From: Oscillospiraceae bacterium
GTDB lineage: Bacteria > Bacillota > Clostridia > UMGS1883 > UMGS1540
Reading direction: 5' to 3'
NCBI GenBank assembly: GCA_015068765.1
Contig: SVJY01000004.1
Coordinates: 8,888 to 72,887 of the forward strand
Length of the DNA stretch: 64,000 bases
The stretch's first letter is position 1. Each line of letters starts with the position of its first letter. Made by a program: the position numbers and the translations under genes. This document shows, piece after piece, positions 1 to 64,000 of the stretch. The notes under the pieces were generated by a model. It worked only from the letters and a program-made list of their open reading frames with translations, was not told the DNA's origin and ran no database searches.

Positions 1-1149
1 ACAGAGCCCCTTTTGGAATATTACCATAACTCCAGCTTTCTGGAGCACGGCGGCTCACCGGATCGGGCAGTAAAGACTGCCTTTGTTTCCGCGATTGATG
101 CCTATATCCGTGCCCAGAACAAGTATACAAAAGGAGAATCTAAGATTACCTTTGCGGATGTGCAGGACAGTCTTTGCCTTGTCATGAATTCCTTCTCAAC
201 CATGACCAGTTACGAAAACCAGACGAAAAAGGCAATTACTAATAAATTTATCGCCGAAGCGATGACGGAGTTCCTCCGCAAGAAGCTGGAAATTTACTTT
301 ATTGAAAACCGGGTGGAGGCAGAGAAGATTTCTGAGCAGATTCTTCTGAACAAGCGTAGCCGGGAAACAGCGGAAAAGACCCGTGTCAATCTGAAAAAGA
401 AGCTGGCAAAGAATATTGATGTGACAAACCGGGTCCAAAAATTTGTGGATTGCAGAACCAGGGACACGGAGCGGCGTGAGCTGTACATCGTGGAGGGTGA
501 CTCGGCTCTCGGCTCTGTAAAGCTTGCAAGAAATGCAGAATTCCAGGCGATTATGCCTGTCCGCGGTAAAATTCTAAACGTTTTAAAATGCGATTTGCCC
601 CGGATTTTCAAAAGTGACATCATTATGGATTTAATGCGTGTTTTGGGCTGTGGAATCGAAGTGAAAACCAAGGACTTTAATGCCTTTGATATGGAAAATC
701 TCCGATGGGATAAAATTATTATCTGTACCGATGCGGACGTGGACGGTTATCATATCCGCACCCAGATTCTGGCAATGATTTTCCGGCTGACGCCCACGCT
801 CATCCGGGAAGGCAAGGTATATATTGCCGAATCGCCGCTTTTTGAAATCACAACAAAAACCGATACGTATTTTGCCTATACCGAGCAGGAAAAGGCACAG
901 ATTCTGGAAATGCTGGGCAATACGAAGTGCACCATTCAGCGTTCCAAAGGTCTTGGCGAAAACAACCCGGACATGATGAGCAAAACCACCATGAATCCTG
1001 AATCCCGCCGTCTGATCCGTGTACTGCCGGAGGACGTCGAAAAGACAGCGGCGGTCTTTGAAATGCTCCTTGGGGATAATCTCCAGGGACGGAAAGACCA
1101 TATTGCCGAGGTGGGGGCACAGTATATTGAACTGGCAGACGTAATGTAA
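1..1149 (+). CDS. Type IIA topoisomerase B subunit (GyrB/ParE) C-terminal fragment, truncated at the window edge
   Basis: ORF is open to position 1. Toprim region with EGDSA motif, PVRGKILN, and the C-terminal tail typical of GyrB/ParE. Followed by an intrinsic terminator. Confidence 0.85.
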   Translation, partial: TEPLLEYYHNSSFLEHGGSPDRAVKTAFVSAIDAYIRAQNKYTKGESKITFADVQDSLCLVMNSFSTMTSYENQTKKAITNKFIAEAMTEFLRKKLEIYFIENRVEAEKISEQILLNKRSRETAEKTRVNLKKKLAKNIDVTNRVQKFVDCRTRDTERRELYIVEGDSALGSVKLARNAEFQAIMPVRGKILNVLKCDLPRIFKSDIIMDLMRVLGCGIEVKTKDFNAFDMENLRWDKIIICTDADVDGYHIRTQILAMIFRLTPTLIREGKVYIAESPLFEITTKTDTYFAYTEQEKAQILEMLGNTKCTIQRSKGLGENNPDMMSKTTMNPESRRLIRVLPEDVEKTAAVFEMLLGDNLQGRKDHIAEVGAQYIELADVM

Positions 1150-1164
1150 TGATGATTCAAAACA

Positions 1165-1200
1165 TCAAAAAAGCCGCACTCCTTGGTGCGGCTTTTTTTC
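1165..1200. terminator. Bidirectional rho-independent terminator between the topoisomerase gene and the EF-G paralog
   Basis: A-run, hairpin GCCGCAC-TCCTTG-GTGCGGC, then T-run. Symmetric A/T flanks. Confidence 0.7.
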
Positions 1201-1208
1201 ATTTCTGT

Positions 1209-3290
1209 TTATTTCTCTTCTTCGGCTTCTGCTTTGGCTTTTTCGATAATGGCCTGTGCTACGTTTGCCGGTGCTTCTTCGTAGCGGACAAATTCCAGAG
1301 TGAAGCTACCGCGTCCCTGTGTCATGGAGCGAAGATCGGTGGCATACTTATGCATTTCGCTCATGGGCACTTCTGCCTGCACAAGACCCATGCCCTTGCC
1401 CACATGGTCCATACCTAAGATACGGCCGCGGCGTTTGTTGGCATCACCAACGATATCGCCCATGTAGCTTTCCGGAACGCTGACCTGCAGTGTGCCGTAG
1501 GGTTCGAGAAGAACAGGGCCCGCCTGCTTCAGACCTTCCTTATATGCCAGAGAAGCGGCAACCTTAAATGCCATTTCAGAGGAGTCAACCGGATGGTAGG
1601 AGCCATCCACCAGTGTAGCTTTCAGACCTACAACCGGGTAGCCTGCCAGAACGCCCTTCTGGATGCATTCACGAAGACCCTTTTCAACAGCCGGGAAGAA
1701 GTTCTTCGGAACCGCACCGCCGAAAATGTTGGTTTCAAAAATCAGATCATCTGTATCGCCCGGTTCAAATTCAATCCAGACATCACCGAACTGACCGTGA
1801 CCGCCGGACTGTTTCTTATGTCTACCCTGTACCTTAACCTTCTTGCGGAGGGTTTCACGGTAAGGAACACGGGGTTCTATCAAATCAACGGCTACGCCGA
1901 ACTTCGTCTTCAGCTTGCTGACGATAACGTCCAGATGCTGTTCGCCGATACCGGAGATAACCTGCTGACGGGTTTCGGTATTGATTGCTACCTTGAAGCA
2001 GGGATCCTCTTCTTCCAGTTTATGGAGACCGCTACCGATCTTTTCTTCATCACCCTTTGCCTTAGGCACAATAGCCAGAGAAAGGTTGGGCTTGGGGAAG
2101 TTAATGCCTTCGAGTGTGATGGGATTAGTGGGCGAACAAAGCGTCTGCCCCGTCTGGGTGGCAGTCAGCTTTGTTACGGCACCGATATCGCCTGCGGTAA
2201 TGGAATCCACCTCAATCTGCTTTTTGCCGCGAAGTACATACAGCTTACCGATTTTTTCCTGCGAACCCGTCTGTGCATTCAGCACGGTGCTGTCTGCCTT
2301 CAGTGTACCGGAATACACACGGAAAATAGAAATCTTTCCTACGAACTGGTCAGCAACCGTCTTGAAAACAAGTGCGGAAAGCGGTGCATTCGGGTCGGGT
2401 TTTACCACCACGTCTTCCCCGTTTTTATCCTTGCCGATCACTTCGTTTAAGTTCAGCGGGCTGGGGAAGTAATCTGCAATCGCATCCATAACCTTCATCA
2501 CGCCCATATTCGCTGTGGCACTGCCGCAGAATACGGGGACGATTTCTTCTGCTTTGAAGCCGTCCTTAATCGCTGTTCTGATTTCCTCTACCGTAAACTC
2601 TTCGCCCTCAAAATATTTTTCCATCAGCTCTTCGCTGGTTTCTGCGATTGCTTCAATCAGGAGGCGACGTGCTTCTTCCAGTGTTTCTGTGCAGCTGTCC
2701 GGAATGGCATCCATCTGTATCCGCTTCGTGCCGTCAAAGCGGTAGGGAACCATTTTCACAACGTCTACATACCCGATGAACTTGCCGTCTTCCCGAATGG
2801 GAACCTGGAACGGTGCAACGGATTTTCCGAAGGTTTGGTCCAGCTCCTGCATCGTCCGCATAAAGTTGGCGTTTTCATCATCCATTTCGTTTACAAAGAA
2901 TGCGGCAGGAATTCTGGCCTCGCGGGTATAATCCCATGCCTTTTCCGCACCGACGGCTACGCCGCTCCGACCGGATACAAGGATAATGGCGGCACCGGCA
3001 ACACGGATACCTTCCTTCACTTCACCGACGAAATCAAAAAATCCCGGTGTGTCAATTACATTGATTTTCGTGCCGTTCCACTCGCAGGGCACCATAGATG
3101 TATTTATTGAAATAGAGCGTTTGGTCTCTTCCTGGTCATAGTCCGACAGTGTTGTACCGTCCACAATCTTTCCCAGTCTGTCCGTTGCTCCGGCATTAAA
3201 TGCCATTGCTTCGGCAAAGGACGTCTTTCCTGCACCACCATGACCTAAAAGCACAACGTTCCTGATTTTTTCTACTGCATACTTGTTCAT
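1209..3290 (-). CDS. Elongation factor G family GTPase (EF-G paralog)
   Basis: G-domain with GHGGAGKT P-loop and DTPG motif. EF-G domains II-V present. Start moved to the internal ATG at 3290 (MNKYAVEKIRN) preceded by a GGAGGAAATGG RBS; the longer ORF has no RBS. Confidence 0.85.
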   Translation of the reverse strand: MNKYAVEKIRNVVLLGHGGAGKTSFAEAMAFNAGATDRLGKIVDGTTLSDYDQEETKRSISINTSMVPCEWNGTKINVIDTPGFFDFVGEVKEGIRVAGAAIILVSGRSGVAVGAEKAWDYTREARIPAAFFVNEMDDENANFMRTMQELDQTFGKSVAPFQVPIREDGKFIGYVDVVKMVPYRFDGTKRIQMDAIPDSCTETLEEARRLLIEAIAETSEELMEKYFEGEEFTVEEIRTAIKDGFKAEEIVPVFCGSATANMGVMKVMDAIADYFPSPLNLNEVIGKDKNGEDVVVKPDPNAPLSALVFKTVADQFVGKISIFRVYSGTLKADSTVLNAQTGSQEKIGKLYVLRGKKQIEVDSITAGDIGAVTKLTATQTGQTLCSPTNPITLEGINFPKPNLSLAIVPKAKGDEEKIGSGLHKLEEEDPCFKVAINTETRQQVISGIGEQHLDVIVSKLKTKFGVAVDLIEPRVPYRETLRKKVKVQGRHKKQSGGHGQFGDVWIEFEPGDTDDLIFETNIFGGAVPKNFFPAVEKGLRECIQKGVLAGYPVVGLKATLVDGSYHPVDSSEMAFKVAASLAYKEGLKQAGPVLLEPYGTLQVSVPESYMGDIVGDANKRRGRILGMDHVGKGMGLVQAEVPMSEMHKYATDLRSMTQGRGSFTLEFVRYEEAPANVAQAIIEKAKAEAEEEK

Positions 3291-3461
3291 ACCATTTCCT
3301 CCTCGTATATATAAAAAGTTCTGGGTTTCCGTTTCAGCCGCCGGGGGCGTCGTACGTTTTCTATCCCGATACCTTATATTATAATATAAAAAACAAAAAT
3401 ACGGAATGCCTATTTTAGACAATCTTTTTTTGCATTTTTTAGTCAAAATGCACAAACATTC

Positions 3462-4238
3462 TTATCGAGCATCATAGAATCGCACCGTTCCGTCCTCTGT
3501 TTCCACCTTCCAGACGGGGACAGCGTCTGCCGTATGATACCCTTCCTCCGCCAGAAAAACCGCATATCCGTTTTCCACACGGGTAACGGTATGATTCCCG
3601 TCGGTTTCCTGCAGGAAAGAAAGAAGCGCACTCGTGGCATCCCGAATCACACCGCGTTCCTTGGCGGCTGTTACGACTTCCGCCCACACGCCCTCCATAC
3701 GGGCGACCGTTCCGTCACCGGCCGGATAGACCGTGAGACTGTATTGGAAGAGGGGTAGGCCGTTCACCTTCTGTACAAACCGAACAATGCCGTCCTCCAC
3801 CGTCCCCTCGGCATACTCCATGGAAAAGCCCATGTCTTCCAGTGCCTTTTTCATCGCTTTTACACTTTTTTTGTCAGCCGGTACTGCTTCCGCGGTGCCG
3901 GTATAGATAAATCCCTTTTGCGGGAAGGTGACACTTTTTCCGTCCCGTCGCCAGACAGTGCCGAACCGTGCCGCCGTCCCCCCAAGAAGCCGGGCGGCAA
4001 ACTCGTCCGGATTTGCTTTAGGGTTTTCCAGCGTCAGCGTTCCCATACGGGGGGTTTTATAGGGTACCTTGGCAGAGACAGTTACGCCGTTTTGCTCCAA
4101 AATGGCCACCGCGCCGTCCACCCTCTCCCGTATGGCACGGGATCCGGAAAAGGCATCGATTCCCAGCATGACCGCCAGAAAAATATTGATGGCGGCAAAC
4201 AAAAAAATGAGTACGGTTTTTATGCGATACCAATTCAT
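3462..4238 (-). CDS. Membrane-anchored hypothetical protein, YycI-like
   Basis: Single N-terminal TM (MNWYRIKTVLIFLFAAINIFLAVM) resembling the YycI/YycH N-terminus, followed by an extracytoplasmic domain. RBS GGGGTGAGGGT. Directly downstream of the DUF1624 gene. Confidence 0.5.
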   Translation of the reverse strand: MNWYRIKTVLIFLFAAINIFLAVMLGIDAFSGSRAIRERVDGAVAILEQNGVTVSAKVPYKTPRMGTLTLENPKANPDEFAARLLGGTAARFGTVWRRDGKSVTFPQKGFIYTGTAEAVPADKKSVKAMKKALEDMGFSMEYAEGTVEDGIVRFVQKVNGLPLFQYSLTVYPAGDGTVARMEGVWAEVVTAAKERGVIRDATSALLSFLQETDGNHTVTRVENGYAVFLAEEGYHTADAVPVWKVETEDGTVRFYDAR

Positions 4239-4242
4239 ACCC

Positions 4243-4983
4243 TCACCCCTTCATAAGTGTTTCAAACAGGAAAAATATACCGAAAATAATCGGCTGATGC
4301 AAAAGATAGATTGCTAAGCTGTGCCGACCACAAAATGCCAGAAAACGGCAATGTATCCTACCCCTCGGCAGTGGGAGCCGTCCGATGAAAACACCGGCGG
4401 CAAACAGGAAAATATGGGGCAGAAGCGGTACATAATCAAGGCTCTGGAAGGCGGGGCTCGGAAAGCCCACGGCCGTCAGCACCCCACCGCTGTACCATGC
4501 GGCAGGCAGGGAATGGTGCAGAAGAAAGCCGTCGGAAATGCGGTAAGTTATCGCATACAAAATAACGGACAGCACCAATCCCCAAACCGGGGGGATTTTT
4601 TCGGTCAGCCGTCTTCCCGGCACCTCTAACGCCATACAGACAGCCAGACAGTGCAAAACCCCAAACCAAATTGTCTGGGCAGGGAAAACCGCATAGGTGA
4701 CCGCCGTGACCGCCACGGCACCAAAAAGCACACGTCCCACCCGTCCCCACGGGCGGCGTGTCATATGGGAGCATATGCCGGAAAGCCCCAGAAAAACGGC
4801 TACAAAAATGGTATGTAAAACACCAAGAAACCGGCTTTCCATCACCGTTTCCAGCCAAGGAAAGGGCAGATGTAAAAAGTCGCTTAGGTTAAAAGCGATA
4901 TGGTAAAGAATCATTGCAACGACTGCAAGACCCCGCAGCTCATCAATCCAGCCGATGCGTGTGCTTTTTTGTTCCATGTTCAC
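4243..4983 (-). CDS. DUF1624 (heparan-alpha-glucosaminide N-acetyltransferase-like) polytopic membrane protein
   Basis: N-terminal IDELRGLAVVAMILYHIAFNL motif and multiple TM helices characteristic of DUF1624/acyltransferase-3-like proteins. Confidence 0.6.
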   Translation of the reverse strand: MNMEQKSTRIGWIDELRGLAVVAMILYHIAFNLSDFLHLPFPWLETVMESRFLGVLHTIFVAVFLGLSGICSHMTRRPWGRVGRVLFGAVAVTAVTYAVFPAQTIWFGVLHCLAVCMALEVPGRRLTEKIPPVWGLVLSVILYAITYRISDGFLLHHSLPAAWYSGGVLTAVGFPSPAFQSLDYVPLLPHIFLFAAGVFIGRLPLPRGRIHCRFLAFCGRHSLAIYLLHQPIIFGIFFLFETLMKG

Positions 4984-5143
4984 AGCTCCTTTTTTTCAGT
5001 GTACCATAAAAGACCGGAAAATGCAATCTTTTCTGCATACATTTCCCCTTTTCTAAAAAAAGTCTGGCATTTTCTTCCAAAGTATGCTATACTTATATAT
5101 GTATGAAAATTTTTAGGCTTTTAGGCTGTAAGGAGGCTTTCCA

Positions 5144-5956
5144 TTGGCTTATCTTCAATCTGCAATTTTAGGACTTGTGCAGGGGCTGACGGAGTTCTTG
5201 CCCGTTTCCAGTTCCGGTCATCTTGCCATTTTTAAGCGTATTCTGGGCACGGAAACTTTTTCCGTCTCGCTTACGATGGATATTCTGCTCCATGTCGGCA
5301 CCCTCGTTGCCGTGTTTATGGTATACTATAAAGACATCTGGGCACTTGTGCGGGAGTTTTTCTGTATGCTTTGGGACCTTGTTCGGGGAAAGCCGGATTT
5401 TTCCACACCCTATCGCCGCTTCGTGCTTATGGTACTGCTCGGCTCTGTGCCGGCGGCATTTGCCGGCGTGATTGTAAAGGATGCCATCAGCACGCTGCCC
5501 CTTTTCTGCGTGGGGATTGCTCTATTTGTAACTGCACTGCTCCTATGGCTTTCCGATCGAATTGTAGGCAGCCACAAAACCATGGCCTCCGCTTCCCTTC
5601 CCTCCGCACTTTTGGTAGGTCTTTTTCAAGCGGTGGCGATTCTGCCCGGCATCAGCCGTTCCGGCTCCACCATTGTGGGTGCAAGACTTGCCGGATACAG
5701 CCGTGAATTTGCAGTGAAATTTTCTTTTATTTTATCAGTTCCTGCCATTTTAGGTGCGGCTCTTTTAGACGGGATTGATATTTTACAGGGTGCGGCACCT
5801 GCCATAGCCATAGGGCCTGCCCTCTTAGGCATGGTCGTGGCGGCACTCAGCGGTTTTCTGGCTATTCGCCTTCTGATTCGCCTTGTACAAAAGAGTAAGT
5901 TTCACTATTTCGCCTACTACTGCATGCTGGCAGGTATAGTTGCGATTGTTTTATAA
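5144..5956 (+). CDS. uppP: Undecaprenyl-diphosphatase UppP (BacA)
   Basis: GLVQGLTEFLPVSSSGHL and PGISRSGSTI signature motifs. 270 aa polytopic membrane protein. Confidence 0.92.
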   Translation: MAYLQSAILGLVQGLTEFLPVSSSGHLAIFKRILGTETFSVSLTMDILLHVGTLVAVFMVYYKDIWALVREFFCMLWDLVRGKPDFSTPYRRFVLMVLLGSVPAAFAGVIVKDAISTLPLFCVGIALFVTALLLWLSDRIVGSHKTMASASLPSALLVGLFQAVAILPGISRSGSTIVGARLAGYSREFAVKFSFILSVPAILGAALLDGIDILQGAAPAIAIGPALLGMVVAALSGFLAIRLLIRLVQKSKFHYFAYYCMLAGIVAIVL

Positions 5957-5976
5957 AAAATAACGGAGGATTTACC

Positions 5977-8253
5977 ATGGCTGAGAGAAAACGAATTCCG
6001 GCAAAAAGCAAGAAAACAGGTGTATCCCGAGAGCTCCGGGCGGTTATTCTGATTGCCCTGGGCATTATTGCGGCACTCTGTTTTTATACAGAGGCTTCCG
6101 CCTCCCCTTTAGGCGGTGCCGTGAAAGCCTTCGGGCTCGGTATGCTGGGCAACGTAGGGTATTTCCTGCCCCCCTTCCTCCTGGTCTACGGTGTGCATAA
6201 TCTGATAAAACAGGATTTTTCCCCCTATCGGAACCGTTACATACTGATACTGGTCTTTATGCTTCTCAGTGCCGGTCTTTTGCATCTTTTCCGGGGCGAA
6301 ATCTCTTGGGATTTCGGCCTGCATTACACGAGTCAGCGTGCCGGCGGTATTCTCGGTGCACTCCTTGCCACTGTACTGGTAAAGCTTACCGGAAAGGCTA
6401 TTTCGGTTGTGATTTTCCTTCTGCTTCTTTTGCTGACGTTTATCGGGATTACCGGCATATCTCTGCCTGAGGCTATAGAGAAGCTCCGGGTGCGTATTGC
6501 GGCTCTCCTTGCCGCCAGAAAGGCAAAAGAGAAAACGCCGACACCCGCTCCGGAAAAACCTGTCCGGCAGAAAAAAGTGCCGGCGGCAAAGACAGAAGAT
6601 AAGGAAGAAGAGCCCTTCGATTTTGATAAAATTAAAATCTTTACTCATGACCAGATGACGGTCAATGATATGCCCACAGACGAAGAAATCCCCATTTCCG
6701 AGCCGGAGAACAAAGCGACTGTGCCGTCTGTCTCCCCCGCGGAAGAGAAGGAGGAAATCGGTCCGCCGGTGGCCGTGTCGGAAATCGAAGCGGAAATCAC
6801 GGAGCGGAAAGCCGAACGAATCTATATTTACCCATCCACAGACCTTCTGGCAAAGCCGAAGCTGACAAAGTCGGACAAGCCCGAGGATTTGCGTGAAAGT
6901 GCCAAAAAACTCGTTGATACGCTGAAAAGCTTCGGTGTGGAAGCCAAAATTTTAGAGGTAACAAAGGGACCCAATATTACCCGGTATGAATTACAGCCCT
7001 CTGCCGGTGTCAAGGTCAGCAAAATTGTGAATCTCGCTGATGATATTGCCTTAAACCTTGCCGCAACCGCTGTTCGTATCGAAGCCCCGATCCCCGGCAA
7101 GGCGGCAGTGGGAATTGAAGTACCTAACAAAAATGCTGCCACGGTAACGCTTCGGGAAATGCTGGAAACGCAGGAATTCAGAGACTTTAAGGCAAAGACT
7201 GCCTTTGCGGTAGGTAAGAACATTTCCGGGCAGACGCTTGTTGCCGATCTTTCCAAAATGCCGCATCTTCTCATTGCAGGTGCTACCGGCTCCGGTAAGA
7301 GCGTGTGTATTAACACCTTAATTGCCAGCCTTATTTACAAGGCTTCCCCGGACGATGTGCGGCTTCTGATGATTGACCCCAAGGTTGTGGAGCTGAAGGT
7401 GTATAACGGACTGCCCCACCTTCTGATTCCCGTGGTGACGGACCCCCGGAAGGCGGCCGGTGCCTTAAACTGGGCGGTGACGGAAATGCTCCGGCGGTAC
7501 AAGCTGTTTTCCGAAAGCAACGTGCGTAATCTCGCAGGCTATAATGAATATTTGGTCAGCGAAGGCGAAAAGACCATGGAATCCGTGATTATCATCGTGG
7601 ACGAGCTGGCAGACCTTATGATGGCCGCCCCCCACGAGGTAGAGGATGCCATTTGCCGTCTGGCACAGATGGGACGTGCGGCAGGTATGCACCTGGTTAT
7701 CGCTACCCAGCGTCCCAGCGTAGACGTTATCACAGGACTTATCAAAGCTAACATTCCCTCCCGTATCGCTTTTGCGGTATCCAGCCAGATTGACAGCCGC
7801 ACCATCCTGGATATGATGGGTGCAGAAAAGCTACTCGGTAAGGGTGATATGCTCTACTTACCCTTTGGTGCCGCAAAGCCCATCCGCCTGCAAGGTGCCT
7901 TTATATCCGACAAGGAGGTAGAGGATCTCGTAAACTTTGTGAAAGGTGACGAGGAAGCCGAATACGACGAGGAAATTCTGGAAAAACTGGAGCATGGAGA
8001 GGAAAACTGCGAGGATGACCCCGGCGACAGTGATGAACTGCTTTCCCAAGCCATTGAAATTGCCGTGGAAAGCGGGCAGATATCGGTTTCCATGGTACAG
8101 CGTCGTCTCAAGGTAGGCTACAGCCGTGCTGGCCGTATTGTCGACCAAATGGAGGCAAGAGGGATTATCGGCCCGCACGAGGGCTCTAAGCCCCGACAGG
8201 TGCTGATTACCAAACAACAGTATTATGAAATGACAATGCATTCGGAAGAATAA
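5977..8253 (+). CDS. ftsK: DNA translocase FtsK/SpoIIIE
   Basis: N-terminal 4-TM segment, P/E/K-rich linker, motor domain with Walker A GATGSGKSV, C-terminal gamma winged-helix domain. Confidence 0.92.
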   Translation: MAERKRIPAKSKKTGVSRELRAVILIALGIIAALCFYTEASASPLGGAVKAFGLGMLGNVGYFLPPFLLVYGVHNLIKQDFSPYRNRYILILVFMLLSAGLLHLFRGEISWDFGLHYTSQRAGGILGALLATVLVKLTGKAISVVIFLLLLLLTFIGITGISLPEAIEKLRVRIAALLAARKAKEKTPTPAPEKPVRQKKVPAAKTEDKEEEPFDFDKIKIFTHDQMTVNDMPTDEEIPISEPENKATVPSVSPAEEKEEIGPPVAVSEIEAEITERKAERIYIYPSTDLLAKPKLTKSDKPEDLRESAKKLVDTLKSFGVEAKILEVTKGPNITRYELQPSAGVKVSKIVNLADDIALNLAATAVRIEAPIPGKAAVGIEVPNKNAATVTLREMLETQEFRDFKAKTAFAVGKNISGQTLVADLSKMPHLLIAGATGSGKSVCINTLIASLIYKASPDDVRLLMIDPKVVELKVYNGLPHLLIPVVTDPRKAAGALNWAVTEMLRRYKLFSESNVRNLAGYNEYLVSEGEKTMESVIIIVDELADLMMAAPHEVEDAICRLAQMGRAAGMHLVIATQRPSVDVITGLIKANIPSRIAFAVSSQIDSRTILDMMGAEKLLGKGDMLYLPFGAAKPIRLQGAFISDKEVEDLVNFVKGDEEAEYDEEILEKLEHGEENCEDDPGDSDELLSQAIEIAVESGQISVSMVQRRLKVGYSRAGRIVDQMEARGIIGPHEGSKPRQVLITKQQYYEMTMHSEE

Positions 8254-8266
8254 GGAGGCGTTAAAC

Positions 8267-10051
8267 ATGCAGATTACGAAGGACATCTTATATGTAGGTG
8301 TCAACGACCACGCGGTGGATTTGTTTGAAGGGCAGTATACCGTTCCAAATGGTATGTCCTACAATTCCTATGTGATTAAAGACGAAAAGATTGCCGTTAT
8401 GGACACGGTGGACAGCCATTTTGGTCACCAGTGGCTGGACAACCTGGCGGAAGCCTTTGCCGGACGGAAGCCGGACTACCTGATTGTTCAGCACATGGAA
8501 CCGGACCATTCGGCACAGATTGCCAACTTTATGCAGGTGTACCCCGAGGCACAGATTGTATCCAGTGCCAAGGCCTTTACCATGATGCGTCAGTTCTTCG
8601 GCACCGATTTTGAAGGACGGCAGGTCGTAGTGGGCGAAGGAAGCACCCTGTCCTTAGGCCGTCACCAGTTGACCTTTGTGACCGCACCCATGGTACACTG
8701 GCCGGAGGTGATTGTTACCTATGACAGCACGGATAAAGTGCTGTTCTCCGCTGACGGATTCGGCAAATTCGGTGCACTGGACACAGAAGAGGAATGGGCC
8801 TGCGAAGCAAGGCGGTACTATATCGGCATCGTGGGCAAATACGGTGCCCAGGTACAGAAGCTTCTGGAAAAAGCCGCCGGCCTGGATATTGCCATCATCT
8901 GCCCTCTGCACGGGCCGGTGCTGACAGAAAACCTCGACTACTATTTGGGTCTTTATAACACATGGTCCTCCTACGAAGCAGAGGATGACGGTGTACTGAT
9001 TGCCTACACCTCTATTTACGGCAATACAAAAGCGGCCGCCCTCTCCCTTGCGGAAAAAATGCGTGCGGCAGGTTGCCCCCATGTGGCAGTAACGGATCTT
9101 GCACGGGACGATATGGCAGAGGCGGTGGAGGATGCCTTCCGCTATTCCAAGCTGGTGCTTGCCTCTCCTACCTACAATGCCGGCATTTTCCCCTTTATGC
9201 GTACATTTATTGACGGACTTGTGGAGCGAAACTACCAAAACCGCACCGTCGCCTTTATTGAAAACGGCTCATGGGCACCACAGGCGGCAAAGGTAATGGC
9301 AGAAATGCTTGCCGGCTGTAAAAACATCACGTTTGCAAAAAATACCGTCCGGATACTGTCTGCCATGGACGATGCGGCCAAAAAGGCCCTGGACGCCCTC
9401 TGTGATGAGCTCTGTGTGGAGTACAAGGCACAAAAAGGGGAAGAAAAGAACGATTTGTCTGCCCTGTTTAAAATCGGATACGGTCTTTATGTGGTTACGT
9501 CGCACGACGGAAAGAAGGATAACGGTCTGATTGTCAACAGCGTGTCCCAGCTGACAAGCAATCCGAACCGGGTGGCCGTGACAATCAACAAGGAAAACTA
9601 TTCGCACCATGTTATTGAAAAGACAGGAAAAATGAATCTGTGCTGTCTTTCCCAGGATGCACCCTTCCGCATTTTTGAAACCTTTGGCTTTAAGAGTGGT
9701 CGCACAGCAGATAAGTTTGCCGATATGGAGGTGCTCCGTGCAGATAACGGCCTTGCCTTCCTGCCCCGGTATATCAATTCCTTCATGTCCCTTTCGGTGG
9801 AGCAGTATATGGACCTTGGCACCCACGGCATGTTCGTCTGCAGTGTGACGGAGGCACGTGTGATCTCCGATACGGAAACCATGACCTATACCTATTACCA
9901 TAAAAATGTGAAGCCAAAGCCCAAAACAGAGGGCAAAAAGGGCTTTGTATGTAAAATATGCGGCTATGTCTACGAGGGCGATACCTTGCCTGAGGATTTC
10001 ACCTGTCCCCTATGTAAGCACGGGGCATCGGATTTTGCACCGATAGAGTAA
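8267..10051 (+). CDS. Multi-domain flavodiiron protein (metallo-beta-lactamase diiron core + flavodoxin + flavin-reductase-like domain + C-terminal rubredoxin)
   Basis: HMEPDH diiron motif, flavodoxin segment (IAYTSIYGNTK), FMN-binding split-barrel flavin-reductase-like segment, and a terminal CKICGYVYEG...CPLCKHG rubredoxin. Confidence 0.85.
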   Translation: MQITKDILYVGVNDHAVDLFEGQYTVPNGMSYNSYVIKDEKIAVMDTVDSHFGHQWLDNLAEAFAGRKPDYLIVQHMEPDHSAQIANFMQVYPEAQIVSSAKAFTMMRQFFGTDFEGRQVVVGEGSTLSLGRHQLTFVTAPMVHWPEVIVTYDSTDKVLFSADGFGKFGALDTEEEWACEARRYYIGIVGKYGAQVQKLLEKAAGLDIAIICPLHGPVLTENLDYYLGLYNTWSSYEAEDDGVLIAYTSIYGNTKAAALSLAEKMRAAGCPHVAVTDLARDDMAEAVEDAFRYSKLVLASPTYNAGIFPFMRTFIDGLVERNYQNRTVAFIENGSWAPQAAKVMAEMLAGCKNITFAKNTVRILSAMDDAAKKALDALCDELCVEYKAQKGEEKNDLSALFKIGYGLYVVTSHDGKKDNGLIVNSVSQLTSNPNRVAVTINKENYSHHVIEKTGKMNLCCLSQDAPFRIFETFGFKSGRTADKFADMEVLRADNGLAFLPRYINSFMSLSVEQYMDLGTHGMFVCSVTEARVISDTETMTYTYYHKNVKPKPKTEGKKGFVCKICGYVYEGDTLPEDFTCPLCKHGASDFAPIE

Positions 10052-10062
10052 AAGAAAACTAT

Positions 10063-10100
10063 AAAAACTGACCTCGTAACAGAAGTCAGTTTTTCTTTTC
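10063..10100. terminator. Bidirectional intrinsic terminator
   Basis: Hairpin AAACTGAC-ctcgtaacagaa-GTCAGTTTTT with flanking A/T runs, between convergent genes. Confidence 0.65.
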
Positions 10101-10114
10101 CGTCCTTTTCGGTA

Positions 10115-10942
10115 TTACCCTTGTCGGCTGTATTCCGTGGGCGTCATCCCTGTCCGCTTTTTAAAAAACTTAGAAAAATAGTTGACCGAGGAAAAGCCCA
10201 GAAAATCGGATATTTCCGTAAAATTCATGTTGCTGGATAGGATAAGCGTTTTCGCCGTTTGTTCTTTGAGGCTAAAAAAGTGTTCCATGATGCTCTCCTG
10301 CATTTCTTTTTTATAGCACTTCATTAAAACATTCGGGCTTTCGCTCAGCATAGATGCGATTTCCTCGATACTGACGCTGGAAAAACGTCTTTCCTCCAAA
10401 ATAGCATTGATACGGCGTACCTTTTCCGACATGATATTTTTGCTGTTACTTTTTTCGTTTTCTCCTTTAGATGTAAAAACGCCGCAAAGTCTGCCGTAAA
10501 GCCGTATCAGAAGATTTTCCAATCCGGAAGAAACGAGCTCCGCCCGAAGGGGATTGGGTTTTGTCTCTCTGCAAAAATCCGCCGCCTCTTTGATCAGCTC
10601 CGAAAGTATAGCTTTTTCCTTACCGTCTAAGGTAATCGCCTGTTTGGGGAAAAAGCTCATTTTTTTACTGTGACATATAAAATCAATAATCCCAACATAC
10701 AGCGTACAGTCATCGGGATATAGCATGACGGATTTTTTACCCGGCGGTCGAAAAACCACCTGCCCTGCTGATACCGTCTCTTCCTTTCCGTCCCGGAGAA
10801 TCTGCATCTGCCCACGGCTGACATAGAAAAGTTGCCAGAACGGATATTGCTCCTCATAGGGTTTTTTGATGACGGCAAGCGGACGGTAATCGTAGGCTTG
10901 AATAATCGTATGTACTGTAAAGGTTTTCTTTATTTTTATCAT
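10115..10942 (-). CDS. AraC family transcriptional regulator (cupin + AraC HTH)
   Basis: N-terminal cupin-like sensor and C-terminal AraC-type double HTH (SIEEIASMLSESPNVLMKCYKKE ... GFSSVNYFSKFFKKRTGMTPTEY). Confidence 0.8.
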   Translation of the reverse strand: MIKIKKTFTVHTIIQAYDYRPLAVIKKPYEEQYPFWQLFYVSRGQMQILRDGKEETVSAGQVVFRPPGKKSVMLYPDDCTLYVGIIDFICHSKKMSFFPKQAITLDGKEKAILSELIKEAADFCRETKPNPLRAELVSSGLENLLIRLYGRLCGVFTSKGENEKSNSKNIMSEKVRRINAILEERRFSSVSIEEIASMLSESPNVLMKCYKKEMQESIMEHFFSLKEQTAKTLILSSNMNFTEISDFLGFSSVNYFSKFFKKRTGMTPTEYSRQG

Positions 10943-11073
10943 GCCGAATCTCCTGTTGGCAGTATCGTACCAAAAATATGTGATATTTTACGTAGATTTT
11001 TGCCGGTATATGTTTTATAATTATTTTAGAATAAAGCTTGGCTTTTGTCAAGTAAAAAAAGGAGATAAATAAA

Positions 11074-12117
11074 ATGGAACAAAAAAAGGTACGTTTGGCC
11101 ATTGTGGGAACCGGCTCTATTTCCCACATTCATGCCAAAGCCATGCAACCCCTTACGGAAGCAGAGCTTGTTGCAATCTGCGATATGCACACAGAGCAAA
11201 TTGAAAAATTCACCCGGGTGTTCCCGATGGAAAAGAAAGATTGCTATACCAATCTTGACGAAATGCTGCAGCGTGCAGATATTGACGCTGTTATCATCTG
11301 CACCCCGGACACGTCCCATTGCGATATTACCGTACGTGCAATGCGCGCCGGGAAAGATGTACTCTGTGAAAAACCCATGACACTGGATATTGACGAGTGC
11401 CGGGAAATGGTACGGGTGGCAGAGGAAACCGGACGGCGTCTCATGGTCGGACAGGTCTGCCGCAAAGCGCCCGGCTTTATCAAGGCGAAAGAACTCATAG
11501 ATAACGGCGTTATCGGCGAAGTATTCTTTGTGGAATCCGAATACGCTCACGATTACCTGGGCAACTCCGGCGTGGACGATTGGCGAAAAAGCCCGGAGCG
11601 TCATCCGATTATCGGCGGCGGTTGCCATGCGGTCGATCTTCTCCGCTGGCTTGCCGGAGACCCCACAGAAGTTTTTGCGTACGCAAACCACAAAATGCTT
11701 CCTGAATGGCCCGTGGATGACTGCGTGGTATCCGTTATGAAATTCCCGAACAACGTCATCGGAAAGGTGTTTACTTCCATAGGATGCAAACGTCTTTACA
11801 CCATGAGAACAGTTATCTACGGTTCAGAGGGCACAATTATTACTGACAATACAAGCAATCACCTCTCCCTTTTCCGTTCCAACGCTGCAACACCGGATGC
11901 AGCCTTCTCGGTCAATCAGGGTATGGAGCTAAAAATCCCCGTAAGTATTTCCTCGCATAATATGATAGAAGAAATCCGGGATTTCTGTACATCCATTCTG
12001 AATGACACTCCCCTTTCTCCCGACGGAAAGCAGGGCCTTTTCACCGTTGCCGTATGTGATGCTATCGTTCGTTCCAGCAAGGAAGGCAACGCCGTTACTG
12101 TAGATTACACCGTATAA
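11074..12117 (+). CDS. Gfo/Idh/MocA family NAD(P)-dependent oxidoreductase
   Basis: N-terminal Rossmann fold (LAIVGTGSISHIHA), EKP motif (VLCEKPM), C-terminal alpha/beta domain. RBS AAAAAGGAG. Confidence 0.85.
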   Translation: MEQKKVRLAIVGTGSISHIHAKAMQPLTEAELVAICDMHTEQIEKFTRVFPMEKKDCYTNLDEMLQRADIDAVIICTPDTSHCDITVRAMRAGKDVLCEKPMTLDIDECREMVRVAEETGRRLMVGQVCRKAPGFIKAKELIDNGVIGEVFFVESEYAHDYLGNSGVDDWRKSPERHPIIGGGCHAVDLLRWLAGDPTEVFAYANHKMLPEWPVDDCVVSVMKFPNNVIGKVFTSIGCKRLYTMRTVIYGSEGTIITDNTSNHLSLFRSNAATPDAAFSVNQGMELKIPVSISSHNMIEEIRDFCTSILNDTPLSPDGKQGLFTVAVCDAIVRSSKEGNAVTVDYTV

Positions 12118-12133
12118 CGAAAGGAGATATCTT

Positions 12134-13429
12134 ATGTTACAAGCAGGTTTTGCAAGACTGGATGTCACACCGCCCCTCGGAAGCTTTGTTGCCGGTCATT
12201 TTCGCGACAGATTTGCAAAAGAGGTGCTTGACCCCATTACGCTCAACGCTCTTGCAGTAAATGACGGGAAAGAAACTGTGCTGATTATCAGTGCAGACTT
12301 TCTGCTGATTCTTATGAAAAATGCGGATGTAATCCGGAACATCATTTCCGAAAGAGTCAATATTCCGGCACAGAATATCATGCTTTGCTGCTTGCATCAG
12401 CATTCGTCTATTGTATTAGGGGAAAATGTATTAGGAAAAAGCCGACGTAGCACTCTTCAAGACCGGGCATATATAGATGTGCTCTATCGCAAGTTTGCGG
12501 ATGTAGCACAGCTGGCAGTGCAGGATTTAAAGGACGCAGAGCTGGGTACAGCCATTTTGCCCACCGAAGAACCGCTTTCATTCGTTCGCAGATACGTTAT
12601 GAAGGATGGTACGATTGCAACCAATCCGGGCGGCAGACGAGGTGAAATTGTCAGACCCTGTGATGAGGCCGACAACAACGTACGTCTTTGTCGCTTCAAG
12701 AGAAAAGACGGAAACGATATTGCACTGGTAAACTTCTCCACCCATGCAGACACCATCCACAAGGAACTCTTTTCTGCCGACTGGCCGGGTTTTGTGCGCC
12801 GCTATGTGGAGCAGGATTTGGAGAGTGTGTCCTGTATCGTAACAGTGGGTGCCCAAGGTGACACCAATCATGTGGAATTTATGGCTGAAAAAATCCGCGA
12901 CGGCTATGGTCATACCGACCATATGGGACGGGTGATTGCAAACAGTGTTTTGAAAATGTGGGATTGCACAGAAGAAAGAACAGTGGAAAAAATCACTTCT
13001 GAAATTGATATTGTGTATAACAGGACACGTACCGAAGGCGAAGAACGGTACGATGCCTGCAAAAAGCTTCTGGATGACTATCATGCAAATCCTTCCGATA
13101 TTGATATAACAATACTTGGTGAAGCCACCCGCATTGTCAAGCTCAGAAACCAGACCATATACCAAAAAATTCCTGTAACGGTCATCAATATGGGCGATGT
13201 GGGGTTTGTGGGCTTTGGCGGTGAACCGTTCACCCAGTATACAAGGGCAATACAGGATGCCTGTCCGGATCGGTTTATTATCTTCTCTTGCTGCTCAAAC
13301 GGTGGCGAAGGCTATCTTCCTACTGCGAAGGCCTTTGAAGAAGGCGGTTATGAAACGGGCTCCTCTCCTTTTTCCCCGTGCCTTGAAGAGGATTGTGTAC
13401 AGATGGCGGTTACGCTTCTAAATAAATAG
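12134..13429 (+). CDS. Hypothetical hydrolase, neutral/alkaline ceramidase N-terminal-domain-like
   Basis: N-terminal ARLDVTPPLGSFVAGHF resembles the ceramidase ADITP...MAGY motif. 431 aa. Operonic with the Gfo/Idh/MocA gene. Functional call is weak. Confidence 0.45.
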   Translation: MLQAGFARLDVTPPLGSFVAGHFRDRFAKEVLDPITLNALAVNDGKETVLIISADFLLILMKNADVIRNIISERVNIPAQNIMLCCLHQHSSIVLGENVLGKSRRSTLQDRAYIDVLYRKFADVAQLAVQDLKDAELGTAILPTEEPLSFVRRYVMKDGTIATNPGGRRGEIVRPCDEADNNVRLCRFKRKDGNDIALVNFSTHADTIHKELFSADWPGFVRRYVEQDLESVSCIVTVGAQGDTNHVEFMAEKIRDGYGHTDHMGRVIANSVLKMWDCTEERTVEKITSEIDIVYNRTRTEGEERYDACKKLLDDYHANPSDIDITILGEATRIVKLRNQTIYQKIPVTVINMGDVGFVGFGGEPFTQYTRAIQDACPDRFIIFSCCSNGGEGYLPTAKAFEEGGYETGSSPFSPCLEEDCVQMAVTLLNK

Positions 13430-13535
13430 TCAAGACCGCCCGTGCTCTTCACCTACCCGGTTATGGCAAATTAATTCCGGCGACATCCTTTTGATTTGTG
13501 TTATGTACACTTTGCCGGAATGTGCATAAAAGATA

Positions 13536-13565
13536 GGGTCTGCGACAGAATCATGTCGCAGACCC
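13536..13565. repeat. Perfect 30-bp palindrome GGGTCTGCGACAGAATCATGTCGCAGACCC (copy 1)
   Basis: 11-bp stems with an 8-nt loop. An identical copy lies at 13806-13835. Confidence 0.8.
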
Positions 13566-13566
13566 T

Positions 13567-13703
13567 CAGACTGTCGAAAAACTTGCTCTATCGCAAGAAT
13601 ACTTTTATAAACGCTTTTTATTCCATTTTCAATCATTAAACATTTTAAATTTTTAAAGACGGAGATTCATCGAGAATCTCCGTCTTTTCTTGCTTTTTAC
13701 GAA
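13567..13703 (+). repeat. ~137-bp intergenic repeat element, copy 1, ending in an intrinsic terminator
   Basis: About 95% identical to 16126-16262. Ends in hairpin GACGGAGATTC-atcga-GAATCTCCGTC plus TTTTCTTGCTTTTT. Confidence 0.8.
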
Positions 13704-13805
13704 ATCTTTCTCTGACGTACCATTGTACGCCGACGAAAACGATTTCGTAAAATATATCTACGTTTTTCGATATCTGCCAGCGTGTCGACTTTATCGACAC
13801 GCTGA

Positions 13806-13835
13806 GGGTCTGCGACAGAATCATGTCGCAGACCC
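13806..13835. repeat. Second identical copy of the 30-bp GGGTCTGCGAC...GTCGCAGACCC palindrome, followed by TTTT
   Basis: Exact repeat of 13536-13565. Sits just downstream of the minus-strand SDR gene. Confidence 0.8.
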
Positions 13836-13845
13836 TTTTAAATCC

Positions 13846-14544
13846 TTAAATAACAAATCCACCGTTTGGAGCAATAACCTGTCCGGTTAAAAAGCGTGCT
13901 TCGGCGGCATACAGCACCGCCTCTGCCACATCGTGAGGCGTTCCCATGCGTCCCAGCGGCGTTTCTTCTTCCAAAGCTCTTTTATCCGCTTCCGAAAACC
14001 CTGCCATCATATCCGTTGCAATTACGCCCGGCGAAACACAGTTTACCCGGATGCCGGAGGGACCCAGTTCCTTGGCGAGAGCCCGTGTCATACCAATCAA
14101 TGCCGCCTTTGCGGCAGAATAATGCACCTCACAGGATGCTCCAACCTGTCCCCACATAGAGGCAACATTAACAATGCTCCCTTCTTTTTCTCGGAGCATT
14201 GCAGGCAAGAACGCCTGACAAAGACGAAATGCACCCTTGACGTGCACGTCAAACATTTCGTCCCATTCCTCTTCCGTAATCTCCGTAAACAGCTTCTGGG
14301 CGGCAATCCCCGCATTATTCACAAGCACATCCGCCCTGCCCACCGTCTCGGCAAAGGTGCGAACGGAATCGCTTTGGCATACATTGACAGGCAGGGGCAT
14401 GCCCCCAATTTCCCGTGCCAATGCTTCCGCGCTTTCTTCAGAGCGGTTATAACCGATGATCACACGGTAGCCTGCCGCCGCAAACCGTCTGCAGATTCCG
14501 CTGCCGATGCCGCCTGCACCGCCGGTAATGACAACTGTTTTCAT
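13846..14544 (-). CDS. SDR family oxidoreductase (FabG-like)
   Basis: TGGAGGIG cofactor motif, NNAG, YxxxK catalytic motif (YSAAK). Start at MKTVVITGG with GGAGGAAG RBS. Confidence 0.85.
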   Translation of the reverse strand: MKTVVITGGAGGIGSGICRRFAAAGYRVIIGYNRSEESAEALAREIGGMPLPVNVCQSDSVRTFAETVGRADVLVNNAGIAAQKLFTEITEEEWDEMFDVHVKGAFRLCQAFLPAMLREKEGSIVNVASMWGQVGASCEVHYSAAKAALIGMTRALAKELGPSGIRVNCVSPGVIATDMMAGFSEADKRALEEETPLGRMGTPHDVAEAVLYAAEARFLTGQVIAPNGGFVI

Positions 14545-14653
14545 ATGCTTCCTCCGATAATATCCTAAATCCGAATACAACAAATCAACCATAAGCCTTC
14601 GGCTATGGCTGATTCAAATGCTGTTCGTTCAGAAAATGACCTTCAAGAATCGC

Positions 14654-14920
14654 TTAGGCGGCAACGGCCTTGAACTTGAGAGCCATCTGCGACTTTTTAC
14701 GCGATGCAGTGTTCTTATGCAGAACGCCCTTTGCAACGGCCTGATCCAGCTTCTTTACTGCATAGCGGTATGCTTCTGCGGCTACGGCTGCATCCTTGCT
14801 TGCTGCTGCAATCTCAAAGCGTTTAATTGCTGTTTTCAGTGCAGACTTAATCATCTGATTACGCAGCGTCTTCTTTTCGATTACTCTTACTCTTTTCTTA
14901 GCAGACTTAATATTAGGCAT
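14654..14920 (-). CDS. rpsT: 30S ribosomal protein S20
   Basis: [14 protein letters not shown]-terminus. 88 aa, basic. RBS GGAGGTGAAATC upstream of the internal ATG. Confidence 0.92.
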
Positions 14921-15118
14921 GATTTCACCTCCTAAAATAGTGACTATGATAGTATAACACATCTTTTTACAAAAAGCAAGTGATTTTTGAAAATTTTTGA
15001 AATTTTCTTATTTACCAAAATTTTCCGTGTGTAATTTTGGCGTAAATACACATACTGTAAACGGAATCAAGTACGGCAACGGTAAATTTTTTACTTTACA
15101 TTTTGCCGAAAAAAGGAG

Positions 15119-15337
15119 TTGGATTTTTTGGATAACACTGCACTTGTACTTGTGATTCTCGGAGCACTGAACTGGGGTGCCATCGGTCTCTTTGGCGTGG
15201 ATATCCTGGGCACGCTGTTAGGCGGCCAGGCCTCCGTTCTCGCCCGCATCGTCTTTTCCGTTGTGGGTCTGGCAGGTCTCTGGAGCATCACCCTTTTATT
15301 CAAGGAAAAACTGCCGGCAAATCATCGTTCGGAGTAA
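15119..15337 (+). CDS. DUF378 family small membrane protein
   Basis: ALVLVILGALNWGAIGLFGVDILG motif. Probable true start is TTG at 15128, 9 nt after the AAGGAG RBS. Confidence 0.7.
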   Translation: MDFLDNTALVLVILGALNWGAIGLFGVDILGTLLGGQASVLARIVFSVVGLAGLWSITLLFKEKLPANHRSE

Positions 15338-15405
15338 TTCCATCGCTGTAAAATGATTTTTTCATTTTACAGCCCCTACATACCCTCTGAAAGGCGGTGC
15401 CCCTC

Positions 15406-16056
15406 ATGCAGGAAGAAAAGGCGAACCAGATGCTGGAAAGCGGCAGTGCGGATATACGGTCTCCTCGTGGAAACCTCCATTGCATGACAGTGATTGGACA
15501 GATTGAAGGGCACATGCTGCTCCCACCCCAGAACAAAACCACCAAATACGAGCACGTTATCCCCCATCTGGCGGCCATTGAGGAGAGCACCGAAACGGAC
15601 GGGCTCCTGCTGATTTTAAATACCATGGGCGGCGATGTAGAAGCAGGGCTTGCCATATCGGAGATGATTGCCGGTATGAAAAAGCCTACAGTCTCGCTGG
15701 TGCTGGGCGGCGGACACAGCATCGGTGTTCCCCTCGCTGTTTCTGCAGATTTTTCCTTCATCACCCCCACCGCCACCATGACACTGCATCCCATTCGTTA
15801 CAGTGGCACGGTGGTTGGTGCACCGCAGACCTTTGCCTATCTCAGCCGGATGCAAGAACGCGTCATCCGGTTTGTAACCTCCCATTCCGGAATGTCGGAT
15901 GAGGATTTCCGCCGTATGATTCTGACCACCGGTGAGCTTTTAGGGGATGTGGGTACTGTGCTTATGGGAAGCGACGCCGTAGACTGTGGGCTTATCGACT
16001 GTGTGGGCGGTCTGTCCGACGCACTGGACAAATTGTACGGTATGATTCAAAAATAA
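15406..16056 (+). CDS. ClpP-family serine peptidase-like protein (TepA-like)
   Basis: ClpP/crotonase fold motifs ([22 protein letters not shown]). RBS AAAGGCGG. Start taken at MQEEKANQ. Confidence 0.7.
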
Positions 16057-16103
16057 CCTCTATGACCGAGCGAAGTGTTCACGTTCGGTCTTTTTGTAAA
16101 GTA

Positions 16104-16125
16104 AAACCACGCATTTGCGTGGTTT
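16104..16125. repeat. Perfect 22-bp palindrome AAACCACGCATTTGCGTGGTTT preceding repeat copy 2
   Basis: 10-bp stems, occupying the same position relative to the conserved repeat as the 13536 palindrome. Confidence 0.7.
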
Positions 16126-16262
16126 CAGACTGTCGAAAAACTTGCTCTACCGCAAGAATACTTTTATAAACGCTTTTTATTCCATTTTCAATCATTAAAC
16201 ATTTTAACTTTTGAAAGACGGAGATTCAACGAGAATCCCCGTCTTTTCTTGCTTTTTACGAA
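16126..16262 (+). repeat. ~137-bp intergenic repeat element, copy 2, with terminator hairpin
   Basis: About 95% identical to 13567-13703. Again lies between a + strand gene end and a - strand gene end. Confidence 0.8.
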
Positions 16263-16304
16263 GGTGTAAGCTACGGCATATATACTGTGCTGAATATAAG
16301 GGCT

Positions 16305-16748
16305 TTATTCTTCGTCGTCCCCATCCGGCACGAGGGTTGTCAGCGTCGCCTCATATCGCCGGAGTGCCGCAGCCGCCTGAAGACGCAGTGTGCGAATCTC
16401 GTTTCGCAATGCCGTCATCTGCTCTTCTAATTGGACAGCCTCTTTTTCCTTTTCCAGGACAATTTCTTTTCCCTTTTCTCTTGCGGCTTCCAAAAGGGCG
16501 TCTGCTTCACGCTGGGCGGCAATCACAGCCCTGGAAACAGAATCCCGTTCCGATTCCATCTCCGAAACCCTTGCAAACAGCTTCGCATTTTCCTGTACTG
16601 CCGCCGCCGCTTCTGCCTTCGCCGCCTTTGTAGCCTCCTGCTCCTGTACCAGCATGTCTTCGTACCGCTTCACCATTGCATCGATATAGGACGCAACATC
16701 TTCCCTTTTATATCCGCCCATGGTTTTCCGAAGTTGTAATTCTTCCAT
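16305..16748 (-). CDS. DivIVA-domain coiled-coil protein
   Basis: MEELQLRKTMGGYKREDVASYID DivIVA N-terminal motif, long coiled coil. RBS AAAGGAA. Confidence 0.7.
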   Translation of the reverse strand: MEELQLRKTMGGYKREDVASYIDAMVKRYEDMLVQEQEATKAAKAEAAAAVQENAKLFARVSEMESERDSVSRAVIAAQREADALLEAAREKGKEIVLEKEKEAVQLEEQMTALRNEIRTLRLQAAAALRRYEATLTTLVPDGDDEE

Positions 16749-16788
16749 AACCGTTCCTTTCTTCCGTCGCAATCACTGCGTCGAAGCT

Positions 16789-18237
16789 TTATTTTTCCAG
16801 TAGTGCAATACCGCTTCTGATACGGCGGAGACTCTCCTCCCGTCCCAGAATTGCCGCAAGCTCTATGCCACCGCCGGGTGTAAAGGCTTTACCGGAAAGG
16901 GCTGTGCGAAGTGGCCACAAAATGATACCGTTTTTCACTTCCATCTTTTTTGCAAGACCTAAAAGTGCGTCATGCAGGACATCCTTTGTCCAGCTCTCTA
17001 TGCCCTCCAATACGGGCAAAATTGCCCGAAGCGAAACGAGAGAATTCTCCGTATCCGTTTTCATCTTCTTATGGCAATATAATTCCTTATCATAGTCGGG
17101 CACAGCGTCAATAAAGTCAATCTGCTCCGTAATATCACAAAGACGCTCTGTACGCTGCTGAAGCACCTCACTGAGAAGCTCCAGGTTCACATCTTGATGA
17201 ATACTCTTTTCATAGTAGGGCAATGCCTTCTGATGAAATTCCTCCGGCGACAGGGCACGGATATATTCCCCGTTCAGCCAGCGAAGCTTTGCCTCATCGA
17301 AAATGGCAGGAGACTTGCTGATGCCCTTTACGTCAAACAGGCGAATCATATCTTCAAGGCTCATAACCTCCCGTTCATCGCCGGGGCTCCAGCCGAGAAG
17401 GGCAATGTAGTTTAGAACCGCTTCCTTCAGATAGCCCTTTTCCACAAAATCCGCATAAGAGGCATCGCCCTCACGCTTGGAAAGCTTTTTGTGGGCGTCC
17501 TTCATAATGGCACTGCAGTGGATATACTGCGGAATTTCCCAGCCGAAGGCTTCGTACAGAAGATTGTATTTCGGCGTAGAGGACAGATATTCACTGCCCC
17601 GGACCACATGGGTAATGCCCATCAGGTGGTCGTCAATTACGTTTGCGAAGTTATAGGTGGGCATACCGTCCGACTTCAGCAAAATGGCATCGTCCAGCGT
17701 TTCGTTCGGGGCCGTAATGGTGCCGAATACCGCATCGTCGAAAGAGGTTGTGCCCTCTCTCGGAATCTTCTGCCGGATCACATAGGGCTCACCGGCGGCG
17801 ATGCGTGCCTGTACCTCTTCTTTGGATAAGGCGGCACAGCGTCCGTCATATTTAGAAGGGATTTTCAAGGCCTCCTGCTTTTGCCGAAGCTCGTCAAGGC
17901 GTTCCTTGGTGCAGAAGCAATAGTAAGCACCACCCTTTTTCACCAGCTCTTCCGCATATTTTTTATAAATGTCCATACGTTCGCTCTGCACATAGGGACC
18001 GTATTCGCCGCCCACGTCCGGACCTTCATCATGGACAAGACCGGTTTCTGCCAGCGTCTGGTAAATTAGGTCCACCGCACCGTCCACATACCGTTCACGG
18101 TCGGTATCCTCAATGCGAAGAATGAAATCGCCACCCTGTGCCTTTGCCAGAAGATAGGCATACAGTGCTGTACGCAGGTTGCCGATGTGCATATAGCCTG
18201 TGGGGCTGGGGGCAAAGCGGGTTCTTATTTTCGTCAT
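16789..18237 (-). CDS. gltX: Glutamate--tRNA ligase
   Basis: [24 protein letters not shown] motif and KMSKR KMSKS motif. 482 aa. Confidence 0.93.
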
Positions 18238-18251
18238 GTTACAAATCTCCT

Positions 18252-18707
18252 TTATTTTTCCGTCAAAAGCTTACGAAGCTCCTGCATAAATGTATTGATA
18301 TCTTTAAACTGACGGTATACAGAGGCAAAGCGTACATACGCCACCTCATCAATCCCCTTCAGCTGTTCCATAACCAGATCCCCGATTCGGGAAGAAGTAA
18401 TTTCCCGATCCAGAGAGTTCTGGATGATGTTCTCAATGGTAGAGACCATATTTTCCATGATTTCTACGGAAACAGGCCGTTTTTCACAAGCCTTGACAAT
18501 GCCGTGCATCAGTTTTTCCCGGTCAAAGGGCTCTCTGCCCTTATCCTTTTTGATGACCATAATGGGAACGCCCTCGATTTTCTCGTAGGTCGTAAACCGC
18601 CGCTTACACGCCATACATTCCCGACGGCGTCGAATCGCGGCACCTTCCTCCGTAGGACGAGAATCCAGCACCTTGCTGTCCTGCGTATCACAATAGGGAC
18701 ACTTCAT
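18252..18707 (-). CDS. nrdR: Transcriptional repressor NrdR
   Basis: [17 protein letters not shown] zinc ribbon plus ATP-cone domain. 151 aa. Confidence 0.93.
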
Positions 18708-18743
18708 ACTTTGTACGCTTCCTTTCTACGATAAACGCAAAAA

Positions 18744-19181
18744 TTAGTATGCAGAGGGTTCAATTTTATGCACCCGTGCGGCGTGTCTGCCGCCCAAAAA
18801 TTCTGCTTCAAGCCATGCATCCACGCATGCCGCCGCCAGTGCACCGCCGGTCACCCTGCCGCCAAAGCACAGGATGTTTGCATTGTTGTGCTCTGTGGCA
18901 AGTCTTGCAGAAACCGGTTCCGAAACCAGTGCCGCCCGGATCCCTGCATATTTATTTGCGGCAATGGAAATGCCGATGCCTGTTCCGCAACATAAAATTC
19001 CTTTTTCGCAATCGCCGGACAGAATTTTCTGCACAGCGATTCTGGCATAGTCCGGATAGTCACAGGACTGTCCGTCACAGCCGATATCGACAAACGGAAT
19101 TTCCTTTTCCTTCAGATACGCCTTCAGGTATTCCTTTAATTCATATCCACCATGATCGCTACCAATTACTATCATTGTCAT
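18744..19181 (-). CDS. rpiB: Ribose-5-phosphate isomerase B
   Basis: IGSDHGGYELK and GILCCGTGIGISIAANK motifs. 145 aa. Confidence 0.9.
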   Translation of the reverse strand: MTMIVIGSDHGGYELKEYLKAYLKEKEIPFVDIGCDGQSCDYPDYARIAVQKILSGDCEKGILCCGTGIGISIAANKYAGIRAALVSEPVSARLATEHNNANILCFGGRVTGGALAAACVDAWLEAEFLGGRHAARVHKIEPSAY

Positions 19182-19230
19182 TCTCCCACTCTTTATTATG
19201 TAACATTTTATTTATAAACATATCCACCAC

Positions 19231-19884
19231 TTAATTAACAAAAAGTTTTTTGCGTCTATCAAAATATTTTCGGTTTAGACTACAATAAATTATATTTGCC
19301 ATTATTGTTGCACATATATTTAATACCGAAATTTTTTCAAATAATATAATACCTATAAAAATATTATAAACAACATAACATACAACCTCGAATGTAACCA
19401 AGTCCACAAAAAGTCTCGGGGCCTCTTTTTCAAACTTTGCTAATTTAAACCTCACTATAACCATACATACAGCGAAAAACAGACGAGAAATCCCATATAC
19501 GAAAACAAACCCCTTCAACCATTGAAACGCATTATAACTTATATCGGGTAAAATAATTAAGCGTACCATATTTACAAATATTATCAAACTCATTAACCCA
19601 TCGGACAGCAAAAGAAGCACGTCTTTCCAAAGAGAAAAGTAAATCAGATAATTAAACCAGCGCATCGAGAACAATGGTTCTTCTGGTTTAGAAGCGTTTG
19701 TCTCCGTATTTTGTTGTTCAACAGCTTTATCTATCTGTAATTCCTGTTGTTCTTCCTCTTGAACAACTGAAGTAGGCAAATTCATCATTTCTTCTTTGCT
19801 TACAAATCGTATTTCATTCTTAAGTTTCGCATATACTGCACCTTTTGGTAAAACCACGGCTTGTTTTTTCTTGTTCTTAAACAT
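19231..19884 (-). CDS. Hypothetical membrane protein in an AT-rich, probably foreign, segment
   Basis: Roughly 33% GC versus 55-58% in flanks. Lys-rich N-terminus, acidic linker, ~4 predicted TM helices. Wedged between tsaB and rpiB. Confidence 0.5.
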   Translation of the reverse strand: MFKNKKKQAVVLPKGAVYAKLKNEIRFVSKEEMMNLPTSVVQEEEQQELQIDKAVEQQNTETNASKPEEPLFSMRWFNYLIYFSLWKDVLLLLSDGLMSLIIFVNMVRLIILPDISYNAFQWLKGFVFVYGISRLFFAVCMVIVRFKLAKFEKEAPRLFVDLVTFEVVCYVVYNIFIGIILFEKISVLNICATIMANIIYCSLNRKYFDRRKKLFVN

Positions 19885-19887
19885 CCG

Positions 19888-20571
19888 TCATTCTCCTTTA
19901 TTCTTTTCCAAATATTCCCGTTCCGCCTGGGAAAGCCGCAAATAGAACGGGGCAACCTCATGAGGGGAAAGGGGCGAAATTGTTTGTGCTGCCATCGCCA
20001 CGGAAGCTGCCCGATGATGGACAAGATGGGCCGGTGCGAAACGAGCTCTGTCTCCCATTTTATCCATAATTGCCGCCCGATGTACTGCGACACCGTCCCC
20101 CACAAAAAGGGCTGTGTCCAATTGGGATACTAAGTCAGAAAGCGGAATGGCACGCATGGGCGTGACCTCTTCTATTCTGCTGTCCCTTGCACGGTACGTT
20201 GCCGTATAAACCTCGCCACGTCTCGCATCCATGATAGGAACAATAATGCCCTCATACGCTACCATCGTATATGCCAGTCCCAAAAGTGTGGGCACCGGAA
20301 TCAAGGGCAAATCGGCACCCAGTGCCAGACCCTTCGCCGTCGCCATACCAATCCGCACGCCGGTGAAGGAGCCGGGGCCGGCACTCACCGCCACCGCATC
20401 CATATCCCCAAGCGTTTTTCCTGCGGCAGACAGTGCCGCATCCACCAGGGGCAGAAGCGTTTGGGAATGGGTGTGCCCATTATTTACAAACTGTTCGCTG
20501 AGAAGTGTATCGCCGCACAAAACGGCGGCACCGGCACTGATTGCCGCACTCTCAATAGCCAATATATTCAA
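19888..20571 (-). CDS. tsaB: tRNA threonylcarbamoyladenosine biosynthesis protein TsaB
   Basis: MNILAIESAAISAGAAV ... AVSAGPGSFTGVRIG YeaZ/TsaB motifs. Confidence 0.88.
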   Translation of the reverse strand: MNILAIESAAISAGAAVLCGDTLLSEQFVNNGHTHSQTLLPLVDAALSAAGKTLGDMDAVAVSAGPGSFTGVRIGMATAKGLALGADLPLIPVPTLLGLAYTMVAYEGIIVPIMDARRGEVYTATYRARDSRIEEVTPMRAIPLSDLVSQLDTALFVGDGVAVHRAAIMDKMGDRARFAPAHLVHHRAASVAMAAQTISPLSPHEVAPFYLRLSQAEREYLEKNKGE

Positions 20572-20574
20572 GGA

Positions 20575-22359
20575 TTATTCCTCCGTTTTTGCATCTTCTG
20601 GTGTGCCGTAAATCGGCAGAAGCACGCGTACCGTTGTTCCCCGTCCCTTGCCGCTCTTGATGGTAATCCTGCCGCCATGGGCCTCTACGATTTCACGGGC
20701 AATGGCAAGTCCCAGCCCCGTGCCGCCCATTTTACGGCTTCTGGCTTTGTCCACCCGGTAGAACCGTTCAAAAATTCGGGGCAAATCTGCCTCCGGAATC
20801 CCGATACCGGTATCGGTCACCGTCACAATCGCCTCGGTAAGACGTGCCATACATTCCACATGCACACAGCCATGCTCCGGCGTATATTTTATGGCGTTGG
20901 AAACCACATTCACAAGCACCTGCTCAATTCTGTCCTTATCTCCGTTTACCGGTGGCATTTGCGGTGCACTGTTTTGGAAGGAAAGGGTTTGCCTGCGTTT
21001 GTCCGCTTCCAGACGAAGCCGTTCCACCACACTGCCTGCAAGCTCCGGCAGGGAGAAGGGCTCTTTCCGGATTGCGTTGCCGTAATCCAGCTGGGACAGC
21101 ATGAGAAGGTCTCGTACCAGTCTGGTCATACGGTCTGCCTCACTACAGACCACGCCCAGAAAGTTTTTCTCCATAGACCCCTCTTCTGCGGCTTCTAAAA
21201 GTGTTTCGCTGTAGCTTTTCACATTCGTAAGCGGCGTGCGGAGCTCGTGAGAAACATTGGCAACAAATTCCCGGCGGGATTCTTCCAGCCGTTGCTGCTC
21301 CGTAATATCCTGTAATACCGCCACAATGCCGCTTGCCGGGCCCTTATCCGGCGTAAGCTTTGCAAAATAAGCACGAATATGGGTGTCGTTTACCGTCAGG
21401 TGTTTTTCCACCGTATTATCGGTTTCCAGATACAAAAGGGCATTCATGGTAAGACTAGTTCCAAGCCGGGCGAACAGCTCGTCAAACGGCTCGTCCTCGT
21501 CTTTGATGCAAAGCATTCGCCGGGCGGCAGGATTCATGTGCATCACACTTCCGTCCCGATAAAATGCCATAACGCCGTCTGCCATGTATGTCAGAATGGT
21601 TTCGACCTTACTCTTTTCCGCGGCAATATCCGCCAGCGTCCGTCTCAGCTCCGATGCCATGGTATTGAACGAACCGGTAAGCTGGCCGATTTCATCTGCA
21701 TACCGTACCTCGATATTACTTTCAAATTCACCGGCGGCAATTTTTTCCGCCCGTTTTTTTAGCGAAACAATAGGGGCGGTAATCGTCCGGGACAAAATCA
21801 GACCCAGAAGCACTGCCAGCACAAGACCCAAAAGAAGTCCGCCGAGAATAATCGTGAAAATATTCTCCAAAATACCATACAGCTCTTCCTTACTGTCACT
21901 GATATAAACAATATACGTTGCCTGTCCGTTTTGTATGACAGGATAGGCGTAGTCCATTACCTCGCCCCGTCGGTCCACACTGCTACCCACCTGTCCGGAA
22001 ATGGCGGTGAGCACATTGCCGGTGGCATGTACTGTCTGTGCCCCGTCCGGTGCATACAAGACAGCCGCATCCCAGCCGCGGAGAAGATAGAAGTTCCGGT
22101 AGGAGTCAATCCCCATTCGTCCCGTAAAGCTATCCAAAAGCGTACGGAGGGCTTCCTTTGGGTTTTCGGAGGATGCCGCTGTGCCAAGCTGTCCCACAAA
22201 GTCGGCAGTAAACACCGTCTGCTCCATTTGCGTCCGGAATTCATCGTGATAATATTTACTGATACTGTTTAGAAGGAATGTACCCACCGCCAGCATAACG
22301 GAAATAACCAGTAGCAGAAAAACCGTGAGCACCTTCCATTGAATACTCTTAAACATCAA
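20575..22359 (-). CDS. Sensor histidine kinase, WalK/VicK-like architecture (2 TM, extracellular domain, HAMP, PAS, HisKA, HATPase)
   Basis: HELRTPLTNVKSYSETLLE H-box and GGTGLGLAIAREIVEAHGG G-box. Overlaps the upstream response regulator by 4 nt. Confidence 0.88.
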   Translation of the reverse strand: MMFKSIQWKVLTVFLLLVISVMLAVGTFLLNSISKYYHDEFRTQMEQTVFTADFVGQLGTAASSENPKEALRTLLDSFTGRMGIDSYRNFYLLRGWDAAVLYAPDGAQTVHATGNVLTAISGQVGSSVDRRGEVMDYAYPVIQNGQATYIVYISDSKEELYGILENIFTIILGGLLLGLVLAVLLGLILSRTITAPIVSLKKRAEKIAAGEFESNIEVRYADEIGQLTGSFNTMASELRRTLADIAAEKSKVETILTYMADGVMAFYRDGSVMHMNPAARRMLCIKDEDEPFDELFARLGTSLTMNALLYLETDNTVEKHLTVNDTHIRAYFAKLTPDKGPASGIVAVLQDITEQQRLEESRREFVANVSHELRTPLTNVKSYSETLLEAAEEGSMEKNFLGVVCSEADRMTRLVRDLLMLSQLDYGNAIRKEPFSLPELAGSVVERLRLEADKRRQTLSFQNSAPQMPPVNGDKDRIEQVLVNVVSNAIKYTPEHGCVHVECMARLTEAIVTVTDTGIGIPEADLPRIFERFYRVDKARSRKMGGTGLGLAIAREIVEAHGGRITIKSGKGRGTTVRVLLPIYGTPEDAKTEE

Positions 22360-23042
22360 TCCGCCTTCAGGTAGTAGCCTACACCACGTTTTGTAATGAT
22401 GTATCTGGGCTCTGCCGGGTTTTCCTCAATTTTTTCACGTAGTCTGCGAATCGTAACGTCTACCGTACGCACTTCGCCGAAATATTCATAGCCCCAAACC
22501 TGCTCCAGGAGATTCTCACGAGTGAAAATCCGACCCGGCTGTTGGGCAAGAAATTTGATCAGCTCAAATTCCCGCAGCGTCAGCTCCACAACCTCTCCGT
22601 CCCGGGTAATTTCGTACCGGTCACACAAAATGCAGAAATCGCCGAAGCGGATAATCTGATCCGTTTTTACTTCGTCCTTATCCAAACGGCGAAGATGTGC
22701 CTTCACTCTCGCCATAAGCTCACGCACGCCAAAGGGCTTTGTAATATAATCGTCTGCACCCATTTCCAGGCCAAGCACCTTATCCAGCTCCTCGTCCCGT
22801 GCCGTCAGCATCAGAATGGGCACACGGCTCTTTTCCCGTACACGGCGACACACGTCAAAGCCATCCATTCCCGGAAGCATGACATCCAGAAGGATGAGAT
22901 CCGGTGCCTTGCTAAGTGCCATAGAAAGACCGCTTTCTCCGTCCAGTGCATAAATCACCTTATAATTTTCCCGTTCCAGGTTGAATTTCAGAATATCAAC
23001 AATAGGTTTTTCATCTTCAATGATTAGAATCAGCTTTTGCAT
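22356..23042 (-). CDS. OmpR/PhoB-family response regulator
   Basis: REC domain (DLILLDVMLPGMDG) plus winged-helix domain. Start at ATG 23042 with GAGGTG RBS rather than the upstream GTG. Confidence 0.9.
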   Translation of the reverse strand: MQKLILIIEDEKPIVDILKFNLERENYKVIYALDGESGLSMALSKAPDLILLDVMLPGMDGFDVCRRVREKSRVPILMLTARDEELDKVLGLEMGADDYITKPFGVRELMARVKAHLRRLDKDEVKTDQIIRFGDFCILCDRYEITRDGEVVELTLREFELIKFLAQQPGRIFTRENLLEQVWGYEYFGEVRTVDVTIRRLREKIEENPAEPRYIITKRGVGYYLKAD

Positions 23043-23161
23043 ACCTGTCACCTCGTACAGTATTATTTCATATATTATATACTATTTTTTTGCACTTGTC
23101 AAGGGTTTGAACCGTTCTTCTGCTGTTTATAACAAAAACCCGACGCACGGTCGGGTTTAGG

Positions 23162-24046
23162 CTAATTTTCAAGGCAAGACAATAGAGCTTCCATGTTCTC
23201 TTCGGCGTACTCGATTTCCTCCGAATATGCCCTTGCCGCCTCCCTTACGGGCACGCCGGTAAGGGACAGGATAAAGCGTGTGGCATGGAGGGCAAAGGCA
23301 AGACGTGCTCTGTACTGTCCGTCCACAAGGCCACCGGGGAAATGCCTGCACAAAAAATAGGCAAACAGCCGGGGTGCATATGTTTCCGAAAGGGTGATGG
23401 CATCCCTTGCCCCTTCCAGCATTTTGAGCCAGTCATCGTGCAGAATTAAAAGACCGCCGTAAAAATCCCGCCACGCTTTTGCTGATTTTTCCGGTAAGGT
23501 AACGGTACACCGCCGGGCAATCTCTTCAAACCGTTTTTCCACAGGCACAGTGATGTCATACGCCATATCCAAAAGCCGATCCCTAAGGGCAAGCACCTGC
23601 TCTTCTTCCGGCGTAAGCTCCTCTTCGCCGTCTCCGGAAAAAAGAAGAAACGTTGGCTTTTCTGCCCGGGACAAAATCAGGTCTGCCGCCGCTTCACAGC
23701 AAAGCCCCAACCCCATTTCTATGCGACCGGTAAAAAAATTCCGGTACCGTGGGTGGTCAGTGCAGATGTGGCATAGGGCTTCCTCTCCCATTTCCAGAAT
23801 AATGTCGCATAGATTTTCTTTATTGAGAAAGGGACATCGGCGGTCAGCACCCCGAATAAAGTGGGCACCGTCCCCGTCCACGGCAATATTTTCCTGAAGT
23901 CGCCTGCCGATTTCACCGCCGACTTCTCTGTATCGTTGATACGCCGTGTCGTCCACATCAATTTCCCAGCCGATACAGCAGCTGTGCTGACACTTTCCTG
24001 CCGTACAGGCAAAATCCCGGTAATAGGAAGGGACATAAATTTGCAT
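23162..24046 (-). CDS. YkgJ/FliB-family cysteine-cluster (CxxCxxCC-type) protein
   Basis: DFACTAGKCQHSCC N-terminal cysteine cluster of the flagellin-N-methylase/YkgJ family. Start moved to MQIYVP with GGAGGAGAG RBS. Confidence 0.6.
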   Translation of the reverse strand: MQIYVPSYYRDFACTAGKCQHSCCIGWEIDVDDTAYQRYREVGGEIGRRLQENIAVDGDGAHFIRGADRRCPFLNKENLCDIILEMGEEALCHICTDHPRYRNFFTGRIEMGLGLCCEAAADLILSRAEKPTFLLFSGDGEEELTPEEEQVLALRDRLLDMAYDITVPVEKRFEEIARRCTVTLPEKSAKAWRDFYGGLLILHDDWLKMLEGARDAITLSETYAPRLFAYFLCRHFPGGLVDGQYRARLAFALHATRFILSLTGVPVREAARAYSEEIEYAEENMEALLSCLEN

Positions 24047-24066
24047 ACGTGCTCTCCTCCGCCCCG

Positions 24067-24501
24067 TCACTGTCCGTATTGCCCGGTCAGATATACAATC
24101 GCCTGCCGGTAGCCGGCAAAGCCCATACCCATATAGGTTTTTTCGCACGCCGGACGAATATAAGAAATCTGTCGGAACGCTTCTCGTTTCGTTACATCGG
24201 AGAGGTGCACCTCCACCGCTGGCAGTGCCACCGCCTTCAGTGCATCCAAAATCGCTACACTGGTATGGGTGTAGGCGGCAGGGTTAATCACAATCCCGTC
24301 CGCTTTCCCATAGGCTTCCTGGATTTTCGTCACTATTTCCCCTTCGTGGTTCGATTGAAAGACTTCTACCTCCGCTCCTGTCTCCCGGGCGGCTTCCTGA
24401 ATATAGTCCACAAGGTCTGCATACGTTTCCTGTCCGTATATTTCCGGCTCTCTTTTACCCAGCATATTCAAATTCGGTCCGTTAATCACAAGAATTTTCA
24501 T
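24067..24501 (-). CDS. aroQ: 3-dehydroquinate dehydratase, type II
   Basis: ILVINGPNLNMLGKREPEIYG signature. 144 aa. Confidence 0.92.
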   Translation of the reverse strand: MKILVINGPNLNMLGKREPEIYGQETYADLVDYIQEAARETGAEVEVFQSNHEGEIVTKIQEAYGKADGIVINPAAYTHTSVAILDALKAVALPAVEVHLSDVTKREAFRQISYIRPACEKTYMGMGFAGYRQAIVYLTGQYGQ

Positions 24502-25717
24502 ACAGTGTAAGCACCCTTTCTGTCATATCTTCCGTCTCAAAACGGTTCTCTGTGACAATATCGGCAAACCGAGCATACAGCGGTTGCCGTTTTGCATACA
24601 TTTGGTCAAGGCTTCCCTGCCGGGAAAGCGGACGTCCTGTGGTGGGCAAGGTCTCGATGGGACGCTGTAGCCAGACGATTGTGCCGTTTTGATGCAAAAG
24701 GGGATAATTTTCTGCCCGTGTCACACAGCCGCCACCGGTGGCGAGCACCGTGCCGCTTTGCATACCAAGCGTAGCAAGCACCTCCGTTTCAAGGGCACGA
24801 AAGCCCTCTTCCCCCACCTTCTCAAAAATCTCCGGAATCGATATCCCTGCCCGCTCCCGGATAACATCGTCTGCATCCACAAAGGGTCTTCCGGTCTTTC
24901 CGGCAAGCTGTCTTCCAAGTGTGGATTTTCCACAGCCGGGCATCCCGATAAGCACAATATTTTTCTGCTCTCTGCGAAGCCGGACGGTCACGCTGTCAAT
25001 CAGGCTGTCCGACAGCTTCTTTTCCCCAAAATATTCTGCACTTTCCTTCGCCTGTGCCACCAGCATGGAAAGACCGTTTGCGTGGGGAATGCCAAGGCGT
25101 TCCGCCTCTTGCAAAAGTGCCGTTTTATCCGGGTTATAAATTAGGTCTAAAACCCCACTGCACCGGGTGAAGGCTTCCAGCTTTACCGGGGAAGTGCCGG
25201 GATGCGGATACATACCCACCGGGGTCGTATTCACAAGAATATCCCCGTCGTAGTGGCGGCTGATATTATCATAATTCTCCGGGCCGCTTCTGGAAATGAC
25301 AACCACCTCTGCCGCCCCCTTGTCCCGAAGCACGGCACACGCTGTTACTGATGCCCCGCCGCTACCGAGGACGAGCACCTTTTTCCCCTTCGGGGAAATG
25401 CCTGCCTTCTCCAGCATATAAGTAAAGCCGTAATAATCCGTATTATGTCCGAAAAGCGTACTGTCCGGATTTTTGACTACGGTATTCACGCTCCCCAGCC
25501 GTCTCGCCGTCTCCGACAGTGTATCCATATACGGGACAACCGTTTTTTTATAGGGAATGGTTACATTGATGGCATCGAAGGGCTTTTCCTGCATGAACGA
25601 TGCCACCTTATCCTTCTCCTTTTCAAAAAGTGTGTAGGAATAGTCGCCGAGATAACGATGAATCTGTGGAGAATAGCTGTGGGAAAGCTTTTCTCCGAGT
25701 AAACCGCACCTTCTCAT
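24482..25717 (-). CDS. aroE: Bifunctional shikimate dehydrogenase / shikimate kinase (AroE-AroK fusion)
   Basis: N-terminal AroE (GEKLSHSYSP, NVTIPYK). C-terminal shikimate kinase with P-loop GMPGCGKST. Confidence 0.88.
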   Translation of the reverse strand: MRRCGLLGEKLSHSYSPQIHRYLGDYSYTLFEKEKDKVASFMQEKPFDAINVTIPYKKTVVPYMDTLSETARRLGSVNTVVKNPDSTLFGHNTDYYGFTYMLEKAGISPKGKKVLVLGSGGASVTACAVLRDKGAAEVVVISRSGPENYDNISRHYDGDILVNTTPVGMYPHPGTSPVKLEAFTRCSGVLDLIYNPDKTALLQEAERLGIPHANGLSMLVAQAKESAEYFGEKKLSDSLIDSVTVRLRREQKNIVLIGMPGCGKSTLGRQLAGKTGRPFVDADDVIRERAGISIPEIFEKVGEEGFRALETEVLATLGMQSGTVLATGGGCVTRAENYPLLHQNGTIVWLQRPIETLPTTGRPLSRQGSLDQMYAKRQPLYARFADIVTENRFETEDMTERVLTLYENSCD

Positions 25718-26868
25718 ATCATTTCCGAATAACTGCCCAGATACCTAAATTCCTCGCTGATTTTATCCAGCTCACACACAAGCTGCACAAAGGCTTCGGA
25801 ATACACACTGGTCTCCAGGTCAAAATAAAACATAAATTCAAAATTCCGACCGGGCATAGGACGGCTTTCCAGCTTAATCAAATTGATGCCGATTGTATAT
25901 AGCCTCGCCAACACCTTATACAGTGCACCGGCTTTATGGGGCAGTACCATCATAATGCTGGTTTTATCGGCACCTGGATAAATTTCCAGCTCTTTGGAAA
26001 TACAGATAAAGCGTGTATAATTATTGCTGGAATCCTGTGCCGCCTCGCACAGACATTTTAGTCCGTAATACTGGGCACAATATCGGGAGCTGAGTGCCGC
26101 CAAATCCCGGCGGTCAGACTCTGCCACGATTTTCGCCGCCTGTGCCGTGTTCTCCACTGTCGTAACCTTTACGTCGGGACCGAGAGAGGCTAAAAAGCCC
26201 TGGCACTGGCGGATTGCCTGTTCATGGGTGAGGATTTCCTTCACCTCAGAAAGGGCAACACCCTCTTTTGCCAGAAGGTTATGGTCCACCTTAATGCGGA
26301 CGCTTTTTGCAATATAGAACCGATGCTTCAGCATCAGGTCATACACGGTGTTCACCGATCCTGCCGTGCTGTTTTCAATAGGCAATACCCCATAACGGCA
26401 AAGCCCCTTTTCAATGGCGGAAAAAACCTTGTCAAACGTATCAAAATACATAATATTTGCACTGCCGAACATTCTGTCGCAGGCAATCTGGGAATAGGCG
26501 CCCTCCACACCTTGGCAGGCAATCATGGCACTTTGCGGAAAGTCGCGGTTCGTATTTGCCCCGATTGCTTCCACAATGGTTTTGTACAGCTCGTTTTCCC
26601 TGTCCAGCGTCTTCTCCTGATAGGAACGGCTCAGTTCAAAGAGGAGCGAATACAGCACGCCCGTATAAGAAGCAAATTTTTCCTTGGATTTTGCACGCAC
26701 ATCTGCCAGCTTTTCCCTCTCTCTTTTTGTGTCGAGAACCGGAAGACCGTTTTCCTTTTTATAGGCGGCAATATCGCCGCAGATTTCCATACGTTCCTGA
26801 AAAAGACGTATCATCTCATCGTCAATTCTGTTAATTTCGTCCCGATACTGTGATAATTGATTATTCAT
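25714..26868 (-). CDS. pheA: Bifunctional chorismate mutase / prephenate dehydratase (P-protein)
   Basis: AroQ-type CM N-terminus (LSQYRDEINRIDDEMIRLFQER), PDT domain, C-terminal ACT domain. Confidence 0.9.
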   Translation of the reverse strand: MNNQLSQYRDEINRIDDEMIRLFQERMEICGDIAAYKKENGLPVLDTKREREKLADVRAKSKEKFASYTGVLYSLLFELSRSYQEKTLDRENELYKTIVEAIGANTNRDFPQSAMIACQGVEGAYSQIACDRMFGSANIMYFDTFDKVFSAIEKGLCRYGVLPIENSTAGSVNTVYDLMLKHRFYIAKSVRIKVDHNLLAKEGVALSEVKEILTHEQAIRQCQGFLASLGPDVKVTTVENTAQAAKIVAESDRRDLAALSSRYCAQYYGLKCLCEAAQDSSNNYTRFICISKELEIYPGADKTSIMMVLPHKAGALYKVLARLYTIGINLIKLESRPMPGRNFEFMFYFDLETSVYSEAFVQLVCELDKISEEFRYLGSYSEMI

Positions 26869-26886
26869 CGTGATTTTCCTTCCTCT

Positions 26887-27987
26887 CTATTTCGTCCGCC
26901 ATATTGTTTCGCTATCTAATAATGCATCGAGTAGAACCAGTGCCGTCACTGCTTCCAATACAGGCACTGCCCTCGGCAAAATACAGGGATCATGCCTTCC
27001 CCGAACGGATAAAACCGCCTCTTCCTTTCGCGAAAGGCAAACGCTCTCCTGCTCCTTACCGACCGAAGGCGTGGGCTTTATTGCAACCCTATATACGAGA
27101 GGCATACCCGTGGTAATGCCGCCCAGCACACCGCCACAGCGATTTGTCCGTGTTTTCACCGTTGCCCCCTCAAAATAAAATGCATCGTTATTTTCGCTGC
27201 CGTATAAAGCTGCACTTTCAAAGCCGTTGCCGAAGGCAATGCCCCTTACTGCCGGTACGCCGAAGACAGCCGCCGCAATTCTCCCCTCCATCCGAGAAAA
27301 CATGGGTGCACCAAGTCCTGCCGGAAGACCCATTGCCGCCACTTCAATCACACCGCCAACAGAATCCTTTTTCTCCCGTGCTCTGTCGATCTCCGTCTGC
27401 ATTGCCATACCCTTTTGATCGTCCCATACCGGGAAGGCTTTTCCCGCTATTTGCCGAAGCATAGGTAGTTCCTTATCGGTATAGTCGGGTGCACTTCCCT
27501 CTACGCCGTGAACGGAACGGATATGGGCAAAGACCTCTACGCCCTTTTCCCGGAGCATCTGTAGGGCAATTCCCCCTGCAACAGTGAGAGGTGCCGTCAG
27601 TCTGCCGGAAAAGTGACCGCCGCCTCTGCCATCCTGAAAGCCGCCGTATTTCATCACCGCCGTCATATCGGCGTGGCCCGGCCGGGGTACGTCGCAGAGT
27701 GCCTCGTAATCTTCGGAACGGGTATTGGTGTTGCGAATGATTGCCATTACCGGTGCACCGGTCGTAATATTCTTCAAAAGTCCGGACAGAAATTCCGGTG
27801 CGTCCGCCTCCTTCCGTGGCGTAGAAAACCGGTCTCCGCCCGGTGCACGACGCTTCATAAAAGCAGAAAGTGCTTCCATGTCCACAGAAAACCCTGCCGG
27901 CAGACCGTCAATGATTACGCCGATGGCCTCGCCGTGGGATTCTCCTGCCACTTGAACCTTAATGTGGTTGCCAAATACACTGCTCAT
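26887..27987 (-). CDS. aroC: Chorismate synthase
   Basis: MSSVFGNHIKVQVAGESHGEAIGVIIDG signature. 366 aa. Confidence 0.93.
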   Translation of the reverse strand: MSSVFGNHIKVQVAGESHGEAIGVIIDGLPAGFSVDMEALSAFMKRRAPGGDRFSTPRKEADAPEFLSGLLKNITTGAPVMAIIRNTNTRSEDYEALCDVPRPGHADMTAVMKYGGFQDGRGGGHFSGRLTAPLTVAGGIALQMLREKGVEVFAHIRSVHGVEGSAPDYTDKELPMLRQIAGKAFPVWDDQKGMAMQTEIDRAREKKDSVGGVIEVAAMGLPAGLGAPMFSRMEGRIAAAVFGVPAVRGIAFGNGFESAALYGSENNDAFYFEGATVKTRTNRCGGVLGGITTGMPLVYRVAIKPTPSVGKEQESVCLSRKEEAVLSVRGRHDPCILPRAVPVLEAVTALVLLDALLDSETIWRTK

Positions 27988-29255
27988 ACCCTTTCCTTCC
28001 TTTCAATCTGTCCCCCTAAAAGGGTGAAATGCTCCCAGAATCCGGGGTAGGATTTATTGACCGCCTCCGCCCCCTGTATGGTAACCGCCTCTTTGCAAAG
28101 TATAGAAGCCACAGCCGCCGCCATGGCAATCCGATGATCGCCTGCACTGTCTACCGTACCGCCGCAAAGGGGCTTGCCCTGCACAATCAGTCCGTCCGCT
28201 GTTTCTGTTATGTCCCCACCTAATCGAGTGAGCATGGCGGAAACGGTTTTAAGGCGGTCACTTTCCTTTATCCGAAGCCTCTCTGCACCGTAAATCCGGG
28301 TCGTACCCTCCGCCGCAGTGGCAAGCACAGCTAAAATGGGAACTAAATCGGGAATCTGTGCCCCGTCAATTTCTATCCCCTTCATAGGTGCCTTCTTTGC
28401 CGTAATTCCGTTTTCTTCGTGCTGTACGGTGGCCCCAAAACGGGGCAGAAGCTCTATAATCGCTTTATCGCCTTGGAGAGAGTGTGTGTCAAGGCCCAGG
28501 ACCGTAATGCCTTCGCCTATCGCCCCTGCCACAAGCCAGAAGGCGGCGTTGGACCAATCGCCCTCCACCTGTAGCCTTTCCTTTTCGAGAAATGCCGGCT
28601 TTTGTCTGCCGGGAATTTTATAGGTTCCGTCGGCATACGTAAACCGGATACCGCTTTGCCGGAGTGCCGCCTCGGTCATGGCGATATACCGAACGGACTC
28701 AATTTTCCCGGTCAGCGTCAGCGTGCTGTCCGCCGCAAGAAGCGGCAGGGCAAACAATAATCCGCTAATAAACTGGGAGGAAACGTCGCCCGGCAGCGTA
28801 AACGCACCGCCCCGAAGCTGACCGCCACACAAAATCCCATTTTCCCCTTCTCTCGAAAGCGTCATGCCATGGGCACAAAGCTGTTCCCAAAGGGGAGAAA
28901 GCGGTCTCTGGCCAAGCCGCCCCGAAAGCAAAAATTTTGCCTGTTTTCCCAGTGCCCCTACCACCGGCAGAAGAAAACGCAGTGTGGAGCCGCTTTCGCC
29001 GCAATCCAAAAGGCATGGCGTATCTGCCGCCTGCATGGGAGATACTTTAAATCCATCCGGCGTTCGCTCCGTTCGTGCACATAGTGCAGAAAGGCACCGT
29101 GCCGTGGCATCAATATCCTCTGAGGATTCACTGCATAAAACGGTAACCGCCTCCCCTGACAGAGCACCGCAAAGGAGTAGCCTGTGTGCCTGCGATTTAG
29201 AAGCAATGCTGTTGATTCGCCCGTGTAGGGCTTGTGGGGTAATTGTTATATCCAT
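27984..29255 (-). CDS. aroA: 3-phosphoshikimate 1-carboxyvinyltransferase (EPSP synthase)
   Basis: SKSQAHRLLLCGALS and LDCGESGSTLRFL motifs. 423 aa. Confidence 0.93.
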   Translation of the reverse strand: MDITITPQALHGRINSIASKSQAHRLLLCGALSGEAVTVLCSESSEDIDATARCLSALCARTERTPDGFKVSPMQAADTPCLLDCGESGSTLRFLLPVVGALGKQAKFLLSGRLGQRPLSPLWEQLCAHGMTLSREGENGILCGGQLRGGAFTLPGDVSSQFISGLLFALPLLAADSTLTLTGKIESVRYIAMTEAALRQSGIRFTYADGTYKIPGRQKPAFLEKERLQVEGDWSNAAFWLVAGAIGEGITVLGLDTHSLQGDKAIIELLPRFGATVQHEENGITAKKAPMKGIEIDGAQIPDLVPILAVLATAAEGTTRIYGAERLRIKESDRLKTVSAMLTRLGGDITETADGLIVQGKPLCGGTVDSAGDHRIAMAAAVASILCKEAVTIQGAEAVNKSYPGFWEHFTLLGGQIERKERV

Positions 29256-29258
29256 TTT

Positions 29259-30314
29259 TCACTCCATTCCCTGCTTCAGAAAGGGAAGCAGTCCGGGCAC
29301 CGAGATTGGGTGCAGTCTGCATTTTCCGATTGTCTCCGGCACAACCAGCGTCACCGTATCACCCGTCCGTTTTTTATCGGAAAGCATGGCATCGTATAGG
29401 CTTTCAGCGGTGTATTCCGTAGCCGTCGGCAAGCCAAATATTCTGCACACCTCGGCGATTTCCGTCGCCACCTCTTCGCCGCACAAGCCGGCACGGGCGG
29501 CACTTTTCGCCATAAGTACCATGCCGATCGCAACGGCTCGACCGTGAGAAACCGCATACCGGCTGTTTTTTTCAATGGCATGGCCTATTGTATGCCCAAA
29601 GTTAAGAAGCTGCCGCACACCGATATCTCTTTCATCCCTTTGAACAATGTCACTTTTCATGGCAATACATTCGCCAATCACCGCGGTCCGATCAAATGCC
29701 GTCCCTTTTTCCTGCAAATGCGTAAACAGGGATGCACTTCCCAAAACACCGTATTTGATTACCTCTGCCACGCCGTCTGCCTGATATGCCTCCGGCAGGG
29801 TATGCAGCAAATCCGGGTCACAAATCACCGCCGCCGGCTGATAAAATGCACCTGCCAGATTCTTGCCTGCCCGAAGGTCTATTGCCGTTTTGCCGCCCAC
29901 AGAGGAGTCCACCATAGCAAGAAGGGTGGTTGGAATTTGCATATACGGTATGCCCCGAAGAAATGTGGCGGCCGCAAAGCCGGCAAGGTCTCCCACCACG
30001 CCGCCGCCCAGGGCAATCATGAGGTCCTGCCGAGTTAAGCGGTTTTCTGCCAGAAATTCTAAAAGTGTCACATATGTTTCCGCATTTTTGGAGCTCTCCC
30101 CGTGGGGAATAACAAATTTCACGGTGCGGATTCCTTCCCGGGAGAGGGCTTCCTCCAGCATGCCGCCGTAAAAACCGTCCACCGTATCATCGGTTACAAT
30201 GGCGGCATACCCGTTTTTACAGTATGGCTGTATATACTTACCCGCCGCCCCGAAGCTGCCTGCTTCCAGAAGTACATCATAGGGCTTTTCCGCGGCTACA
30301 TGTATTTTTTTCAT
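29259..30314 (-). CDS. aroB: 3-dehydroquinate synthase
   Basis: ALGGGVVGDLAGFAAATFLRGIPYMQIPTTLLAMVDSSVGGKT motif region. 351 aa. Confidence 0.93.
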   Translation of the reverse strand: MKKIHVAAEKPYDVLLEAGSFGAAGKYIQPYCKNGYAAIVTDDTVDGFYGGMLEEALSREGIRTVKFVIPHGESSKNAETYVTLLEFLAENRLTRQDLMIALGGGVVGDLAGFAAATFLRGIPYMQIPTTLLAMVDSSVGGKTAIDLRAGKNLAGAFYQPAAVICDPDLLHTLPEAYQADGVAEVIKYGVLGSASLFTHLQEKGTAFDRTAVIGECIAMKSDIVQRDERDIGVRQLLNFGHTIGHAIEKNSRYAVSHGRAVAIGMVLMAKSAARAGLCGEEVATEIAEVCRIFGLPTATEYTAESLYDAMLSDKKRTGDTVTLVVPETIGKCRLHPISVPGLLPFLKQGME

Positions 30315-31141
30315 CCGTCAATCTCTCCTTTGATCCGCCGCCCTTCCTCTAAAAGCCGGCGAAGCGTTTCTTCATCCTCCGCCTGCAGTGCGTCACGGTA
30401 TGCGGTAAGATTTTCCAAAAGACCGTCCAGCTCTTCCAAAAGGTAGGTACGGTTTTCCATAAACAGTTCCGTCCACATAACGGGGTTGAGCCATGCCACC
30501 CGGGTCAAATCCTTATAACTGCCGGCAGAAAGGCCCTTATGTGCCTTTGCCGCCGGAGATTTCACATAGGCATTGGAGACGATATGTGCAAGCTGAGAGG
30601 TAAATGCAATCTGTCTGTCGTGGCTGTCTGCATCCGTCACAGAAAACGAACCGAAGCCCAGCGGCGAAAGCACCTTTTTGATCCGATCCAAAAGTGCCGC
30701 ATCATCATATACCGGCGGTACAATAACCATAGGTGCACCCCGGAACATATCGCTCCGGCTGTACTTGAAGCCGGCGTTATGCGTGCCGGCCATGGGATGA
30801 CCGCCCACATACAGAAAGCCATGGGTCTCGGCAAGGGCAAAGCCCGTGTCGCATACACCCTTTTTTGTACCGCAGAAATCAATGACAAATTTATCCTTCG
30901 GAAACCGTGCGGCGTTTTCCTGCATATAGTCGATGACAGCGCCGGGGTAGAGACAAAGGAGAATTAAATCGCACGTCGCCAGTCCCTCCGGCGTCAAAGA
31001 CCCGTCCGCCGCGCCGCACAAGATAGCATACTCCAGCATCACCCTGTCCCGATCAAAGGCGAGGACGGTGTTCCCCGCCTCCTTGTATGCCCGTGCCGCA
31101 CTGCCGCCGATCAAACCGAGCCCAACAATTCCTACCTGCAT
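30311..31141 (-). CDS. tyrA: Prephenate dehydrogenase
   Basis: Rossmann N-terminus VGIVGLGLIGGS plus TyrA C-terminal domain. Confidence 0.88.
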   Translation of the reverse strand: MQVGIVGLGLIGGSAARAYKEAGNTVLAFDRDRVMLEYAILCGAADGSLTPEGLATCDLILLCLYPGAVIDYMQENAARFPKDKFVIDFCGTKKGVCDTGFALAETHGFLYVGGHPMAGTHNAGFKYSRSDMFRGAPMVIVPPVYDDAALLDRIKKVLSPLGFGSFSVTDADSHDRQIAFTSQLAHIVSNAYVKSPAAKAHKGLSAGSYKDLTRVAWLNPVMWTELFMENRTYLLEELDGLLENLTAYRDALQAEDEETLRRLLEEGRRIKGEIDG

Positions 31142-31156
31142 TTTCCTTCACTTCCC

Positions 31157-32155
31157 TTACAGAATTTCACGTACTTTCCTGATTTTTTCTGCCAGATGGG
31201 CAAATTCTTCCGGTGTTAGCGACTGGGCACCGTCGCAAAGGGCGTTTGCCGGGTCATTGTGTACCTCGATCATCAGCCCGTCCGTACCTGCGGCGGTAGC
31301 CGCCATCGCCATAGGCTCTACCAGCCGGGCTTTGCCCGTCGCATGGCTGGGATCGGCAATCACCGGAAGGTGGGAAAGCTCGTGTAGTAGCGGAATACAG
31401 GAAATATCCATGGTATTTCTGGTGTAGGTTTCATAGGTGCGGATGCCCCGTTCGCAAAGAATAACATTGCCGTTGCCCTCGCTCATAATATATTCCGCAC
31501 TCATTAAAAATTCCTTTAACGTGTTGGCAAGTCCCCGTTTTAGGAGAATCGGCTTTTGGGTCTTACCCAGTTCCTTTAAAAGCTCAAAGTTCTGCATATT
31601 CCGTGCCCCCACCTGAATCACGTCCACGTCCTCAAACATGGAAAGATGGTTTGCATTCATGATTTCCGTTACAATGGGCATACCGGTTTCCTTTTTTGCC
31701 TCCAGAAGGTACTCGATGCCGTCCGCTTTCAGTCCCTGAAAATCATAGGGAGAGGTACGGGGCTTGAAGGCACCGCCACGGAGGAGCGTTGCCCCTGCCG
31801 CCTTTACACTCTGTGCCACCGCAATCATCTGCTCCCGGGACTCCACTGAGCAGGGACCGGCGATAATGGCGAAGTGTCCGCCGCCGATTTTCACGCCGTC
31901 CACGTCTACCACCGTATCCTCGGGGTGGAATTTGCGGTTACACTGTTTAAAGGGGTCGGACACCCGTTTCACGCTGTCCACAATGGCAAGGCTGTCCAGA
32001 AGCTCCATGTCAATTCTGGATGTATCCCCCACAAGACCCAGCACCGTATAATCCACACCGTAGGACGGGTGTACCTCTACGCCTTGGGTCTCCAGCCAAG
32101 CTGTCAGGTGGTCAATCTGTTCTTTTGTGGTGTTCTTTTTCAGAACGGCTATCAT
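31157..32155 (-). CDS. aroF: 3-deoxy-7-phosphoheptulonate (DAHP) synthase, type I-beta, with N-terminal ferredoxin-like regulatory domain
   Basis: KDO8P/DAHPS barrel (IIAGPCSVES, KPRTSPY) preceded by a ~70-aa ACT/FL-like domain. Start at MIAVLKK (32155) with GGAGGGA RBS. Confidence 0.9.
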   Translation of the reverse strand: MIAVLKKNTTKEQIDHLTAWLETQGVEVHPSYGVDYTVLGLVGDTSRIDMELLDSLAIVDSVKRVSDPFKQCNRKFHPEDTVVDVDGVKIGGGHFAIIAGPCSVESREQMIAVAQSVKAAGATLLRGGAFKPRTSPYDFQGLKADGIEYLLEAKKETGMPIVTEIMNANHLSMFEDVDVIQVGARNMQNFELLKELGKTQKPILLKRGLANTLKEFLMSAEYIMSEGNGNVILCERGIRTYETYTRNTMDISCIPLLHELSHLPVIADPSHATGKARLVEPMAMAATAAGTDGLMIEVHNDPANALCDGAQSLTPEEFAHLAEKIRKVREIL

Positions 32156-32186
32156 ATGAATCCCTCCATGAAAATTTGTAAAATAA

Positions 32187-32215
32187 AAGGCTACACAGCG
32201 GATTTCTGTGTAGCC
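32187..32215 (-). terminator. Leader intrinsic terminator (attenuator) immediately upstream of the DAHP synthase RBS
   Basis: Minus strand reads GGCTACACAG-aaatccg-CTGTGTAGCC followed by TTTTATTTT, then the RBS and ATG of the first aro gene. Confidence 0.7.
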
Positions 32216-32243
32216 GGATATACAACACTGCAGGGTGAAGAAC

Positions 32244-32339
32244 TCACGCCATACTGTCTGCAACACAAAAATCCTTTACTTCGCGGTTTCTAAAGTAAAA
32301 GTAAAAGAAATATTCGTATGCAAAAGTATTTTTATGCAT
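32244..32339 (-). CDS. Putative Phe/Tyr-rich leader peptide, 31 aa (MHKNTFAYEYFFYFYFRNREVKDFCVADSMA)
   Basis: Starts ~27 nt downstream of a predicted sigma-70 promoter. RBS GGAAAGGG. Nine of 11 consecutive codons are Phe/Tyr. Stop lies ~30 nt before the terminator hairpin. Confidence 0.55.
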   Translation of the reverse strand: MHKNTFAYEYFFYFYFRNREVKDFCVADSMA

Positions 32340-32372
32340 GAATTTTTGCCCTTTCCTATAAAGATTATACTT

Positions 32373-32400
32373 AGTATACTCCGAAAAAATACATTTGTCA
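32373..32400 (-). promoter_or_regulatory. Sigma-70 promoter of the aro operon leader
   Basis: Minus strand TTGACA, 17 nt spacer, TATACT. Confidence 0.6.
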
Positions 32401-32423
32401 AGGAATTTTTGTATTTTTTTCCG

Positions 32424-32452
32424 TTGACAATGTCGGATAACCATAGTATAAT
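32424..32452 (+). promoter_or_regulatory. Sigma-70 promoter for the PpiC-domain gene
   Basis: TTGACA, 17 nt spacer, TATAAT, then AAGGAG RBS. Confidence 0.65.
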
Positions 32453-32485
32453 AAGACGAACATATTTCTTAAAGGAGAATACAAT

Positions 32486-33709
32486 ATGAAAAAACTGCTT
32501 TGCGGACTTCTTTGCACCACGCTCATCGGAATGACGGCTTCCGCTGCCGTCGTTGATTTTCAAATTGACCGGGCCGCTTATCAGCTTCTGGATGGTGAAA
32601 CAGTAACGGACAAAACACTGGAGGCCGCCCCCTTCGTCAACGACCAGTGGCGGACAATGGTCCCTGTACGTGCCATTTCGGAAGCCCTTGGTGCGGATGT
32701 TGACTGGGACGGCATACGCCGAGAGGTTTCTGTCCGGCAAAATGAGACGGAAATCCTTCTCTATATTGATAGCACAACCGCACTGGTAAACGGTGCTGAA
32801 ACGGCCCTAGACTGTGCCCCTGTTATCATAGAGGGCAGAACGTTTGTCCCGCTCCGGTTTGTGGGAGAGGTTCTCGCCTATAACGTAAACTATACCCCTG
32901 TTTCCAGGCACGTTGTGATTGACAACACGAAGCCCGTTCTCGTTTGCCCGAATGCCTCCTTCTCCTTTGCCGAGCTGGAGACGCTCTACCGTATGTTCCT
33001 GGAAGCGAATCAGGCACTTGCCACCCAACTGGGTATGCAGGAGGCAGAGCTTTCCAAAGCCTGTATGGACCTTGCCATCGATACGGCGACAGATGCCGTT
33101 TTGCTGAAAAATGCCTATGCTGATGTCTCCCTCTCTCCGGAGGTGTTAGGACAAATTCTGTATTCTGCTGAGACGGAAAATCTGTCTGTGCCGCTGACCG
33201 GTCTTCGGGATGTTCTGTATGAAAAGCTGTACCACGCTTCCGGCTATGCGGCGTTTGCCCATCTCGAACAGACGGTCAATCCGGAAAGCACCTATACCGA
33301 AAATTACGTCTGTGCAAAGCACATTTTAGTGGAAGACGAGGAGACGGCAAAAGCCGTATACGCCCGTGCCGTGGCCGGAGAGGACTTTGATGCCCTCATT
33401 GCCGAATACAACACCGATCCCGGTATGGAAGCGAATCCGAACGGGTATGTGTTTACAAAGGGAGAAATGGTCCCGTCCTTTGAAGAAGCAGCCTTTGCGG
33501 CGGCAGTCGACAGCATCACCGAGCCGGTACAGTCCGTATACGGCTACCACATTATCCGCCGGCTGGCTTTACCGCCGCTGACAGAAGAGCAAAGTGCCAC
33601 TGTCCTCAGCAAAATCCTAAACCAGGAGCTGGCGGCGAAGGATTATCCGCAACAGCTTATCGATACTGCCACACTGTACGCCATGGTGGGGATTGCAGGC
33701 GAAGAATAG
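32486..33709 (+). CDS. Secreted peptidyl-prolyl isomerase (PpiC/parvulin domain) with N-terminal copper-amine-oxidase-like domain
   Basis: Signal peptide, CuAO-N-like beta domain, C-terminal parvulin motif (YVCAKHILVEDEETAKAV ... GYHIIRR). Confidence 0.75.
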   Translation: MKKLLCGLLCTTLIGMTASAAVVDFQIDRAAYQLLDGETVTDKTLEAAPFVNDQWRTMVPVRAISEALGADVDWDGIRREVSVRQNETEILLYIDSTTALVNGAETALDCAPVIIEGRTFVPLRFVGEVLAYNVNYTPVSRHVVIDNTKPVLVCPNASFSFAELETLYRMFLEANQALATQLGMQEAELSKACMDLAIDTATDAVLLKNAYADVSLSPEVLGQILYSAETENLSVPLTGLRDVLYEKLYHASGYAAFAHLEQTVNPESTYTENYVCAKHILVEDEETAKAVYARAVAGEDFDALIAEYNTDPGMEANPNGYVFTKGEMVPSFEEAAFAAAVDSITEPVQSVYGYHIIRRLALPPLTEEQSATVLSKILNQELAAKDYPQQLIDTATLYAMVGIAGEE

Positions 33710-33711
33710 AC

Positions 33712-34254
33712 TTACGCCCTTTCCCGCAAGAGCCATCCGCCAATACAGGCGGAGAGGGTGACGGTAATGAAAAACTCAAATAACATATAGCTTCCGTTAT
33801 AAAGAAAGGAATAGAGTACGGCACTGTATCCGTCTCCGGCATTGGTCCGCCAGATGAGAATGCCGGAGAGGAAGTGGCATACAAAGCGAAACAGCACGGC
33901 TACCCCGGTGGCAACCGGCACGGAAAAAGACTTCTTCGGCAGAAGGCGGAATATGCCGCCGGCAAGCCCCAGACCGCCGAACGCCAGTATGTAGTCGAGG
34001 CAGACTACGAGAAGATACGATATTGCGTTTGCTACGGGCGGTGACGGAATACCCGTGAGAAGCATATTCAAAATAGCATACACCACGCCGGACAAAATGC
34101 CCCAACGCATACCGTACAGAAGGCCGGGTACGATAACCGGCAGCATGGAGCAAAGCGTCACACTGCCGCCATACGGTGCATCAAAAAGGCGGATCATCGA
34201 TAAAATGGTAGCGAGGGCAAGCATTACCCCGGTAACGGTCAGTTTCTTTGTCAT
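33712..34254 (-). CDS. thiT: ECF transporter S-component, thiamine-type (ThiT-like)
   Basis: ~180-aa 6-TM S-component directly downstream of a TPP riboswitch. Start at MTKKLTV with AAGGAGGAA RBS. Confidence 0.75.
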   Translation of the reverse strand: MTKKLTVTGVMLALATILSMIRLFDAPYGGSVTLCSMLPVIVPGLLYGMRWGILSGVVYAILNMLLTGIPSPPVANAISYLLVVCLDYILAFGGLGLAGGIFRLLPKKSFSVPVATGVAVLFRFVCHFLSGILIWRTNAGDGYSAVLYSFLYNGSYMLFEFFITVTLSACIGGWLLRERA

Positions 34255-34267
34255 ATGCATTCCTCCT

Positions 34268-34397
34268 TGCATAAAAAAGCTTCCCCGAAGGGAAGCTCGC
34301 AAAACAAATCTTCTCCCTACGTTGGCATTACCCAAATCAGGTTTACGGGTCGGAACCCACTCGTTCCCTCTCAGCCGTTACGGCTCCCCGGATTTAT
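34268..34397 (-). promoter_or_regulatory. TPP (THI-box) riboswitch with terminator expression platform
   Basis: Minus strand CTGAGAGGGAACGAGTGGGTTCCGACCCGTAAACCTGATTTGGGTAATGCCAACGTAGGGAGA matches the TPP aptamer consensus. Followed by hairpin GCTTCCC-TTCG-GGGAAGC plus TTTTTTAT. Confidence 0.88.
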
Positions 34398-34403
34398 AGG
34401 TAT

Positions 34404-34432
34404 ATAGTAACATAGCCGCATAATTTTGTCAA
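34404..34432 (-). promoter_or_regulatory. Sigma-70 promoter driving the TPP riboswitch and thiT
   Basis: Minus strand TTGACA, 17 nt spacer, TACTAT, directly 5' of the aptamer. Confidence 0.6.
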
Positions 34433-34524
34433 GACTTTTTTGCCCAATACATAAAAAGCTTGCAAAAATGCGAGGGGTTTGATATAATATTAACATAGTA
34501 ATTTTTGGAAAGGAAGAAAACGCT

Positions 34525-34911
34525 ATGGATGAAAATAAAAATGTAAAAATTTCCGATGATGTCGTACAGATTATTGCCGGTATTGCCGCAGGCGAAGTGG
34601 ACGGCGTGCAGGCAATGGGTAATTCTATCGCCGGCGGTATCGCCGAGCTCCTGGGCGGCAAAAAACCGGTTTCAAGGGGCGTTAAGGTAGACGTGCAGGA
34701 AGATACCGTTACCATTGATGTTCATGTCATCGTCCGTTACGGCGTCCGGATTCCGGATGTGGCTTGGAAGATTCAGGAGAAGGTAAAAGATGCTGTGGAA
34801 ACCATGACGGGGCTTGAGGTGCTGAAGGTCAATATTCATATTGACGGGATCAATATTGAAAAGGAATCCCCCGCCATAGAAGAGACGGATACGACAGAAG
34901 AAACAGAATAA
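34525..34911 (+). CDS. Asp23/Gls24 family envelope stress protein
   Basis: [18 protein letters not shown] and downstream Asp23 family motifs. 128 aa. Confidence 0.85.
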
Positions 34912-34924
34912 AGGAGATATACAA

Positions 34925-35338
34925 ATGAAGAAGTTTATGAAGGAATTTAAAGAATTTGCCATGCGTGGCAACGTGATTGATCTTGCTGTTGGTGTTATTA
35001 TCGGTGCCGCTTTCAAGGCGATTGTAGATTCTCTGGTCAATGATATGATTTCCCCCGTGTTGGGACTGTTTCTGAATAAGAATTTTGCGTCCCTGTCCTT
35101 TACTGTCAACGGTGCAGAAATTAAGTATGGTGCCTTCATCACGGCTATTATTAACTTTATCATTATGGCATTCGTGATTTTCCTCCTGGTAAAGGTCCTC
35201 AATGTACTGTCCCGAAAGGGTAAAAAGCAGGAGGAAGCGGTGGAAGCGGTTACTACAAAGAAATGTGCGTACTGTATGAGCGAGATTGCCATCGAAGCCA
35301 CCCGTTGCCCGCACTGTACTTCTAAGCTGAACGAATAA
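34925..35338 (+). CDS. mscL: Large-conductance mechanosensitive channel MscL with C-terminal Cys4 zinc-ribbon-like tail
   Basis: [20 protein letters not shown] MscL TM1 signature. C-terminus CAYC...CPHC. Confidence 0.88.
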
Positions 35339-35355
35339 GAAAGGAAGATGCAATT

Positions 35356-36807
35356 TTGCTTCCTCTTTTGACCTGTGAACAAATGCGTGCACTCGACCGT
35401 GCAGCAATCGCGGCCGGTATCCCCGGCCGCGTTCTTATGGAAAATGCCGCTACCGCCGCCCTGTCTGTCATACAGGCAGAGCACCCGGCGTATGCGGCCA
35501 TTTTTTGCGGAAAGGGAAATAACGCCGGGGACGGCTTTGCACTAGGCCGACGTCTTTTTGTTTCCGGAATACCGACGGAAATCGTGCTTTGTGCCGATCC
35601 GTCTTCTCTCTCCGATGACGCGGAGGCGAATTATAAAGCCGCCTGCCGGATAGGCGTTCCCACCACATCCTTTGCGGACTTCCAAAGCCGGGCTTCCCTG
35701 CCGGACAGAGGGGTGCTCGTCGATGCCCTTTTAGGCACGGGGATTCGCGGCCCGGTGCAGGGAACGATAGAAGCGGCGATTACCTATATGAACGAAAGCG
35801 GATGCCGAGTGGTTTCGCTGGATATTCCCAGCGGCATCTGCGGTGATACGGGCAAGGTACACGGCACGGCTGTCCGGGCGGATAAAACGGTGACCTTCGG
35901 CTGTCGGAAGCCGGGGCTGTATTCGCCGCTTTCCATAGATTATGTGGGCGAAGTCCTGTGGGATGATATTTCCATTCCTGCCCCCAAGGAGGGCACCCGT
36001 TTTCTGATAGAAAAGCAGGATATAAAACTGCCTGTTCTCTCCCGGGCGGCACACAAGGGCACCCGGGGACACGCCGTGGTTTTAGGCGGCAGTGTGGGTA
36101 TGGCAGGTGCCGTCCGTATGGCAGCACAAAGTGCGGAATACGGCGGTGCAGGGCTGGTGACGGCCATGGTACCTGCTCCTCTTATGCCGGTAATGATGCG
36201 TAGCTTTTACGGCAGCATGTGTACCTCTATTGAAGATGAAATCCCCTCCAAGGCCAATGCAATTTTGGTAGGTCCCGGACTGGGACGGGAGAAGGCGGGT
36301 GAAGCTGCACTTTGCAAGGCAGTCAGCTTCCGTTGTGACACCCTGATTATTGATGCGGACGGTTTGTACCATCTTGCAGACAACAAGCACCTGCTACAAG
36401 CGGCGGCAAAAAAGATTATTCTTACACCGCATCTTGGTGAAATGTCCCGTCTTTGCGGTCTTTCCACAGAGGAAATTGCGGAAAATCGGGTGCAGATTGC
36501 CGAAGAATTTGCTTCCGCCTACGGCGTTACGCTGGTGCTGAAGGGTGCCCATACCGTAGTGGCAGACCCGGCAGGAATAACATATATTAATATGACAGGC
36601 AATGCAGGTATGGCAAAAGGAGGCAGTGGTGATATTCTTGCCGGTCTCCTGTGCGGTCTCGCCGCTTCCGGTGCGGAAAACCCGGCACTGGCAGGCGTGT
36701 ATCTGCACGGCCTTGCAGGCGATTATGCTGCCGAAGCATACACGCCCCGGGCACTCACCGCAGAAATCATAATGAATTTTCTCCCGAAAGCAATAAAATG
36801 TATGTAA
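35356..36807 (+). CDS. nnr: Bifunctional NAD(P)H-hydrate repair enzyme Nnr (epimerase + ADP-dependent dehydratase)
   Basis: YjeF-N domain (GKGNNAGDG) fused to a carbohydrate-kinase-like YjeF-C domain. Confidence 0.88.
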   Translation: MLPLLTCEQMRALDRAAIAAGIPGRVLMENAATAALSVIQAEHPAYAAIFCGKGNNAGDGFALGRRLFVSGIPTEIVLCADPSSLSDDAEANYKAACRIGVPTTSFADFQSRASLPDRGVLVDALLGTGIRGPVQGTIEAAITYMNESGCRVVSLDIPSGICGDTGKVHGTAVRADKTVTFGCRKPGLYSPLSIDYVGEVLWDDISIPAPKEGTRFLIEKQDIKLPVLSRAAHKGTRGHAVVLGGSVGMAGAVRMAAQSAEYGGAGLVTAMVPAPLMPVMMRSFYGSMCTSIEDEIPSKANAILVGPGLGREKAGEAALCKAVSFRCDTLIIDADGLYHLADNKHLLQAAAKKIILTPHLGEMSRLCGLSTEEIAENRVQIAEEFASAYGVTLVLKGAHTVVADPAGITYINMTGNAGMAKGGSGDILAGLLCGLAASGAENPALAGVYLHGLAGDYAAEAYTPRALTAEIIMNFLPKAIKCM

Positions 36808-36860
36808 ATCTCATTTTTTGTACAGAATAATACCGTAGCCGGAGTAACCAGAAATTACAT

Positions 36861-36889
36861 TTGACTTTGCCTGCGGTAAGCTTTATAAT
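36861..36889 (+). promoter_or_regulatory. Sigma-70 promoter of the mazE-mazF-XRE/S24 operon
   Basis: TTGACT, 17 nt spacer, TATAAT. Confidence 0.65.
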
Positions 36890-36919
36890 AAGTATAAAGG
36901 CTATTGTACGAATGGAGGC

Positions 36920-37195
36920 TTGGTTACGTTGGCAGAGCATAAAAAAATATTGGTCAGCCTGCCCAAAGCATTTCTGGCGGAGATTGACGCATGTTTACTT
37001 TCGGAGGAAGTCACCCGAAGCGAGTTTATCCGTCGGGCACTCAGTTTCTATCTGGAAGAAAAGCGGCGAGAGAAAATCCGTCTCCAAATGGAACAGGGCT
37101 ACCGTGAAATGGGCGAAATAAACCTGGAGATTGCCTGTGCCTGTTTCCACGCTGATACCGAAACTACGCTAAGGTATGAGGAGAATTTAGGGTGA
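36920..37195 (+). CDS. mazE: Ribbon-helix-helix antitoxin (MazE/EndoAI-like)
   Basis: Small RHH-type protein ([13 protein letters not shown]...SEFIRRAL) overlapping the toxin start by 4 nt (GTGA). Probable TTG start at 36929, 10 nt after GGAGG. Confidence 0.7.
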
Positions 37196-37542
37196 TTGTA
37201 AAAAGAGGCGATATTTATTACGCGGATCTAAGTCCCGTAATCGGTTCGGAGCAAGGCGGTATCCGCCCCGTTTTGGTGATTCAGAACGATGTAGGAAACC
37301 GCTACAGCCCCACCGTGATAGCCGCGGCAATTACGAGTCAGATAAACAAGGCAAAAATGCCCACACACATTGAAATCGGTGCCGAGGATTGTGGTCTCGC
37401 CCGTGATTCCGTTGTGCTTTTAGAGCAGGTGCGGACGATTGACAAAAGAAGACTAAAGGAAAAAATCGGACATCTGGAAGGGGATATGATGCGGCGTGTT
37501 GATACCGCATTGGAAATCAGCTTCGGCTTGTCCGGAATTTAA
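37192..37542 (+). CDS. mazF: PemK/MazF-family endoribonuclease toxin (EndoA-like)
   Basis: [30 protein letters not shown] signature. GTG start overlapping the antitoxin stop. Confidence 0.9.
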
Positions 37543-37553
37543 AGGAGCAACAA

Positions 37554-38336
37554 ATGACAGTGTTTGGCTATACGCTACGCTTCTTGCGGAAGAAAAATAA
37601 TCTGACGCTGGATGCACTTTCCGAAGCATTGGGCATCGGTGAAATGACGCTTGCGAACATAGAAAACGGTTACATACAGCCAGAGGAAGAGACAGCCGGG
37701 CGACTGGCTGACTTTTTTGGCGTAACCGTGCACTATATGAAAGGGTGCGTGGAGCTTACCGTAACCGATGCGGAAACGGATGCCGCTCACACGCCTCGAC
37801 GGTTTGTACGGCTTCGTCCGATCCCCATGTCTTTTTCCGAATCGGAAGCGGAGGCCCGGCAGGTATTGCCGGAGCAGGAAATTATCCTGCCCCTCCCCGC
37901 CGGTGACCGCAGTGAATATATCGCCGTGCAGGTAACAGACAATTCTATGCTTCGCTACCGTGTTATGGCAGGAGATACCCTGGTGGTACGCCAGGATCCG
38001 CTGAGAATCCGTAACGGCGATTTGGTTCTGCTCATTTCCGATGCAGGACATACGATTTTACGCCGTTATTTCCGAGAAGGCAGTACCGTGCTTTTACGTA
38101 GTGATGCAGAGGATTTACTGCCGCCTATCCGGCTGGCAGACTGTGATAAAACCTGTCGGCTTATCGGCACGGTGGTCCAGATTCGCATAGATGTTACCGG
38201 TGCCTTTGCACATCGGCGGGCACAGAATCCACCGGAGCTGCCGGAGGAAATTCTTCCGCCGCCGGATATGGAAAAGCAGGAGGGTAGCGGTAGTATGGCG
38301 GCATTTATGCACGACTATGGCTTCGGGGAAAATTAA
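37554..38336 (+). CDS. XRE-family HTH fused to S24 (LexA/CI-like) peptidase domain, apparently lacking the catalytic Lys
   Basis: N-terminal Cro/C1 HTH, C-terminal S24 fold with Ser motif TDNSM. At the position of the general-base Lys (HTILRRY) only Arg/Leu are present. Starts 12 nt after the mazF stop. Confidence 0.75.
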   Translation: MTVFGYTLRFLRKKNNLTLDALSEALGIGEMTLANIENGYIQPEEETAGRLADFFGVTVHYMKGCVELTVTDAETDAAHTPRRFVRLRPIPMSFSESEAEARQVLPEQEIILPLPAGDRSEYIAVQVTDNSMLRYRVMAGDTLVVRQDPLRIRNGDLVLLISDAGHTILRRYFREGSTVLLRSDAEDLLPPIRLADCDKTCRLIGTVVQIRIDVTGAFAHRRAQNPPELPEEILPPPDMEKQEGSGSMAAFMHDYGFGEN

Positions 38337-38358
38337 ATTGCCGTCCTGTAACGAAAAA

Positions 38359-38419
38359 GTAAAAACAAAAGGGGCTCTGTAGGCAACCCGATTTTCAAAA
38401 TCGTTTTGCCGCAGACCCC
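38359..38419 (-). terminator. Long imperfect hairpin plus T-run downstream of the SulP gene
   Basis: Minus strand GGGGTCTGCGGCAAAACGATTTT-gaaaa-TCGGGTTGCCTACAGAGCCCC then TTTTGTTTTTAC. The stem shares GCAGACCC with the 13.5-kb palindromes. Confidence 0.55.
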
Positions 38420-38453
38420 TTACTTGTTTATATCCCCATTTCGTATATCTGCC

Positions 38454-40046
38454 TTATAAAGTTTCTACTGCTTTCTCCGTCGTTTCGTAATAGTTTGCCG
38501 CACCGATTTCTGCATAAAGACCTGCTTTTTGCAGCATCTTCAAGGGCTGGTCCTGTACGCCTGCCAGAATAAGGGGAATATTTTTCTTCTGCAAGGCCTT
38601 ATAGACTGCCTTCAGCTGATGCATACCGGTGGCATCGATTGCCGTAACACTTTCCATGGATACAATCACAGTCTCCACTTTTTCCGTTTGTCCGAGTATC
38701 GCAATTTTTTCTGCCGCACCGAAGAACAGCGGTCCGCTTAGCCTGTATACTGCCACCGTCGCCGGTACGTTTACATCCTCCCGGCGGACAACCTTCGTTT
38801 CGTCTGCCATTCGCTTCATGAAAAGTATGACCGTCAGCAAAAAGCCGACAATAATGGCAACGACCAGGTCAAAAATGACTGTCAGGGCAAACGTGAGCAC
38901 CAAAACGAAAATATCACTCTTGGGGCTTTCCTTGCAGATCCCCACAAAGGCACGCCATTCGCTCATGTTATAGGCAACCATAAAGAGGATTGCGGCAATG
39001 ACGGGCATGGGAATCAAGGAAGCATAGGGCATAAGAAGCACAAGCACTAAAAGGAGAACGATTGCGTGCACCATACCGGAAACGGGGCTTCTGCCACCGT
39101 TTTTCACATTCGCCGCCGTTCGGGCAATGGCACCCGTGGCAGGAATACCGCCGAAAATAGCCGAGCAAATGTTACCGGCACCTTGGGCCACCAGTTCCAT
39201 ATTGGAATTATGCTTGTCGCCAATCATACCGTCGGCAACTACGCAGGAAAGCAGGGATTCCACCGCCGCTAAAACAGCAATGGTAACTGCATCCGGCAAT
39301 ACTGTCATCAGTGTGCTCAAAGAAAATCCGGGCAAAGACGGTTTGGGTAGTGCAGAGGAAACCGTATATAAATCGCCGATGGTATTGACATTCAGCTGAC
39401 AAAGCTCCACCAAAAATGCACAGACCAAAATGGCAATCAAAGACGGCGGCACACGTTTAAAACCGGGAATTTTCGGCACAATAATCAAAATAGCAAGCGC
39501 CAGAAGACCGACGAGAAGTGCCGTGGGATTCATCGTCCCGATGCTCGCCCCGATCGCCTCTATCTTTTCCACAGTCTCTACCGGTGCATGGGTAAAGGTC
39601 AGCCCCAGAAAATCCTTCACCTGCCCGATAGCAATGGTAACGGCGATACCGGCAGTAAAGCCTACCGTTATGGTACGGGGGATAAAGCGAATCAGGCTTC
39701 CCAGACGCAGAAGACCCATAATCACCAGCAAAATACCTGCCATCACGGTGGCAAGAACAAGCCCTTCAAAGCCATTTGTTGCCACAACCCCTGCTACAAT
39801 GGTGGCAAACGCCGCCGTAGGTCCTGCGATCTGTACCCGGCTACCACCGAGGAGGGAAATGACGAAGCCGGCAAAAATGGCGGTGTAAAGTCCCTGCTCC
39901 GGCCCCACGCCGCTGGCAAGTGCCAAAGCGATAGACAGCGGCAAGGCAATGATTGCCACAATAACACCGGCAACGATATCCCTGGCAAGCTGTCCGCCCG
40001 AATAGTCTTTCAGACATGCAATCAGCTTCGGTTGTAGTTTTTCCAT
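38454..40046 (-). CDS. SulP family inorganic anion transporter with C-terminal STAS domain
   Basis: SulP TM core (IVAGVIVAIIALPLSIALALASGV) and C-terminal STAS. Confidence 0.9.
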   Translation of the reverse strand: MEKLQPKLIACLKDYSGGQLARDIVAGVIVAIIALPLSIALALASGVGPEQGLYTAIFAGFVISLLGGSRVQIAGPTAAFATIVAGVVATNGFEGLVLATVMAGILLVIMGLLRLGSLIRFIPRTITVGFTAGIAVTIAIGQVKDFLGLTFTHAPVETVEKIEAIGASIGTMNPTALLVGLLALAILIIVPKIPGFKRVPPSLIAILVCAFLVELCQLNVNTIGDLYTVSSALPKPSLPGFSLSTLMTVLPDAVTIAVLAAVESLLSCVVADGMIGDKHNSNMELVAQGAGNICSAIFGGIPATGAIARTAANVKNGGRSPVSGMVHAIVLLLVLVLLMPYASLIPMPVIAAILFMVAYNMSEWRAFVGICKESPKSDIFVLVLTFALTVIFDLVVAIIVGFLLTVILFMKRMADETKVVRREDVNVPATVAVYRLSGPLFFGAAEKIAILGQTEKVETVIVSMESVTAIDATGMHQLKAVYKALQKKNIPLILAGVQDQPLKMLQKAGLYAEIGAANYYETTEKAVETL

Positions 40047-40086
40047 GTAAACCCCTTCTTTTTCTTATGTATTTTTTCGCATCTTA

Positions 40087-40130
40087 AAAACGCACCGATT
40101 CAGTATACACCAAATCCGTGCGTTTTGCAA
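40087..40130 (-). promoter_or_regulatory. SulP promoter with an inverted-repeat candidate operator flanking the -10
   Basis: Minus strand TTGCAA, 17 nt spacer, TATACT. Arms AAACGCACGGATT / GAATCGGTGCGTTT (13/14 complementary) bracket the -10. Confidence 0.5.
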
Positions 40131-40152
40131 GCAAATTTTTTAAAAATATTTT

Positions 40153-42228
40153 TTATGAAGTGGGAGAAAGCAGTGTTTGCCAAAGGAAAACCTTTCCGTC
40201 CGTATACTTCTCAGAAGCATCTATCGGGGCACTGACAGAAACTGCTTCGCTTTTGTCAGCCGGAACCTCTACCGTTTCAAAGGACCAGCCCGTCAATTTA
40301 CCGGTTTCATCGTAGAGAGCAATCAGCACCAGAGCAGAAGACCCGGTATACGTTTCTTCAAACTGCACTTCTGCCGCAAAGCTTTCCTTATAGACCACAG
40401 CATCAGAGACGCTGCAATCTTTTCCTGCACGCTGCATAACAGCAGATCGAATCACGTTAACCTCACCGTTTTCATCACACATACATTCTACTTGTGTAAG
40501 CTGCCGGATTTGTGCTTCGATCTCTTCAACGTTATCGGATTGAATTCTGAAAGAATTGCCATTGAGAAGAATTCGGCTTGCACAACGGAAAACAAGGTCT
40601 CCCTCCTTTGGATTGGTAATCCGAAACTCAATACCTTCACCGCTAATGTTGGAAACAATAACGGCTGCATCCATATATCCGCTGTAAACGGGGACGGCAT
40701 TTGTGCTGTACGTGAAGGTATAAGGAAGACTGATGCGATTACCGCCGTTATCCTCTAACCACCAAGAAACACTGTAGTCCTTGTTCTGATTTGGCAGATC
40801 TCTAAACCCCATAAAACCATACGTACCATCTATGTTTTCCTCTGTTTCCTTCAAAAGGCGGCCCGCCGCATCGTATAACCGGGCTTGGATGGTTTCTGCA
40901 GCTGCAGTGATTTCAAAATCCGCACCTAAAAACAACAGAAAATTATCCTGTGCCGACTGATACATATTTACGCGAGCAATCGTTACTAAGCCATTTTTTG
41001 CGGTCATATCCGTAATGTTAACGGCATAAGAATACACATCGAGTTCATAGGTGTGATTTTCGTCCAGGTACGGAATGTACTCTCCGCATTCATAAAAAAT
41101 CGGCAGTGTACTGTCTATATCGGAAAACCGTCCCGAAGCAGGATCATATTCCCCACCGGAAACTCTTGTGGGGGTTGTTTCATAATAAATCCCCTGCAGG
41201 CAATCATCCGAAACTGCCGCTTTAACGAATTTCCCGATCAGTGAGGTCCACTCAGCTTCGTTTTCCCATGGTGCACATACATTGTTGTTGATAGAAATAG
41301 CATCCGTGATTTTATAGTTGGATTCGGTTCGGTTGCTGTCACGAATCAGCAATTCAAGATGCGTACCGTTTATATCCGTAACAGGTGCCGCATTTACAAT
41401 ATAACCGTGTAAAATAGGGACCTCCGTGATTCGGTGTGTATAAGTATACACGGGCGTGAGTGGCGTGCCGTCCGCCTTTTCCAGTTGGAAAGAAACGGTG
41501 TACAGTTTCGTTTGATTCGGTAAATTCCGGAAGCCGATCATACCGTACCCGTCGGAACCCACTTCTTCAAATCCCTGTGAAAACCCGCCATCTGCTGAAA
41601 GTCTTCCTTTACAGACCGCCGTTCCTGCTGTCGTTTCAAAATCCACCCAAAGGGTGTGTAAAAAATCACTCTGCAAACGTTCGGAACCATAAATATGCAT
41701 GACCGTTTTCATGCCGTTTTTAGCACGCATCTCCGTTATGTTGACCATGTCGGAATACACTTCAATATCATAAACGTGATTCCCGTCCAGATAAGGAATA
41801 TATTCTCCGTTAGTTTCAAAAATGGGTAAGGCTTTATCCACGCCGGCAAAACGGCCTGTTGCAGGATTGTATTCTGCATTTTGAATTGTTTCTATGTACT
41901 CTGAACGTGTGATGGCAATAATCTGAGACGCATTGACTCGCACTTCTGCAAAATTCTCTCGGATATCTGCGGCAAGTTGTTCACAGTCCCCGTCAGTAGA
42001 TAAACTGAAGCTAGTGCCGTCAAAATTGACACGCCGTTTGATTGTATAAGTATGTCTCATACTGTCCGGTGTCAGAACCAGGACTTCCACCCCACATCCA
42101 TCAAGAGATTGAACGGCGTCTGCATCCGAAATATATCCTTGCACAGATTCCTCATTCGCACTGCAATGTAGCACGGGAAACAGGGTGAAGCATAGAAGAA
42201 TGCAAAGAAAACGAGTGATTCTTTTCAT
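40153..42228 (-). CDS. Secreted hypothetical protein, 691 aa, with an internal ~200-aa tandem duplication
   Basis: Signal peptide. Two homologous units (YNPATGRFAGVDKALPIFETNGEYIPYLDGNHVYDIEVYS... and YDPASGRFSDIDSTLPIFYECGEYIPYLDENHTYELDVYS...). GC about 45%, lower than flanks. Confidence 0.6.
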   Translation of the reverse strand: MKRITRFLCILLCFTLFPVLHCSANEESVQGYISDADAVQSLDGCGVEVLVLTPDSMRHTYTIKRRVNFDGTSFSLSTDGDCEQLAADIRENFAEVRVNASQIIAITRSEYIETIQNAEYNPATGRFAGVDKALPIFETNGEYIPYLDGNHVYDIEVYSDMVNITEMRAKNGMKTVMHIYGSERLQSDFLHTLWVDFETTAGTAVCKGRLSADGGFSQGFEEVGSDGYGMIGFRNLPNQTKLYTVSFQLEKADGTPLTPVYTYTHRITEVPILHGYIVNAAPVTDINGTHLELLIRDSNRTESNYKITDAISINNNVCAPWENEAEWTSLIGKFVKAAVSDDCLQGIYYETTPTRVSGGEYDPASGRFSDIDSTLPIFYECGEYIPYLDENHTYELDVYSYAVNITDMTAKNGLVTIARVNMYQSAQDNFLLFLGADFEITAAAETIQARLYDAAGRLLKETEENIDGTYGFMGFRDLPNQNKDYSVSWWLEDNGGNRISLPYTFTYSTNAVPVYSGYMDAAVIVSNISGEGIEFRITNPKEGDLVFRCASRILLNGNSFRIQSDNVEEIEAQIRQLTQVECMCDENGEVNVIRSAVMQRAGKDCSVSDAVVYKESFAAEVQFEETYTGSSALVLIALYDETGKLTGWSFETVEVPADKSEAVSVSAPIDASEKYTDGKVFLWQTLLSPTS

Positions 42229-42260
42229 GTTTTTTATCCTTTCATATACCGAAAATTACC

Positions 42261-42839
42261 TTATTTTTTCCTGATATTCAGAAGCCGTACGATTACAGGC
42301 GTCAGAATAATATTTGTGACAATTTCAATGATAAAGTTAATGCCCACCAGCCCGAAAATCATATATCCTGCCACATTGCCGCCAAAGCCAAAGCCTTCCG
42401 CCCAGCCTGTGATGGTACCCATGAAAAACACAAGACAGCCGAGCAAAAATACGCCGGTATTCACCACCGGACATACCACAGCCGATGCGGCCACAGCGGA
42501 AAAACGGCTTCGCTTTTCTATAAGAGCGTATAAAAGCCCTGCCACATAACCGCAGGCAATGCCTTTTAGGAGAACCGTTATAACTGTGCCTAAGGGGTTG
42601 ACTGCCAGAAACGCCGCCGCGTCACCGGTGAGAAGGACAGAGAGGCCGAAGACAAAGCCAAGCCAGGCACTCAGTGCCGGGCCACAGGTGGCGGCACCGA
42701 TAGCAATAGGCACCAATGCAAAGGTGAAGCGGAACATCCCGGCTTTGCCCAAAGAAGCAGTGATAACCTCCAGAATGATGACCAGTGCCGTCAGCACAGC
42801 ACCCAGCACCATCGTTTTTGTGTCCATTTTTTTGTTCAT
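42261..42839 (-). CDS. ECF transporter S-component (PanT-like; pantothenate inferred from coaX linkage)
   Basis: ~190-aa polytopic S-component fold. Start at MNKKMDTK with AGGAGG RBS. Immediately downstream of type III pantothenate kinase. Confidence 0.65.
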   Translation of the reverse strand: MNKKMDTKTMVLGAVLTALVIILEVITASLGKAGMFRFTFALVPIAIGAATCGPALSAWLGFVFGLSVLLTGDAAAFLAVNPLGTVITVLLKGIACGYVAGLLYALIEKRSRFSAVAASAVVCPVVNTGVFLLGCLVFFMGTITGWAEGFGFGGNVAGYMIFGLVGINFIIEIVTNIILTPVIVRLLNIRKK

Positions 42840-42944
42840 AAAAAATTCCTCCTTGCTGTCGTTCGCTTCGGAAAAGAGATGGACGCTCCTCCCCGATTTA
42901 CGATACAACGCATTTTGATATATAATATCCCCAAAAGGGTATTA

Positions 42945-43709
42945 TCACGTATTCTTTTTATAGAGAATATGTAATCCCTTCAAAACCAGATTTTCGTCCA
43001 GTGTAATCATATGCTTACAAAAGGGAATAATTGTGTTAGCAAGACCGCCGGTAGCAAATACAGGAAGCACTTCCCCCGTTTCCTCGCAGAATCGGTCAAT
43101 CATGCCGTCAATCAGGCTCGCATTGCCGTATACTACGCCCGACCGCATACAATCCACCGTGTTTTTCCCGATGACGGACCGGGGTGCTTCCAGACTAATC
43201 TGGGGAAGCTGTGCGGTGCCGCCAGAAAGGGCACGAAGCCCGATATTTACGCCCGGAATAATGGAAGCACCGCAAAATGTTCCGGTTTGGTCCACAAGCA
43301 TAATTTTCGTCGCTGTTCCCATGTCAATCACCAGAGAAGGACTACCGTAGAGGTGGTGTGCCGCCACACAGGCACAGATTAGGTCTGCGCCCACGGAACT
43401 GGGATTGTCACAGTGAATATTGATGCCGGTTTTGATCCCCGGCCCCACTGTAATCGGTGAAATACCGTACACAATCTGCACCGCTTTTTTCATAATCGCT
43501 GTCAGCGGCGGTACGACTGAGGCAATAATAGCACCCTTGATTTCCTTTTTTTCCACTTCATGGATGGACAGTACACTACGGATAACAGCGGCGTATTCGT
43601 CCTCGGTTCTTTTGGTATCCGTGGCAATCCGTGCCACGAAAGCAATGTTGTCCTCCGAAAAGCCGCCAAGCACAATATTGGTGTTTCCGATATCAATCGT
43701 TAGAATCAT
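42945..43709 (-). CDS. coaX: Type III pantothenate kinase
   Basis: MILTIDIGNTNIVLG N-terminus, ASKHA fold. Start at internal ATG 43709. Confidence 0.88.
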   Translation of the reverse strand: MILTIDIGNTNIVLGGFSEDNIAFVARIATDTKRTEDEYAAVIRSVLSIHEVEKKEIKGAIIASVVPPLTAIMKKAVQIVYGISPITVGPGIKTGINIHCDNPSSVGADLICACVAAHHLYGSPSLVIDMGTATKIMLVDQTGTFCGASIIPGVNIGLRALSGGTAQLPQISLEAPRSVIGKNTVDCMRSGVVYGNASLIDGMIDRFCEETGEVLPVFATGGLANTIIPFCKHMITLDENLVLKGLHILYKKNT

Positions 43710-43725
43710 ATTCCCCATCCCCCAA

Positions 43726-44841
43726 TTATTCGATAAAATCACTCCAGGCAGTGGCCGAAGCATTGCCGTTTTTGATATCCGCCACAAAGGTGACTGCACC
43801 CGTATCGAACACCGTTTCGATCCCGGCAGGGAACAATGCCCGCCCGCTTCGCACAAGCTGTACGCTCCCGGCGGTGCTCCGAAGGCTCACATCAATCAAA
43901 TCCGGGTCAAAGGGGGCATCGGTTTCGCCAAACGCATACAGAAGACTTGTCCAATCCGCCGTATTTGCACCTGCCGCCATGCGAAGGGGCACAGATGCCG
44001 CACCGGCACGGGCCAGCACTGCGGCCACTTGTTTATCTGCGGCATTTTGTACGGTAACCTCTAAAAGCCGCTTGCCGGACGCCGCCCGTTTCGCCAAAAA
44101 CGCCGTCACATGCCGAAGTGCCGCACAGAAGGCGGAATATGCACCATCCTCATCCGTAATCCGTTTATTCCCTGCTACGCCGGAGGCAAGACACAGCACA
44201 CAGTCCCCGGCACGTGCCCCGTCAGGCATTGCCATAAAGAAGGTTTCCTCCGCATCTGCCCGTAAGGCTCTGTCCAGCATTTCTTTTGAAATAGCTAGGT
44301 CCGTTGTGAGAAGGATAAGGGGTTTGCCACAGCGGCAGATACCGCCAAGGCGGACCTTTTTGTCTCCCACATCAAATTCTACGGCAATTTCCGCACCCTC
44401 GCCATGGGCCGAAAGTGCCTGCATAGCGGCATAAGAACCACTTTCCTCTCCGGAAAGCTCCTGGGCAAGATTTTTTGCCGCCTCTCCACTCTCTTCCATT
44501 GAAAAGAGGACGCCGGCTTCCCCGGTGGCGGCAAGAAGCACCTTTTCCGAGGGTACACCTACGGCGGCGGCAACCGTCTCTGCCATTTGCACTGCAAGGG
44601 CATAGCCCTCCTCGCCTACGGCGGTACCGGCAATACTGCCCGACAGAAAAACTGCCTGTGCCGTATCATATTGTTCTGTCAGAAAGGAAGACCATTTTTC
44701 CGGTGCAGAAACAATACGGTTTCTGCCATACACACCACTGCACACTGCCGGCAGACCGCAGGTCACAAGTGCATACGCCCCATATCCGCCTGCACGGAAG
44801 CCACGTGCCGCTGTGATTCCACCGCTGATTTGCAACAGCAT
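43726..44841 (-). CDS. ArgJ-family (ornithine acetyltransferase-like) protein lacking the canonical ATML autoprocessing motif
   Basis: N-terminal GGITAARGFRAGG and TTD motifs align with ArgJ, but the ATML site reads KPLILL. Start at MLLQISGG with AGGAGG RBS. Confidence 0.6.
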   Translation of the reverse strand: MLLQISGGITAARGFRAGGYGAYALVTCGLPAVCSGVYGRNRIVSAPEKWSSFLTEQYDTAQAVFLSGSIAGTAVGEEGYALAVQMAETVAAAVGVPSEKVLLAATGEAGVLFSMEESGEAAKNLAQELSGEESGSYAAMQALSAHGEGAEIAVEFDVGDKKVRLGGICRCGKPLILLTTDLAISKEMLDRALRADAEETFFMAMPDGARAGDCVLCLASGVAGNKRITDEDGAYSAFCAALRHVTAFLAKRAASGKRLLEVTVQNAADKQVAAVLARAGAASVPLRMAAGANTADWTSLLYAFGETDAPFDPDLIDVSLRSTAGSVQLVRSGRALFPAGIETVFDTGAVTFVADIKNGNASATAWSDFIE

Positions 44842-44904
44842 ACCGGGTTCCTCCTTTCTTTCTGTTTCTTTTATGTATAATAGTATACCACAAAAGGGTA
44901 AAAT

Positions 44905-46635
44905 ATGCAAGAGAAAGGATTGATAAATATGGCGAACCGATTATCGGGCAGTAAAAGCCCTTATCTTCTACAGCACAAAGCCGACCCTGTGGACTGGTAT
45001 CCGTGGGGTGCGGAGGCCTTTGAAAAGGCAGAAGCGGAAGACAAGCCGGTGCTTCTCTCCATTGGATACAGTGCCTGCCACTGGTGCCACGCCATGGCCG
45101 AGGAAAGCTTTTCCGATCCTACCACAGCGGAAATCATCAACAAGCATTTTGTGCCCGTGAAGGTGGACAGAGAAGAAAGGCCGGACGTGGATGCGGTATA
45201 CATGAATGTATGCCGTGCCATGACCGGGGACGGCGGCTGGCCATTACACCTTCTGCTCACGCCGGGGCGAAAGCCCTTTTTTGCCGGCACCTACTACCCC
45301 AGAGAGGATCAGGGCGGACACATGGGCTTTCAAACCCTACTGAAAAGTGCCGCCGATGCCTGGTCCAGCCGACGGCAGGCGGTGGTGGATACGGCAGGGA
45401 AGATTGCGGATGTTTTAAACCGGGAAGAAGACGGAATGTATACCGAAACTATATCCCCCGAAGCCACGGATGACGCCGCCGCCGATCTTGCCGCCGCCTT
45501 CGACAAGGAATACGGCGGCTTCGGTGCGGCACCCAAATTCCCCATGCCCCAGATTCCCATGTTCCTCCTCGCCTATGGACGGAAATATGCCAATGCGGAG
45601 AGCCGGAAAATGGCGGAGAAAACCTTGCAGAAAATCCATGATGGCGGTCTATGCGACCATGTGGGTGGCGGCTACTTCCGCTATGCCACCGACCGAGAAT
45701 GGCGAAAGCCACATTATGAAAAGATGCTGTATGACAATGCACTTCTCGCCATTTCGTTCCTGGAGGCCGGCGGCAGCTTCACCGCCTATGCCGAGGATGC
45801 CCTCGCCTTTATGGAGACTGTTTTGAAAAGTGACGCCGGCGGCTTTTACAGTGCAGTCAGTGCAGAAAGTATGGAAGGGGAAGGGGCATACTATCTCTGG
45901 GACGCGGCAGAGGTTCGGGACGTACTGGGGAAGGATGCCAAGGATTTTTGCCGTACCTTCCACATTACCGAGCGTTCTCTCCCTTATGTTGAACGAGAAA
46001 GTACGGCAGATTATGCGAATCAACTCGCCGCTCTTCTCCGCAAGCGGCAAAGCCGCCCCCGGCCAGACATCGACCGAAAAATTCTCACCGGCTGGAACAG
46101 TCTGGCGGCGGTAGCATTTGCCCGGGCAGGTGCACTTTTGGGAAATAATGCCTATACGCAGACGGCAGAGGATATTCTCCGGTTTATTGATAGCACACTC
46201 CGTACGGAGGACGGGCGGCTTCTTGCCCGGTATTACGGCGGCGAGGCCGGCATCTACGCTTTTTTGGAGGACTATGCCTATCTTCTCTGGGCACAGCTGA
46301 CCTTATGGGAAACCACAAATCACGTGGCGTATCTGACCCATGCTAAGGAAACGTGGGGCGATATTGTGCGGCTGTTCTGGGATGAGCGGGGCGGTGCCAC
46401 CTTCAGCGCACGAGATGCGGAGGAAATGATTGTTCGGCTTATGGAGGGCGATGACGGTGCCACCCCGCCGGCAAACGGCGTGCTTGCCCTTTGCCTTTAT
46501 AAGCTATTCACCGCCACCGGCGACGTGCAGTATAAAACGGACATGGAAAAAATCTTTTTTGCCTTTGGCGGACAGGTGAATACCCATCCCTCTGCCTTCT
46601 GTTTTATGCTCTACGCAAAGCTTGCAACTGAATGA
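44905..46635 (+). CDS. yyaL: Thioredoxin-domain protein YyaL (DUF255 + six-hairpin glycosidase-like domain)
   Basis: [22 protein letters not shown]...[13 protein letters not shown] thioredoxin-like CxxC region. 576 aa. Confidence 0.88.
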
Positions 46636-46685
46636 CAATGCTTAACCTCTAAGACTTTTTGTGCTGCTTCGGGAGCAAATGAAAG

Positions 46686-46726
46686 GGGCCGTCTTACGAA
46701 GAAAGTAAGACGGCTCTAAATTTTTG
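46686..46726 (+). terminator. Intrinsic terminator after yyaL
   Basis: Hairpin GCCGTCTTAC-gaagaaa-GTAAGACGGC followed by a T-rich tract. Confidence 0.6.
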
Positions 46727-46815
46727 CACACAAAAAGACTGTTTGCACTTTTAAACATTGATTTCTATGAATAAATATGGTATAATATGAAAAAATTCTT
46801 ATGAGGTGTTTGGGA

Positions 46816-47421
46816 ATGGCAAAATTGTGTGAATGTTGTGGTAATAAAAATAATTCTTTTTTAGGAGATCCGCTTTATTTGACTAATGATAAAATTCTTT
46901 GTCATAAATGTGCCCAACTTATAAAAAAGGACGTGAACAACCTTTACTATGCTAAAACAAATGATGAGTATGAAGAATTAAAAAATATCATTGTCGCAAA
47001 ATGCAAAGAATGTTTCAATGATACTATAATGCAGTATATTATAATTATATTGGATAAAATCTATGACAGATTAGATTTTGTAAAAAAAGAGAATCAAGTA
47101 ACTAGTTCTGCAACAACAGTAGGTTCAACTACAAATACAGAAACTGTATCTGCTGACAATGAATCTGAACGTTCTTTTGGAATGTTTGATAATATTGGTG
47201 GTAAAATAAAGGCAATGTCACAAATTATTACCTGGGTAGGTATTATTGTGTCTGTCGTTTTTGGCATCGTTTTGATGTCCATTGATGAAGACATGATTTT
47301 TATAGGTCTAATGGCCATGATTTTTGGTTCTTTGTTTTCTTGGGTTTCTTCTTTTATACTATATGGGTTTGGACAGTTGGTGGAAAACTCTGATATATTA
47401 GTAAAATTATCAAAAAAATAA
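46816..47421 (+). CDS. Hypothetical zinc-ribbon plus 2-TM membrane protein in an AT-rich islet
   Basis: CECCG...CHKC...CKEC N-terminal Cys cluster, S/T-rich linker, C-terminal TM hairpin. About 30% GC. Bracketed by terminators. Start at MAKLCE with GAGGTG RBS. Confidence 0.5.
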   Translation: MAKLCECCGNKNNSFLGDPLYLTNDKILCHKCAQLIKKDVNNLYYAKTNDEYEELKNIIVAKCKECFNDTIMQYIIIILDKIYDRLDFVKKENQVTSSATTVGSTTNTETVSADNESERSFGMFDNIGGKIKAMSQIITWVGIIVSVVFGIVLMSIDEDMIFIGLMAMIFGSLFSWVSSFILYGFGQLVENSDILVKLSKK

Positions 47422-47451
47422 CAACTATTTAAACAAACTTTACATAAAGTG

Positions 47452-47484
47452 AAAAAGCCGCCCTTTCGCGGGCGGCTTTTTTAA
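47452..47484. terminator. Bidirectional intrinsic terminator
   Basis: AAAAAGCCGCCC-tttcgc-GGGCGGCTTTTTT. Serves the convergent + hypothetical gene and the - ABC ATPase gene. Confidence 0.75.
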
Positions 47485-47494
47485 TAAGCTCGAA

Positions 47495-48610
47495 TTAGTT
47501 GATGATTGTCTTTTCGGTTTCAAGATCAAAGAGGTGAATCTTGTTTGCATCGATTGCAACCTGAATGTCCTCACCGATAGCCGCGGTGGAACGGCGGTTA
47601 ACCTTTGCAATAACGGAAGCACCATCAATCAGCAGATACAGATAGGTTTCTGCACCCATCATTTCTGTGTTATCCACGTGTGCCGAAACAACACTGCCTT
47701 CCATAGCAGAGATGTGGGCTTCATCATCATAAATACATTCGGGACGAATACCAACCATAACTTCTTTGCCGAAGTATTCTTCCTTGTCGGCGAGTGCCTT
47801 TGCCTTGCCTTCGGGAAGGGTGATCTGATTGCCGCCGAAAGTCAGCGTTACTGCATTGTCCTTCTTTTCCAGTGTAGCTTTGAAGAAGTTCATCTGCGGG
47901 CTGCCGATAAAGCCGGCAACAAACATATTAACCGGTACATCGTACAGTTCCTGCGGTGTTGCAACCTGCTGTACGAAGCCATCCTTCATAACAACGATAC
48001 GCGTACCCATTGTCATAGCTTCTGTCTGGTCATGGGTTACATAGATAAAGGTTGTCTGCAGCCTTCTGTGCAGCTTGCCGATTTCGGCACGCATCTGTAC
48101 ACGCAGCTTTGCATCCAGGTTGGAGAGCGGTTCGTCCATAAGGAATACCTTCGGTTCACGAACGATCGCACGACCCAGCGCAACTCTCTGACGCTGACCG
48201 CCGGACAGAGCCTTGGGCTTTCTGTCCAGAAGATGCTCGATATCGAGAATACGTGCAGCTTCATGTACACGTCTCTTAATTTCATCCTTGGGCGTCTTAC
48301 GCAGACGGAGAGCAAATGCCATGTTTTCAAAAACTGTCATATGCGGATAGAGTGCATAGTTCTGGAAAACCATTGCAATATCTCTATCCTTCGGTGCAAC
48401 TTCGTTTACCAAAGTATCACCTATGTATACTTCACCTTCCGAAATTTCTTCCAAACCTGCGATCATACGCAGTGTGGTAGATTTACCACAACCGGAAGGA
48501 CCGACAAGAATTAAAAACTCCTTGTCTTCAATTTCCAGATTAACGTCGCTTACAGCTGTAACGCCGCCTGCGTACCGCTTATAAACGCCTTTCAAACTTA
48601 AACTTGCCAT
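47495..48610 (-). CDS. msmX: Sugar ABC transporter ATP-binding protein (MalK/MsmX/UgpC family)
   Basis: Walker A GPSGCGKST, ABC signature LSGGQRQR, C-terminal TOBE/MalK regulatory domain. Encoded without cognate permease genes, typical of shared MsmX-type ATPases. Confidence 0.88.
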   Translation of the reverse strand: MASLSLKGVYKRYAGGVTAVSDVNLEIEDKEFLILVGPSGCGKSTTLRMIAGLEEISEGEVYIGDTLVNEVAPKDRDIAMVFQNYALYPHMTVFENMAFALRLRKTPKDEIKRRVHEAARILDIEHLLDRKPKALSGGQRQRVALGRAIVREPKVFLMDEPLSNLDAKLRVQMRAEIGKLHRRLQTTFIYVTHDQTEAMTMGTRIVVMKDGFVQQVATPQELYDVPVNMFVAGFIGSPQMNFFKATLEKKDNAVTLTFGGNQITLPEGKAKALADKEEYFGKEVMVGIRPECIYDDEAHISAMEGSVVSAHVDNTEMMGAETYLYLLIDGASVIAKVNRRSTAAIGEDIQVAIDANKIHLFDLETEKTIIN

Positions 48611-48765
48611 TTGAGTACATCCCTTTCTTGTTTTTAGGGCATAAATATCCCTTCGTTCTTTTCTATAGAGTAGTATATCATACTTTCCTTCCCTTGTGAA
48701 GTGGTAAGTCTACCAAATTAAACGTTAAAATTTTGTCAATTTTGCATAACAAATCGCTTTAATTG

Positions 48766-49197
48766 TCAAAAATTGGAAGAATCAAGTCCGTGCATAAAGC
48801 CATCCAGTGCCGGCGACATGATATCACCGCCGATAATCTTCCCGTCGCACCAGTACAAATTGGCGTAGACCCCCTCCCCCCACGGATGATTTTCAATCCG
48901 GAAGGAAAGATGCCGTATCTTTCTGCCGACATACGCTTCCATGGGAAAACCATTCTCGGTCTGAAGGGAAAAATACGCCTTCCATGTGGCATCCGCCGTC
49001 TCCGGAAGATGAATAACCGCTTCGGAAAACGACTCTGCCGTCTGCCAGCCTCGGTCCTTGAGAAACGCCCGGCATACTGTTTCTGCCGAGGTGTCGGGTA
49101 AGGTCCCTGCCGCGAACAGGAACACGCCTGCCAGCAGTAGAAGGGACAAAAGTTTTCGCACGGTGATGCCCTCCCCTATCCGATTTACCTGCCTCAT
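48766..49197 (-). CDS. Hypothetical signal-anchored protein (DUF4830-like)
   Basis: N-terminal TM/signal anchor, small extracytoplasmic domain. Family assignment tentative. Confidence 0.45.
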
Positions 49198-49319
49198 ATC
49201 CTTACAGGCACACAGTGTATACTATGTTTTTCCGGGGAAAGATATTACAAAATTCCACCGCATAGCAATGGTACCGTTTGTTTTATCTATGTCCCGGAAA
49301 AGAAGCATGTATAAAACAC

Positions 49320-49348
49320 TTGCATTTTTTTCCGAAATATGGTATACT
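49320..49348 (+). promoter_or_regulatory. Sigma-70 promoter of tyrS (short leader, no T-box)
   Basis: TTGCAT, 17 nt spacer, TATACT. About 26 nt to the ATG. Confidence 0.6.
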
Positions 49349-49378
49349 GAAAAAAAATATTCTGGAAGGATGAGAAGA

Positions 49379-50596
49379 ATGGAAAATGTATTTGATACCC
49401 TCTCTGCCCGTGGTCTGATTGCACAGGTAACCCATGAGACGGAAATTCGCGAGCTGCTGGGAAAAGAGAAGGTTTCCTTTTATATCGGGTTTGACCCCAC
49501 AGCGGACAGCCTCCATGTAGGGCATTTCCTGCAAATGGTTGTTATGCGGCATATGCAGAATGCCGGGCACCGTCCCATTGCCCTTGTCGGCGGCGGCACC
49601 GGTATGGTAGGTGACCCCTCCGGCAGAACGGATATGCGGAAAATGATGACGCCGGAAACGATTCGGCATAATTGTGACTGCTTCCGCCGTCAGCTTGCTT
49701 CCGTAATTGATTTTTCGGACGATAAGGCAATTATGGTGGATAACGGCGATTGGCTTCTGGGACTGAATTATATTGAATTTCTCCGGGAAATCGGCAGTTG
49801 CTTCTCGGTAAATAAGATGCTCACGGCAGAATGCTTCAAGACCCGTCTGGAAAAAGGGCTTTCCTTCATTGAATTTAATTATATGCTCATGCAAAGCTAC
49901 GATTTTCTCCAGCTGTACAAAAAATACGGCTGTAAGCTGGAGCTGGGTGGTGACGACCAGTGGAGCAATATCCTCGGTGGTATTGATCTGGTACGCCGGA
50001 AGGAAAACGCCCAGGTTTACGGCATGACCTTTACGCTTCTTACCAACAGTGAAGGGAAAAAGATGGGCAAAACCGCCAGCGGTGCACTTTGGCTCGACCC
50101 GGAAAAGGTTTCTCCCTACGACTTTTATCAGTACTGGAGAAACGTGGACGATGCAGATGCCTGCCGCTTCTTAAAGCTTCTCACCTTCCTGCCGCTCGAA
50201 GAAATCGCAGAATATGAAAAGCTGGAAGGCCAAGCGATTAATGAAGCAAAAACACGCCTTGCCTTTGAGGTGACAAAGCTGGTACACGGTGCAGAAGAGG
50301 CCGAAAAGGCAAACGAGGCCGCAAAAGCAGTGTTTGCAGGCGGCGGCGTTTCTGCCAACATGCCCACCGCAACCGTTACGGAAGCTGACCTTTCGGAAGG
50401 GCTTCTCGGTATGCTGGTTAAAATTGGCTTTATTCCTTCCAAATCGGAAGGCAGACGGCTGGTGCAGCAGGGTGGTCTTACGGTAAACGGCGAAAAGGTT
50501 ACGCAGGACGGTCCTGTTGATAAAGAAGCCTTCGGTGAGGACGGTATGATTATAAAGCGTGGAAAGAAAGCAATTATTAAGGTGACGCTTGAATAA
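49379..50596 (+). CDS. tyrS: Tyrosine--tRNA ligase
   Basis: [20 protein letters not shown] motif, KMGKT KMSKS motif, C-terminal S4 domain. Start at MENVF 49379 with GGAAGGA RBS; the 107 upstream codons of the ORF are read-through of the leader. Confidence 0.92.
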
Positions 50597-50606
50597 GGAG
50601 ACGTGC

Positions 50607-51287
50607 ATGATTGGAATTATCACTGCCATGGAAAAGGAGATGCAGGCACTTGCCATTGAAAATGCCCGCACGGAAACGGTGGGTGGCATCCGCTTCGTCC
50701 GTGGCACAGTAGCAGGAAAAGAGGTAGCGGCCGCCGTTTGCGGCGTCGGCAAGGTATTTGCCGCCATGTGCGCCCAGACCATGGCTCTCCATATAAAACC
50801 CGATTTTATCATCAACTGCGGTGTTGCCGGCGGACTTGCCGACGATCTGAAGGTATTTGACATTGCCATTGGCACAGGTGCTGTGCAATATGATATGGAT
50901 ACCACGCCGCTGGGTGATCCCTTGGGGCTGATTTCCGGTTTGAATCTGGTACAGCTCCCCTGTGATCCCTCTCTCACCGCTACGCTTTCCGAAGCGGCAG
51001 ATGCAATCGGTCTTCATGCCCGAAAAGGTCTACTGGCTACCGGAGACCGGTTCTGTGCCTCCAAGCAGGATAAGGAATATATCACCGGTCATTTCCCTGC
51101 CATTGCCTGCGAAATGGAGGGCGGGGCTGTGGCACAGGTGTGTGCGGCAAACCGGATTCCCTGCTGTCTCTTCCGTGCCATCTCTGATTCTGCGGACGGC
51201 GATGCATCCGTTTCCTACGAAGCCTTCGCCACAGAAGCGGCGAAAAACGCAGGCAGACTGATGACGGCTTTTCTACAGAAGTTGTAA
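50607..51287 (+). CDS. mtnN: 5'-methylthioadenosine/S-adenosylhomocysteine nucleosidase
   Basis: MIGIITAMEKE N-terminus, GVAGG and EMEGGAVAQV motifs. Confidence 0.9.
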   Translation: MIGIITAMEKEMQALAIENARTETVGGIRFVRGTVAGKEVAAAVCGVGKVFAAMCAQTMALHIKPDFIINCGVAGGLADDLKVFDIAIGTGAVQYDMDTTPLGDPLGLISGLNLVQLPCDPSLTATLSEAADAIGLHARKGLLATGDRFCASKQDKEYITGHFPAIACEMEGGAVAQVCAANRIPCCLFRAISDSADGDASVSYEAFATEAAKNAGRLMTAFLQKL

Positions 51288-51343
51288 GCCGCGGAAAAAA
51301 ATGAACCAAATTTTCTTTGACAATTCCCCGTAGATGAAGTGAA

Positions 51344-51386
51344 CCCCATTTATTAGACAAAATAAAGTCTAACAAATGGGGTTTTT
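51344..51386. terminator. Intrinsic terminator between mtnN and the convergent engB
   Basis: CCCCATTTATTAGAC-aaaataaa-GTCTAACAAATGGGG plus TTTTT. Confidence 0.6.
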
Positions 51387-51407
51387 ACGATGTTTTTCCT
51401 TCACATT

Positions 51408-52007
51408 TCATAGTTCCACACCGGTGATCCGGCTGATTTCCTGCCAAAGTTCGTCTTTTCCCGTACCCTTTTCGCCGGAGAACGCCAGAAGCGTATCGTT
51501 TTCTGAAAGACCGAGGGTAGAACGGATAAGGTCGAGTGCGGGCGGTAGCTTTGTTATGCCCAGTTTATCTGCCTTTGTGGCCACAACGGTCACTTCTCCG
51601 AACCGTTCCCGGATCCAGGAATACATCATCACATCCTGCGTGGTGGGCTTATGCCGTGCATCCACCAAAAGCAGTACGCCGCAGAGGGGTACACTTTTAT
51701 CCAGATAGGTGTTAATCATAGCCCCCCATTTTTCCTGCTCTGCCTTGGAGACCCGGGCAAAGCCATAGCCCGGCAAATCTACCAGAAACAGCTGGTCGTC
51801 AATATTATAAAAGTTTATTGTGGCGGTTTTACCGGGCGTGGATGATGTACGGGCGAGCTTGTTCCGGTTTAAAAGCTTATTGATGCAGGAGGATTTCCCC
51901 ACATTGGAACGCCCTGCCATGGCGATTTCCGGCATGCCGGTCGCAGGATACTGCCGGGGATGGACGGCTGAAATTGTCAGCTCTGCACGGTGTAAATTCA
52001 GCTGCAT
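51408..52007 (-). CDS. engB: Ribosome biogenesis GTPase YihA/YsxC (EngB)
   Basis: G1 GRSNVGKSS, G3 DLPGYG, G4 TKADK. Start at MQLNL with GGAGGAA RBS. Confidence 0.9.
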   Translation of the reverse strand: MQLNLHRAELTISAVHPRQYPATGMPEIAMAGRSNVGKSSCINKLLNRNKLARTSSTPGKTATINFYNIDDQLFLVDLPGYGFARVSKAEQEKWGAMINTYLDKSVPLCGVLLLVDARHKPTTQDVMMYSWIRERFGEVTVVATKADKLGITKLPPALDLIRSTLGLSENDTLLAFSGEKGTGKDELWQEISRITGVEL

Positions 52008-52636
52008 AATAGTTCCTCCATTTCTTCTACTGTGTTCACCAGATATTCCGGACGTACCGCACAAAGGGCTTCATGGTCCCCAAAGCCGTACAATACGCCT
52101 AAAGTAGGAAGTCCGTTCACTCTGGCCCCCTCCACATCAAACACAGTATCGCCCACCATCAGAATTCTCTTTCCGGTGGCCATAGATGCCGCCAGCTTCA
52201 CAATTTTGTCTTTCGTCTCAAAGTTCTTGTCAAACCCGGCACCCACAATTTCCTCAAAGAAGCCGGCAAGATTCCATTCCTCTAAAATGATGCGGGAGTA
52301 GACGGTAGGTTTGGCCGTTGCGACAAACAGCTCTTTTCCTGCCTCTTTCAGCTTTTGCAATAGCTCCGGGATGCCGTCGTAGGGCACCGTCTGGTGCACG
52401 CCCTTATCTGCATAATATACTCTATACGCCGCCAGCAGTGCCGTGGCGGTTTCCTCGTCCACGCCGCAGTATTTTTGGAAGGAATCCCGAATGGGGGGAC
52501 CGATGAATTTTTCCCGCGTTTCATAAGGCAGGGGCGGATAGCCCATATTTTCCAGTGCAAACCGTACCCCTTCTGTAATGCCTTCCGCACTGTTTACAAG
52601 CGTTCCATCCAGGTCAAATAAAATTGTATCGTACAT
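51998..52636 (-). CDS. HAD-superfamily hydrolase (phosphoglycolate-phosphatase-like)
   Basis: ILFDLDGTLVNS motif I, motifs II-IV (VGDTVFDVEGA). Confidence 0.8.
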   Translation of the reverse strand: MYDTILFDLDGTLVNSAEGITEGVRFALENMGYPPLPYETREKFIGPPIRDSFQKYCGVDEETATALLAAYRVYYADKGVHQTVPYDGIPELLQKLKEAGKELFVATAKPTVYSRIILEEWNLAGFFEEIVGAGFDKNFETKDKIVKLAASMATGKRILMVGDTVFDVEGARVNGLPTLGVLYGFGDHEALCAVRPEYLVNTVEEMEELLCS

Positions 52637-52685
52637 ATTTTCCTCCGTTTAAAAACGGAGCTGCGTCCCCGCAACCCCGTTTTTT

Positions 52686-53084
52686 TTAATTACGTACAAG
52701 ATTACGCCAATCTAAGTCGCCCCGGCTCAGACCTAAGACAAGCACCTCTGCCGTGGCCATATTGGTGGCAATCGGAATGGTGTGTACATCGCAAAGACGT
52801 ACAATCGTGGATACATCCGGCTCATACGGCATAGCTGTCAGCGGATCTTCAAAAAACAGCACCAGATCAATTTCGTTATAGGCGATGCGTGAACCAATCT
52901 GCTGGTCACCGCCCTGAGGGCCGGATAAAAACTTCTGCACCGGGAGTCCCGTAGTTTCCTCAACCAGATTCCCTGTTCCGGCAGTGGAAAACAGATTGTG
53001 CTGTACTAAAACTGCTTTATATGCCGTACAGAATTGAACCATCAGCTCTTTTTTCTTGTCGTGCGCAATCAATGCAATGTTCAT
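52686..53084 (-). CDS. mgsA: Methylglyoxal synthase
   Basis: [10 protein letters not shown]...LFSTAGTG signature. 132 aa. Confidence 0.9.
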
Positions 53085-53146
53085 ATGTATCCCTCTATTC
53101 TGTCATATATTTTTACAGAGCATACGGAAGCATCTTCCGCCGTCTG

Positions 53147-53938
53147 TTATTTTCGCTTTTTTCTGCCGAGAAAAAATCTCCGCCGTTTTTTACCGCCGAT
53201 ATCCAGAAGGGGCACCGTTATACCGTTCAGCCTTTTGGCAATATTTTGGTAGGCAAGGGCCGCCTTGCTGTTTCCGTCCTCGAAAATCAGTCCGCCCCGT
53301 GCCGTCTGCCGCAGAACGGCTTCGTCCTCCGGTACAACGCCCAGAAGCGGTGTTGCCAGCCATTCAATGATTTCCTCTACCTTCAGGATAATACCGTCCT
53401 CGGCAAGGTGGGGGCGCATCCGGTTGATAATCAGGCCCCTTTTTTCAATTCCTTCCTTTGCAAGACAGTCTATTACTCTGTCCGCATCCCGTACCGCCGC
53501 GGTTTCCGGCACTGTAACGACCAGTGCCCGGTCCGCCGCCTTCGTGGCATTGGCAAAGCCTCTGCCAAGTCCCGCCGGACAGTCTATCAAAACATAGTCG
53601 TAATTCTCACGAAGCTCCCGGCAGAGCATTTCCATATCTTCCGGGCTTACATCGTCTCCTTCCCTTGTCTGCGATGCCGCCAGAAGACAAAGATTTTTAT
53701 ACTTCCCGTGGTGCACAAGTGCCTGCCGCAATCTGCAATTTTTCTCTATCACGTCCACAAGGTCATAGACAATTTTATCTGCAAGTCCCAGTGCCACATC
53801 CAAATTCCGGAGGCCGATATCCGCATCCAAGACCACGACGGATTTTCCTTCCATGGCAAGTGCTACACCAAGGCCCGCTGTCGTCGCCGTTTTCCCGACG
53901 CCGCCCTTTCCGGACGTGATTACGACTACCTCGCCCAT
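53147..53938 (-). CDS. minD: Septum site-determining ATPase MinD
   Basis: Deviant Walker A VVITSGKGGVGKTATTAGL. C-terminal basic amphipathic membrane-targeting sequence KKRRRFFLGRKKRK. Confidence 0.85.
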   Translation of the reverse strand: MGEVVVITSGKGGVGKTATTAGLGVALAMEGKSVVVLDADIGLRNLDVALGLADKIVYDLVDVIEKNCRLRQALVHHGKYKNLCLLAASQTREGDDVSPEDMEMLCRELRENYDYVLIDCPAGLGRGFANATKAADRALVVTVPETAAVRDADRVIDCLAKEGIEKRGLIINRMRPHLAEDGIILKVEEIIEWLATPLLGVVPEDEAVLRQTARGGLIFEDGNSKAALAYQNIAKRLNGITVPLLDIGGKKRRRFFLGRKKRK

Positions 53939-54030
53939 TTCTTTCCTCCACTTCCCTATCTATATATCCATATTATAGCATATTTCCGAAAAATAGTCTA
54001 TTCTTTTTTCAGTTTTTTTATTTTTACCGC

Positions 54031-56052
54031 CTACGGCAGGAGTATGTTGGTTTTTGTAACAGAATCTTCCTCCACCGTACTTGTGAAATAGGTTTCCATA
54101 ACGTCACGCACGGCGATAGCCGCATTAGAGCCATGCACGCCCTCTTCAATCACCGCACAAACGGCAATGGCAGGATTATCATACGGGGCAAAGCCTACGA
54201 AAATAGCATTATCTGCCCGTCCCGAAACCTCTGCCGTACCGGTTTTGCCACCGACGGGGACATCAAAGTTTTCAAAAACGGTGCTGGCTGTACCCAGCTC
54301 AACCACGTCCCGCATCCCTTCTAAAATTGCCCTTAGATTCTCCGGTGCTATATCAATTTCCGAGAGCACCGTGGGCTTTGTTTCCTGTACCAGCTCTCCG
54401 GTTTCCGAATCACGCACCGCCTTTACAATATGCGTTTTATACCGGGTGCCGCCGTTTACGATTGTTGCCAGATAATTGGCAAGCTGTAAGGGCGTAAACA
54501 GGTTTTTGGACTGCCCGATTGCATATTGCAGCGTGTCACCGGGCACCCATTTCCCACCGTCCGCTTCCGTCTGTGCCGGGCTTGCCAGCTTGCCGATATT
54601 CTCTTCCTCGGTAAGCTCGATTCCTGTGGCTTCTCCCAGACCCAGAAGGTGGGCGTAGGTGTTCATTTTTTCAATGGTTGTACGCCGTCCCACATCATAG
54701 AAGAAGTAGTTGCAGGAATACTTCAGTGCCTCTGTCACATTGACCGGGCCGTGGGTCGCCCCGGTGCCTCGGTAAATCCAGCAAATCGGCTGATAGTCAT
54801 CATAATACTTATAAATGCCCTCGTCCTCGATGATATCGTCAGGCCTGATCACTCCTTCCTCCAGTGCCGCCAGTGCCGTTGCCATTTTAAAAGTGGAGCC
54901 CGGCTCATATGCCCCGCCGATTGCCCGGTTGAACATGGGCAGATTGGGGTCTGTGCTCAAGGCTTCGTAATCCTCATAAAACCGTGCCGGGTCATAGCTG
55001 GGATAGGAAGCAAGTGCCAAAATCTCGCCCGTATTCACATCAATAGCCGCCAATGCACCGCAAGCGGCATTTTCTCCTTCCCCGTCCTCGTTCACGCTTT
55101 CCGCACGTACATATTCAATAGCGTTTTTCAGGGCCTCTTCCGCACTTTGTTGGAGTGCCAAATCCAGTGTCAGAACCACATTGTCACCCTTTTTTGACGG
55201 TTTTTCCTCTCGGGTACGCACCGTCTGTCCGTCCGCACTTTTTTCCACACGGTTTAGCCCATCCTCACCTCTGAGTGCATCCTCCAGATACCGTTCGATT
55301 CCCTGCTTGCCGATACTGTCGTTCATAGCATAATTTTTGTCCCGGAGCTGTTCATATTCTTCCTTATATATTTTTCCCGTCTGTCCCAGAATGTGTGCTG
55401 CCACATTGCCGTTTACGAATTTCCGCACCGGTGAGGTTTCAATGGCAATCCCCGGAAACTCCATTTTCTGTTCCAGTAGCCGAGTCATAAGAGTATGAGA
55501 AATGCCTTCTGCCAATGTATAGGACGTGTCCTCAGAAAAGCCGGTCTGTTCCATTTCATACCGCTGGGCAATCAGCGTCAGTCGCATCTGTCCCAACGCC
55601 TCCCGGCCCACCTGGTACCGTTTGGCAAAAAAGTCCAGCACCGTATCCCGGTCCGCATCCTCCGGAAGCTTATAGCGGCTCTTCCACGCAGACAGTGCCG
55701 TGCCGGATAGACTGAAGCCGCGGCTTGTAACCGGAAAGCTGTCGGTAACTGTTGCACCGTCCTCCTCCACAAGCTGTAAAAGCCGTACCAAAAGGGTGTT
55801 AAGCTCCTTATCCTCCATATCCCGTGGCTTATACAGCCGCAGGGCAAAAACCGTTTCATTCGTAACGAGGGGCTTGCCGTTTCGATCCAGAATATCACCG
55901 CGGGGTGCCTTGACGGCACTGGTTTTCACGAGACGAAGCCGGCTCTGCTGCAAATAGGCGTTGCCGTTTACCACCTGTAAATCCACCAGTCGACCAAGCA
56001 CTAAAAACGCAAACAGAAACACGATAAAATAGATAAACTGATACCGTTTCAT
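54031..56052 (-). CDS. mrdA: Penicillin-binding protein 2 (peptidoglycan D,D-transpeptidase)
   Basis: N-terminal TM, PBP dimerisation domain, transpeptidase motifs SxxK (STFK), SxN, KTGT. Confidence 0.9.
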   Translation of the reverse strand: MKRYQFIYFIVFLFAFLVLGRLVDLQVVNGNAYLQQSRLRLVKTSAVKAPRGDILDRNGKPLVTNETVFALRLYKPRDMEDKELNTLLVRLLQLVEEDGATVTDSFPVTSRGFSLSGTALSAWKSRYKLPEDADRDTVLDFFAKRYQVGREALGQMRLTLIAQRYEMEQTGFSEDTSYTLAEGISHTLMTRLLEQKMEFPGIAIETSPVRKFVNGNVAAHILGQTGKIYKEEYEQLRDKNYAMNDSIGKQGIERYLEDALRGEDGLNRVEKSADGQTVRTREEKPSKKGDNVVLTLDLALQQSAEEALKNAIEYVRAESVNEDGEGENAACGALAAIDVNTGEILALASYPSYDPARFYEDYEALSTDPNLPMFNRAIGGAYEPGSTFKMATALAALEEGVIRPDDIIEDEGIYKYYDDYQPICWIYRGTGATHGPVNVTEALKYSCNYFFYDVGRRTTIEKMNTYAHLLGLGEATGIELTEEENIGKLASPAQTEADGGKWVPGDTLQYAIGQSKNLFTPLQLANYLATIVNGGTRYKTHIVKAVRDSETGELVQETKPTVLSEIDIAPENLRAILEGMRDVVELGTASTVFENFDVPVGGKTGTAEVSGRADNAIFVGFAPYDNPAIAVCAVIEEGVHGSNAAIAVRDVMETYFTSTVEEDSVTKTNILLP

Positions 56053-56549
56053 CGCCTTGTCCCCCTTTCTTCCTTAGGGCGGCTGAGGCGTGTGATGGGA
56101 TAATACAAAAGCATCTGTACAATCGCCGTATACGCCGCCGTGGGAATAATGATGCGGAACAAATTATACAAAAAATTGCCCCGTCCCCAGATTGTAAAGC
56201 TGAAAAAGCACAGCACCAGCTCACAAAGAAGCGATGCCACAAAGGTAATCCCTGCTGTAATTACCGGCGTGTTCTTATACACAAGCTCCAAAAATGCCCG
56301 TGCACCCAGTGCAACATACATATATAAAAGGGCATGAAAGCCGAAGGTGCGTCCCCATAAAATATCCCAGAGCACCCCTGCCGCCAGTCCGTATATCCCT
56401 GCCTCCGCCAGTTCACCTGCCATCGCCATGGCAATCACCGTCACCAGAAGAAAGCTGGGTGATATGTCCAGTATGCCGATATGACTGCCCAGTGTGCTGT
56501 CTATTAAAAGTGCAAGAAGCAGCACTACGCTTTTCCAGATATGGCGCAT
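56049..56549 (-). CDS. mreD: Rod shape-determining protein MreD
   Basis: Small polytopic membrane protein directly after mreC. Start at MRHIWK with AGGAGG RBS. Confidence 0.75.
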   Translation of the reverse strand: MRHIWKSVVLLLALLIDSTLGSHIGILDISPSFLLVTVIAMAMAGELAEAGIYGLAAGVLWDILWGRTFGFHALLYMYVALGARAFLELVYKNTPVITAGITFVASLLCELVLCFFSFTIWGRGNFLYNLFRIIIPTAAYTAIVQMLLYYPITRLSRPKEERGTRR

Positions 56550-56550
56550 C

Positions 56551-57384
56551 TTATTCCTCCTGCCTCCGGATAACCATAACTTCCGTGATCCGTTCAAAAT
56601 CCACTGCCGGTTCAATAACCGCTTCATAATAAAGCCCCTGCGGGTCAACAGAAAGGCTCTTGATTTTTCCGATCAAAAGCTTTTCGGGATAGATGCCGCC
56701 AAGACCGGACGTTTCCACAAAATCGCCCACTGCCACCTCTGCCTCTCGGGAGAGATAGGATAAATGGCATGTCCCTTCATTCATCAGATCGAGACTGCCC
56801 TCTACCACCGCCATGTCCCCTGTCCGTTCAATAATACAGCCGGCAGCACTTCGGGAATCAATAACGGATACCACATTGCTCCAGGTACTGCCCACCTCGT
56901 ATACATAGCCTACCAGTCCGGCGTCGGTGATGACCGTGTCGTTTTTCCGCACACCATGCACCGTGCCTTTATCAATTTTAAAGGCACTAAACCATGCCCC
57001 CGGGTCTTTTGCCACAACCCTTGCACCAACCATTTCATAGTTCGTATAGGTTTCCGAAAGCGAAAGAAGTCCCCGAAGCCGTTCATTTTCGTTCCGCAAG
57101 GCGTAGAGCTCCCGGGTTTCCTCCTCCAGCTCCTTTACCCGTGCCGCCAACTGCTGGTTTTCTTCCCGGTAAGAGGAGTTGGAGCGAAAGCGGCTGAAAA
57201 AGTTTCCCGTTGCATCCCCCACACTGCGGAAAAACCGTTGCACCGGGCTCATCACCGTTCCCACCGCATCACCGGCAAAGCCTGCCTTATCCGTAGAAAT
57301 GGTGGAAACTGCCATTAAAATCAGAATCAGTACCGTTACGATCGCCAGTATTATAAAAAATTTACTTTTAAAGAAATTGGACAT
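56551..57384 (-). CDS. mreC: Rod shape-determining protein MreC
   Basis: N-terminal TM, coiled coil (LAARVKELEEETRELYALRNENERLRGLL), C-terminal beta domains. Start at MSNFFKSK with AGGAGA RBS. Confidence 0.88.
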   Translation of the reverse strand: MSNFFKSKFFIILAIVTVLILILMAVSTISTDKAGFAGDAVGTVMSPVQRFFRSVGDATGNFFSRFRSNSSYREENQQLAARVKELEEETRELYALRNENERLRGLLSLSETYTNYEMVGARVVAKDPGAWFSAFKIDKGTVHGVRKNDTVITDAGLVGYVYEVGSTWSNVVSVIDSRSAAGCIIERTGDMAVVEGSLDLMNEGTCHLSYLSREAEVAVGDFVETSGLGGIYPEKLLIGKIKSLSVDPQGLYYEAVIEPAVDFERITEVMVIRRQEE

Positions 57385-57395
57385 TTCTCTGTCTC

Positions 57396-57974
57396 CTATT
57401 CGATATTCATTTCCGCAAACAGCCGCCGCACGGCACAAAGCGGCAAGCCGACTACATTCTGAAAGTCGCCCTCTGTTTTTTCCACCAGTGCACCGCCCTT
57501 TCCCTGTATCCCGTAAGCCCCTGCCTTATCCATAGGCTCGCCGGTGGCAATATAGGTACGAATTTCTTCATCCGAAAGCGTTCGGAAGGTAACGGCTGTT
57601 TCCTCGCAGCAGGTCTTCATTCTGCCGGTTTCTGCACAAAGAAGGGCAACGCCCGTGTATACATGGTGGGTCTTACCGGAAAGCCGCGAAAGCATGGCGA
57701 AGGCCTCTTCCTCGTCTTTTGGTTTCCCCAAAACCTGCCCCGAAAGAGAAACCACCGTATCGGCTCCCAAAAGCCATTCCCCCGGCGCTTCTGCCGCTGC
57801 GGCGGCTTTCCCTGCCGCCAGAAGCTGCACCATAAGGCGTGGCTCTACCCCGTCAAACACCGATTCGTCAAAATCTGCCGGGCGGACAACATGGGCAATG
57901 CCTGCCTCCGTCAGGATTTCCCGCCGCCGAGGCGATGCGGATGCCAGTACCAATGTATGCGTCTTTTCCTTCAT
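57396..57974 (-). CDS. maf: Maf-like nucleoside-triphosphate pyrophosphatase (septum formation protein Maf)
   Basis: LVLASASPRRREIL and YTGVALL motifs. 192 aa. Confidence 0.88.
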   Translation of the reverse strand: MKEKTHTLVLASASPRRREILTEAGIAHVVRPADFDESVFDGVEPRLMVQLLAAGKAAAAAEAPGEWLLGADTVVSLSGQVLGKPKDEEEAFAMLSRLSGKTHHVYTGVALLCAETGRMKTCCEETAVTFRTLSDEEIRTYIATGEPMDKAGAYGIQGKGGALVEKTEGDFQNVVGLPLCAVRRLFAEMNIE

Positions 57975-58179
57975 GCCGGGTCTCCCTCCTGCCGGATTTT
58001 TTCCCTAATATTTTTTCCTTAATATGTATATTATACTATATTCAGGCATGAAAAGCAAAGGTATTTTCAAAAAACGCCCACTTTCTTTTTTATTGCCTCT
58101 TCCACATGATCGAAAAGGCGGAAAAACCGCCGTTTTTATCGTTTCTTTATCCTCTTGGCAAAAAAAAATAAAAAAATGC

Positions 58180-58208
58180 TTTACAAAACGGTAAAACTGT
58201 GGTATACT
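58180..58208 (+). promoter_or_regulatory. Sigma-70 promoter of tRNA-Gly
   Basis: TTTACA, 17 nt spacer, TATACT, ~14 nt upstream of the tRNA 5' end. Confidence 0.65.
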
Positions 58209-58221
58209 ATTATCTGCAAAT

Positions 58222-58297
58222 GCGAATGTAGCTCATCTGGTAGAGCGCCACCTTGCCAAGGTGGAGGTAGCGAGTTCGAGCCTCGTCATTCGCTCCA
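58222..58297 (+). tRNA. tRNA-Gly (anticodon GCC), CCA encoded
   Basis: Cloverleaf folded by hand: acceptor GCGAATG/CATTCGC, anticodon stem CCACC/GGTGG with loop TTGCCAA, T-arm GTTCGAGC, 3' TCCA. 76 nt. Confidence 0.9.
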
Positions 58298-58299
58298 AA

Positions 58300-58332
58300 A
58301 TGACGACGCACAGGTTGCGTCGTTTTTTATTT
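58300..58332 (+). terminator. Intrinsic terminator after tRNA-Gly
   Basis: GACGACGCA-cagg-TTGCGTCGT followed by TTTTTTATTT. Confidence 0.7.
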
Positions 58333-58355
58333 CTATACCTACCGAAAGGAAGTGT

Positions 58356-58886
58356 ATGCCGTTGAAAGCAAAATTATCCACAAAAACGCTGGTCTTTGCC
58401 GGGCTTCTGATTGCCCTGGAGATTGTGCTCACCCGCTTTGTTCAGATTTATCTTCCCATCTTTGCCGAAAGCCGCGACCGAATCAGCCTCGGCTTTCTTC
58501 CCGTGGCTGTAGGCGGTACCCTGTTCGGTCCGGTGGGCGGCGGCATTATTGCCGCAGTCAGTGATATTGTCCGTGCCCTTATTTTCCCACAGGGCGGTGC
58601 TATCAATCCGCTTTTTACCGTGACGGCGGCTCTGCGAGGCGTCCTCTACGGTGCGTTTCTTTATAAATCTGCCACATGGACGCGTGTTCTCCTCGTTTCC
58701 ACCGTGATCCTTTTGGCGGTGAACTTAGGGCTTAACTCTGCCTTTACCGCCTTTTCTTACGGCGGCACCTTCTGGGCAAGGCTCATCACGAAGCTGATTC
58801 CGGCCCTGTCGAACTATATTTTACAGCTTTTCGTACTGATTCCGGTACTGCCCAAGCTGGAAAGGAGTTTGGGGAAAAATGTATGA
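58356..58886 (+). CDS. ECF transporter S-component, folate-family-like (FolT-like)
   Basis: ~176-aa polytopic S-component. Start at MPLKAKLS with AAAGGAAG RBS; the upstream part of the annotated ORF runs through the tRNA and is spurious. Confidence 0.6.
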   Translation: MPLKAKLSTKTLVFAGLLIALEIVLTRFVQIYLPIFAESRDRISLGFLPVAVGGTLFGPVGGGIIAAVSDIVRALIFPQGGAINPLFTVTAALRGVLYGAFLYKSATWTRVLLVSTVILLAVNLGLNSAFTAFSYGGTFWARLITKLIPALSNYILQLFVLIPVLPKLERSLGKNV

Positions 58887-60135
58887 AAACAGCGAACAGC
58901 GTGAACGTGTTATCCTGGTAGGTGCACATCGGAATTTACAAAACCATCTGGAGGATACCTCAGCCGAGTCCATGCACGAGCTTGCCCAGCTTGCCGAAAC
59001 TGCCGGGGCCGAGGTCCTGGGCGAAATTGTCCAAAACCGAGAGGCGGCGGACCGTGCCACCTTTATCGGTGAAGGTAAATTGCTGGAAATAAAGGAAATG
59101 GCGGAAAATCTGGAAGCAACGCTCCTGATTTTTGATGATGAGCTGACAGGGTCACAGCTAAAAAATATTGAAAAAATCACAGAATGCAGTGTCATTGACC
59201 GCAGTGCCCTGATTTTGGATATTTTCGCCGGGCGGGCACTTTCCGGTGAAGGCAAGCTGCAGGTGGAGCTGGCACAGCTGAAATATAACCTGCCCCGGCT
59301 GACCGGGGGCTACCAGTCTCTGTCCCGTCTGGGCGGCGGTATCGGGACGAGAGGCCCGGGCGAAACGAAGCTGGAGTCGGACCGGCGGCATATCCGCAGC
59401 CGGATCACCGCACTGGAAAAGGAGATTGCGGAGCTGAGCCGTCACCGAGAACTTCTCCGGGCACGGCGACGGAAGAACGAGGTGCCCACTGCCGCACTCG
59501 TCGGTTATACAAATGCCGGAAAATCCACGCTGCTTAACGCCTTGACGGATGCAGGGGTGCTTGCGGAAAACATGCTGTTTGCCACCTTGGACCCTACTGT
59601 CCGTGCACTTAGCATGGAGGACGGACGGGAAGCTATGCTGATTGACACGGTAGGCTTTATCCGAAAGCTTCCGCATCATCTGATCGAAGCCTTCAAATCC
59701 ACACTGGAGGAAGCAGTTACGGCAGATGTTCTGGTGCACGTCATTGATGCCTCCAGCCCGGAAATGGAAAACCAGATTGCGGTTGTAGAGCGGCTCCTCC
59801 ACTCCCTCGGCTGTGGAGACAAGCCCATACTTTCTGTTTTTAACAAATGCGATATAGCAGGGTTTACGCCCCGTCCCCCCCTTCCGGAAAAGGCGGTGTA
59901 TATTTCCGCAAAGAACGGCGATGGGCTGGAGACACTCCTGTCACAGCTGGACGAGCTTCTGCCCGGAAAGCGGCGAAAAATGGAGCTTTTGATTCCCTAT
60001 ACGGACGGCAATCTTCTCCATACAATCCGCACCGAGGGCGAGCTCCTTTCTGAGGACTATACCCCGGAGGGAACGGCTGTAATCTGTATGGCAGATGCGG
60101 CACTGTATGCAAAGCTTAAAAAATACCAGCGTTAG
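58879..60135 (+). CDS. hflX: GTPase HflX
   Basis: HflX N-domain, G-domain (GYTNAGKSTLLNALT, DTVGF, NKCD). Confidence 0.9.
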   Translation: MYENSEQRERVILVGAHRNLQNHLEDTSAESMHELAQLAETAGAEVLGEIVQNREAADRATFIGEGKLLEIKEMAENLEATLLIFDDELTGSQLKNIEKITECSVIDRSALILDIFAGRALSGEGKLQVELAQLKYNLPRLTGGYQSLSRLGGGIGTRGPGETKLESDRRHIRSRITALEKEIAELSRHRELLRARRRKNEVPTAALVGYTNAGKSTLLNALTDAGVLAENMLFATLDPTVRALSMEDGREAMLIDTVGFIRKLPHHLIEAFKSTLEEAVTADVLVHVIDASSPEMENQIAVVERLLHSLGCGDKPILSVFNKCDIAGFTPRPPLPEKAVYISAKNGDGLETLLSQLDELLPGKRRKMELLIPYTDGNLLHTIRTEGELLSEDYTPEGTAVICMADAALYAKLKKYQR

Positions 60136-60146
60136 GAGGGAGCCTT

Positions 60147-60785
60147 TTGCAAGATTATAAAACCGTAGCGGACGAGGCTACCGCAGAATTTACCGAAAAA
60201 CGTTCCCGCTTTATTGCGCAGGTTGCCCCCGTCCAAAAAGAGGAGGAGGCACTCGCCTTTTTAGAGTCGGTGCGTGCTGTGCACCGGGAGGCACGGCATA
60301 ATGTGTATGCCTATATTTGCCGAGAAAACAACGTGAGCCGGTACAGTGATGACGGAGAGCCCTCCGGCACGGCCGGTCTCCCGGTCTTGAATGTGCTGAC
60401 AAAGCAGGGGCTTACCGACGTGTGCGTGGTGGTGACCCGGTATTTCGGCGGCATACTGCTGGGTGCAGGCGGTCTTGCCCGTGCCTATGGCAAAAGTGCG
60501 GCGGACGGCGTTCTTGCCGCCGGCGTTTGCGAAATGATTCATTCTGCCGTCTATCAATTAACCGTGGAATACCCTCTCTTAGGAAAATTACAGTATACAA
60601 TCGGGGAAAAAGGCTACCGGATTCTGGAAACGGATTTCGGTGCCGTACCGACGCTCACCGTCTGTACCCGCAGTGCGGACGGCGAAGCACTTTGTAAAAC
60701 CCTGACCGATAGTACCGGTGGCAAAATCCGGATTACACCTTGTGGCACACGGTACTGTATGCAACGACACAAGGAGGAAAACTAA
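60147..60785 (+). CDS. yigZ: YigZ/IMPACT family protein
   Basis: KRSRFIAQV ... YAYI IMPACT N-domain motifs plus C-terminal domain. Confidence 0.85.
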   Translation: MQDYKTVADEATAEFTEKRSRFIAQVAPVQKEEEALAFLESVRAVHREARHNVYAYICRENNVSRYSDDGEPSGTAGLPVLNVLTKQGLTDVCVVVTRYFGGILLGAGGLARAYGKSAADGVLAAGVCEMIHSAVYQLTVEYPLLGKLQYTIGEKGYRILETDFGAVPTLTVCTRSADGEALCKTLTDSTGGKIRITPCGTRYCMQRHKEEN

Positions 60786-60786
60786 T

Positions 60787-61281
60787 ATGGAAGCATACAG
60801 CTGTTGTTTTACGGGACACCGGATGATTCGCCGGGAGGACTTTGACGGCGTGCTGGATTCCCTGCGGCACGCTCTGCCTATTTTTGCTGATTCCGGAGTA
60901 AATGAATTTATTTGCGGCGGTGCCCTCGGCTTTGATACGCTGGCGGCACAGGAGGTACTGCGTCTGAAAAAGGATTTCCCCCTCGTCCGCCTTTCTCTGG
61001 TTCTGCCTTGCAAGGACCAGTCCGCACGGTGGACAGCCGCCCAGAAGGAGACCTACGCATCGATTTTAGAAAAAGCTGACCATACGGAATGTCTCTTTGA
61101 CAAATACGTACCCGGCTGTATGCAGATGCGAAACCGCCGTATGGTGGATAGGTCGCATGTTTGTATTGCCTACTATACCGGTCGCCCCGGCGGCACGGAT
61201 TACACTGTAAAATATGCCAAAGAAAAAGGCGTTCGCCTTTTATTTGTCCCCATGAAGGAGGAGAGCGTATGGGAAGCTTGA
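60787..61281 (+). CDS. DUF1273 / SLOG-family (YpsA-like) protein
   Basis: CFTGHR motif near the N-terminus, Rossmann-like SLOG fold. Start at MEAYSCC with AAGGAGGAAAA RBS. Confidence 0.6.
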   Translation: MEAYSCCFTGHRMIRREDFDGVLDSLRHALPIFADSGVNEFICGGALGFDTLAAQEVLRLKKDFPLVRLSLVLPCKDQSARWTAAQKETYASILEKADHTECLFDKYVPGCMQMRNRRMVDRSHVCIAYYTGRPGGTDYTVKYAKEKGVRLLFVPMKEESVWEA

Positions 61282-62123
61282 CAGATCCCCGTTATATCCG
61301 GGCACTTTGTGAAAAATACGACTTCCGTTTAAAAAAATCGCTTGGGCAGAATTTTCTCCATGACAATGCTGTACTGGAGGAAATTGTGGACGCCGCCCTT
61401 CCCGAAGGTGGAGGCGTTTTGGAAATCGGCCCCGGCTTCGGCGTGCTGACCGAAGCACTTGCCGGTCGGGCAGAGAAGGTTGTGGCAGTCGAAATCGATG
61501 ACCGGCTTCTCCCCGTCCTCGCCGACACGCTGGCCGCCTTTGACAATATCTCCGTTGTGCACGGTGACGTTTTAAAGCTCGATTTACCTCGGCTCCTTGC
61601 CGAGCAGTTCGGGGATATGCCCGTCTCCGTTGCCGCAAATCTGCCCTATTACATCACCACACCGATTTTACTGGCACTTTTAGAAAAAAATCTGCCTCTT
61701 CGCCGCATCGTCGTCATGATGCAGAAGGAGGTGGCGGACCGGATTCTCGCCGCACCCGGCGGCAAGGACTACGGGGCACTGACTGTAGCGGTACAGTACC
61801 GGTGCGAGGTAGAACGGGTATGCCGCGTACCGGCCGCATCCTTTTTTCCGCCGCCCAAGGTGGATTCCGAGGTGCTTTGCCTTACGCTTCGCCAATCCCC
61901 TCTGGTAGAAACGAAGGACGAGGCCTATTTCTTCGCCCTTGTGCGGGCCGTGTTTGCCCAGCGGCGGAAAACCCTCGTAAACGGTCTTGCCAATGCAGGT
62001 CGCTTCGGCACAAAGGAGCAAATTTCCGCCGCCACAGAGCGAATGGGGCTTGCCCCTACTGTGCGAGGCGAAACCCTTTCAATCCCCCAGCTTGCCGCCC
62101 TCGCGGACCTTCTTTACGGATAA
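61269..62123 (+). CDS. rsmA: 16S rRNA (adenine1518/1519-N6)-dimethyltransferase
   Basis: KKSLGQNFL and VLEIGPGFGVLT SAM motifs. Start at MGSLTDP with AAGGAGGAG RBS, overlapping the upstream gene by 13 nt. Confidence 0.9.
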   Translation: MGSLTDPRYIRALCEKYDFRLKKSLGQNFLHDNAVLEEIVDAALPEGGGVLEIGPGFGVLTEALAGRAEKVVAVEIDDRLLPVLADTLAAFDNISVVHGDVLKLDLPRLLAEQFGDMPVSVAANLPYYITTPILLALLEKNLPLRRIVVMMQKEVADRILAAPGGKDYGALTVAVQYRCEVERVCRVPAASFFPPPKVDSEVLCLTLRQSPLVETKDEAYFFALVRAVFAQRRKTLVNGLANAGRFGTKEQISAATERMGLAPTVRGETLSIPQLAALADLLYG

Positions 62124-62146
62124 ATTAAAAAATCTGAAAAAAAGTG

Positions 62147-62175
62147 TTGCAATATTTAGAATTTTGTTGTATACT
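62147..62175 (+). promoter_or_regulatory. Sigma-70 promoter of pckG
   Basis: TTGCAA, 17 nt spacer, TATACT. Confidence 0.6.
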
Positions 62176-62223
62176 ATAGAATAGGTATATTTTTTAAAGC
62201 CATTATGCAAAGGAGTGTTTGAA

Positions 62224-63996
62224 TTGACAACGAATGCGAGTGTCAAGGCATGGCTTGACGATATGGTCGCCATGTGTAAGCCGGACGAAATTATCTGGAT
62301 TGACGGCAGTGAAGAACAACTGGAAGAGCTTCGCCGTGAAGCCTGTGCATCCGGTGAAATTTTGAAGCTGAACGAAGAAAAGCTTCCCGGCTGTTACTAT
62401 CACAGAACAGCAGAAAACGACGTTGCACGTGTTGAAGACAGAACCTTCATCTGTGCACGTACCAAGGAAGAAGCCGGTCCTACCAATAACTGGATGGATC
62501 CTGCTGAAATGTACGCAAAACTGCGTAACCTCTACAACGGCTCTATGAAAGGCCGCACCATGTATGTAGTTCCCTACTCCATGGGTCCTGTTGGCTCTCC
62601 CTTCTCCAAAATCGGTATTGAGCTGACAGACAGTATCTATGTAGTACTGAATATGGCTATCATGACCCGCGTTGGTACAGCGGTTATGGAATGCCTGGGT
62701 GACAATCCTGAATTTGTTAAGTGTCTCCACGCGAAGAAGGATGTAAATCCGGATGAGCGTTACATCGTACAGTTCCCCCAGGATTCCACGATCTGGTCCA
62801 TTAACTCCGCTTACGGCGGCAACGTTCTCCTGGGTAAAAAGTGCTTCGCACTGCGTATTGCTTCCTACCTGGGCTGGAAGGAAGGCTGGATGGCAGAGCA
62901 TATGCTGATCCTCGGCCTTGAAAATCCCAAGGGCGAAGTCAAATACATTGCAGCTGCATTCCCGTCTGCTTGCGGCAAGACGAACCTCGCCATGCTCATT
63001 CCCCCGGAATATCTCAAGGAAAAGGGCTACAAGGTTTGGACTGTCGGTGACGATATTGCATGGCTCCGCATAGGCCCGGATGGCAGACTCTATGCCATCA
63101 ACCCCGAAGCAGGCTTCTTCGGCGTTGCTCCCGGCACAAGCGAAAAGACAAACTTCAACGCTCTCGCTTCTACAAAGCAGGGCACTATCTTCACAAACGT
63201 TGCTATCAATAATGAAGATATGACGGTTTGGTGGGAAGGTCTTGATAAGAATCCCCCGACAGATGCAACCGAATGGAAGGGTGCAAAGGTTAACGGTAAG
63301 GAATTTACCGCAGAAGGCAACAAGCTGGCTCATCCCAACTCCCGCTTTACTGCACCTGCCAAGAACTGCCCCTGCATTTCTTCTGAATTTGAAAATCCTG
63401 CCGGTGTTCCGATTTCTGCAATCGTATTCGGCGGCAGACGTGCAAAGACTGCTCCCCTGGTATACCAGGCAAGAGATTGGGAGCACGGCGTGTTTGTAGG
63501 TGCTACCATGGCATCTGAAACCACCGCAGCAGCAGCCGGTGCCGTTGGCGTTGTCCGCCGCGACCCCATGGCAATGAAGCCCTTCTGCGGCTACAACATG
63601 GCTGATTACTTTGCACACTGGCTGGAAATGGGCGAAAAGCTGGGCGACAAGGCACCCGCTATCTTCCATGTAAACTGGTTCCGTCAGGACGAAAACGGCA
63701 ACTTCATGTGGCCCGGCTTCGGTGACAATATGCGTGTCCTCAACTGGATTTTAGACCGCTGCGAAGGCAAGGCAGACGCAAAGGAAACTGCAATCGGTTA
63801 CCTGCCGAAGGCAGAAGACCTGGATCTGACCGGTCTGGATATCGATGCCGCCACACTGGATGAGCTCCTCAGCGTTGATAAGGCTGTATGGGCAGGCGAA
63901 ATCGACGGTATCAAAGAATACTTTGCACAGTTTGGTGATAAGCTGCCTAAGGCGATTGCCGACCAGCTGGCAACACTAGAAAATAACCTGAAATAA
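62224..63996 (+). CDS. pckG: Phosphoenolpyruvate carboxykinase (GTP)
   Basis: GTP-PEPCK family (AAAFPSACGKTN kinase-1a, WMAEHMLILG, FGGRRA). TTG start at 62224 fits the AAAGGAG RBS better than the upstream GTG at 62215. Confidence 0.9.
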   Translation: MTTNASVKAWLDDMVAMCKPDEIIWIDGSEEQLEELRREACASGEILKLNEEKLPGCYYHRTAENDVARVEDRTFICARTKEEAGPTNNWMDPAEMYAKLRNLYNGSMKGRTMYVVPYSMGPVGSPFSKIGIELTDSIYVVLNMAIMTRVGTAVMECLGDNPEFVKCLHAKKDVNPDERYIVQFPQDSTIWSINSAYGGNVLLGKKCFALRIASYLGWKEGWMAEHMLILGLENPKGEVKYIAAAFPSACGKTNLAMLIPPEYLKEKGYKVWTVGDDIAWLRIGPDGRLYAINPEAGFFGVAPGTSEKTNFNALASTKQGTIFTNVAINNEDMTVWWEGLDKNPPTDATEWKGAKVNGKEFTAEGNKLAHPNSRFTAPAKNCPCISSEFENPAGVPISAIVFGGRRAKTAPLVYQARDWEHGVFVGATMASETTAAAAGAVGVVRRDPMAMKPFCGYNMADYFAHWLEMGEKLGDKAPAIFHVNWFRQDENGNFMWPGFGDNMRVLNWILDRCEGKADAKETAIGYLPKAEDLDLTGLDIDAATLDELLSVDKAVWAGEIDGIKEYFAQFGDKLPKAIADQLATLENNLK

Positions 63997-64000
63997 TCTC

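What the first reader, a model, noticed from the sequence alone, without database searches (positions are those of the whole stretch)
13430..13845. Structured intergenic repeat family, copy 1: ~137-bp conserved unit with embedded terminator, flanked by two identical 30-bp palindromes
Copy 1 (13567-13703) is ~95% identical to copy 2 (16126-16262). Each lies between convergent genes and ends in a terminator hairpin (GACGGAGATTC...GAATCTCCGTC plus T-tract). This copy is bracketed by two identical copies of the palindrome GGGTCTGCGACAGAATCATGTCGCAGACCC (13536 and 13806), giving a MITE-like architecture. It also contains further hairpins (TTTTACGAAATC...GATTTCGTAAAA, CAGCGTGTCGAC...CGACACGCTG). A related GC stem (..GCCGCAGACCCC) occurs in the SulP terminator at 38371-38419. 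This looks like a REP/MITE-like or structured-RNA repeat family rather than simple terminators.
Basis: seen in the sequence. Interest (0 to 1): 0.55.

Follow-up and report, generated by a model that had tools for sequence, protein, structure and literature searches.

The report
Terminator-hopping miniature transposon, two copies
The repeat is a small gene-less mobile DNA element of uncultured gut Clostridia that inserts at the foot of transcription-terminator hairpins and copies the whole hairpin to both of its sides; it is a new family with an unusual insertion footprint, not a new kind of system.

Summary
The sequence features are real. The unit is 238 bp (13567-13804), not 137 bp. It has imperfect terminal inverted repeats (CAGACTGTCGAAAAAC / CAGCGTGTCGATAAAG) and its own intrinsic terminator. 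The two identical 32-nt palindromes are not part of the family. They are the host's bidirectional terminator, duplicated on insertion.

Copy 2 (16126-16263) is a copy truncated just after the internal terminator. It abuts a different host terminator hairpin. A related genome has that same hairpin with an intact T-tract and no element, which serves as an empty site.

Related copies occur in at least seven Clostridia genome bins. Each starts exactly at the 3' foot of a different GC-rich hairpin. In 7 of 9 complete copies the same hairpin recurs on the far side. Eleven of 12 copies with both flanks lie between convergent genes.

Best reading: a MITE-like element that recognises stem-loop or cruciform structure. 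It is probably moved in trans by an IS1182-family DDE transposase. That family (IS1272) is known to target terminator hairpins, but deletes them. No transposase partner was found. No Rfam family matches, and only the terminator stem covaries. The hairpin at 38371-38419 is unrelated.

The parts
13535..13566 (.). Left copy of the duplicated host bidirectional terminator hairpin (target-site duplication, 32 nt: AGGGTCTGCGACAGAATCATGTCGCAGACCCT). The original A-rich run lies just upstream (ATAAAAGAT).
   Evidence: Identical to 13805-13836, with the same loop orientation. Flanking hairpins differ between loci but match within a locus.
13567..13804 (+). Complete 238-bp element, copy 1.
   Evidence: Full-length match to the family profile, E = 3.7e-75. 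95% identical to a copy in a goat-rectum Clostridia genome bin, L009.
13567..13582 (+). Left terminal inverted repeat CAGACTGTCGAAAAAC.
   Evidence: Invariant start of every copy, placed immediately after a hairpin foot. It pairs with the reverse complement of the right end, CAGCGTGTCGATAAAG (I1).
13582..13597 (+). Small hairpin CTTGC-TCTATC-GCAAG. GCAAGAA can alternatively pair with TTCTTGC at 13687-13693.
   Evidence: helix 1 invariant; L014 has GCAAGCAA/TTGCTTGC.
13598..13654 (+). AT-rich variable segment. Its sequence and length differ between subfamilies.
   Evidence: Alignment A3, columns 32-106.
13655..13698 (+). Built-in intrinsic terminator: stem-loop 13655-13687 with conserved loop ATCGA, then TTTTCTTGCTTTTT.
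   Evidence: Terminator scan. 7 of 13 stem pairs show changes on both sides across copies.
13695..13752 (+). Most conserved right-half segment. It forms the hairpin TTTTACGAAATC...GATTTCGTAAAA, with a nested GTAC/GTAC hairpin at 13716-13729.
   Evidence: helices 4 and 5, mostly invariant.
13778..13804 (+). Terminal palindrome 'X', CAGCGTGTCGA-CTTTA-TCGACACGCTG: an inner inverted copy of the end plus the right terminal inverted repeat.
   Evidence: The IS1182-like ISClbu1 has the same doubled-end architecture at its right end.
13805..13840 (.). Right copy of the duplicated terminator hairpin (13805-13836), followed by the original T-run (TTTT).
16103..16125 (.). Host bidirectional terminator hairpin AAAACCACGC-ATTT-GCGTGGTTT, the target of copy 2. 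Its T-run is interrupted after 3 T.
   Evidence: The orthologous locus L028 has the same stem, an intact T-run and no element.
16126..16263 (+). Truncated element, copy 2 (family positions 1-140). It ends just after its internal terminator (stem-loop 16214-16246 plus T-run). It has no right end and no second hairpin.

Best explanation
The repeat is a non-autonomous DNA transposon (MITE-like, 238-252 bp, with no conserved reading frame).

Anatomy, which is shown:
- an imperfect left terminal inverted repeat;
- a small hairpin;
- a fast-evolving AT-rich stretch;
- an intrinsic terminator facing inward from the left end;
- a well-conserved right half;
- a right end made of two inverted copies of the terminal repeat.

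Behaviour, which is also shown:
- It lands on Rho-independent terminator stem-loops of unrelated sequence, mostly the shared bidirectional terminators of convergent gene pairs.
- In complete copies the whole hairpin (about 22-32 nt, usually the maximal palindrome) is present again on the other side, followed by the original T-run.

Mechanism, which is inferred:
- A DDE transposase supplied in trans recognises the extruded cruciform, not a sequence.
- Gap repair then duplicates the entire palindrome.
- This is 'pathway b' of the model drawn for IS1272 by Wan et al. 2017 (PMC5678879).
- The likeliest supplier is an IS1182-family transposase. I put that sub-claim at about 0.5.

Consequence, which is inferred: each flanking gene loses the T-run next to its proximal hairpin copy. 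It still meets the element's own terminator, or the distal hairpin copy with the T-run. The insertion is therefore nearly harmless.

Copy 2 and similar short forms are decayed copies. I infer that the part kept is the terminator that now serves the upstream gene.
For: Family and termini:
- 14 real hits to the left-end 20-mer in 7 Clostridia genome bins. Several lie at contig ends of k=141 assemblies, the signature of a repeat of 140 nt or more.
- Further copies in L023/L024 and L025.
- Profile census and termini.

Target duplication:
- The same hairpin lies on both sides in window copy 1 (32/32 nt), L006 (27/27), L007+L017 (26/26) and L016 (30/30).
- L009 has identical stems with the loop inverted. 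L014 has identical stems but different loops. L025 has 4 mismatches.
- The hairpin sequence differs at every locus.
- Where the bases just outside the repeat could be read (window copy 1, L006, L007/L017, L014), the duplicated stretch ends where palindromic symmetry ends, give or take one base in L014. In L009 it stops 2 bp short (read).

Empty site:
- L028 carries the orthologous ClpP-like/DivIVA intergenic region. It is 43 nt long, with the same hairpin stem as window 16103-16125 and an intact T-run.

Context:
- 11 of 12 copies with both flanks lie between convergent genes.

Built-in terminator:
- Terminator scan. 7 of 13 stem pairs covary.

Link to IS1182:
- IS1272/TnSha1 target terminator stem-loops by structure, without sequence specificity (PMC5678879, PMC4923244).
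- Six IS1182-family ISs fetched here have ends of the type G(A/G)GGCTG(T/G)GACATAA and an inward terminator just inside the left end.
- The element's left end scores in the top 0.3% of window 16-mers against that profile.
- The element's left 135 nt aligns collinearly with the left end of an E. faecium IS1182-family IS (blocks GACTGT, ACCGCAAGA, AATGA-CG, TCATTTCTTGC, T-run). The z-score is 4.4-7.4 for four variants and 2.4 for the fifth (L014). The other five ISs give 3.3 or less.
- ISClbu1 has the same doubled-end palindrome at its right end.
Against: - No autonomous partner was found. No IS1182-type transposase occurs in the 268 kb of held DNA. Every genome-collection hit to the left end is a gene-less element.
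- The right terminal repeat does not score against the IS1182 end profile (top 6%). The right halves show no similarity.
- The documented IS1182-family behaviour (IS1272) is deletion of the stem-loop with no duplication, the opposite footprint.
- No same-species empty site was found for a complete copy. L028 and L029 differ downstream of the SDR gene.
- Two complete copies (L018, L023/L024) have different hairpins on their two sides. This needs a secondary explanation: recombination between copies.
- L014 has identical stems but unrelated loops, which simple duplication does not explain.
- The z-scores come from mononucleotide shuffles. They are inflated because the two arms of a hairpin are not independent.
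Confidence: 0.8

Rival explanations
1. The same mobile element, but moved by a different enzyme class. The 11-5-11 palindrome X (CAGCGTGTCGA CTTTA TCGACACGCTG) and the left half-site would be core sites of a tyrosine, serine or HUH recombinase that acts on folded hairpins. No IS1182-type DDE transposase would be involved.
For: - X has the geometry of a recombinase core site.
- L005 shows a junction formed exactly where X's left arm would be replaced by a left end.
- Solo X palindromes exist in L013 and in a phage contig about 150 nt upstream of a small serine recombinase gene.
- Hairpin loops flip in L009 and L025.
- No DDE partner was found.
Against: - Conservative site-specific recombination and HUH 'peel and paste' do not duplicate 27-32 nt of arbitrary target sequence.
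- The targets share no sequence with X.
- In the phage contig the X-like hairpin is followed by a T-run and reads as an ordinary terminator. An 18-base pattern is expected to hit that collection about once by chance.
- Left-end homology to an IS1182-family IS.
Confidence: 0.13
2. A small-RNA gene or structured RNA family. In this reading the unit exists to express a discrete RNA (promoter-like TTGCTC-17-TATAAA, variable 'seed' region, terminator). Its spread is secondary, as with ssr9 riding on ISPpu9.
For: - A terminator with covarying stem and a conserved loop.
- A long-range GCAAGAA/TTCTTGC pairing encloses the variable segment.
- The variable middle lies between conserved flanks.
- Precedent: the ssr9 module (PMC12288879).
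Against: - No Rfam family reaches its gathering score, and nothing credible appears at E up to 10.
- The promoter scan does not call the + strand candidate.
- Outside the terminator the helices are invariant, so they give no covariation support.
- The putative 'seed' is the least conserved part and changes length.
- Terminal repeats, target duplications and truncated copies are properties of DNA transposition.
Confidence: 0.05
3. A retroelement-like (SINE-like) insertion made by target-primed reverse transcription of a terminated transcript. This would give variable-length target duplications and copies that stop at the internal terminator.
For: Two independent short copies end right after the internal terminator T-run (window copy 2 and L005-2). 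Target duplications vary in length.
Against: - The element has terminal inverted repeats.
- Short copies start at exactly the same first base as full copies, although any transcript would start upstream.
- No reverse transcriptase or ribozyme signal.
- The search used the left end, so copies that have lost the left end could not be seen (ascertainment bias).
Confidence: 0.01
4. Only a local segmental duplication of a terminator region, with no mobility.
For: Within the 64-kb window the unit occurs only twice, 2.5 kb apart.
Against: Copies lie at unrelated loci in at least seven other genome bins, each next to a different hairpin. A related genome lacks the element at the copy-2 site.
Confidence: 0.01

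Closest known systems
IS1272 / TnSha1 and other IS1182-family insertion sequences (DDE transposase, structure-dependent 'stem-loop' targeting; Wan et al. 2017 PMC5678879; Furi et al. 2016 PMC4923244)
   Same: - The target is a terminator-type stem-loop of any sequence, usually just downstream of genes.
- Terminal repeats are about 16 bp with a shared ..G.CTG....A.AA core.
- An inward-facing terminator lies just inside the left end.
- Extra copies of an end occur (IS1272L, TnSha1, and the ISClbu1 right-end palindrome).
- The left part of the element aligns with the left end of an E. faecium family member.
   Different: - The element has no transposase gene.
[quoted passage not shown] IS1272 deletes the stem-loop and leaves no duplication. 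The other family members fetched here sit between the two arms of a palindrome.
- Its right terminal repeat and right half show no detectable similarity to the family.
Bacterial MITEs in general (e.g. Correia/NEMIS, RUP, ERIC, MITEAba12; review PMC10969869). MITEs with IS1182-family partners have been listed in Methanosarcina (PMC3852290).
   Same: Small size, non-coding, terminal inverted repeats, flanking direct repeats, several copies per genome, intergenic location, truncated and recombined copies.
   Different: Ordinary MITEs make 2-10 bp duplications at short sequence motifs. Here the duplication is 22-32 nt (perhaps about 52 nt in L016) and is defined by a hairpin.
[quoted passage not shown]
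   Same: A dispersed intergenic repeat that itself contains a terminator-like hairpin.
   Different: For SPRITE I found no report of whole-terminator duplication or of insertion at hairpin feet. There is no sequence relation. The comparison rests on the review text only.
ISPpu9 with its ssr9 small-RNA module (IS110 family, inserts into REP palindromes; PMC12288879)
   Same: A gene-less module bounded by the IS's end sequences spreads on its own to palindromic intergenic sites.
   Different: ISPpu9 recognises a conserved REP sequence at an AG dinucleotide, probably guided by RNA, and makes no long duplication. Here the targets share no sequence.
CRISPR spacer integration and casposons (Cas1)
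   Same: Staggered attack on both sides of a palindromic repeat duplicates the whole repeat. This is the only other bacterial process I know that routinely gives duplications of about 30 bp.
   Different: The insert is 238 bp with terminal inverted repeats. There is no array, no leader and no cas context. Every target is different. The resemblance is of outcome only.

Membership tests
MITE (non-autonomous DNA transposon) | Short (<500 bp) and without a conserved reading frame | tested here: met
   The element is 238-252 bp. All six frames are interrupted, and the open frame differs between copies. The called 59-aa and 68-aa ORFs have no Pfam hit.
MITE (non-autonomous DNA transposon) | Terminal inverted repeats | tested here: met
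   CAGACTGTCGAAAAAC versus the reverse complement of the right end, CAGCGTGTCGATAAAG (12 of 16). Present in every complete copy.
MITE (non-autonomous DNA transposon) | Direct duplication of target sequence flanking each copy, different at each locus | tested here: met
   7 of 9 complete copies. The duplicated unit is the whole terminator hairpin.
MITE (non-autonomous DNA transposon) | Multiple copies at unrelated loci, with presence/absence differences | tested here: met
   At least 5 sites in bin JAZNLK, at least 3 in JAZROH and 2 in the window. Cross-species empty site for copy 2. No same-species polymorphism was seen.
MITE (non-autonomous DNA transposon) | An autonomous element with the same ends that encodes the transposase | tested here: inconclusive
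   None among the genome-collection hits to the left end. None in 268 kb of held DNA. Whole host genomes could not be scanned.
IS1182 family (as parent or mobiliser) | Structure-dependent insertion into stem-loops or palindromes with no sequence consensus | tested here: met
   16 different hairpins at the left junction, with no shared sequence beyond a GC-rich stem plus A/T flanks. Literature: PMC5678879, PMC4923244.
IS1182 family (as parent or mobiliser) | Ends matching the family's terminal repeats | tested here: inconclusive
   The left end is in the top 0.27% of window 16-mers against a profile of 14 family ends, but far below true members (2.9 bits versus 11-23 bits). The right end is in the top 6%. 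The left 135 nt aligns with the L032 left end at z 4.4-7.4 for four variants and 2.4 for L014. The right ends show nothing.
IS1182 family (as parent or mobiliser) | DDE transposase of the family (Pfam DUF772 + DDE_Tnp_1_6) in the same genomes | not testable with these tools
tblastn of the IS1272 transposase against the held loci was negative.
IS1182 family (as parent or mobiliser) | Target outcome as documented for IS1272: stem-loop removed, no duplication | tested here: not met
   The whole stem-loop is duplicated instead. This corresponds to the hypothetical pathway b of PMC5678879. From memory only: ISfinder lists direct repeats of 0-60 bp for this family.
REP / BIME (RAYT-associated extragenic palindromes) | One conserved palindrome sequence dispersed in many copies | tested here: not met
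   The 30-nt palindrome occurs only at this locus in 64 kb, even with 3 mismatches. The hairpins flanking other copies are all different.
Curated structured RNA family (Rfam) | Match to a covariance model at its gathering score | tested here: not met
   No family at gathering score over the element. The best sub-threshold hit is 29 bits against a threshold of 100.
IS200/IS605-derived palindrome-associated elements | Subterminal hairpins at both ends, insertion 3' of a fixed tetra- or pentanucleotide, no target duplication | tested here: not met
   Long target duplications are present, only the right end is a hairpin, and no fixed target motif exists.
IS110/IS1111 with bridge RNA (ISPpu9-like modules) | Sequence-specific target recognised by base pairing; no terminal inverted repeats (IS110 group) | tested here: not met
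   The targets share no sequence, and the element has terminal inverted repeats and long duplications.
Group IIC intron (inserts after terminator stem-loops) | Group II ribozyme domains, >600 nt | tested here: not met
   238 nt, with no group II hit in Rfam at E up to 10.

The most novel reading that the evidence does not exclude
The family could be the first natural record of cruciform-directed transposition in which strand transfer at the 5' feet of both stem-loops duplicates an entire bidirectional terminator. The enzyme might not be a canonical IS1182 transposase. In this reading the element would be adapted to terminators as a 'safe harbour'. It would bring its own terminator, keep both neighbours terminated, and might deliver a variable 3'-UTR or small-RNA module between convergent genes.
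Probability: 0.2. Interest if true: 0.65.

Novelty: new variant of a known kind. Interest (0 to 1): 0.45.

Why it matters
- It gives sequence-level examples of a transposon that reads DNA shape rather than sequence and leaves a hairpin-sized duplication. This outcome had only been drawn as a possibility in the IS1272 model.
- It explains a class of 'twin terminator' intergenic regions. It also explains contig breaks in short-read assemblies of gut Clostridia.
- These elements reshuffle gene neighbourhoods (L023/L024).
- They lengthen the 3' ends of convergent transcripts so that the transcripts overlap.
- For annotation: the flanking palindromes are ordinary host terminators, and the ORFs called inside the element are spurious.

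Tried and rejected
- Metagenome scan with the most conserved internal 20-mer: 3 hits, all chance matches in coding DNA.
- Viral, plasmid and phage collections with the element or its ends: nothing, apart from one X-like hairpin in a phage contig.
- Orthologous loci reached through the 431-aa neighbour (L002-L004): synteny is lost or the contig ends, so no empty site for copy 1.
- Exact look-ups of the SDR gene: only the same contig.
- SDR orthologues L028 and L029: the downstream region is unrelated, so they are uninformative for copy 1. L028 did give the empty site for copy 2.
- The spurious 59-aa ORF used as bait in the protein database: only 3 clusters, which yielded L023-L025.
- A small protein on the minus strand (68 aa versus 38 aa in the two copies): the C-termini are unrelated and there is no ribosome-binding site, so it was rejected (read).
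- dif/Xer, integron attC, helitron/IS91 and retron readings: rejected because none of them duplicates an arbitrary hairpin.
- tblastn for an IS1182 transposase in all held DNA: negative.
- Right-end comparison with IS1182-family ISs: negative.
- Literature check of the remembered '0-60 bp direct repeats' for IS1182: not retrievable.

Full report
**1. The observation**

- The 138-nt stretch 13566-13703 recurs at 16125-16262 with 96% identity.
- The palindrome GGGTCTGCGACAGAATCATGTCGCAGACCC occurs twice, identically, at 13536 and 13806. With its closing A/T pair it is 32 nt.
- No shuffle of the window gives even one match at 3 mismatches or fewer. Nothing else in the 64 kb matches it.
- The terminator-like hairpin at 13655-13687 and the other two hairpins are real.
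- Both copies lie between convergent genes. Copy 1 lies between a 431-aa ceramidase-like gene and an SDR gene. Copy 2 lies between a ClpP-like gene and a DivIVA gene.
- The hairpin at 38371-38419 shares only about 9 nt with the palindrome and is unrelated.
- Rfam has no family here.

**2. What the unit really is**

I scanned one genome per species for the first 20 nt of the unit. This gave 15 loci, and 14 of them are real.
- They come from seven Clostridia genome bins from animal and human guts.
- In one bin (JAZNLK) five contigs end about 139 nt into the repeat. That is how a repeat of 140 nt or more breaks a k=141 assembly.

Reading these loci in register shows a longer element of 238-252 bp. 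Its parts, in order, are:
- CAGACTGTCGAAAAAC;
- the hairpin CTTGC-TCTACC-GCAAG;
- a variable AT-rich stretch;
- a hairpin with conserved loop ATCGA, followed by TTTCTTGCTTTTT;
- a well-conserved right half (..GTACGCCGACGAAAACGATT..);
- the terminal palindrome CAGCGTGTCGA-CTTTA-TCGACACGCTG.

The two outer ends are imperfect inverted repeats (I1). Window copy 1 (13567-13804) is complete. Window copy 2 stops at family position 140, just after the internal terminator. No reading frame is conserved.

**3. The flanking palindromes are the target, not the element**

Every copy begins exactly at the 3' foot of a GC-rich hairpin, after 1-3 T. The hairpin is different at every locus (16 different ones). 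In complete copies the same hairpin is found again immediately after the right end, followed by the T-run:

| Copy | Flanking hairpins |
|---|---|
| Window copy 1 | 32/32 nt identical |
| L006 | 27/27 identical |
| L007 + L017 | 26/26 identical |
| L016 (distant relative) | 30/30 identical |
| L009 | stems identical, loop inverted |
| L014 | stems identical, loops different |
| L025 | 4 mismatches |
| L018 | different hairpins left and right |
| L023/L024 | different hairpins left and right |

- In L023/L024 the right side is the window's own SDR-side hairpin and the left side is a murA terminator. That is what recombination between two copies would give.
- In window copy 1, L006, L007/L017 and (give or take one base) L014, the duplicated stretch ends where palindromic symmetry ends. 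In L009 it stops 2 bp short.
- Removing the element and one hairpin copy from the window restores AAAAGAT-hairpin-TTTTAAAT. This is a textbook bidirectional terminator between convergent genes.

**4. Empty site**

The SDR orthologue (88% amino-acid identity) on an ENA contig (L028) keeps the gene order GltX-DivIVA / ClpP-like-DUF378-S20-SDR.
- Its ClpP-like/DivIVA intergenic region is 43 nt: ACAAAAACCACGC-TGTG-GCGTGGTTTTTTGTTTGT.
- That is the same stem as window 16103-16125, with an intact T-run and no element.
- Copy 2 therefore sits at the foot of a pre-existing terminator.
- I found no equivalent empty site for copy 1.

**5. Context and state of the copies**

- Eleven of 12 copies with both flanks readable lie between convergent genes. 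The twelfth probably does too.
- One contig-end copy with only its left flank readable (L015) lies against a one-way terminator in the opposite orientation. Orientation is therefore not fixed by the T-run.
- Three copies lack the terminal palindrome and the second hairpin (L012, L019, L005-1).
- Two copies end just after the internal terminator (window copy 2, L005-2).
- Because I searched with the left end, copies that have lost that end could not be seen.
- One copy carries an IS3-family IS inside its terminator loop (L018).
- Perfect hairpins in and around the element are sometimes found flipped (L009, L025).

**6. RNA structure**

I counted a six-helix structure on 13 distinct copies.
- 93.8% of cells form a standard pair.
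- 11 pairs have changes on both sides. Seven of these are in the internal terminator stem.
- The other helices are almost invariant, so they say nothing either way.
- The element thus maintains a terminator. There is no evidence for a larger functional RNA.

**7. Mechanism and nearest relatives**

The literature describes one IS family that targets terminator stem-loops by shape: IS1182, through IS1272 and TnSha1.
- These delete the stem-loop and leave no duplication (PMC4923244, PMC5678879).
- The model in PMC5678879 includes an alternative pathway. Strand transfer at the 5' feet of the cruciform would duplicate the whole stem-loop. That is the footprint seen here.

I fetched seven IS1182-family loci from plasmids, including IS1272 and ISClbu1.
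- Their ends follow G(A/G)GGCTG(T/G)GACATAA.
- In the six whose left ends I read, an inward-facing terminator sits just inside the left end.
- ISClbu1 has a right end made of two inverted end copies, like the element's terminal palindrome.
- The element's left end is only weakly similar to the family's ends (top 0.27% of window 16-mers). The right end is not similar.
- The left 135 nt aligns collinearly with the left end of an E. faecium family member (GACTGT, ACCGCAAGA, AATGA-CG, TCATTTCTTGC, T-run). The z-score is 4.4-7.4 with 0 of 300 shuffles as good for four variants, and 2.4 for the fifth, L014. Five other ISs score 3.3 or less.
- Right ends show nothing.
- No transposase of this family is present in the 268 kb I hold.

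I therefore commit as follows:
- Terminator-targeting MITE with whole-hairpin duplication: confidence about 0.8.
- Mobilised by an IS1182-type DDE transposase acting on the cruciform: about 0.5.

**8. Consequence for the host (inferred)**

- After insertion, the upstream gene's hairpin has lost its T-run. Transcription should run into the element and stop at its built-in terminator (13655-13698), or at the distal hairpin copy.
- The opposing gene reads through the element to the other hairpin copy and its T-run.
- Termination is preserved on both strands. This would explain why such sites tolerate the element.
- It would also explain why decayed copies keep the terminator part.

**9. Verdict**

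- The palindromes are duplicated host terminators.
- The unit is 238 bp.
- Copy 2 is a remnant.
- It is a new family and an unusual variant of a known kind of element, not a new kind of system.

Noticed in passing
L023 and L024 (whole loci; element at 271-507, minus strand): In two independent assemblies of a related strain, the element lies between a murA-type gene with its own hairpin (ACAACCCGGAAGC..GCTTTCCGGGTTGT) and the window's SDR-side hairpin. This looks like a rearrangement by recombination between two element copies.
   Followed up: partly
L018 592-2554: An IS3-family insertion sequence of about 1.7 kb (OrfA starts MGRKSTTAFETKLL) is inserted in the loop of the element's internal terminator. 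This copy also has different hairpins on its two sides.
   Followed up: partly
L013 4940-4966; L037 12733-12759: Solitary copies of the element's terminal palindrome (CAG[CG]GTG[TC]CGA..TCGACACGCTG) occur without the rest of the element. The one in the phage contig is followed by a T-run and lies about 150 nt upstream of a small serine recombinase gene, next to tail/baseplate genes.
   Followed up: partly
L016 76-330: A different gene-less element of about 255 nt in a Ruminiclostridium bin. It shares the left end (CAGACTGTCGAAAAACTTGCC) and has the right end CTGGCTGTTGAAAAATC (reverse complement). It is flanked by a 30-nt exact direct repeat ending in a hairpin, perhaps about 52 nt if the diverged part is counted.
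   Followed up: partly
L005 2624-2945: Two copies joined head to tail. Family positions 29-218 are followed directly by positions 1-135. The junction falls where the terminal palindrome would begin.
   Followed up: no
L009 7604-7636 and 7494-7515; L025 (terminal palindrome): Perfect hairpins are found with the loop, or the whole hairpin, inverted relative to other copies. This affects the internal terminator and the left flanking hairpin in L009, and the terminal palindrome in L025. It suggests frequent template switching within palindromes.
   Followed up: no
window 16064-16095: The ClpP-like gene has a second, separate terminator (GACCGAGCGAAGTGTTCACGTTCGGTC + TTTTTG) upstream of the hairpin that the element targeted. 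The related genome L028 has only the one hairpin.
   Followed up: no
window 34297-34400 (-) and 58222-58294 (+): A TPP riboswitch (70.5 bits) and a tRNA gene are the only Rfam matches in the window at gathering score.
   Followed up: no
L007 3300-4639: A dense scatter of ATATCG/GCGATAT motifs. A 41-nt direct repeat containing a hairpin occurs 1100 nt apart, around a GNAT-like ORF and a four-helix-bundle ORF. A repeat of about 240 nt lies at the contig end.
   Followed up: no
L003 11282-11414 and L004 5368-5527: Contigs of two related species end 130-160 nt downstream of the 431-aa gene. This may mark another repeat at that position. The visible sequence is unrelated to the element.
   Followed up: no
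L032 and L033 (IS1182-family ISs on E. faecium and L. plantarum plasmids): These ISs are flanked by short inverted sequences (e.g. TTAAAGG / CCTTTAA), as if each sat between the two arms of a target palindrome. This fits the stem-loop targeting reported for IS1272.
   Followed up: no

Follow-up and report, generated by a model that had tools for sequence, protein, structure and literature searches.

The window, which is the whole stretch of 64,000 nucleotides (64 kb) that was analysed, carries on its minus strand a promoter, a short leader with an open reading frame and a terminator, followed by the genes for the common shikimate pathway and its phenylalanine and tyrosine branches. The host is a gut-type Clostridia bacterium of an uncultured metagenome lineage. 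The features are given in the direction of transcription; the genes of the operon were assigned with Pfam and NCBIfam.

32373 to 32401, minus strand: sigma-70-type promoter of the leader and the aro operon, matching the consensus in 11/12 positions
32349 to 32356, minus strand: Shine-Dalgarno-like motif GGAAAGGG, read from the sequence, 9 nt 5' of the leader ATG
32298 to 32346, minus strand: region 1, 5' strand of the 1:2 helix in MFE folds, spanning the leader ATG and the larger part of the Phe/Tyr run (to 32298)
32244 to 32339, minus strand: leader ORF, 31 codons and a TGA stop, ATG at 32339, reading MHKNTFAYEYFFYFYFRNREVKDFCVADSMA
32292 to 32324, minus strand: regulatory codon run F-A-Y-E-Y-F-F-Y-F-Y-F (codons 6-16), the proposed ribosome stalling site
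32238 to 32282, minus strand: region 2, 3' strand of the 1:2 helix in MFE folds, containing region 2b
32260 to 32274, minus strand: region 2b, 5' strand of the antiterminator (GGAUUUUUGUGUUGC), starting ~16-17 nt past the last Phe/Tyr codon
32200 to 32214, minus strand: region 3, terminator 5' arm plus loop (GCUACACAGAAAUCC), antiterminator partner of region 2b
32180 to 32215, minus strand: intrinsic terminator (3:4) with a perfect 10-bp stem and a 7-nt loop, then the U-tract UUUUAUUUU, -16.1 kcal/mol
31157 to 32167, minus strand: DAHP synthase gene with the ribosome binding site GGAGGG (32167-32162) and the ATG at 32155; PF00793, PF18152, NF006421 with 493 bits
24067 to 31141, minus strand: the remaining seven genes of the operon, tightly packed or overlapping, as follows
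30311 to 31141, minus strand: tyrA, prephenate dehydrogenase
29259 to 30314, minus strand: aroB
27984 to 29255, minus strand: aroA
26887 to 27987, minus strand: aroC
25714 to 26868, minus strand: pheA, chorismate mutase-prephenate dehydratase
24482 to 25717, minus strand: aroE-aroK fusion
24067 to 24501, minus strand: aroQ, type II dehydroquinase

The DAHP synthase carries a ferredoxin-like regulatory domain at its N-terminus (Pfam); an identical protein turned up on a single 2.5-kb JGI metagenome contig and nowhere else. On the minus strand no convincing terminator or promoter was detected within the operon. An initial annotation had described an eight-gene operon making exactly Phe and Tyr; its gene content was confirmed by Pfam, while the Pfam and NCBIfam content of the operon does not include an aminotransferase gene, and co-transcription may extend to a ninth, unrelated gene.

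The promoter consists of a -35 element TTGACA (32401-32396) and a -10 element TATACT (32378-32373) on the minus strand, separated by a spacer of 17 nt, and transcription would start near 32366. This strong promoter had been pointed out in the initial annotation, together with a 31-codon ORF that codes for Phe or Tyr in nine of the eleven codons 6-16, and both were found as described: the ORF lies at 32339-32244, and the run comprises five Phe and four Tyr codons. Among ~128,000 11-codon windows in the six frames of the 64-kb stretch it is the only one with 9/11 Phe/Tyr codons, thus a chance origin is unlikely. The program-made ORF list lets the leader frame begin further 5', with the ATG at 32444. 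Since this start codon is located upstream of the promoter, the 31-codon version is the relevant ORF. The Shine-Dalgarno motif of the window is imperfect; the leader is presumably translated. From promoter to terminator the leader spans ~185 nt, and as a whole it folds 3.6 standard deviations better than dinucleotide shuffles (z = -3.6). A scan across the window for other leader-like short ORFs rich in a single amino acid yielded no convincing candidate, and the covariance model R1 detected no second copy of the leader in the window. A second Phe/Tyr-rich stretch on the plus strand (53992-54030) was dismissed as a chance occurrence: it is T-rich intergenic DNA separating two genes of the minus strand and has no start codon.

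The leader TGA is followed after 28 nt by the terminator hairpin, in agreement with the perfect 10-bp hairpin and U-tract initially placed about 30 nt past the stop. Its arms are GGCTACACAG (32215-32206) and CTGTGTAGCC (32198-32189), followed by TTTTATTTT (32188-32180), and terminator and U-tract end 24 nt 5' of the DAHP synthase start. The antiterminator suspected earlier also exists, only its extent had been understated: instead of seven out of eight positions, GGAUUUUUGUGUUGC pairs with GCUACACAGAAAUCC in 14/15 positions, including the terminator loop, and the duplex has -17.2 kcal/mol compared to -16.1 kcal/mol for the terminator. Folding was constrained by a ribosome footprint of established size. 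With the footprint on codon 8, 11, 13 or 16 and an RNA cut off at the terminator loop, all four MFE structures included the antiterminator, and the terminator formed in naked RNA or with the ribosome at the stop codon. The suggested mutually exclusive folding is borne out by these calculations. When region 1 was masked in the full-length RNA, the terminator was still favoured by ~5 kcal/mol at equilibrium. A thermodynamic switch was therefore rejected; antitermination would have to be kinetic, like in the classical systems, and a co-transcriptional switch by kinetic competition between the alternative structures is the favoured prediction.

The comparison was extended to the 80 closest DAHP-synthase loci, for the most part from MAGs of Oscillospiraceae and further Clostridia. 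The same layout of promoter, Shine-Dalgarno motif, ATG, 6-9 Phe/Tyr codons, anti-antiterminator, antiterminator and terminator was present in at least 67 of them. The initial annotation had named relatives without the ORF or the codon run as a finding that would speak against an attenuator. The survey came out in favour of the attenuator: 66 of the 80 loci had a short ORF 5' of the gene with six or more Phe/Tyr in ten codons (reverse-complement controls reached mostly 2-5, one 6), and 65 of these 66 had a strong terminator at the matching place, typically ~20-40 nt 5' of the gene. Among the leader carriers were the cultivable Sporobacter termitidis DSM 10068 (locus L029), whose leader reads MRNVLFTASYYFYFYFYW..., and Angelakisella massiliensis (locus L073). 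Hence the leader element is the rule across the Clostridia group around the window and no oddity of one genome.

The coding properties of the leader were retained in the relatives. An ATG-started ORF over the codon run was open in the Phe/Tyr frame in 65/65 loci, compared to 7 and 4 loci for the other two frames. Most related leaders have a motif of the GGAG, GGAGG or AGGAG type in the 20 nt 5' of the ATG, as judged by eye and uncounted. A promoter matching at least 10/12 positions was found in 49/65 related loci, and the -10 element typically ends ~28-34 nt before the leader ATG. At least two Phe and at least two Tyr codons were present in 61/65 related leaders, a Trp codon in one of the 65. 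This codon content, Phe and Tyr and hardly Trp, fits the products of the operon in the window, which holds tyrA and pheA and no trp genes (Pfam). From the last Phe/Tyr codon to region 2b the median distance is 16 nt across the relatives. In 44 loci the leader ORF stops 0-17 nt ahead of region 2b; in 17 loci, the window included, it runs through region 2b. With either placement a terminating ribosome masks region 2.

All three helices exceeded their controls in the alignment of the relatives. For the terminator, 85.6 % of the cells were paired (29-48 % in slid controls), all 13 of the 13 pairs showed compensatory changes, and 193 cells had a double change compared to 64.7 +/- 6.2 in shuffles. 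For the antiterminator, 71.8 % of the cells were paired (slid controls 32-51 %), and its 65 double-change cells, compared to 32.7 +/- 4.4, were reached by none of 500 shuffles. These counts rest on antiterminator columns that were named by hand from per-sequence duplexes before the pair counts were tested. RNAalifold on a MAFFT alignment without the terminator 3' arm predicted zero consensus pairs, probably because of gappy outlier rows. Covariation also includes the terminator loop, whose columns 135-137 covary with columns 50-52 in the 5' portion of region 2b; each pair has 11-17 double changes. In a swap test, pairing of the own region 2 with the own terminator arm was better than pairing with the arms of other loci: the median rank was 9 of 64, and 27/65 loci were in the top 10 %. 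The conserved core of the 1:2 helix, CUAUUACUUUUU paired with AAAAAGUAAUAG, had 76.6 % of its cells paired. It was above shuffled and slid controls, but least clearly of the three helices, since the codon run is periodic in triplets; a slide by -3 left 68 % of the cells paired. The column pair 35:68 of this helix switches from A-U to U-A or U-G, a Tyr/Phe codon change that is compensated in the partner strand. Such compensated swaps show the co-evolution of coding and RNA-structure constraints within one short sequence.

Taken together, we regard the element as a classical four-region, ribosome-mediated transcription attenuator, with a probability of roughly 0.88. All elements of the sequence and the alternative pairings were seen directly, as were their conservation and covariation across ~67 related genomes. 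A short translatable ORF, a cluster of codons for the end products, a terminator, a 2:3 antiterminator and a 1:2 helix are all in place, and in the predicted geometry region 2 is freed by a stalled ribosome and masked by one that has reached the stop codon. The ribosome-stalling Phe/Tyr leader-peptide attenuator of the initial annotation is thereby supported by the conserved ORF, the codon run and the three helices above controls. In the proposed course of events, once RNA polymerase has started from the TTGACA/TATACT promoter, a ribosome would load on the 31-codon leader ORF. With plentiful Phe-tRNA and Tyr-tRNA the ribosome would pass the Phe/Tyr codons and region 2 and reach the stop codon; in a leader left untranslated, region 1 would pair with region 2. 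In both situations region 2b would be blocked, the 10-bp terminator (3:4) would form, and RNA polymerase would halt at the U-tract 5' of the DAHP synthase gene. With a shortage of charged Phe-tRNA or Tyr-tRNA, the ribosome would stall on the Phe/Tyr run and cover region 1, leaving region 2b free ~16 nt downstream. As soon as the terminator 5' arm and its loop emerge, region 2b could pair with them, the terminator would be blocked, and the eight-gene aro/tyrA/pheA operon would be transcribed. The attenuator probably senses the charging of both Phe-tRNA and Tyr-tRNA, and a response to both amino acids is expected from the codon content.

Other readings of the leader have to be weighed against stalling of a translating ribosome. 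The periodic triplets of the codon run (UAC UAU UAC UUU UUU) superficially resemble a TRAP site, and the pairing retained in the -3 slide underlines how repetitive the run is. An RNA-binding protein of the TRAP or PyrR type that binds aromatic amino acids could read the UAY/UUY triplets and stabilise or disrupt the 1:2 helix, the ORF being incidental. This is very improbable: an ORF complete with Shine-Dalgarno motif, ATG and in-frame stop was conserved in 65/65 loci and in the Phe/Tyr frame only, the stop codon occupies just two stereotyped places relative to region 2b, and region 2b begins one ribosome half-footprint (16 nt) past the run. Moreover, Phe and Tyr codons interchange freely, changes that a binding motif would not allow, and the operon has no candidate gene for a binding protein (Pfam). 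Even less probable is an RNA that senses Phe or Tyr directly, or a constitutive partial terminator or insulator between divergent promoters, with the Phe/Tyr ORF as a by-product of a U/A-rich hairpin. The folding z-score of -3.6 and the conserved structure would suit such an element. However, neither conserved unpaired nucleotides nor multi-helix junctions of the aptamer type are present, the conservation is covered by the codons and three mutually exclusive simple helices, and a constitutive terminator would need neither a covarying antiterminator nor a conserved translated frame.

Many Firmicutes use T-boxes for their aromatic and aminoacyl-tRNA genes (PMC1262725), and this widespread use speaks for a T-box that senses tRNA, or for a different known riboswitch, overlooked in the first reading. 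We consider this the least probable of the alternatives. The leader of ~185 nt is fully explained by the ORF and three simple helices. Rfam comprises the Phe leader and the Lactococcus leu/phe leader as leader families. When positions 31000-33500 were scanned permissively against Rfam 15 (E up to 10), neither a T-box nor a known leader family came up, only two chance-level matches, to caiA and mir-933. At the gathering threshold, the whole window contained a TPP riboswitch and a tRNA, both elsewhere, and no T-box or leader family; the 14 loci without an obvious leader were likewise free of T-boxes and known leader families. On these three scans the T-box and riboswitch readings were rejected, and the absence of a T-box stated in the initial annotation was borne out.

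The ribosome-mediated attenuator has well-known counterparts in pheL-pheA, pheM-pheST and trpL of E. coli, which share the promoter-proximal ORF with end-product codons, the alternative 1:2, 2:3 and 3:4 pairings and the terminator before the first gene (PMC3082878, PMC11802643). The hosts are distant, Clostridia here and Gammaproteobacteria in the E. coli systems, and no homology to these leaders in sequence or structure was detected (no Rfam match, E up to 10). The run described here mixes Phe and Tyr codons (~4 each), whereas the regulatory run of E. coli pheL has Phe alone. The element governs the complete common shikimate pathway plus both terminal branches, pheL only pheA. Unlike pheL and pheM, the antiterminator uses the terminator loop in addition to the 5' arm. 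Phe and Tyr codons ahead of a DAHP-synthase-led operon are shared with aroR of C. glutamicum. According to the summary in PMC11802643, a leader peptide with Phe-Tyr-Phe precedes the aroF operon there, experiments support that ribosome stalling raises transcription (Neshat et al. 2014), and only Phe limitation had an effect. In the same account, aroR has three regulatory codons, compared to 6-9 here, an actinobacterial host and a different operon content. Homology between the aroR leader and the Clostridia leader is unlikely because of the host distance.

Within the Firmicutes and related lineages, the element also has company. The predicted uORFC-13-1 (Brewer et al. 2021) is an upstream ORF with promoter, ribosome binding site, start codon and U-rich Phe codon(s) directly before a terminator; it occurs exclusively upstream of aroF and has an additional base-paired element with covariation support (PMC8632094). 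It was described from Acholeplasma and unassigned environmental sequences with 24 representatives and "at least one" Phe codon (PMC8632094). The Phe-codon uORF before an aroF terminator in a Firmicutes-related lineage resembles the present leader by its description, the 80 loci including no Acholeplasma; Tyr codons and an antiterminator, both present here, do not appear in that description (PMC8632094). Histidine leader-peptide attenuators have been reported from the Bacillus cereus group, Peptostreptococcaceae and Erysipelotrichales (PMC9413887, PMC2965389). They are also cases of classical leader-peptide attenuation in Firmicutes, including Clostridia, that replaces T-boxes (PMC9413887, PMC2965389), but they concern another amino acid, other operons and other lineages, and the sequences are unrelated. 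The initial annotation had called a ribosome-stalling attenuator unusual for Firmicutes. This claim is weakened, because histidine leaders have already been reported (PMC9413887, PMC2965389) and the Acholeplasma aroF leader predicted (PMC8632094).

The mechanism is textbook and the Clostridia aro leader leaves existing concepts unchanged; for the leader family itself no earlier description was found. The full-text literature search for a Clostridia Phe/Tyr leader was limited, its outcome being absence of evidence. We are inclined, with slightly better than even confidence, to see in these leaders an uncatalogued, independently arisen family of dual Phe and Tyr leader-peptide attenuators, with the leader in the window as its founding example, widespread in Oscillospiraceae and related Clostridia and unrelated by descent to pheL, aroR and possibly uORFC-13-1. 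With the same reservation, many gut and rumen Clostridia of high abundance may control transcription of the entire shikimate/Phe/Tyr pathway mainly through this family, which would replace the T-boxes or TyrR-type repressors used elsewhere. For this large, mostly uncultured group the leader provides a well-supported regulatory annotation of the aromatic pathway, applying to no fewer than 67 species-level genomes in the set of 80 closest loci. It is one more piece of evidence that leader-peptide attenuation of the classical kind reaches beyond Proteobacteria and Actinobacteria, and it presents a natural case of one leader reading two amino acids with roughly equal codon numbers. As a Phe/Tyr-responsive part it could be of use for the engineering of anaerobes. 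Rfam has no model for the Clostridia aro leader, and genome annotation would show blank intergenic DNA at its place. The covarying alignment (A1) and the covariance model (R1) are a ready tool for finding further copies; R1 already detected two loci outside its seed alignment, L058 with 93.8 bits and L034 with 83.6 bits.

All leader elements listed in the initial annotation were recovered by reading the minus strand between 31900 and 32700 and by consensus scans.

Leader elements ahead of the DAHP synthase (DAHPS) gene
32401-32396, minus strand: -35 box TTGACA of the leader promoter, consensus scan
32378-32373, minus strand: -10 box TATACT, 17-nt spacer from the -35 box, consensus scan
32356-32349, minus strand: Shine-Dalgarno sequence GGAAAGGG, 9 nt ahead of the ATG, sequence reading
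32339 (ATG) to 32246-32244 (TGA), minus strand: leader ORF MHKNTFAYEYFFYFYFRNREVKDFCVADSMA, 31 codons, sequence reading
32215-32206, minus strand: terminator 5' arm GGCTACACAG of a perfect 10-bp hairpin, 28 nt past the leader TGA
32198-32189, minus strand: terminator 3' arm CTGTGTAGCC, after a 7-nt loop
32188-32180, minus strand: U-tract TTTTATTTT
32167-32162, minus strand: DAHPS ribosome-binding site GGAGGG, with the DAHPS ATG at 32155

Codons 6-16 of the leader ORF contain nine Phe or Tyr (F/Y) codons out of eleven. This density is not a composition artefact, since no other of the ~128,000 11-codon windows in the six frames of the 64-kb window reaches nine. The second-densest stretch (53992-54030, plus strand, 8/11, SLFFFQFFYFY) was judged a chance occurrence; it belongs to a T-rich spacer that separates two minus-strand genes, has no start codon and gave no match to R1, the covariance model built from the leader alignment A1. 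A search with R1 gave one copy in the window and no second. The 220-nt leader folded 3.6 standard deviations better than its dinucleotide shuffles.

Three mutually exclusive helices can be drawn between four regions of the leader RNA: the 5' strand with the F/Y codons (region 1) and its partner (region 2) form an anti-antiterminator, region 2 and the terminator 5' arm plus loop (region 3) an antiterminator, and regions 3 and 4 the intrinsic terminator. The naked leader RNA folded into a long 1:2 hairpin, 32346-32298 paired with 32282-32238, together with the terminator; the 5' strand of this hairpin is the 5' half of the ORF including the start codon and most F/Y codons. In the antiterminator, region 2b (GGAUUUUUGUGUUGC, 32274-32260), the 5' strand within region 2, faces GCUACACAGAAAUCC (32214-32200), the terminator 5' arm with the entire loop. 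The initial annotation had rightly proposed such a pairing but underestimated it at 7 of 8 positions, as 14 of 15 are paired. The duplex energy is -17.2 kcal/mol for the antiterminator versus -16.1 kcal/mol for the terminator hairpin. With a 30-nt ribosome footprint, the A site on F/Y codon 8, 11, 13 or 16 and the RNA truncated at the terminator loop, the antiterminator was part of the minimum-energy structure for all four stall codons; a ribosome placed on the stop codon, or none at all, gave the terminator. Once the terminator 3' arm is included, the terminator state is ~5 kcal/mol better, hence in this folding model the choice between the two structures would have to be kinetic. In classical trp, phe and his attenuators the decision is likewise held to be kinetic, and competition between the helices is presumably of this type in the present leader.

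The exact DAHPS protein of the window has a single recorded occurrence, a 2.5-kb JGI metagenome contig. A DAHPS scan across one genome per GTDB species provided the best 80 of more than 599 relatives, with 65-81% identity. These loci belong mostly to Oscillospiraceae, Acutalibacteraceae, 'Faecousia' and unclassified Clostridia MAGs, and include Sporobacter termitidis DSM 10068 and Angelakisella massiliensis. Within 450 nt upstream, 66 of the 80 have a short ORF in which six or more of ten codons are F/Y (e.g., MQNLFAANFYYYYYFFTRKK, MSKLLSYTTSYFYFFNYYFFSKSSSDLCCKKV), while the reverse complement of the same upstream DNA mostly contained two to five, in one case six. A strong terminator accompanied the ORF in 65/66 loci, at a typical distance of 105-135 nt from where the ORF begins and in most cases 20-40 nt ahead of the DAHPS start. 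The F/Y frame across the run was opened by an ATG in 65/65 loci, the other frames in 7 and 4; GGAG-type Shine-Dalgarno sequences precede most leader starts, and the leader is probably translated. Promoters with at least 10/12 consensus positions were found in 49/65 loci, the -10 box ending typically ~28-34 nt before the leader ATG. At least two Phe plus at least two Tyr codons occur in 61/65 leaders (medians 4 and 4) and a Trp codon in only one of 65, which fits an operon with tyrA and pheA and without trp genes. Ribosomes would be expected to stall at Phe and at Tyr codons alike. Outside its seed, R1 matched two loci with 93.8 bits (L058) and 83.6 bits (L034); the leader of the former (2363-2488, MACTAAKIYVSYYYFSTKK) has just five F/Y per ten codons despite its score. 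A Faecalibacterium MAG (L033, 2375-2481) gave a weak match of 18.4 bits with a Tyr-biased mini-ORF MARYAYYYVLYGKCRA and may carry a degenerating or diverged version. The element was absent from five Bacteroidaceae-labelled MAGs, a Limiplasma, a termite Lachnospiraceae MAG and a few others, and an Rfam scan found no Rfam element upstream in loci without the leader. The DAHPS of the Bacteroidaceae-labelled MAGs (L037, L054, L059, L070, L079) is 67-68% identical to the window enzyme, which suggests horizontal transfer of the gene minus its leader, or mis-binning.

The MAFFT alignment A1 revealed a conserved core, UACUAUUACUUUUUU...AAAAAGUAAUAGCGAUUUGUGCUGCA...GCCGCACAGA...UCUGUGCGGC-U-tract. In the terminator 85.6% of the alignment cells were paired (slid controls 29-48%), with 193 double-change cells versus 64.7 +/- 6.2 in shuffles (0/500 reached this value) and compensatory changes in 13/13 pairs. 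For the antiterminator, counted in alignment A2, which ends before the terminator 3' arm, on columns that we named from per-sequence duplexes, 71.8% were paired (slid 32-51%), with 65 double-change cells versus 32.7 +/- 4.4 (0/500). Its strongest covariation links the 5' part of region 2b to the terminator loop (AGCGAUUUGUG/CACGAAUUGC, AGAAAUUUGUG/CACGAAUUUC, AGUAAUUUGUG/CACAGAUUAC, AGUGGUUUGUG/CACGAAUCAC); a terminator loop would be expected to covary with an upstream segment only if it pairs with it. When region 2 was matched with own or foreign terminator arms, the own arm paired better (median rank 9 of 64, top 10% for 27/65 loci). The anti-antiterminator had 76.6% paired cells and 45 double-change cells versus 30.8 +/- 3.9 (1/500). 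It is the least strongly supported helix because a slide by -3 also pairs highly (up to 68%), the F/Y run being a triplet repeat. Its column pair 35:68 is A-U in 27 loci and U-A or U-G in 26; as read from the alignment, this alternation is a leader Tyr (UAU) to Phe (UUU) change compensated in region 2. RNAalifold predicted no structure on A2, a result attributed to gappy outlier rows.

The distance from the last F/Y codon to region 2b has a median of 16 nt (interquartile range 14-18), roughly the length covered by a stalled ribosome beyond its A site. The leader stop codon falls at two stereotyped positions: in 44 loci it precedes region 2b by 0-17 nt and is often the UAA from a UAA-UAG tandem within AAAAAGUAAUAG; in 17, the window included, the ORF spans region 2b and ends 0-28 nt past it. 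In the other four the stop is inside region 2b. The recurrent S-D-L-C-C-K C-terminus of the read-through loci is translated region 2b, and the reading frame across the conserved AGUAAUAG segment differs between the two layouts (e.g., L046:2354-2487, L014:2342-2487). In either layout, a ribosome finishing the leader would sit on region 2 or would just have unwound it, leaving the terminator, 28 nt past the stop in the window, free to form.

With every sequence part present, and with conservation and covariation of the three helices, the leader is very probably (about 0.88) a classical four-region ribosome-mediated attenuator. The Phe/Tyr leader-peptide attenuator initially proposed for the aromatic operon is thus supported by the frame-specific ORF and the covarying helices in relatives. 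A TRAP-like protein could read the triplet repeat, and a T-box, a metabolite riboswitch or a constitutive terminator might also be considered. All four are disfavoured by an ORF conservation that is strictly frame-specific, by Phe and Tyr codons replacing one another freely and by a region 2b spacing that matches the ribosome footprint; the leader also matched no Rfam 15 family, even at E up to 10. Ribosome-mediated attenuation is the mechanism of trpL, pheL and pheM of E. coli (PMC3082878, PMC11802643), and histidine leader-peptide attenuators are already documented in Firmicutes (PMC2965389, PMC9413887). An experimentally studied analogue is aroR of C. glutamicum, a leader with Phe-Tyr-Phe that precedes the aroF operon and responded to Phe and not to Tyr (Neshat 2014, as cited in PMC11802643). 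A predicted analogue, compared by its published description, is uORFC-13-1; its 24 sequences, of Acholeplasma or unassigned environmental origin, precede aroF and have 'at least one' Phe codon ahead of a terminator (PMC8632094). Among the full texts searched, none described an F/Y leader for Oscillospiraceae or related Clostridia. The window element belongs to a large conserved family, which appears to be uncatalogued. The kind of regulator is very well known and has close functional precedents, so the finding is of specialist interest and little surprise.

Pfam and NCBIfam assigned the operon genes to DAHP synthase, prephenate dehydrogenase, AroB, AroA, AroC, chorismate mutase-prephenate dehydratase, an AroE-AroK fusion and type II dehydroquinase, overlapping or separated by at most 18 nt. 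The DAHP synthase (31157-32155, minus) carries an N-terminal ferredoxin-like (FXD) domain, which confers Tyr/Phe feedback inhibition on Thermotoga-type enzymes. If it acts so here, the same two amino acids would control the pathway at the enzyme and the transcript level. Directly past aroQ lies a FliB-like lysine-N-methylase-family ORF (23162-24058, minus; NCBIfam NF038110, E = 5e-52). No terminator was found between aroQ and this ORF, and a good one on the minus strand first appears at 23158-23136; the attenuator-controlled transcript may therefore have a functionally unrelated ninth gene on board. A perfect TTGACA-17-TATAAT promoter for a YycF-like response regulator follows that terminator at 23102-23074. 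Back-to-back with the leader promoter is a divergent one (32424-32452, plus; TTGACA-17-TATAAT, 12/12 consensus), whose gene (32486-33709, plus) encodes a copper-amine-oxidase N-terminal-like domain plus a PpiC rotamase domain. The only gathering-level Rfam matches in the 64-kb window were a TPP riboswitch (34297-34400, minus; 70.5 bits, gathering score 54.3) and a tRNA gene (58222-58294, plus).

Follow-up and report, generated by a model that had tools for sequence, protein, structure and literature searches.

EndoA-type MazEF toxin-antitoxin pairs are nearly universal in the Firmicutes, and their physiological role and their regulatory inputs and outputs are still debated. In the window analysed here, the complete stretch of 64,000 nucleotides, such a pair is followed at a very short distance by a gene encoding an XRE-type helix-turn-helix (HTH) domain joined to an S24-like domain, an architecture familiar from the LexA and lambda CI repressors. 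This arrangement raises the question of what a repressor-like protein is doing behind a MazF toxin. A sequence-only reading of the locus had offered two answers, a phage- or SOS-responsive switch acting on the toxin-antitoxin pair, or a pseudo-peptidase. Our best explanation, to which we assign a probability of about 60%, is that the three genes constitute a mazE-mazF-xre/S24 operon on the core chromosome of a gut bacterium of the Ruminococcaceae/Clostridia, and that the third product is a non-cleaving DNA-binding regulator dosed by the mazE promoter.

The three genes and their control signals

The first gene, mazE, encodes an EndoAI-type antitoxin of 88 amino acids (36929..37195, plus strand) with an N-terminal ribbon-helix-helix domain and a C-terminal toxin-binding region. 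The mechanically defined open reading frame covers 36920-37195; the true start is probably the TTG at 36929, located 10 nt after a GGAGG motif, as judged from 12 related loci and from independent gene calls of 88 amino acids. The second gene, mazF (37192..37542, plus strand), encodes a PemK/MazF endoribonuclease toxin and its GTG start overlaps the mazE TGA in the tetranucleotide GTGA. Both assignments had been made from the sequence and are borne out by profile searches, MazE matching Pfam RHH_1 at 7.4e-6 and MazF matching PemK_toxin (PF02452) at 2.6e-38. Over residues 6-81 MazE also matches Bacillus subtilis EndoAI (PDB 4ME7 chain E; 1.6e-9), while MazF matches the EndoA structures 4ME7/1NE8 over its full length at about 1e-50 and is 78-82% identical to MazF/EndoA of Ruminiclostridium. 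By these similarities the pair is a type II toxin-antitoxin system orthologous to B. subtilis EndoAI and EndoA/NdoA, and the toxin function is assigned by homology. The predicted cleavage site, UACAU, is likewise carried over from the B. subtilis and Staphylococcus aureus orthologues (cited in PMC5308263). We considered whether the mRNA of the third gene might be MazF-resistant and rejected this, since TACAT is not depleted in it (15 observed versus 16.6 expected) and the sole conserved site is forced by invariant Gly-Tyr-Ile codons.

The XRE/S24 gene encodes 260 amino acids and lies on the same strand as mazEF (37554..38336, plus strand). It is separated from mazF by a spacer of 11 nt (37543..37553), one nucleotide shorter than had been counted earlier, which carries the Shine-Dalgarno motif AGGAG (37543-37547); a similarly short, AGGAG-bearing spacer occurs at loci L001-L008. 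No promoter belonging to the XRE/S24 gene itself is visible in the 11-nt gap. A promoter-like match inside mazF (TTGACA-16-AAAAAT, 37439-37466) was discarded; conserved codons account for the match, and in 4 of 13 loci the -35 element is not intact.

The closely packed trio, in which every gene has a Shine-Dalgarno sequence to itself, is preceded by a strong promoter and followed by a strong hairpin. The promoter region (36849..36889, plus strand), defined by a consensus scan and a 13-locus alignment, comprises the hexamers TTGACT (-35; 36861-36866) and TATAAT (-10; 36884-36889), spaced by 17 nt, and a conserved block B (CAGAAATTACA) upstream of them. This promoter, already noted in the sequence-only reading, scores 11/12 against the consensus and is the top site of the region; block B together with the -35 element is nearly or fully invariant across the 13 loci. 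A promoter of similar type, AATTTGAC...TATAAT, precedes mazE in lineages without the XRE/S24 gene. In the 5' leader (36890..36928, plus strand) a short, variable palindrome lies close to the transcription start, and the alignment shows a highly conserved ribosome-binding block (ACGAATGGAGGCTTGGTTAC; GGAGG at 36914-36918); an Rfam search of the region gave no match to a structured RNA.

Downstream, the XRE/S24 gene and sulP converge on a long hairpin (38363..38429, no strand assigned) with a minimum free energy of -31.5 kcal/mol and z = -8.0 relative to shuffled sequences. A terminator scan flagged this site on the minus strand, and most related loci also carry a hairpin after the XRE/S24 stop codon; it is probably a bidirectional terminator closing the three-gene operon. 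Given the spacing and the consensus sites, mazE, mazF and the XRE/S24 gene would be co-transcribed from the common promoter to the common terminator. Since the third gene lies 11 nt behind mazF with no promoter of its own, its dose would be slaved to the mazE promoter and, through this, to MazE/MazEF autoregulation.

Loss of the self-cleavage hallmarks

Both parts of a LexA/CI-type repressor are present in the third protein. Pfam detects a DNA-binding domain at the N-terminus (HTH_3, 5e-12; residues 4-60, nt 37563-37733, plus strand) and a C-terminal S24 domain (Peptidase_S24, 3.4e-13; residues 115-208, nt 37896-38177, plus strand), flanking a linker with the former cleavage-site region (residues 65-110). 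The protein also matches the CI-type repressors of PHROG 4 at 2.8e-18. An AlphaFold2 model has a mean pLDDT of 71, and Foldseek matches it to the C-terminal domains of LexA and lambda CI (3e-7 to 1e-4). These results agree with the initial identification as an XRE-HTH/S24 gene. A known anti-phage defence system was considered and rejected, because PADLOC returned only generic HTH matches for this protein (HTH_VI, RmrA, CapH N-terminal regions); its defence models gave no match to MazE or MazF.

The catalytic residues are a different matter. LexA-like proteins have been described as all possessing a Ser-Lys dyad and being cleaved at a conserved Ala-Gly (PMC7101444). In the window protein the serine motif TDNSM is retained (residues 128-132), with Ser131 (codon TCT, 37944-37946, plus strand) at the position of LexA S119, and the motif HTILRRY (residues 166-172) places Leu and Arg where the general-base Lys is expected, as had been read from the letters alone. 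The profile check proposed at that time gave a consistent answer: HMMER profile alignments to the Escherichia coli LexA chains 7B5G/1JHF, a MAFFT alignment with true LexA (VAAG / GDSM / TVKR) and hmmalign all align LexA K156 with Arg170 (codon CGC, 38061-38063, plus strand), and none shows a properly placed Lys. Arg170 is invariant in all 19 aligned family members, and Arg is also present in nine further members. The suggestion that the module does not cleave itself, based on the lack of Lys near HTILRRY, is supported with one amendment: the S24-like domain does contain a single Lys, K199, which is not conserved. Across the family no Lys is conserved in this domain, the best Lys column being occupied in 8 of 19 sequences.

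The remaining hallmarks are not firmly kept either. The Ser131 column contains Ser in 15 and Thr in four of the 19 family members; P0166 and P0190, distant relatives that are linked to mazF, have Asp or Leu there. In the family alignment no Ala-Gly or Cys-Gly scissile bond is conserved; residues 90-108, alongside which true LexA carries VAAG, are variable and lack a conserved Gly. The cleavage site is replaced by a hairpin containing an invariant Pro89, and in the model residues 90-108 are poorly predicted (pLDDT < 50 at residues 95-105).

Could the protein nevertheless be a genuine self-cleaving sensor of damage or stress, triggered by SOS/RecA* or pH, in which Ser131 works with Arg170 or some other base? 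The retained Ser, the intact S24 fold and the existence of Firmicute XRE-S24 regulators that do cleave, such as PrlP (PMC12273997) and IrvR (PMC7101444), speak in its favour, and we nevertheless regard its probability as close to negligible. No Lys is available, the scissile bond is missing, the Ser has changed to Thr, Asp or Leu in relatives, and LexA K156R has been employed in vivo as a repressor that cannot be cleaved (PMC5760743). With an invariant Arg in place of the Lys, no scissile site left and a Ser that is not kept throughout, neither a RecA*- nor a pH-triggered self-cleaving switch is to be expected. An SOS/RecA switch role is thus very unlikely; the altered dyad, the absent cleavage site and the variable Ser led us to reject a RecA*-responsive self-cleaving mechanism, and with it the SOS-responsive option of the sequence-only reading. 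The other option has proved the better of the two: with dyad and scissile site lost, the sequences and alignments mark the protein as a CI/LexA-like pseudo-peptidase that is predicted not to cleave itself. Relative to LexA, lambda CI, HdiR, IrvR and PrlP, it shares the two-domain architecture, the C-terminal fold and the SM motif but differs in its invariant Arg for Lys, in the lack of a scissile site, in the variable Ser and in an extra conserved tail of 50 residues.

That tail (residues 212-260; RRAQNPPxxPEEILPPP...Y.F) is conserved in the narrow family and yet predicted to be disordered. MazE-type antitoxins grip MazF by intrinsically disordered acidic C-termini, as seen in MazE-MazF structures including 4ME7. 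One may therefore ask whether the acidic, proline- and aromatic-rich tail, or the S24-like domain, binds MazF or MazE as a second antitoxin or an anti-antitoxin. We consider this highly doubtful given that the tail lacks sequence similarity to the MazE C-terminus and is missing in the divergent mazF-linked relatives P0153, P0166, P0190 and P0158.

The Lys-to-Arg state is not special to the window gene. Among the 148 S24 representatives that match best in a library of 1.84 billion proteins, 78 carry Arg at the LexA K156 column; an Ala-Gly-like site is missing in 74 of these 78, and the Ser is retained in 63. By sequence, this state defines a large and uncharacterised XRE-S24 class with the signature D[DN]SM ... 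[VIL][VIL]R[RK] and no Ala-Gly site; the window protein bears the same signature, and other members occur in other contexts. Within the class the mazF-linked family is tiny, with two representatives below 1e-30 among the 1.84 billion proteins, and forms a sharply separated branch whose hallmarks are an N-terminal MTLFGYTLRFLR...NIExGYI and the C-terminal tail. Since about half of the closest S24 domains have Arg and no cleavage site, automatic annotation of such genes as 'S24 peptidase' or 'LexA-like' would mislead.

Linkage to mazEF across genomes

The order nnr-mazE-mazF-XRE/S24 is found at all 13 close loci, the window and 12 others, where the XRE/S24 proteins are 51-66% identical and the gene downstream varies. 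Four divergent relatives with 28-43% identity (L018, L019, L020 and L025) were also examined, and in each the XRE/S24 gene lies downstream of mazEF; in two divergent lineages an additional gene, orfX, is located between mazF and XRE/S24. At the 15 loci where the two genes are directly adjacent the junction is always 4-19 nt, while the gene on the far side changes (SulP, phage genes, unknowns). These comparisons answer the question of chance adjacency posed earlier: the linkage, kept at 13/13 close and 4/4 divergent loci, is not fortuitous on this genomic evidence. It persists although XRE/S24 identity falls to 28% at divergent loci where MazF holds at 73-84%.

The linkage has a boundary. The XRE/S24 gene is missing from sister lineages in which MazF is 81-82% identical; there mazEF is followed by a gene for a membrane protein. 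Homology between this third gene and XRE/S24 was considered and dismissed; the former encodes an unrelated, signal/TM-anchored, beta-rich protein without a Pfam match. In sister Clostridia the order is the usual nnr-alr-mazE-mazF.

The surroundings are those of a core chromosome, with genes for ThiT, Asp23, MscL, Nnr and SulP in the window. The mscL-nnr-mazEF-XRE/S24 stretch is entirely syntenic across loci, and the conserved adjacency is in part due to vertical inheritance of this stretch. An origin in a phage or plasmid, or in a prophage immunity region, was rejected. The best phage match is 23% identical (CI-like repressors of Paenibacillus phages), and the best plasmid match, at 28% identity, is a canonical Lys/Ala-Gly protein that is not mazF-linked. 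IMG/VR yielded no relatives, none of the phage and plasmid collections searched contained the family, and a metagenome scan with A1 produced one weak HTH-only match. The phage-responsive part of the earlier suggestion thus finds no relatives to support it.

Synteny and the breadth of the Arg-type class also bear on a simpler account, in which XRE/S24 is an ordinary Arg-type chromosomal transcription factor, functionally unrelated to MazEF, that came to lie behind mazF by local rearrangement and uses the nearest promoter. The class is large and one of its members with the Arg signature, P0156, is not linked to mazF at all and lies in a gpr/spoIIP sporulation neighbourhood; at L025, moreover, the XRE/S24 gene sits between the mazEF-orfX cluster and spoIIP. 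We judge this account unlikely nonetheless. A hitch-hiking gene does not readily explain why the mazF junction is kept so short while the other flank changes, why no independent promoter is visible in the gap, or why the family is found only in this context.

A proposed role for the third gene

Under our preferred explanation, the XRE/S24 protein most likely acts as a transcription factor in dimeric form, present in amounts set by the mazEF promoter. Its domains suggest that it would bind DNA through the HTH and dimerise through the S24-like domain, which might also bind a partner or ligand. It may then feed back on its own operon. The candidate site lies in a conserved non-coding block A (TTTTTTGTACAGAATAATACCGTAGCC; 36814..36840, plus strand), which begins 6 nt past the nnr stop codon and contains an imperfect palindrome (36816-36827) centred on TGTACA (36819-36824), with the -35 hexamer about 35 nt downstream of the palindrome. 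The promoter had previously been described as containing inverted repeats; this is true in a weak sense, in that the one repeat present is this palindrome and it lies upstream of the -35 element. Block A is among the most conserved intergenic stretches of the 13 loci, is present also at L025 and constitutes a candidate operator. Its conservation is confounded with the nnr 3' end. No second copy of block A exists in the 64-kb window, and a search for a regulon with the motif was abandoned when neither the window nor the fetched related loci contained a convincing second copy.

A stronger form of feedback would make the locus a tripartite system. In it, XRE/S24 would act on its own operon as repressor or activator, comparable to PaaR2 or to omega of omega-epsilon-zeta; it would bind the palindrome block upstream of PmazE, and its degenerate S24 pocket or conserved tail would add a layer of control that depends on a signal. 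As a precedent, a CI-like regulator inside a toxin-antitoxin operon is known from paaR2-paaA2-parE2, in which a lambda-CI-like transcription factor is encoded together with the pair (PMC8630535). Furthermore, the linkage survives deep divergence, blocks A and B extend past the core hexamers in the lineages that carry the gene, and the family-specific tail suggests interaction with a partner. We consider this reading possible, if rather unlikely. In the known tripartite systems (paaR2-paaA2-parE2, omega-epsilon-zeta) it is the regulator and not the antitoxin that binds DNA, whereas MazE keeps its ribbon-helix-helix domain, so that the usual reason for a third component, an antitoxin lacking a DNA-binding domain, is missing. 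Block A does not adjoin the promoter, and the distance between them ranges from about 8 to about 150 nt among the loci. In addition, GTATA-type palindromes in the -10/+1 region are present also in lineages without XRE/S24, and are therefore more likely to be putative operators of the ribbon-helix-helix protein MazE. The likeness to the E. coli O157:H7 system has limits as well: there the toxin is ParE, the regulator gene comes first and lies within a cryptic prophage's immunity region, and PaaA2 lacks a DNA-binding domain, whereas in the window the toxin is MazF, the regulator gene comes last, the setting is core chromosome with no phage relatives and MazE has a DNA-binding domain of its own.

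The presence of that domain in MazE also counts against our preferred explanation, because it leaves the operon with no obvious need of a third regulator. Further points against it are the shifting distance of block A from the promoter, the partly vertical origin of the adjacency, the intervening orfX of two divergent lineages, the unlinked relative P0156 and the undepleted TACAT sites in the XRE/S24 mRNA. Alternatively, within that same explanation, XRE/S24 may make other genes respond to the state of the toxin-antitoxin promoter, in a way comparable to Listeria, where read-through from mazEF reaches the sigma-B operon and mazEF is co-transcribed with this downstream operon (PMC5308263). The locus resembles those of B. 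subtilis EndoAI/EndoA (also NdoAI/NdoA or MazEF-bs; PDB 4ME7) and their Staphylococcus and Listeria orthologues in the ribbon-helix-helix plus C-terminal binding layout of the antitoxin and in its position on the core chromosome. It differs in having no alr between nnr and mazE, and in that the downstream passenger is a single CI/LexA-like pseudo-peptidase and not an rsb/sigB cluster.

A more speculative idea, which we hold to be improbable, is that the Arg-type S24 domain is a sensing pseudo-peptidase, in which the retained Ser/Arg pocket or the family-specific proline-rich tail would serve to bind either a ligand or some partner, for instance MazE, MazF or a protease adaptor, and so gate the expression or activity of the EndoA toxin. 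If true, it would reveal a previously undescribed tripartite MazEF system and supply the first function for non-cleaving LexA-like proteins, which form a large and unstudied class. More generally, the Arg-type sequences suggest that many 'LexA-like' regulators, a large class of them, do not cleave themselves. A CI-like regulator kept in or behind the mazEF cluster over long evolutionary distances provides a natural handle on how the state of the mazEF promoter is used.

A mazEF operon with a third gene

A near-consensus sigma-70-type promoter, TTGACT-17-TATAAT (36861-36889, + strand), ranked highest in a 2.5-kb promoter scan with 11 of 12 matches and is followed by three ORFs, all on one strand. 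The mechanical ORF of mazE begins at TTG 36920, and a leader alignment of 13 related loci places the conserved start at TTG 36929, 10 nt past GGAGG, with ATG or GTG in some loci; independent gene calls on four related contigs likewise give 88 aa. mazF (37192-37542, +) has a GTG start overlapping the mazE TGA, and the third gene (37554-38336, +), encoding the 260-aa XRE-HTH/S24 protein (XRE/S24), begins 11 nt past the mazF stop with its own AGGAG. Downstream, a long hairpin (38363-38429; -31.5 kcal/mol, z = -8.0) separates this gene from the convergent sulP, and most related loci have a comparable one 3' of XRE/S24. Judged from these signals, promoter, three genes and hairpin read as a single transcription unit, which bears out the sequence-only reading of three genes served by one promoter. 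A promoter-like site within mazF was rejected since it arises as a by-product of conserved codons, and Rfam yielded no elements in the operon region.

MazE hits Pfam RHH_1 (7.4e-6) and aligns along almost its full length with the Bacillus subtilis antitoxin EndoAI (4ME7 chain E; 1.6e-9). MazF matches PemK_toxin (2.6e-38) and the EndoA/YdcE structures (about 1e-50), and is 78-82% identical to Ruminiclostridium MazF/EndoA. MazE and MazF are orthologous to EndoAI and EndoA, and the pair is thus an ordinary, highly conserved chromosomal MazEF of Firmicutes. At six of the 13 loci (L002, L003, L004, L006, L009, L010) the last base of a predicted MazF site, TACAT, is the first of the mazE start codon (GGTTACATTGGCAG), so that in some species MazF could cleave the mRNA of its own operon 4 nt ahead of where the antitoxin starts; the window carries TACGT there (36924-36931). 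One TACAT occurs at invariant Gly-Tyr-Ile codons in every XRE/S24 gene (window 37671-37675), and no depletion of the predicted site was found in this third gene.

Loss of the self-cleavage hallmarks

The XRE/S24 protein carries an XRE-type HTH (HTH_3, 5e-12) and a Peptidase_S24 domain (3.4e-13), and its best phage-family match is PHROG 4, the CI-type repressors. It has the CI/LexA fold: a Foldseek search with an AlphaFold2 model (mean pLDDT 71, built on 19 homologues) recovered LexA of T. maritima, M. tuberculosis and E. coli and lambda CI C-terminal domains at 3e-7 to 1e-4.

The catalytic dyad was located in three independent alignments, namely HMMER with the family profile against solved E. 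coli LexA chains, MAFFT including genuine LexA with VAAG, GDSM and TVKR motifs, and hmmalign with E. coli LexA as a ruler. They concur in pairing LexA S119 with Ser131 (TDNSM) and K156 with Arg170 (ILRRY), and none shows a properly placed Lys. Arg170 is present without exception in the 19 aligned family members and in additional ones, Ser131 is replaced by Thr in four of the 19, and no conserved Lys column was found in the S24-like domain, the best column holding Lys in eight of 19 sequences. Residues ~90-108, where the Ala-Gly scissile bond would be expected, are the most variable part of the protein; an invariant Leu87-x-Pro89 lies just ahead of them, and residues 95-105 of the model have a pLDDT below 50. 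Among distant mazF-linked relatives, Ser has become Asp in P0166 and Leu in P0190, and P0153 has Cys at the Arg170 position. The LexA-like superfamily is described as being defined by a Ser-Lys dyad and an Ala-Gly site (PMC7101444), and LexA K156R serves as an uncleavable repressor in vivo (PMC5760743). The hallmarks of self-cleavage are lost, with Arg at the K156 position, no conserved Lys and no Ala-Gly site, and the protein, despite its LexA/CI architecture, is predicted to be a pseudo-peptidase. The earlier proposal of a non-autocleaving LexA-like module is thereby supported, and that of a damage sensor hard-wired to the MazF toxin is not supported.

A C-terminal tail of 50 residues (RRAQNPPxxPEEILPPP...Y.F), predicted to be disordered, is conserved in the narrow family and absent from divergent relatives. 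In the 131-aa protein P0154 the last 80 residues match the C-terminal part of P0028, a family member, without a difference, and the first 50 are of low complexity and extremely acidic; this protein probably reflects a frameshift or faulty assembly and not a real fusion.

The Lys-to-Arg state is a class character and not peculiar to the mazF-linked gene. At the K156 column, the 148 best S24 matches, a ranking biased by a query profile that itself carries Arg, include 78 with Arg and 66-67 with Lys, two counts differing by one Lys. Arg-type proteins (among P0155-P0300, hmmalign columns) show the signature D[DN]SM...[VIL][VIL]R[RK], lack the Ala-Gly site and mostly retain Ser: an Ala-Gly-like site is missing from 74 of the 78, and Ser is present in 63. 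Lys-type proteins show GDSM...TVKR, with an Ala-Gly-like site in 38 of 66 by a crude pattern. Despite the query bias, many clusters of XRE-S24 proteins predicted to be non-cleaving exist, and no description of such a class was found in the literature searched. The Arg-type gene of P0156 adjoins gpr and lies near spoIIP, not mazF, and in L025 spoIIP abuts a mazEF-orfX-XRE/S24 array, orfX being another gene sometimes found directly 3' of mazF. Arg-type genes lie beside sporulation genes in L021:4001-4606, L022:1068-1673 and L025:2683-4379; in L021 and L022 the upstream neighbour is gpr (Peptidase_A25), and L022 and L025 have spoIIP in convergent orientation or close by. These positions hint that the gene class was tied to a sporulation neighbourhood earlier in its history.

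Linkage to mazEF and variable neighbours

Database searches show the XRE/S24 family to be small, with a sharp boundary. Only 22 clusters (47-100% identity) came out of a word-indexed search of 5.8 billion proteins, and a profile of the C-terminal part brought these to 30, where a true LexA followed as the next match at 8.8e-6; among 1.84 billion representatives, an exhaustive HMMER search gave only two below 1e-30. Close phage or plasmid homologues were not found, IMG/VR held no relatives, and PADLOC defence models gave no match beyond the HTH.

The order mscL/nnr-mazE-mazF-XRE/S24 is present in the window, in eight GTDB species-level genomes and in all four further contigs, and the gene 3' of XRE/S24 differs by locus (sulP, an unknown 649-aa protein, or phage portal/capsid genes). 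Across these 13 loci identity is 85-96% for MazF, 75-93% for MazE and 57-73% for Nnr, and only 51-66% for XRE/S24. The shared N-terminal signature marked out four divergent candidates, and the neighbourhoods of all four were inspected: the genes of P0153 (43% identity; L018) and P0190 (28%; L020) lie 19 and 4 nt 3' of mazF, and those of P0166 (29%; L019) and P0158 (L025) close nnr-mazE-mazF-orfX-XRE/S24 arrays. The trios sought in other genomes thus occur in close and divergent loci alike, with orfX intervening in two, and this retention indicates an old, maintained association and not a chance adjacency in one genome; conserved synteny still accounts for part of it. Sister lineages with MazF 81-82% identical have a classical nnr-alr-mazE-mazF order followed by orfX, without XRE/S24.

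orfX lies directly 3' of mazF in other Clostridia (L013:4341-4928 and L014:4341-4928, overlapping mazF by 8 nt; L015:4484-4963; L016:4489-4968; L017:4381-4911) and recurs between mazF and the XRE/S24 gene in L019:1437-1775 and L025:2182-2592. Its conserved product (112-195 aa) has an N-terminal signal/TM segment, a beta-rich C-terminal domain and the motif …GxxLIxxxxxExIxRxG…ATxKGGxxDxxxGxDLxNGxxxPxNHLLIVPxADGRGI…MIKGxYT, with no Pfam match, and may be a more widespread, unstudied partner of EndoA-type MazEF. Compared with L013-L017, the focal lineage has no alr gene separating nnr from mazE, and its Nnr (window 35356-36807) is a full fusion of YjeF_N with Carb_kinase; L015 and L016 instead join the kinase domain to ACPS (holo-ACP synthase), with ydcC and alr next, in a Bacillus-like order.

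Phage-like genes, including an SU10-type portal, occur at L011:2494-6739 and L012:3633-5858, 0.7-1 kb downstream of XRE/S24, and L011 also has a Mu gpT-like/Phage_capsid_4 major capsid gene; a possible integration hot spot beside the operon is suggested, and no integrase was seen in the stretch examined. One related genome carries a large serine recombinase gene (Resolvase, Recombinase, Zn_ribbon_recom; L009:321-1679) as an insertion that separates mutS2 from asp23, on the upstream side of the conserved mscL-nnr-mazEF stretch. Elsewhere in the window, a TPP riboswitch (34297-34400, -; Rfam RF00059, 70.5 bits) precedes a gene for a thiamine ECF S-component of the ThiT/YuaJ type (33712-34335, -), whose mechanical start overlaps it, so that the true start is probably further downstream, and 40153-42228 (-) encodes a predicted secreted protein of 691 aa with at least two long internal repeats (…EYNPATGRFAGVDKALPIFETNGEYIPYLDGNHVYDIEVYSDMVNITEMRAKNG… / …EYDPASGRFSDIDSTLPIFYECGEYIPYLDENHTYELDVYSYAVNITDMTAKNG…) and no Pfam match.

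Regulatory DNA and a possible role

The 13-locus leader alignment revealed four conserved blocks in the nnr-mazE spacer: block A, block B (CAGAAATTACA), joined directly to the -35 hexamer, the -10 hexamer together with short GTATA-type palindromes that surround +1 and have different arms from locus to locus, and the ribosome-binding block. Block A (TTTTTTGTACAGAATAATACCGTAGCC; 36814-36840) comprises 27 non-coding nt directly after the nnr stop and holds an imperfect palindrome whose centre is TGTACA (TGYRCA). It is conserved in all 13 loci and in L025, where block B and the ribosome-binding block are present again; its distance from the mazE promoter (PmazE) ranges from ~8 to ~150 nt, and no second copy was found in the window. 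Promoters of the form AATTTGAC...TATAAT with GTATA-type palindromes also precede mazE in lineages without XRE/S24, and these palindromes are therefore tentatively assigned to MazE. Block A is the only remaining candidate site for the HTH dimer, and could be an operator, a roadblock against read-through from nnr, or an nnr 3'-end element.

We infer that XRE/S24 would be a dimeric DNA-binding regulator, with the S24-like domain providing dimerisation as in LexA/CI. If transcribed only from PmazE, its level would track the autoregulated toxin-antitoxin promoter, and it might feed back on the operon or relay the state of PmazE to other genes. Such a relay would be comparable to that in Listeria, where transcription reads through from mazEF to the sigma-B operon (PMC5308263), and the CI-like PaaR2 of the paaR2-paaA2-parE2 operon (PMC8630535) offers a comparable role.

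The mazE-mazF-XRE/S24 arrangement, with a function that we only infer, is conserved and testable. The locus represents a new variant with a narrow distribution that draws on two known themes: mazEF operons carrying regulatory passengers, and toxin-antitoxin operons whose third gene is CI-like. Its own third gene belongs to a large, unstudied Arg-type class of S24 proteins predicted to be non-cleaving.
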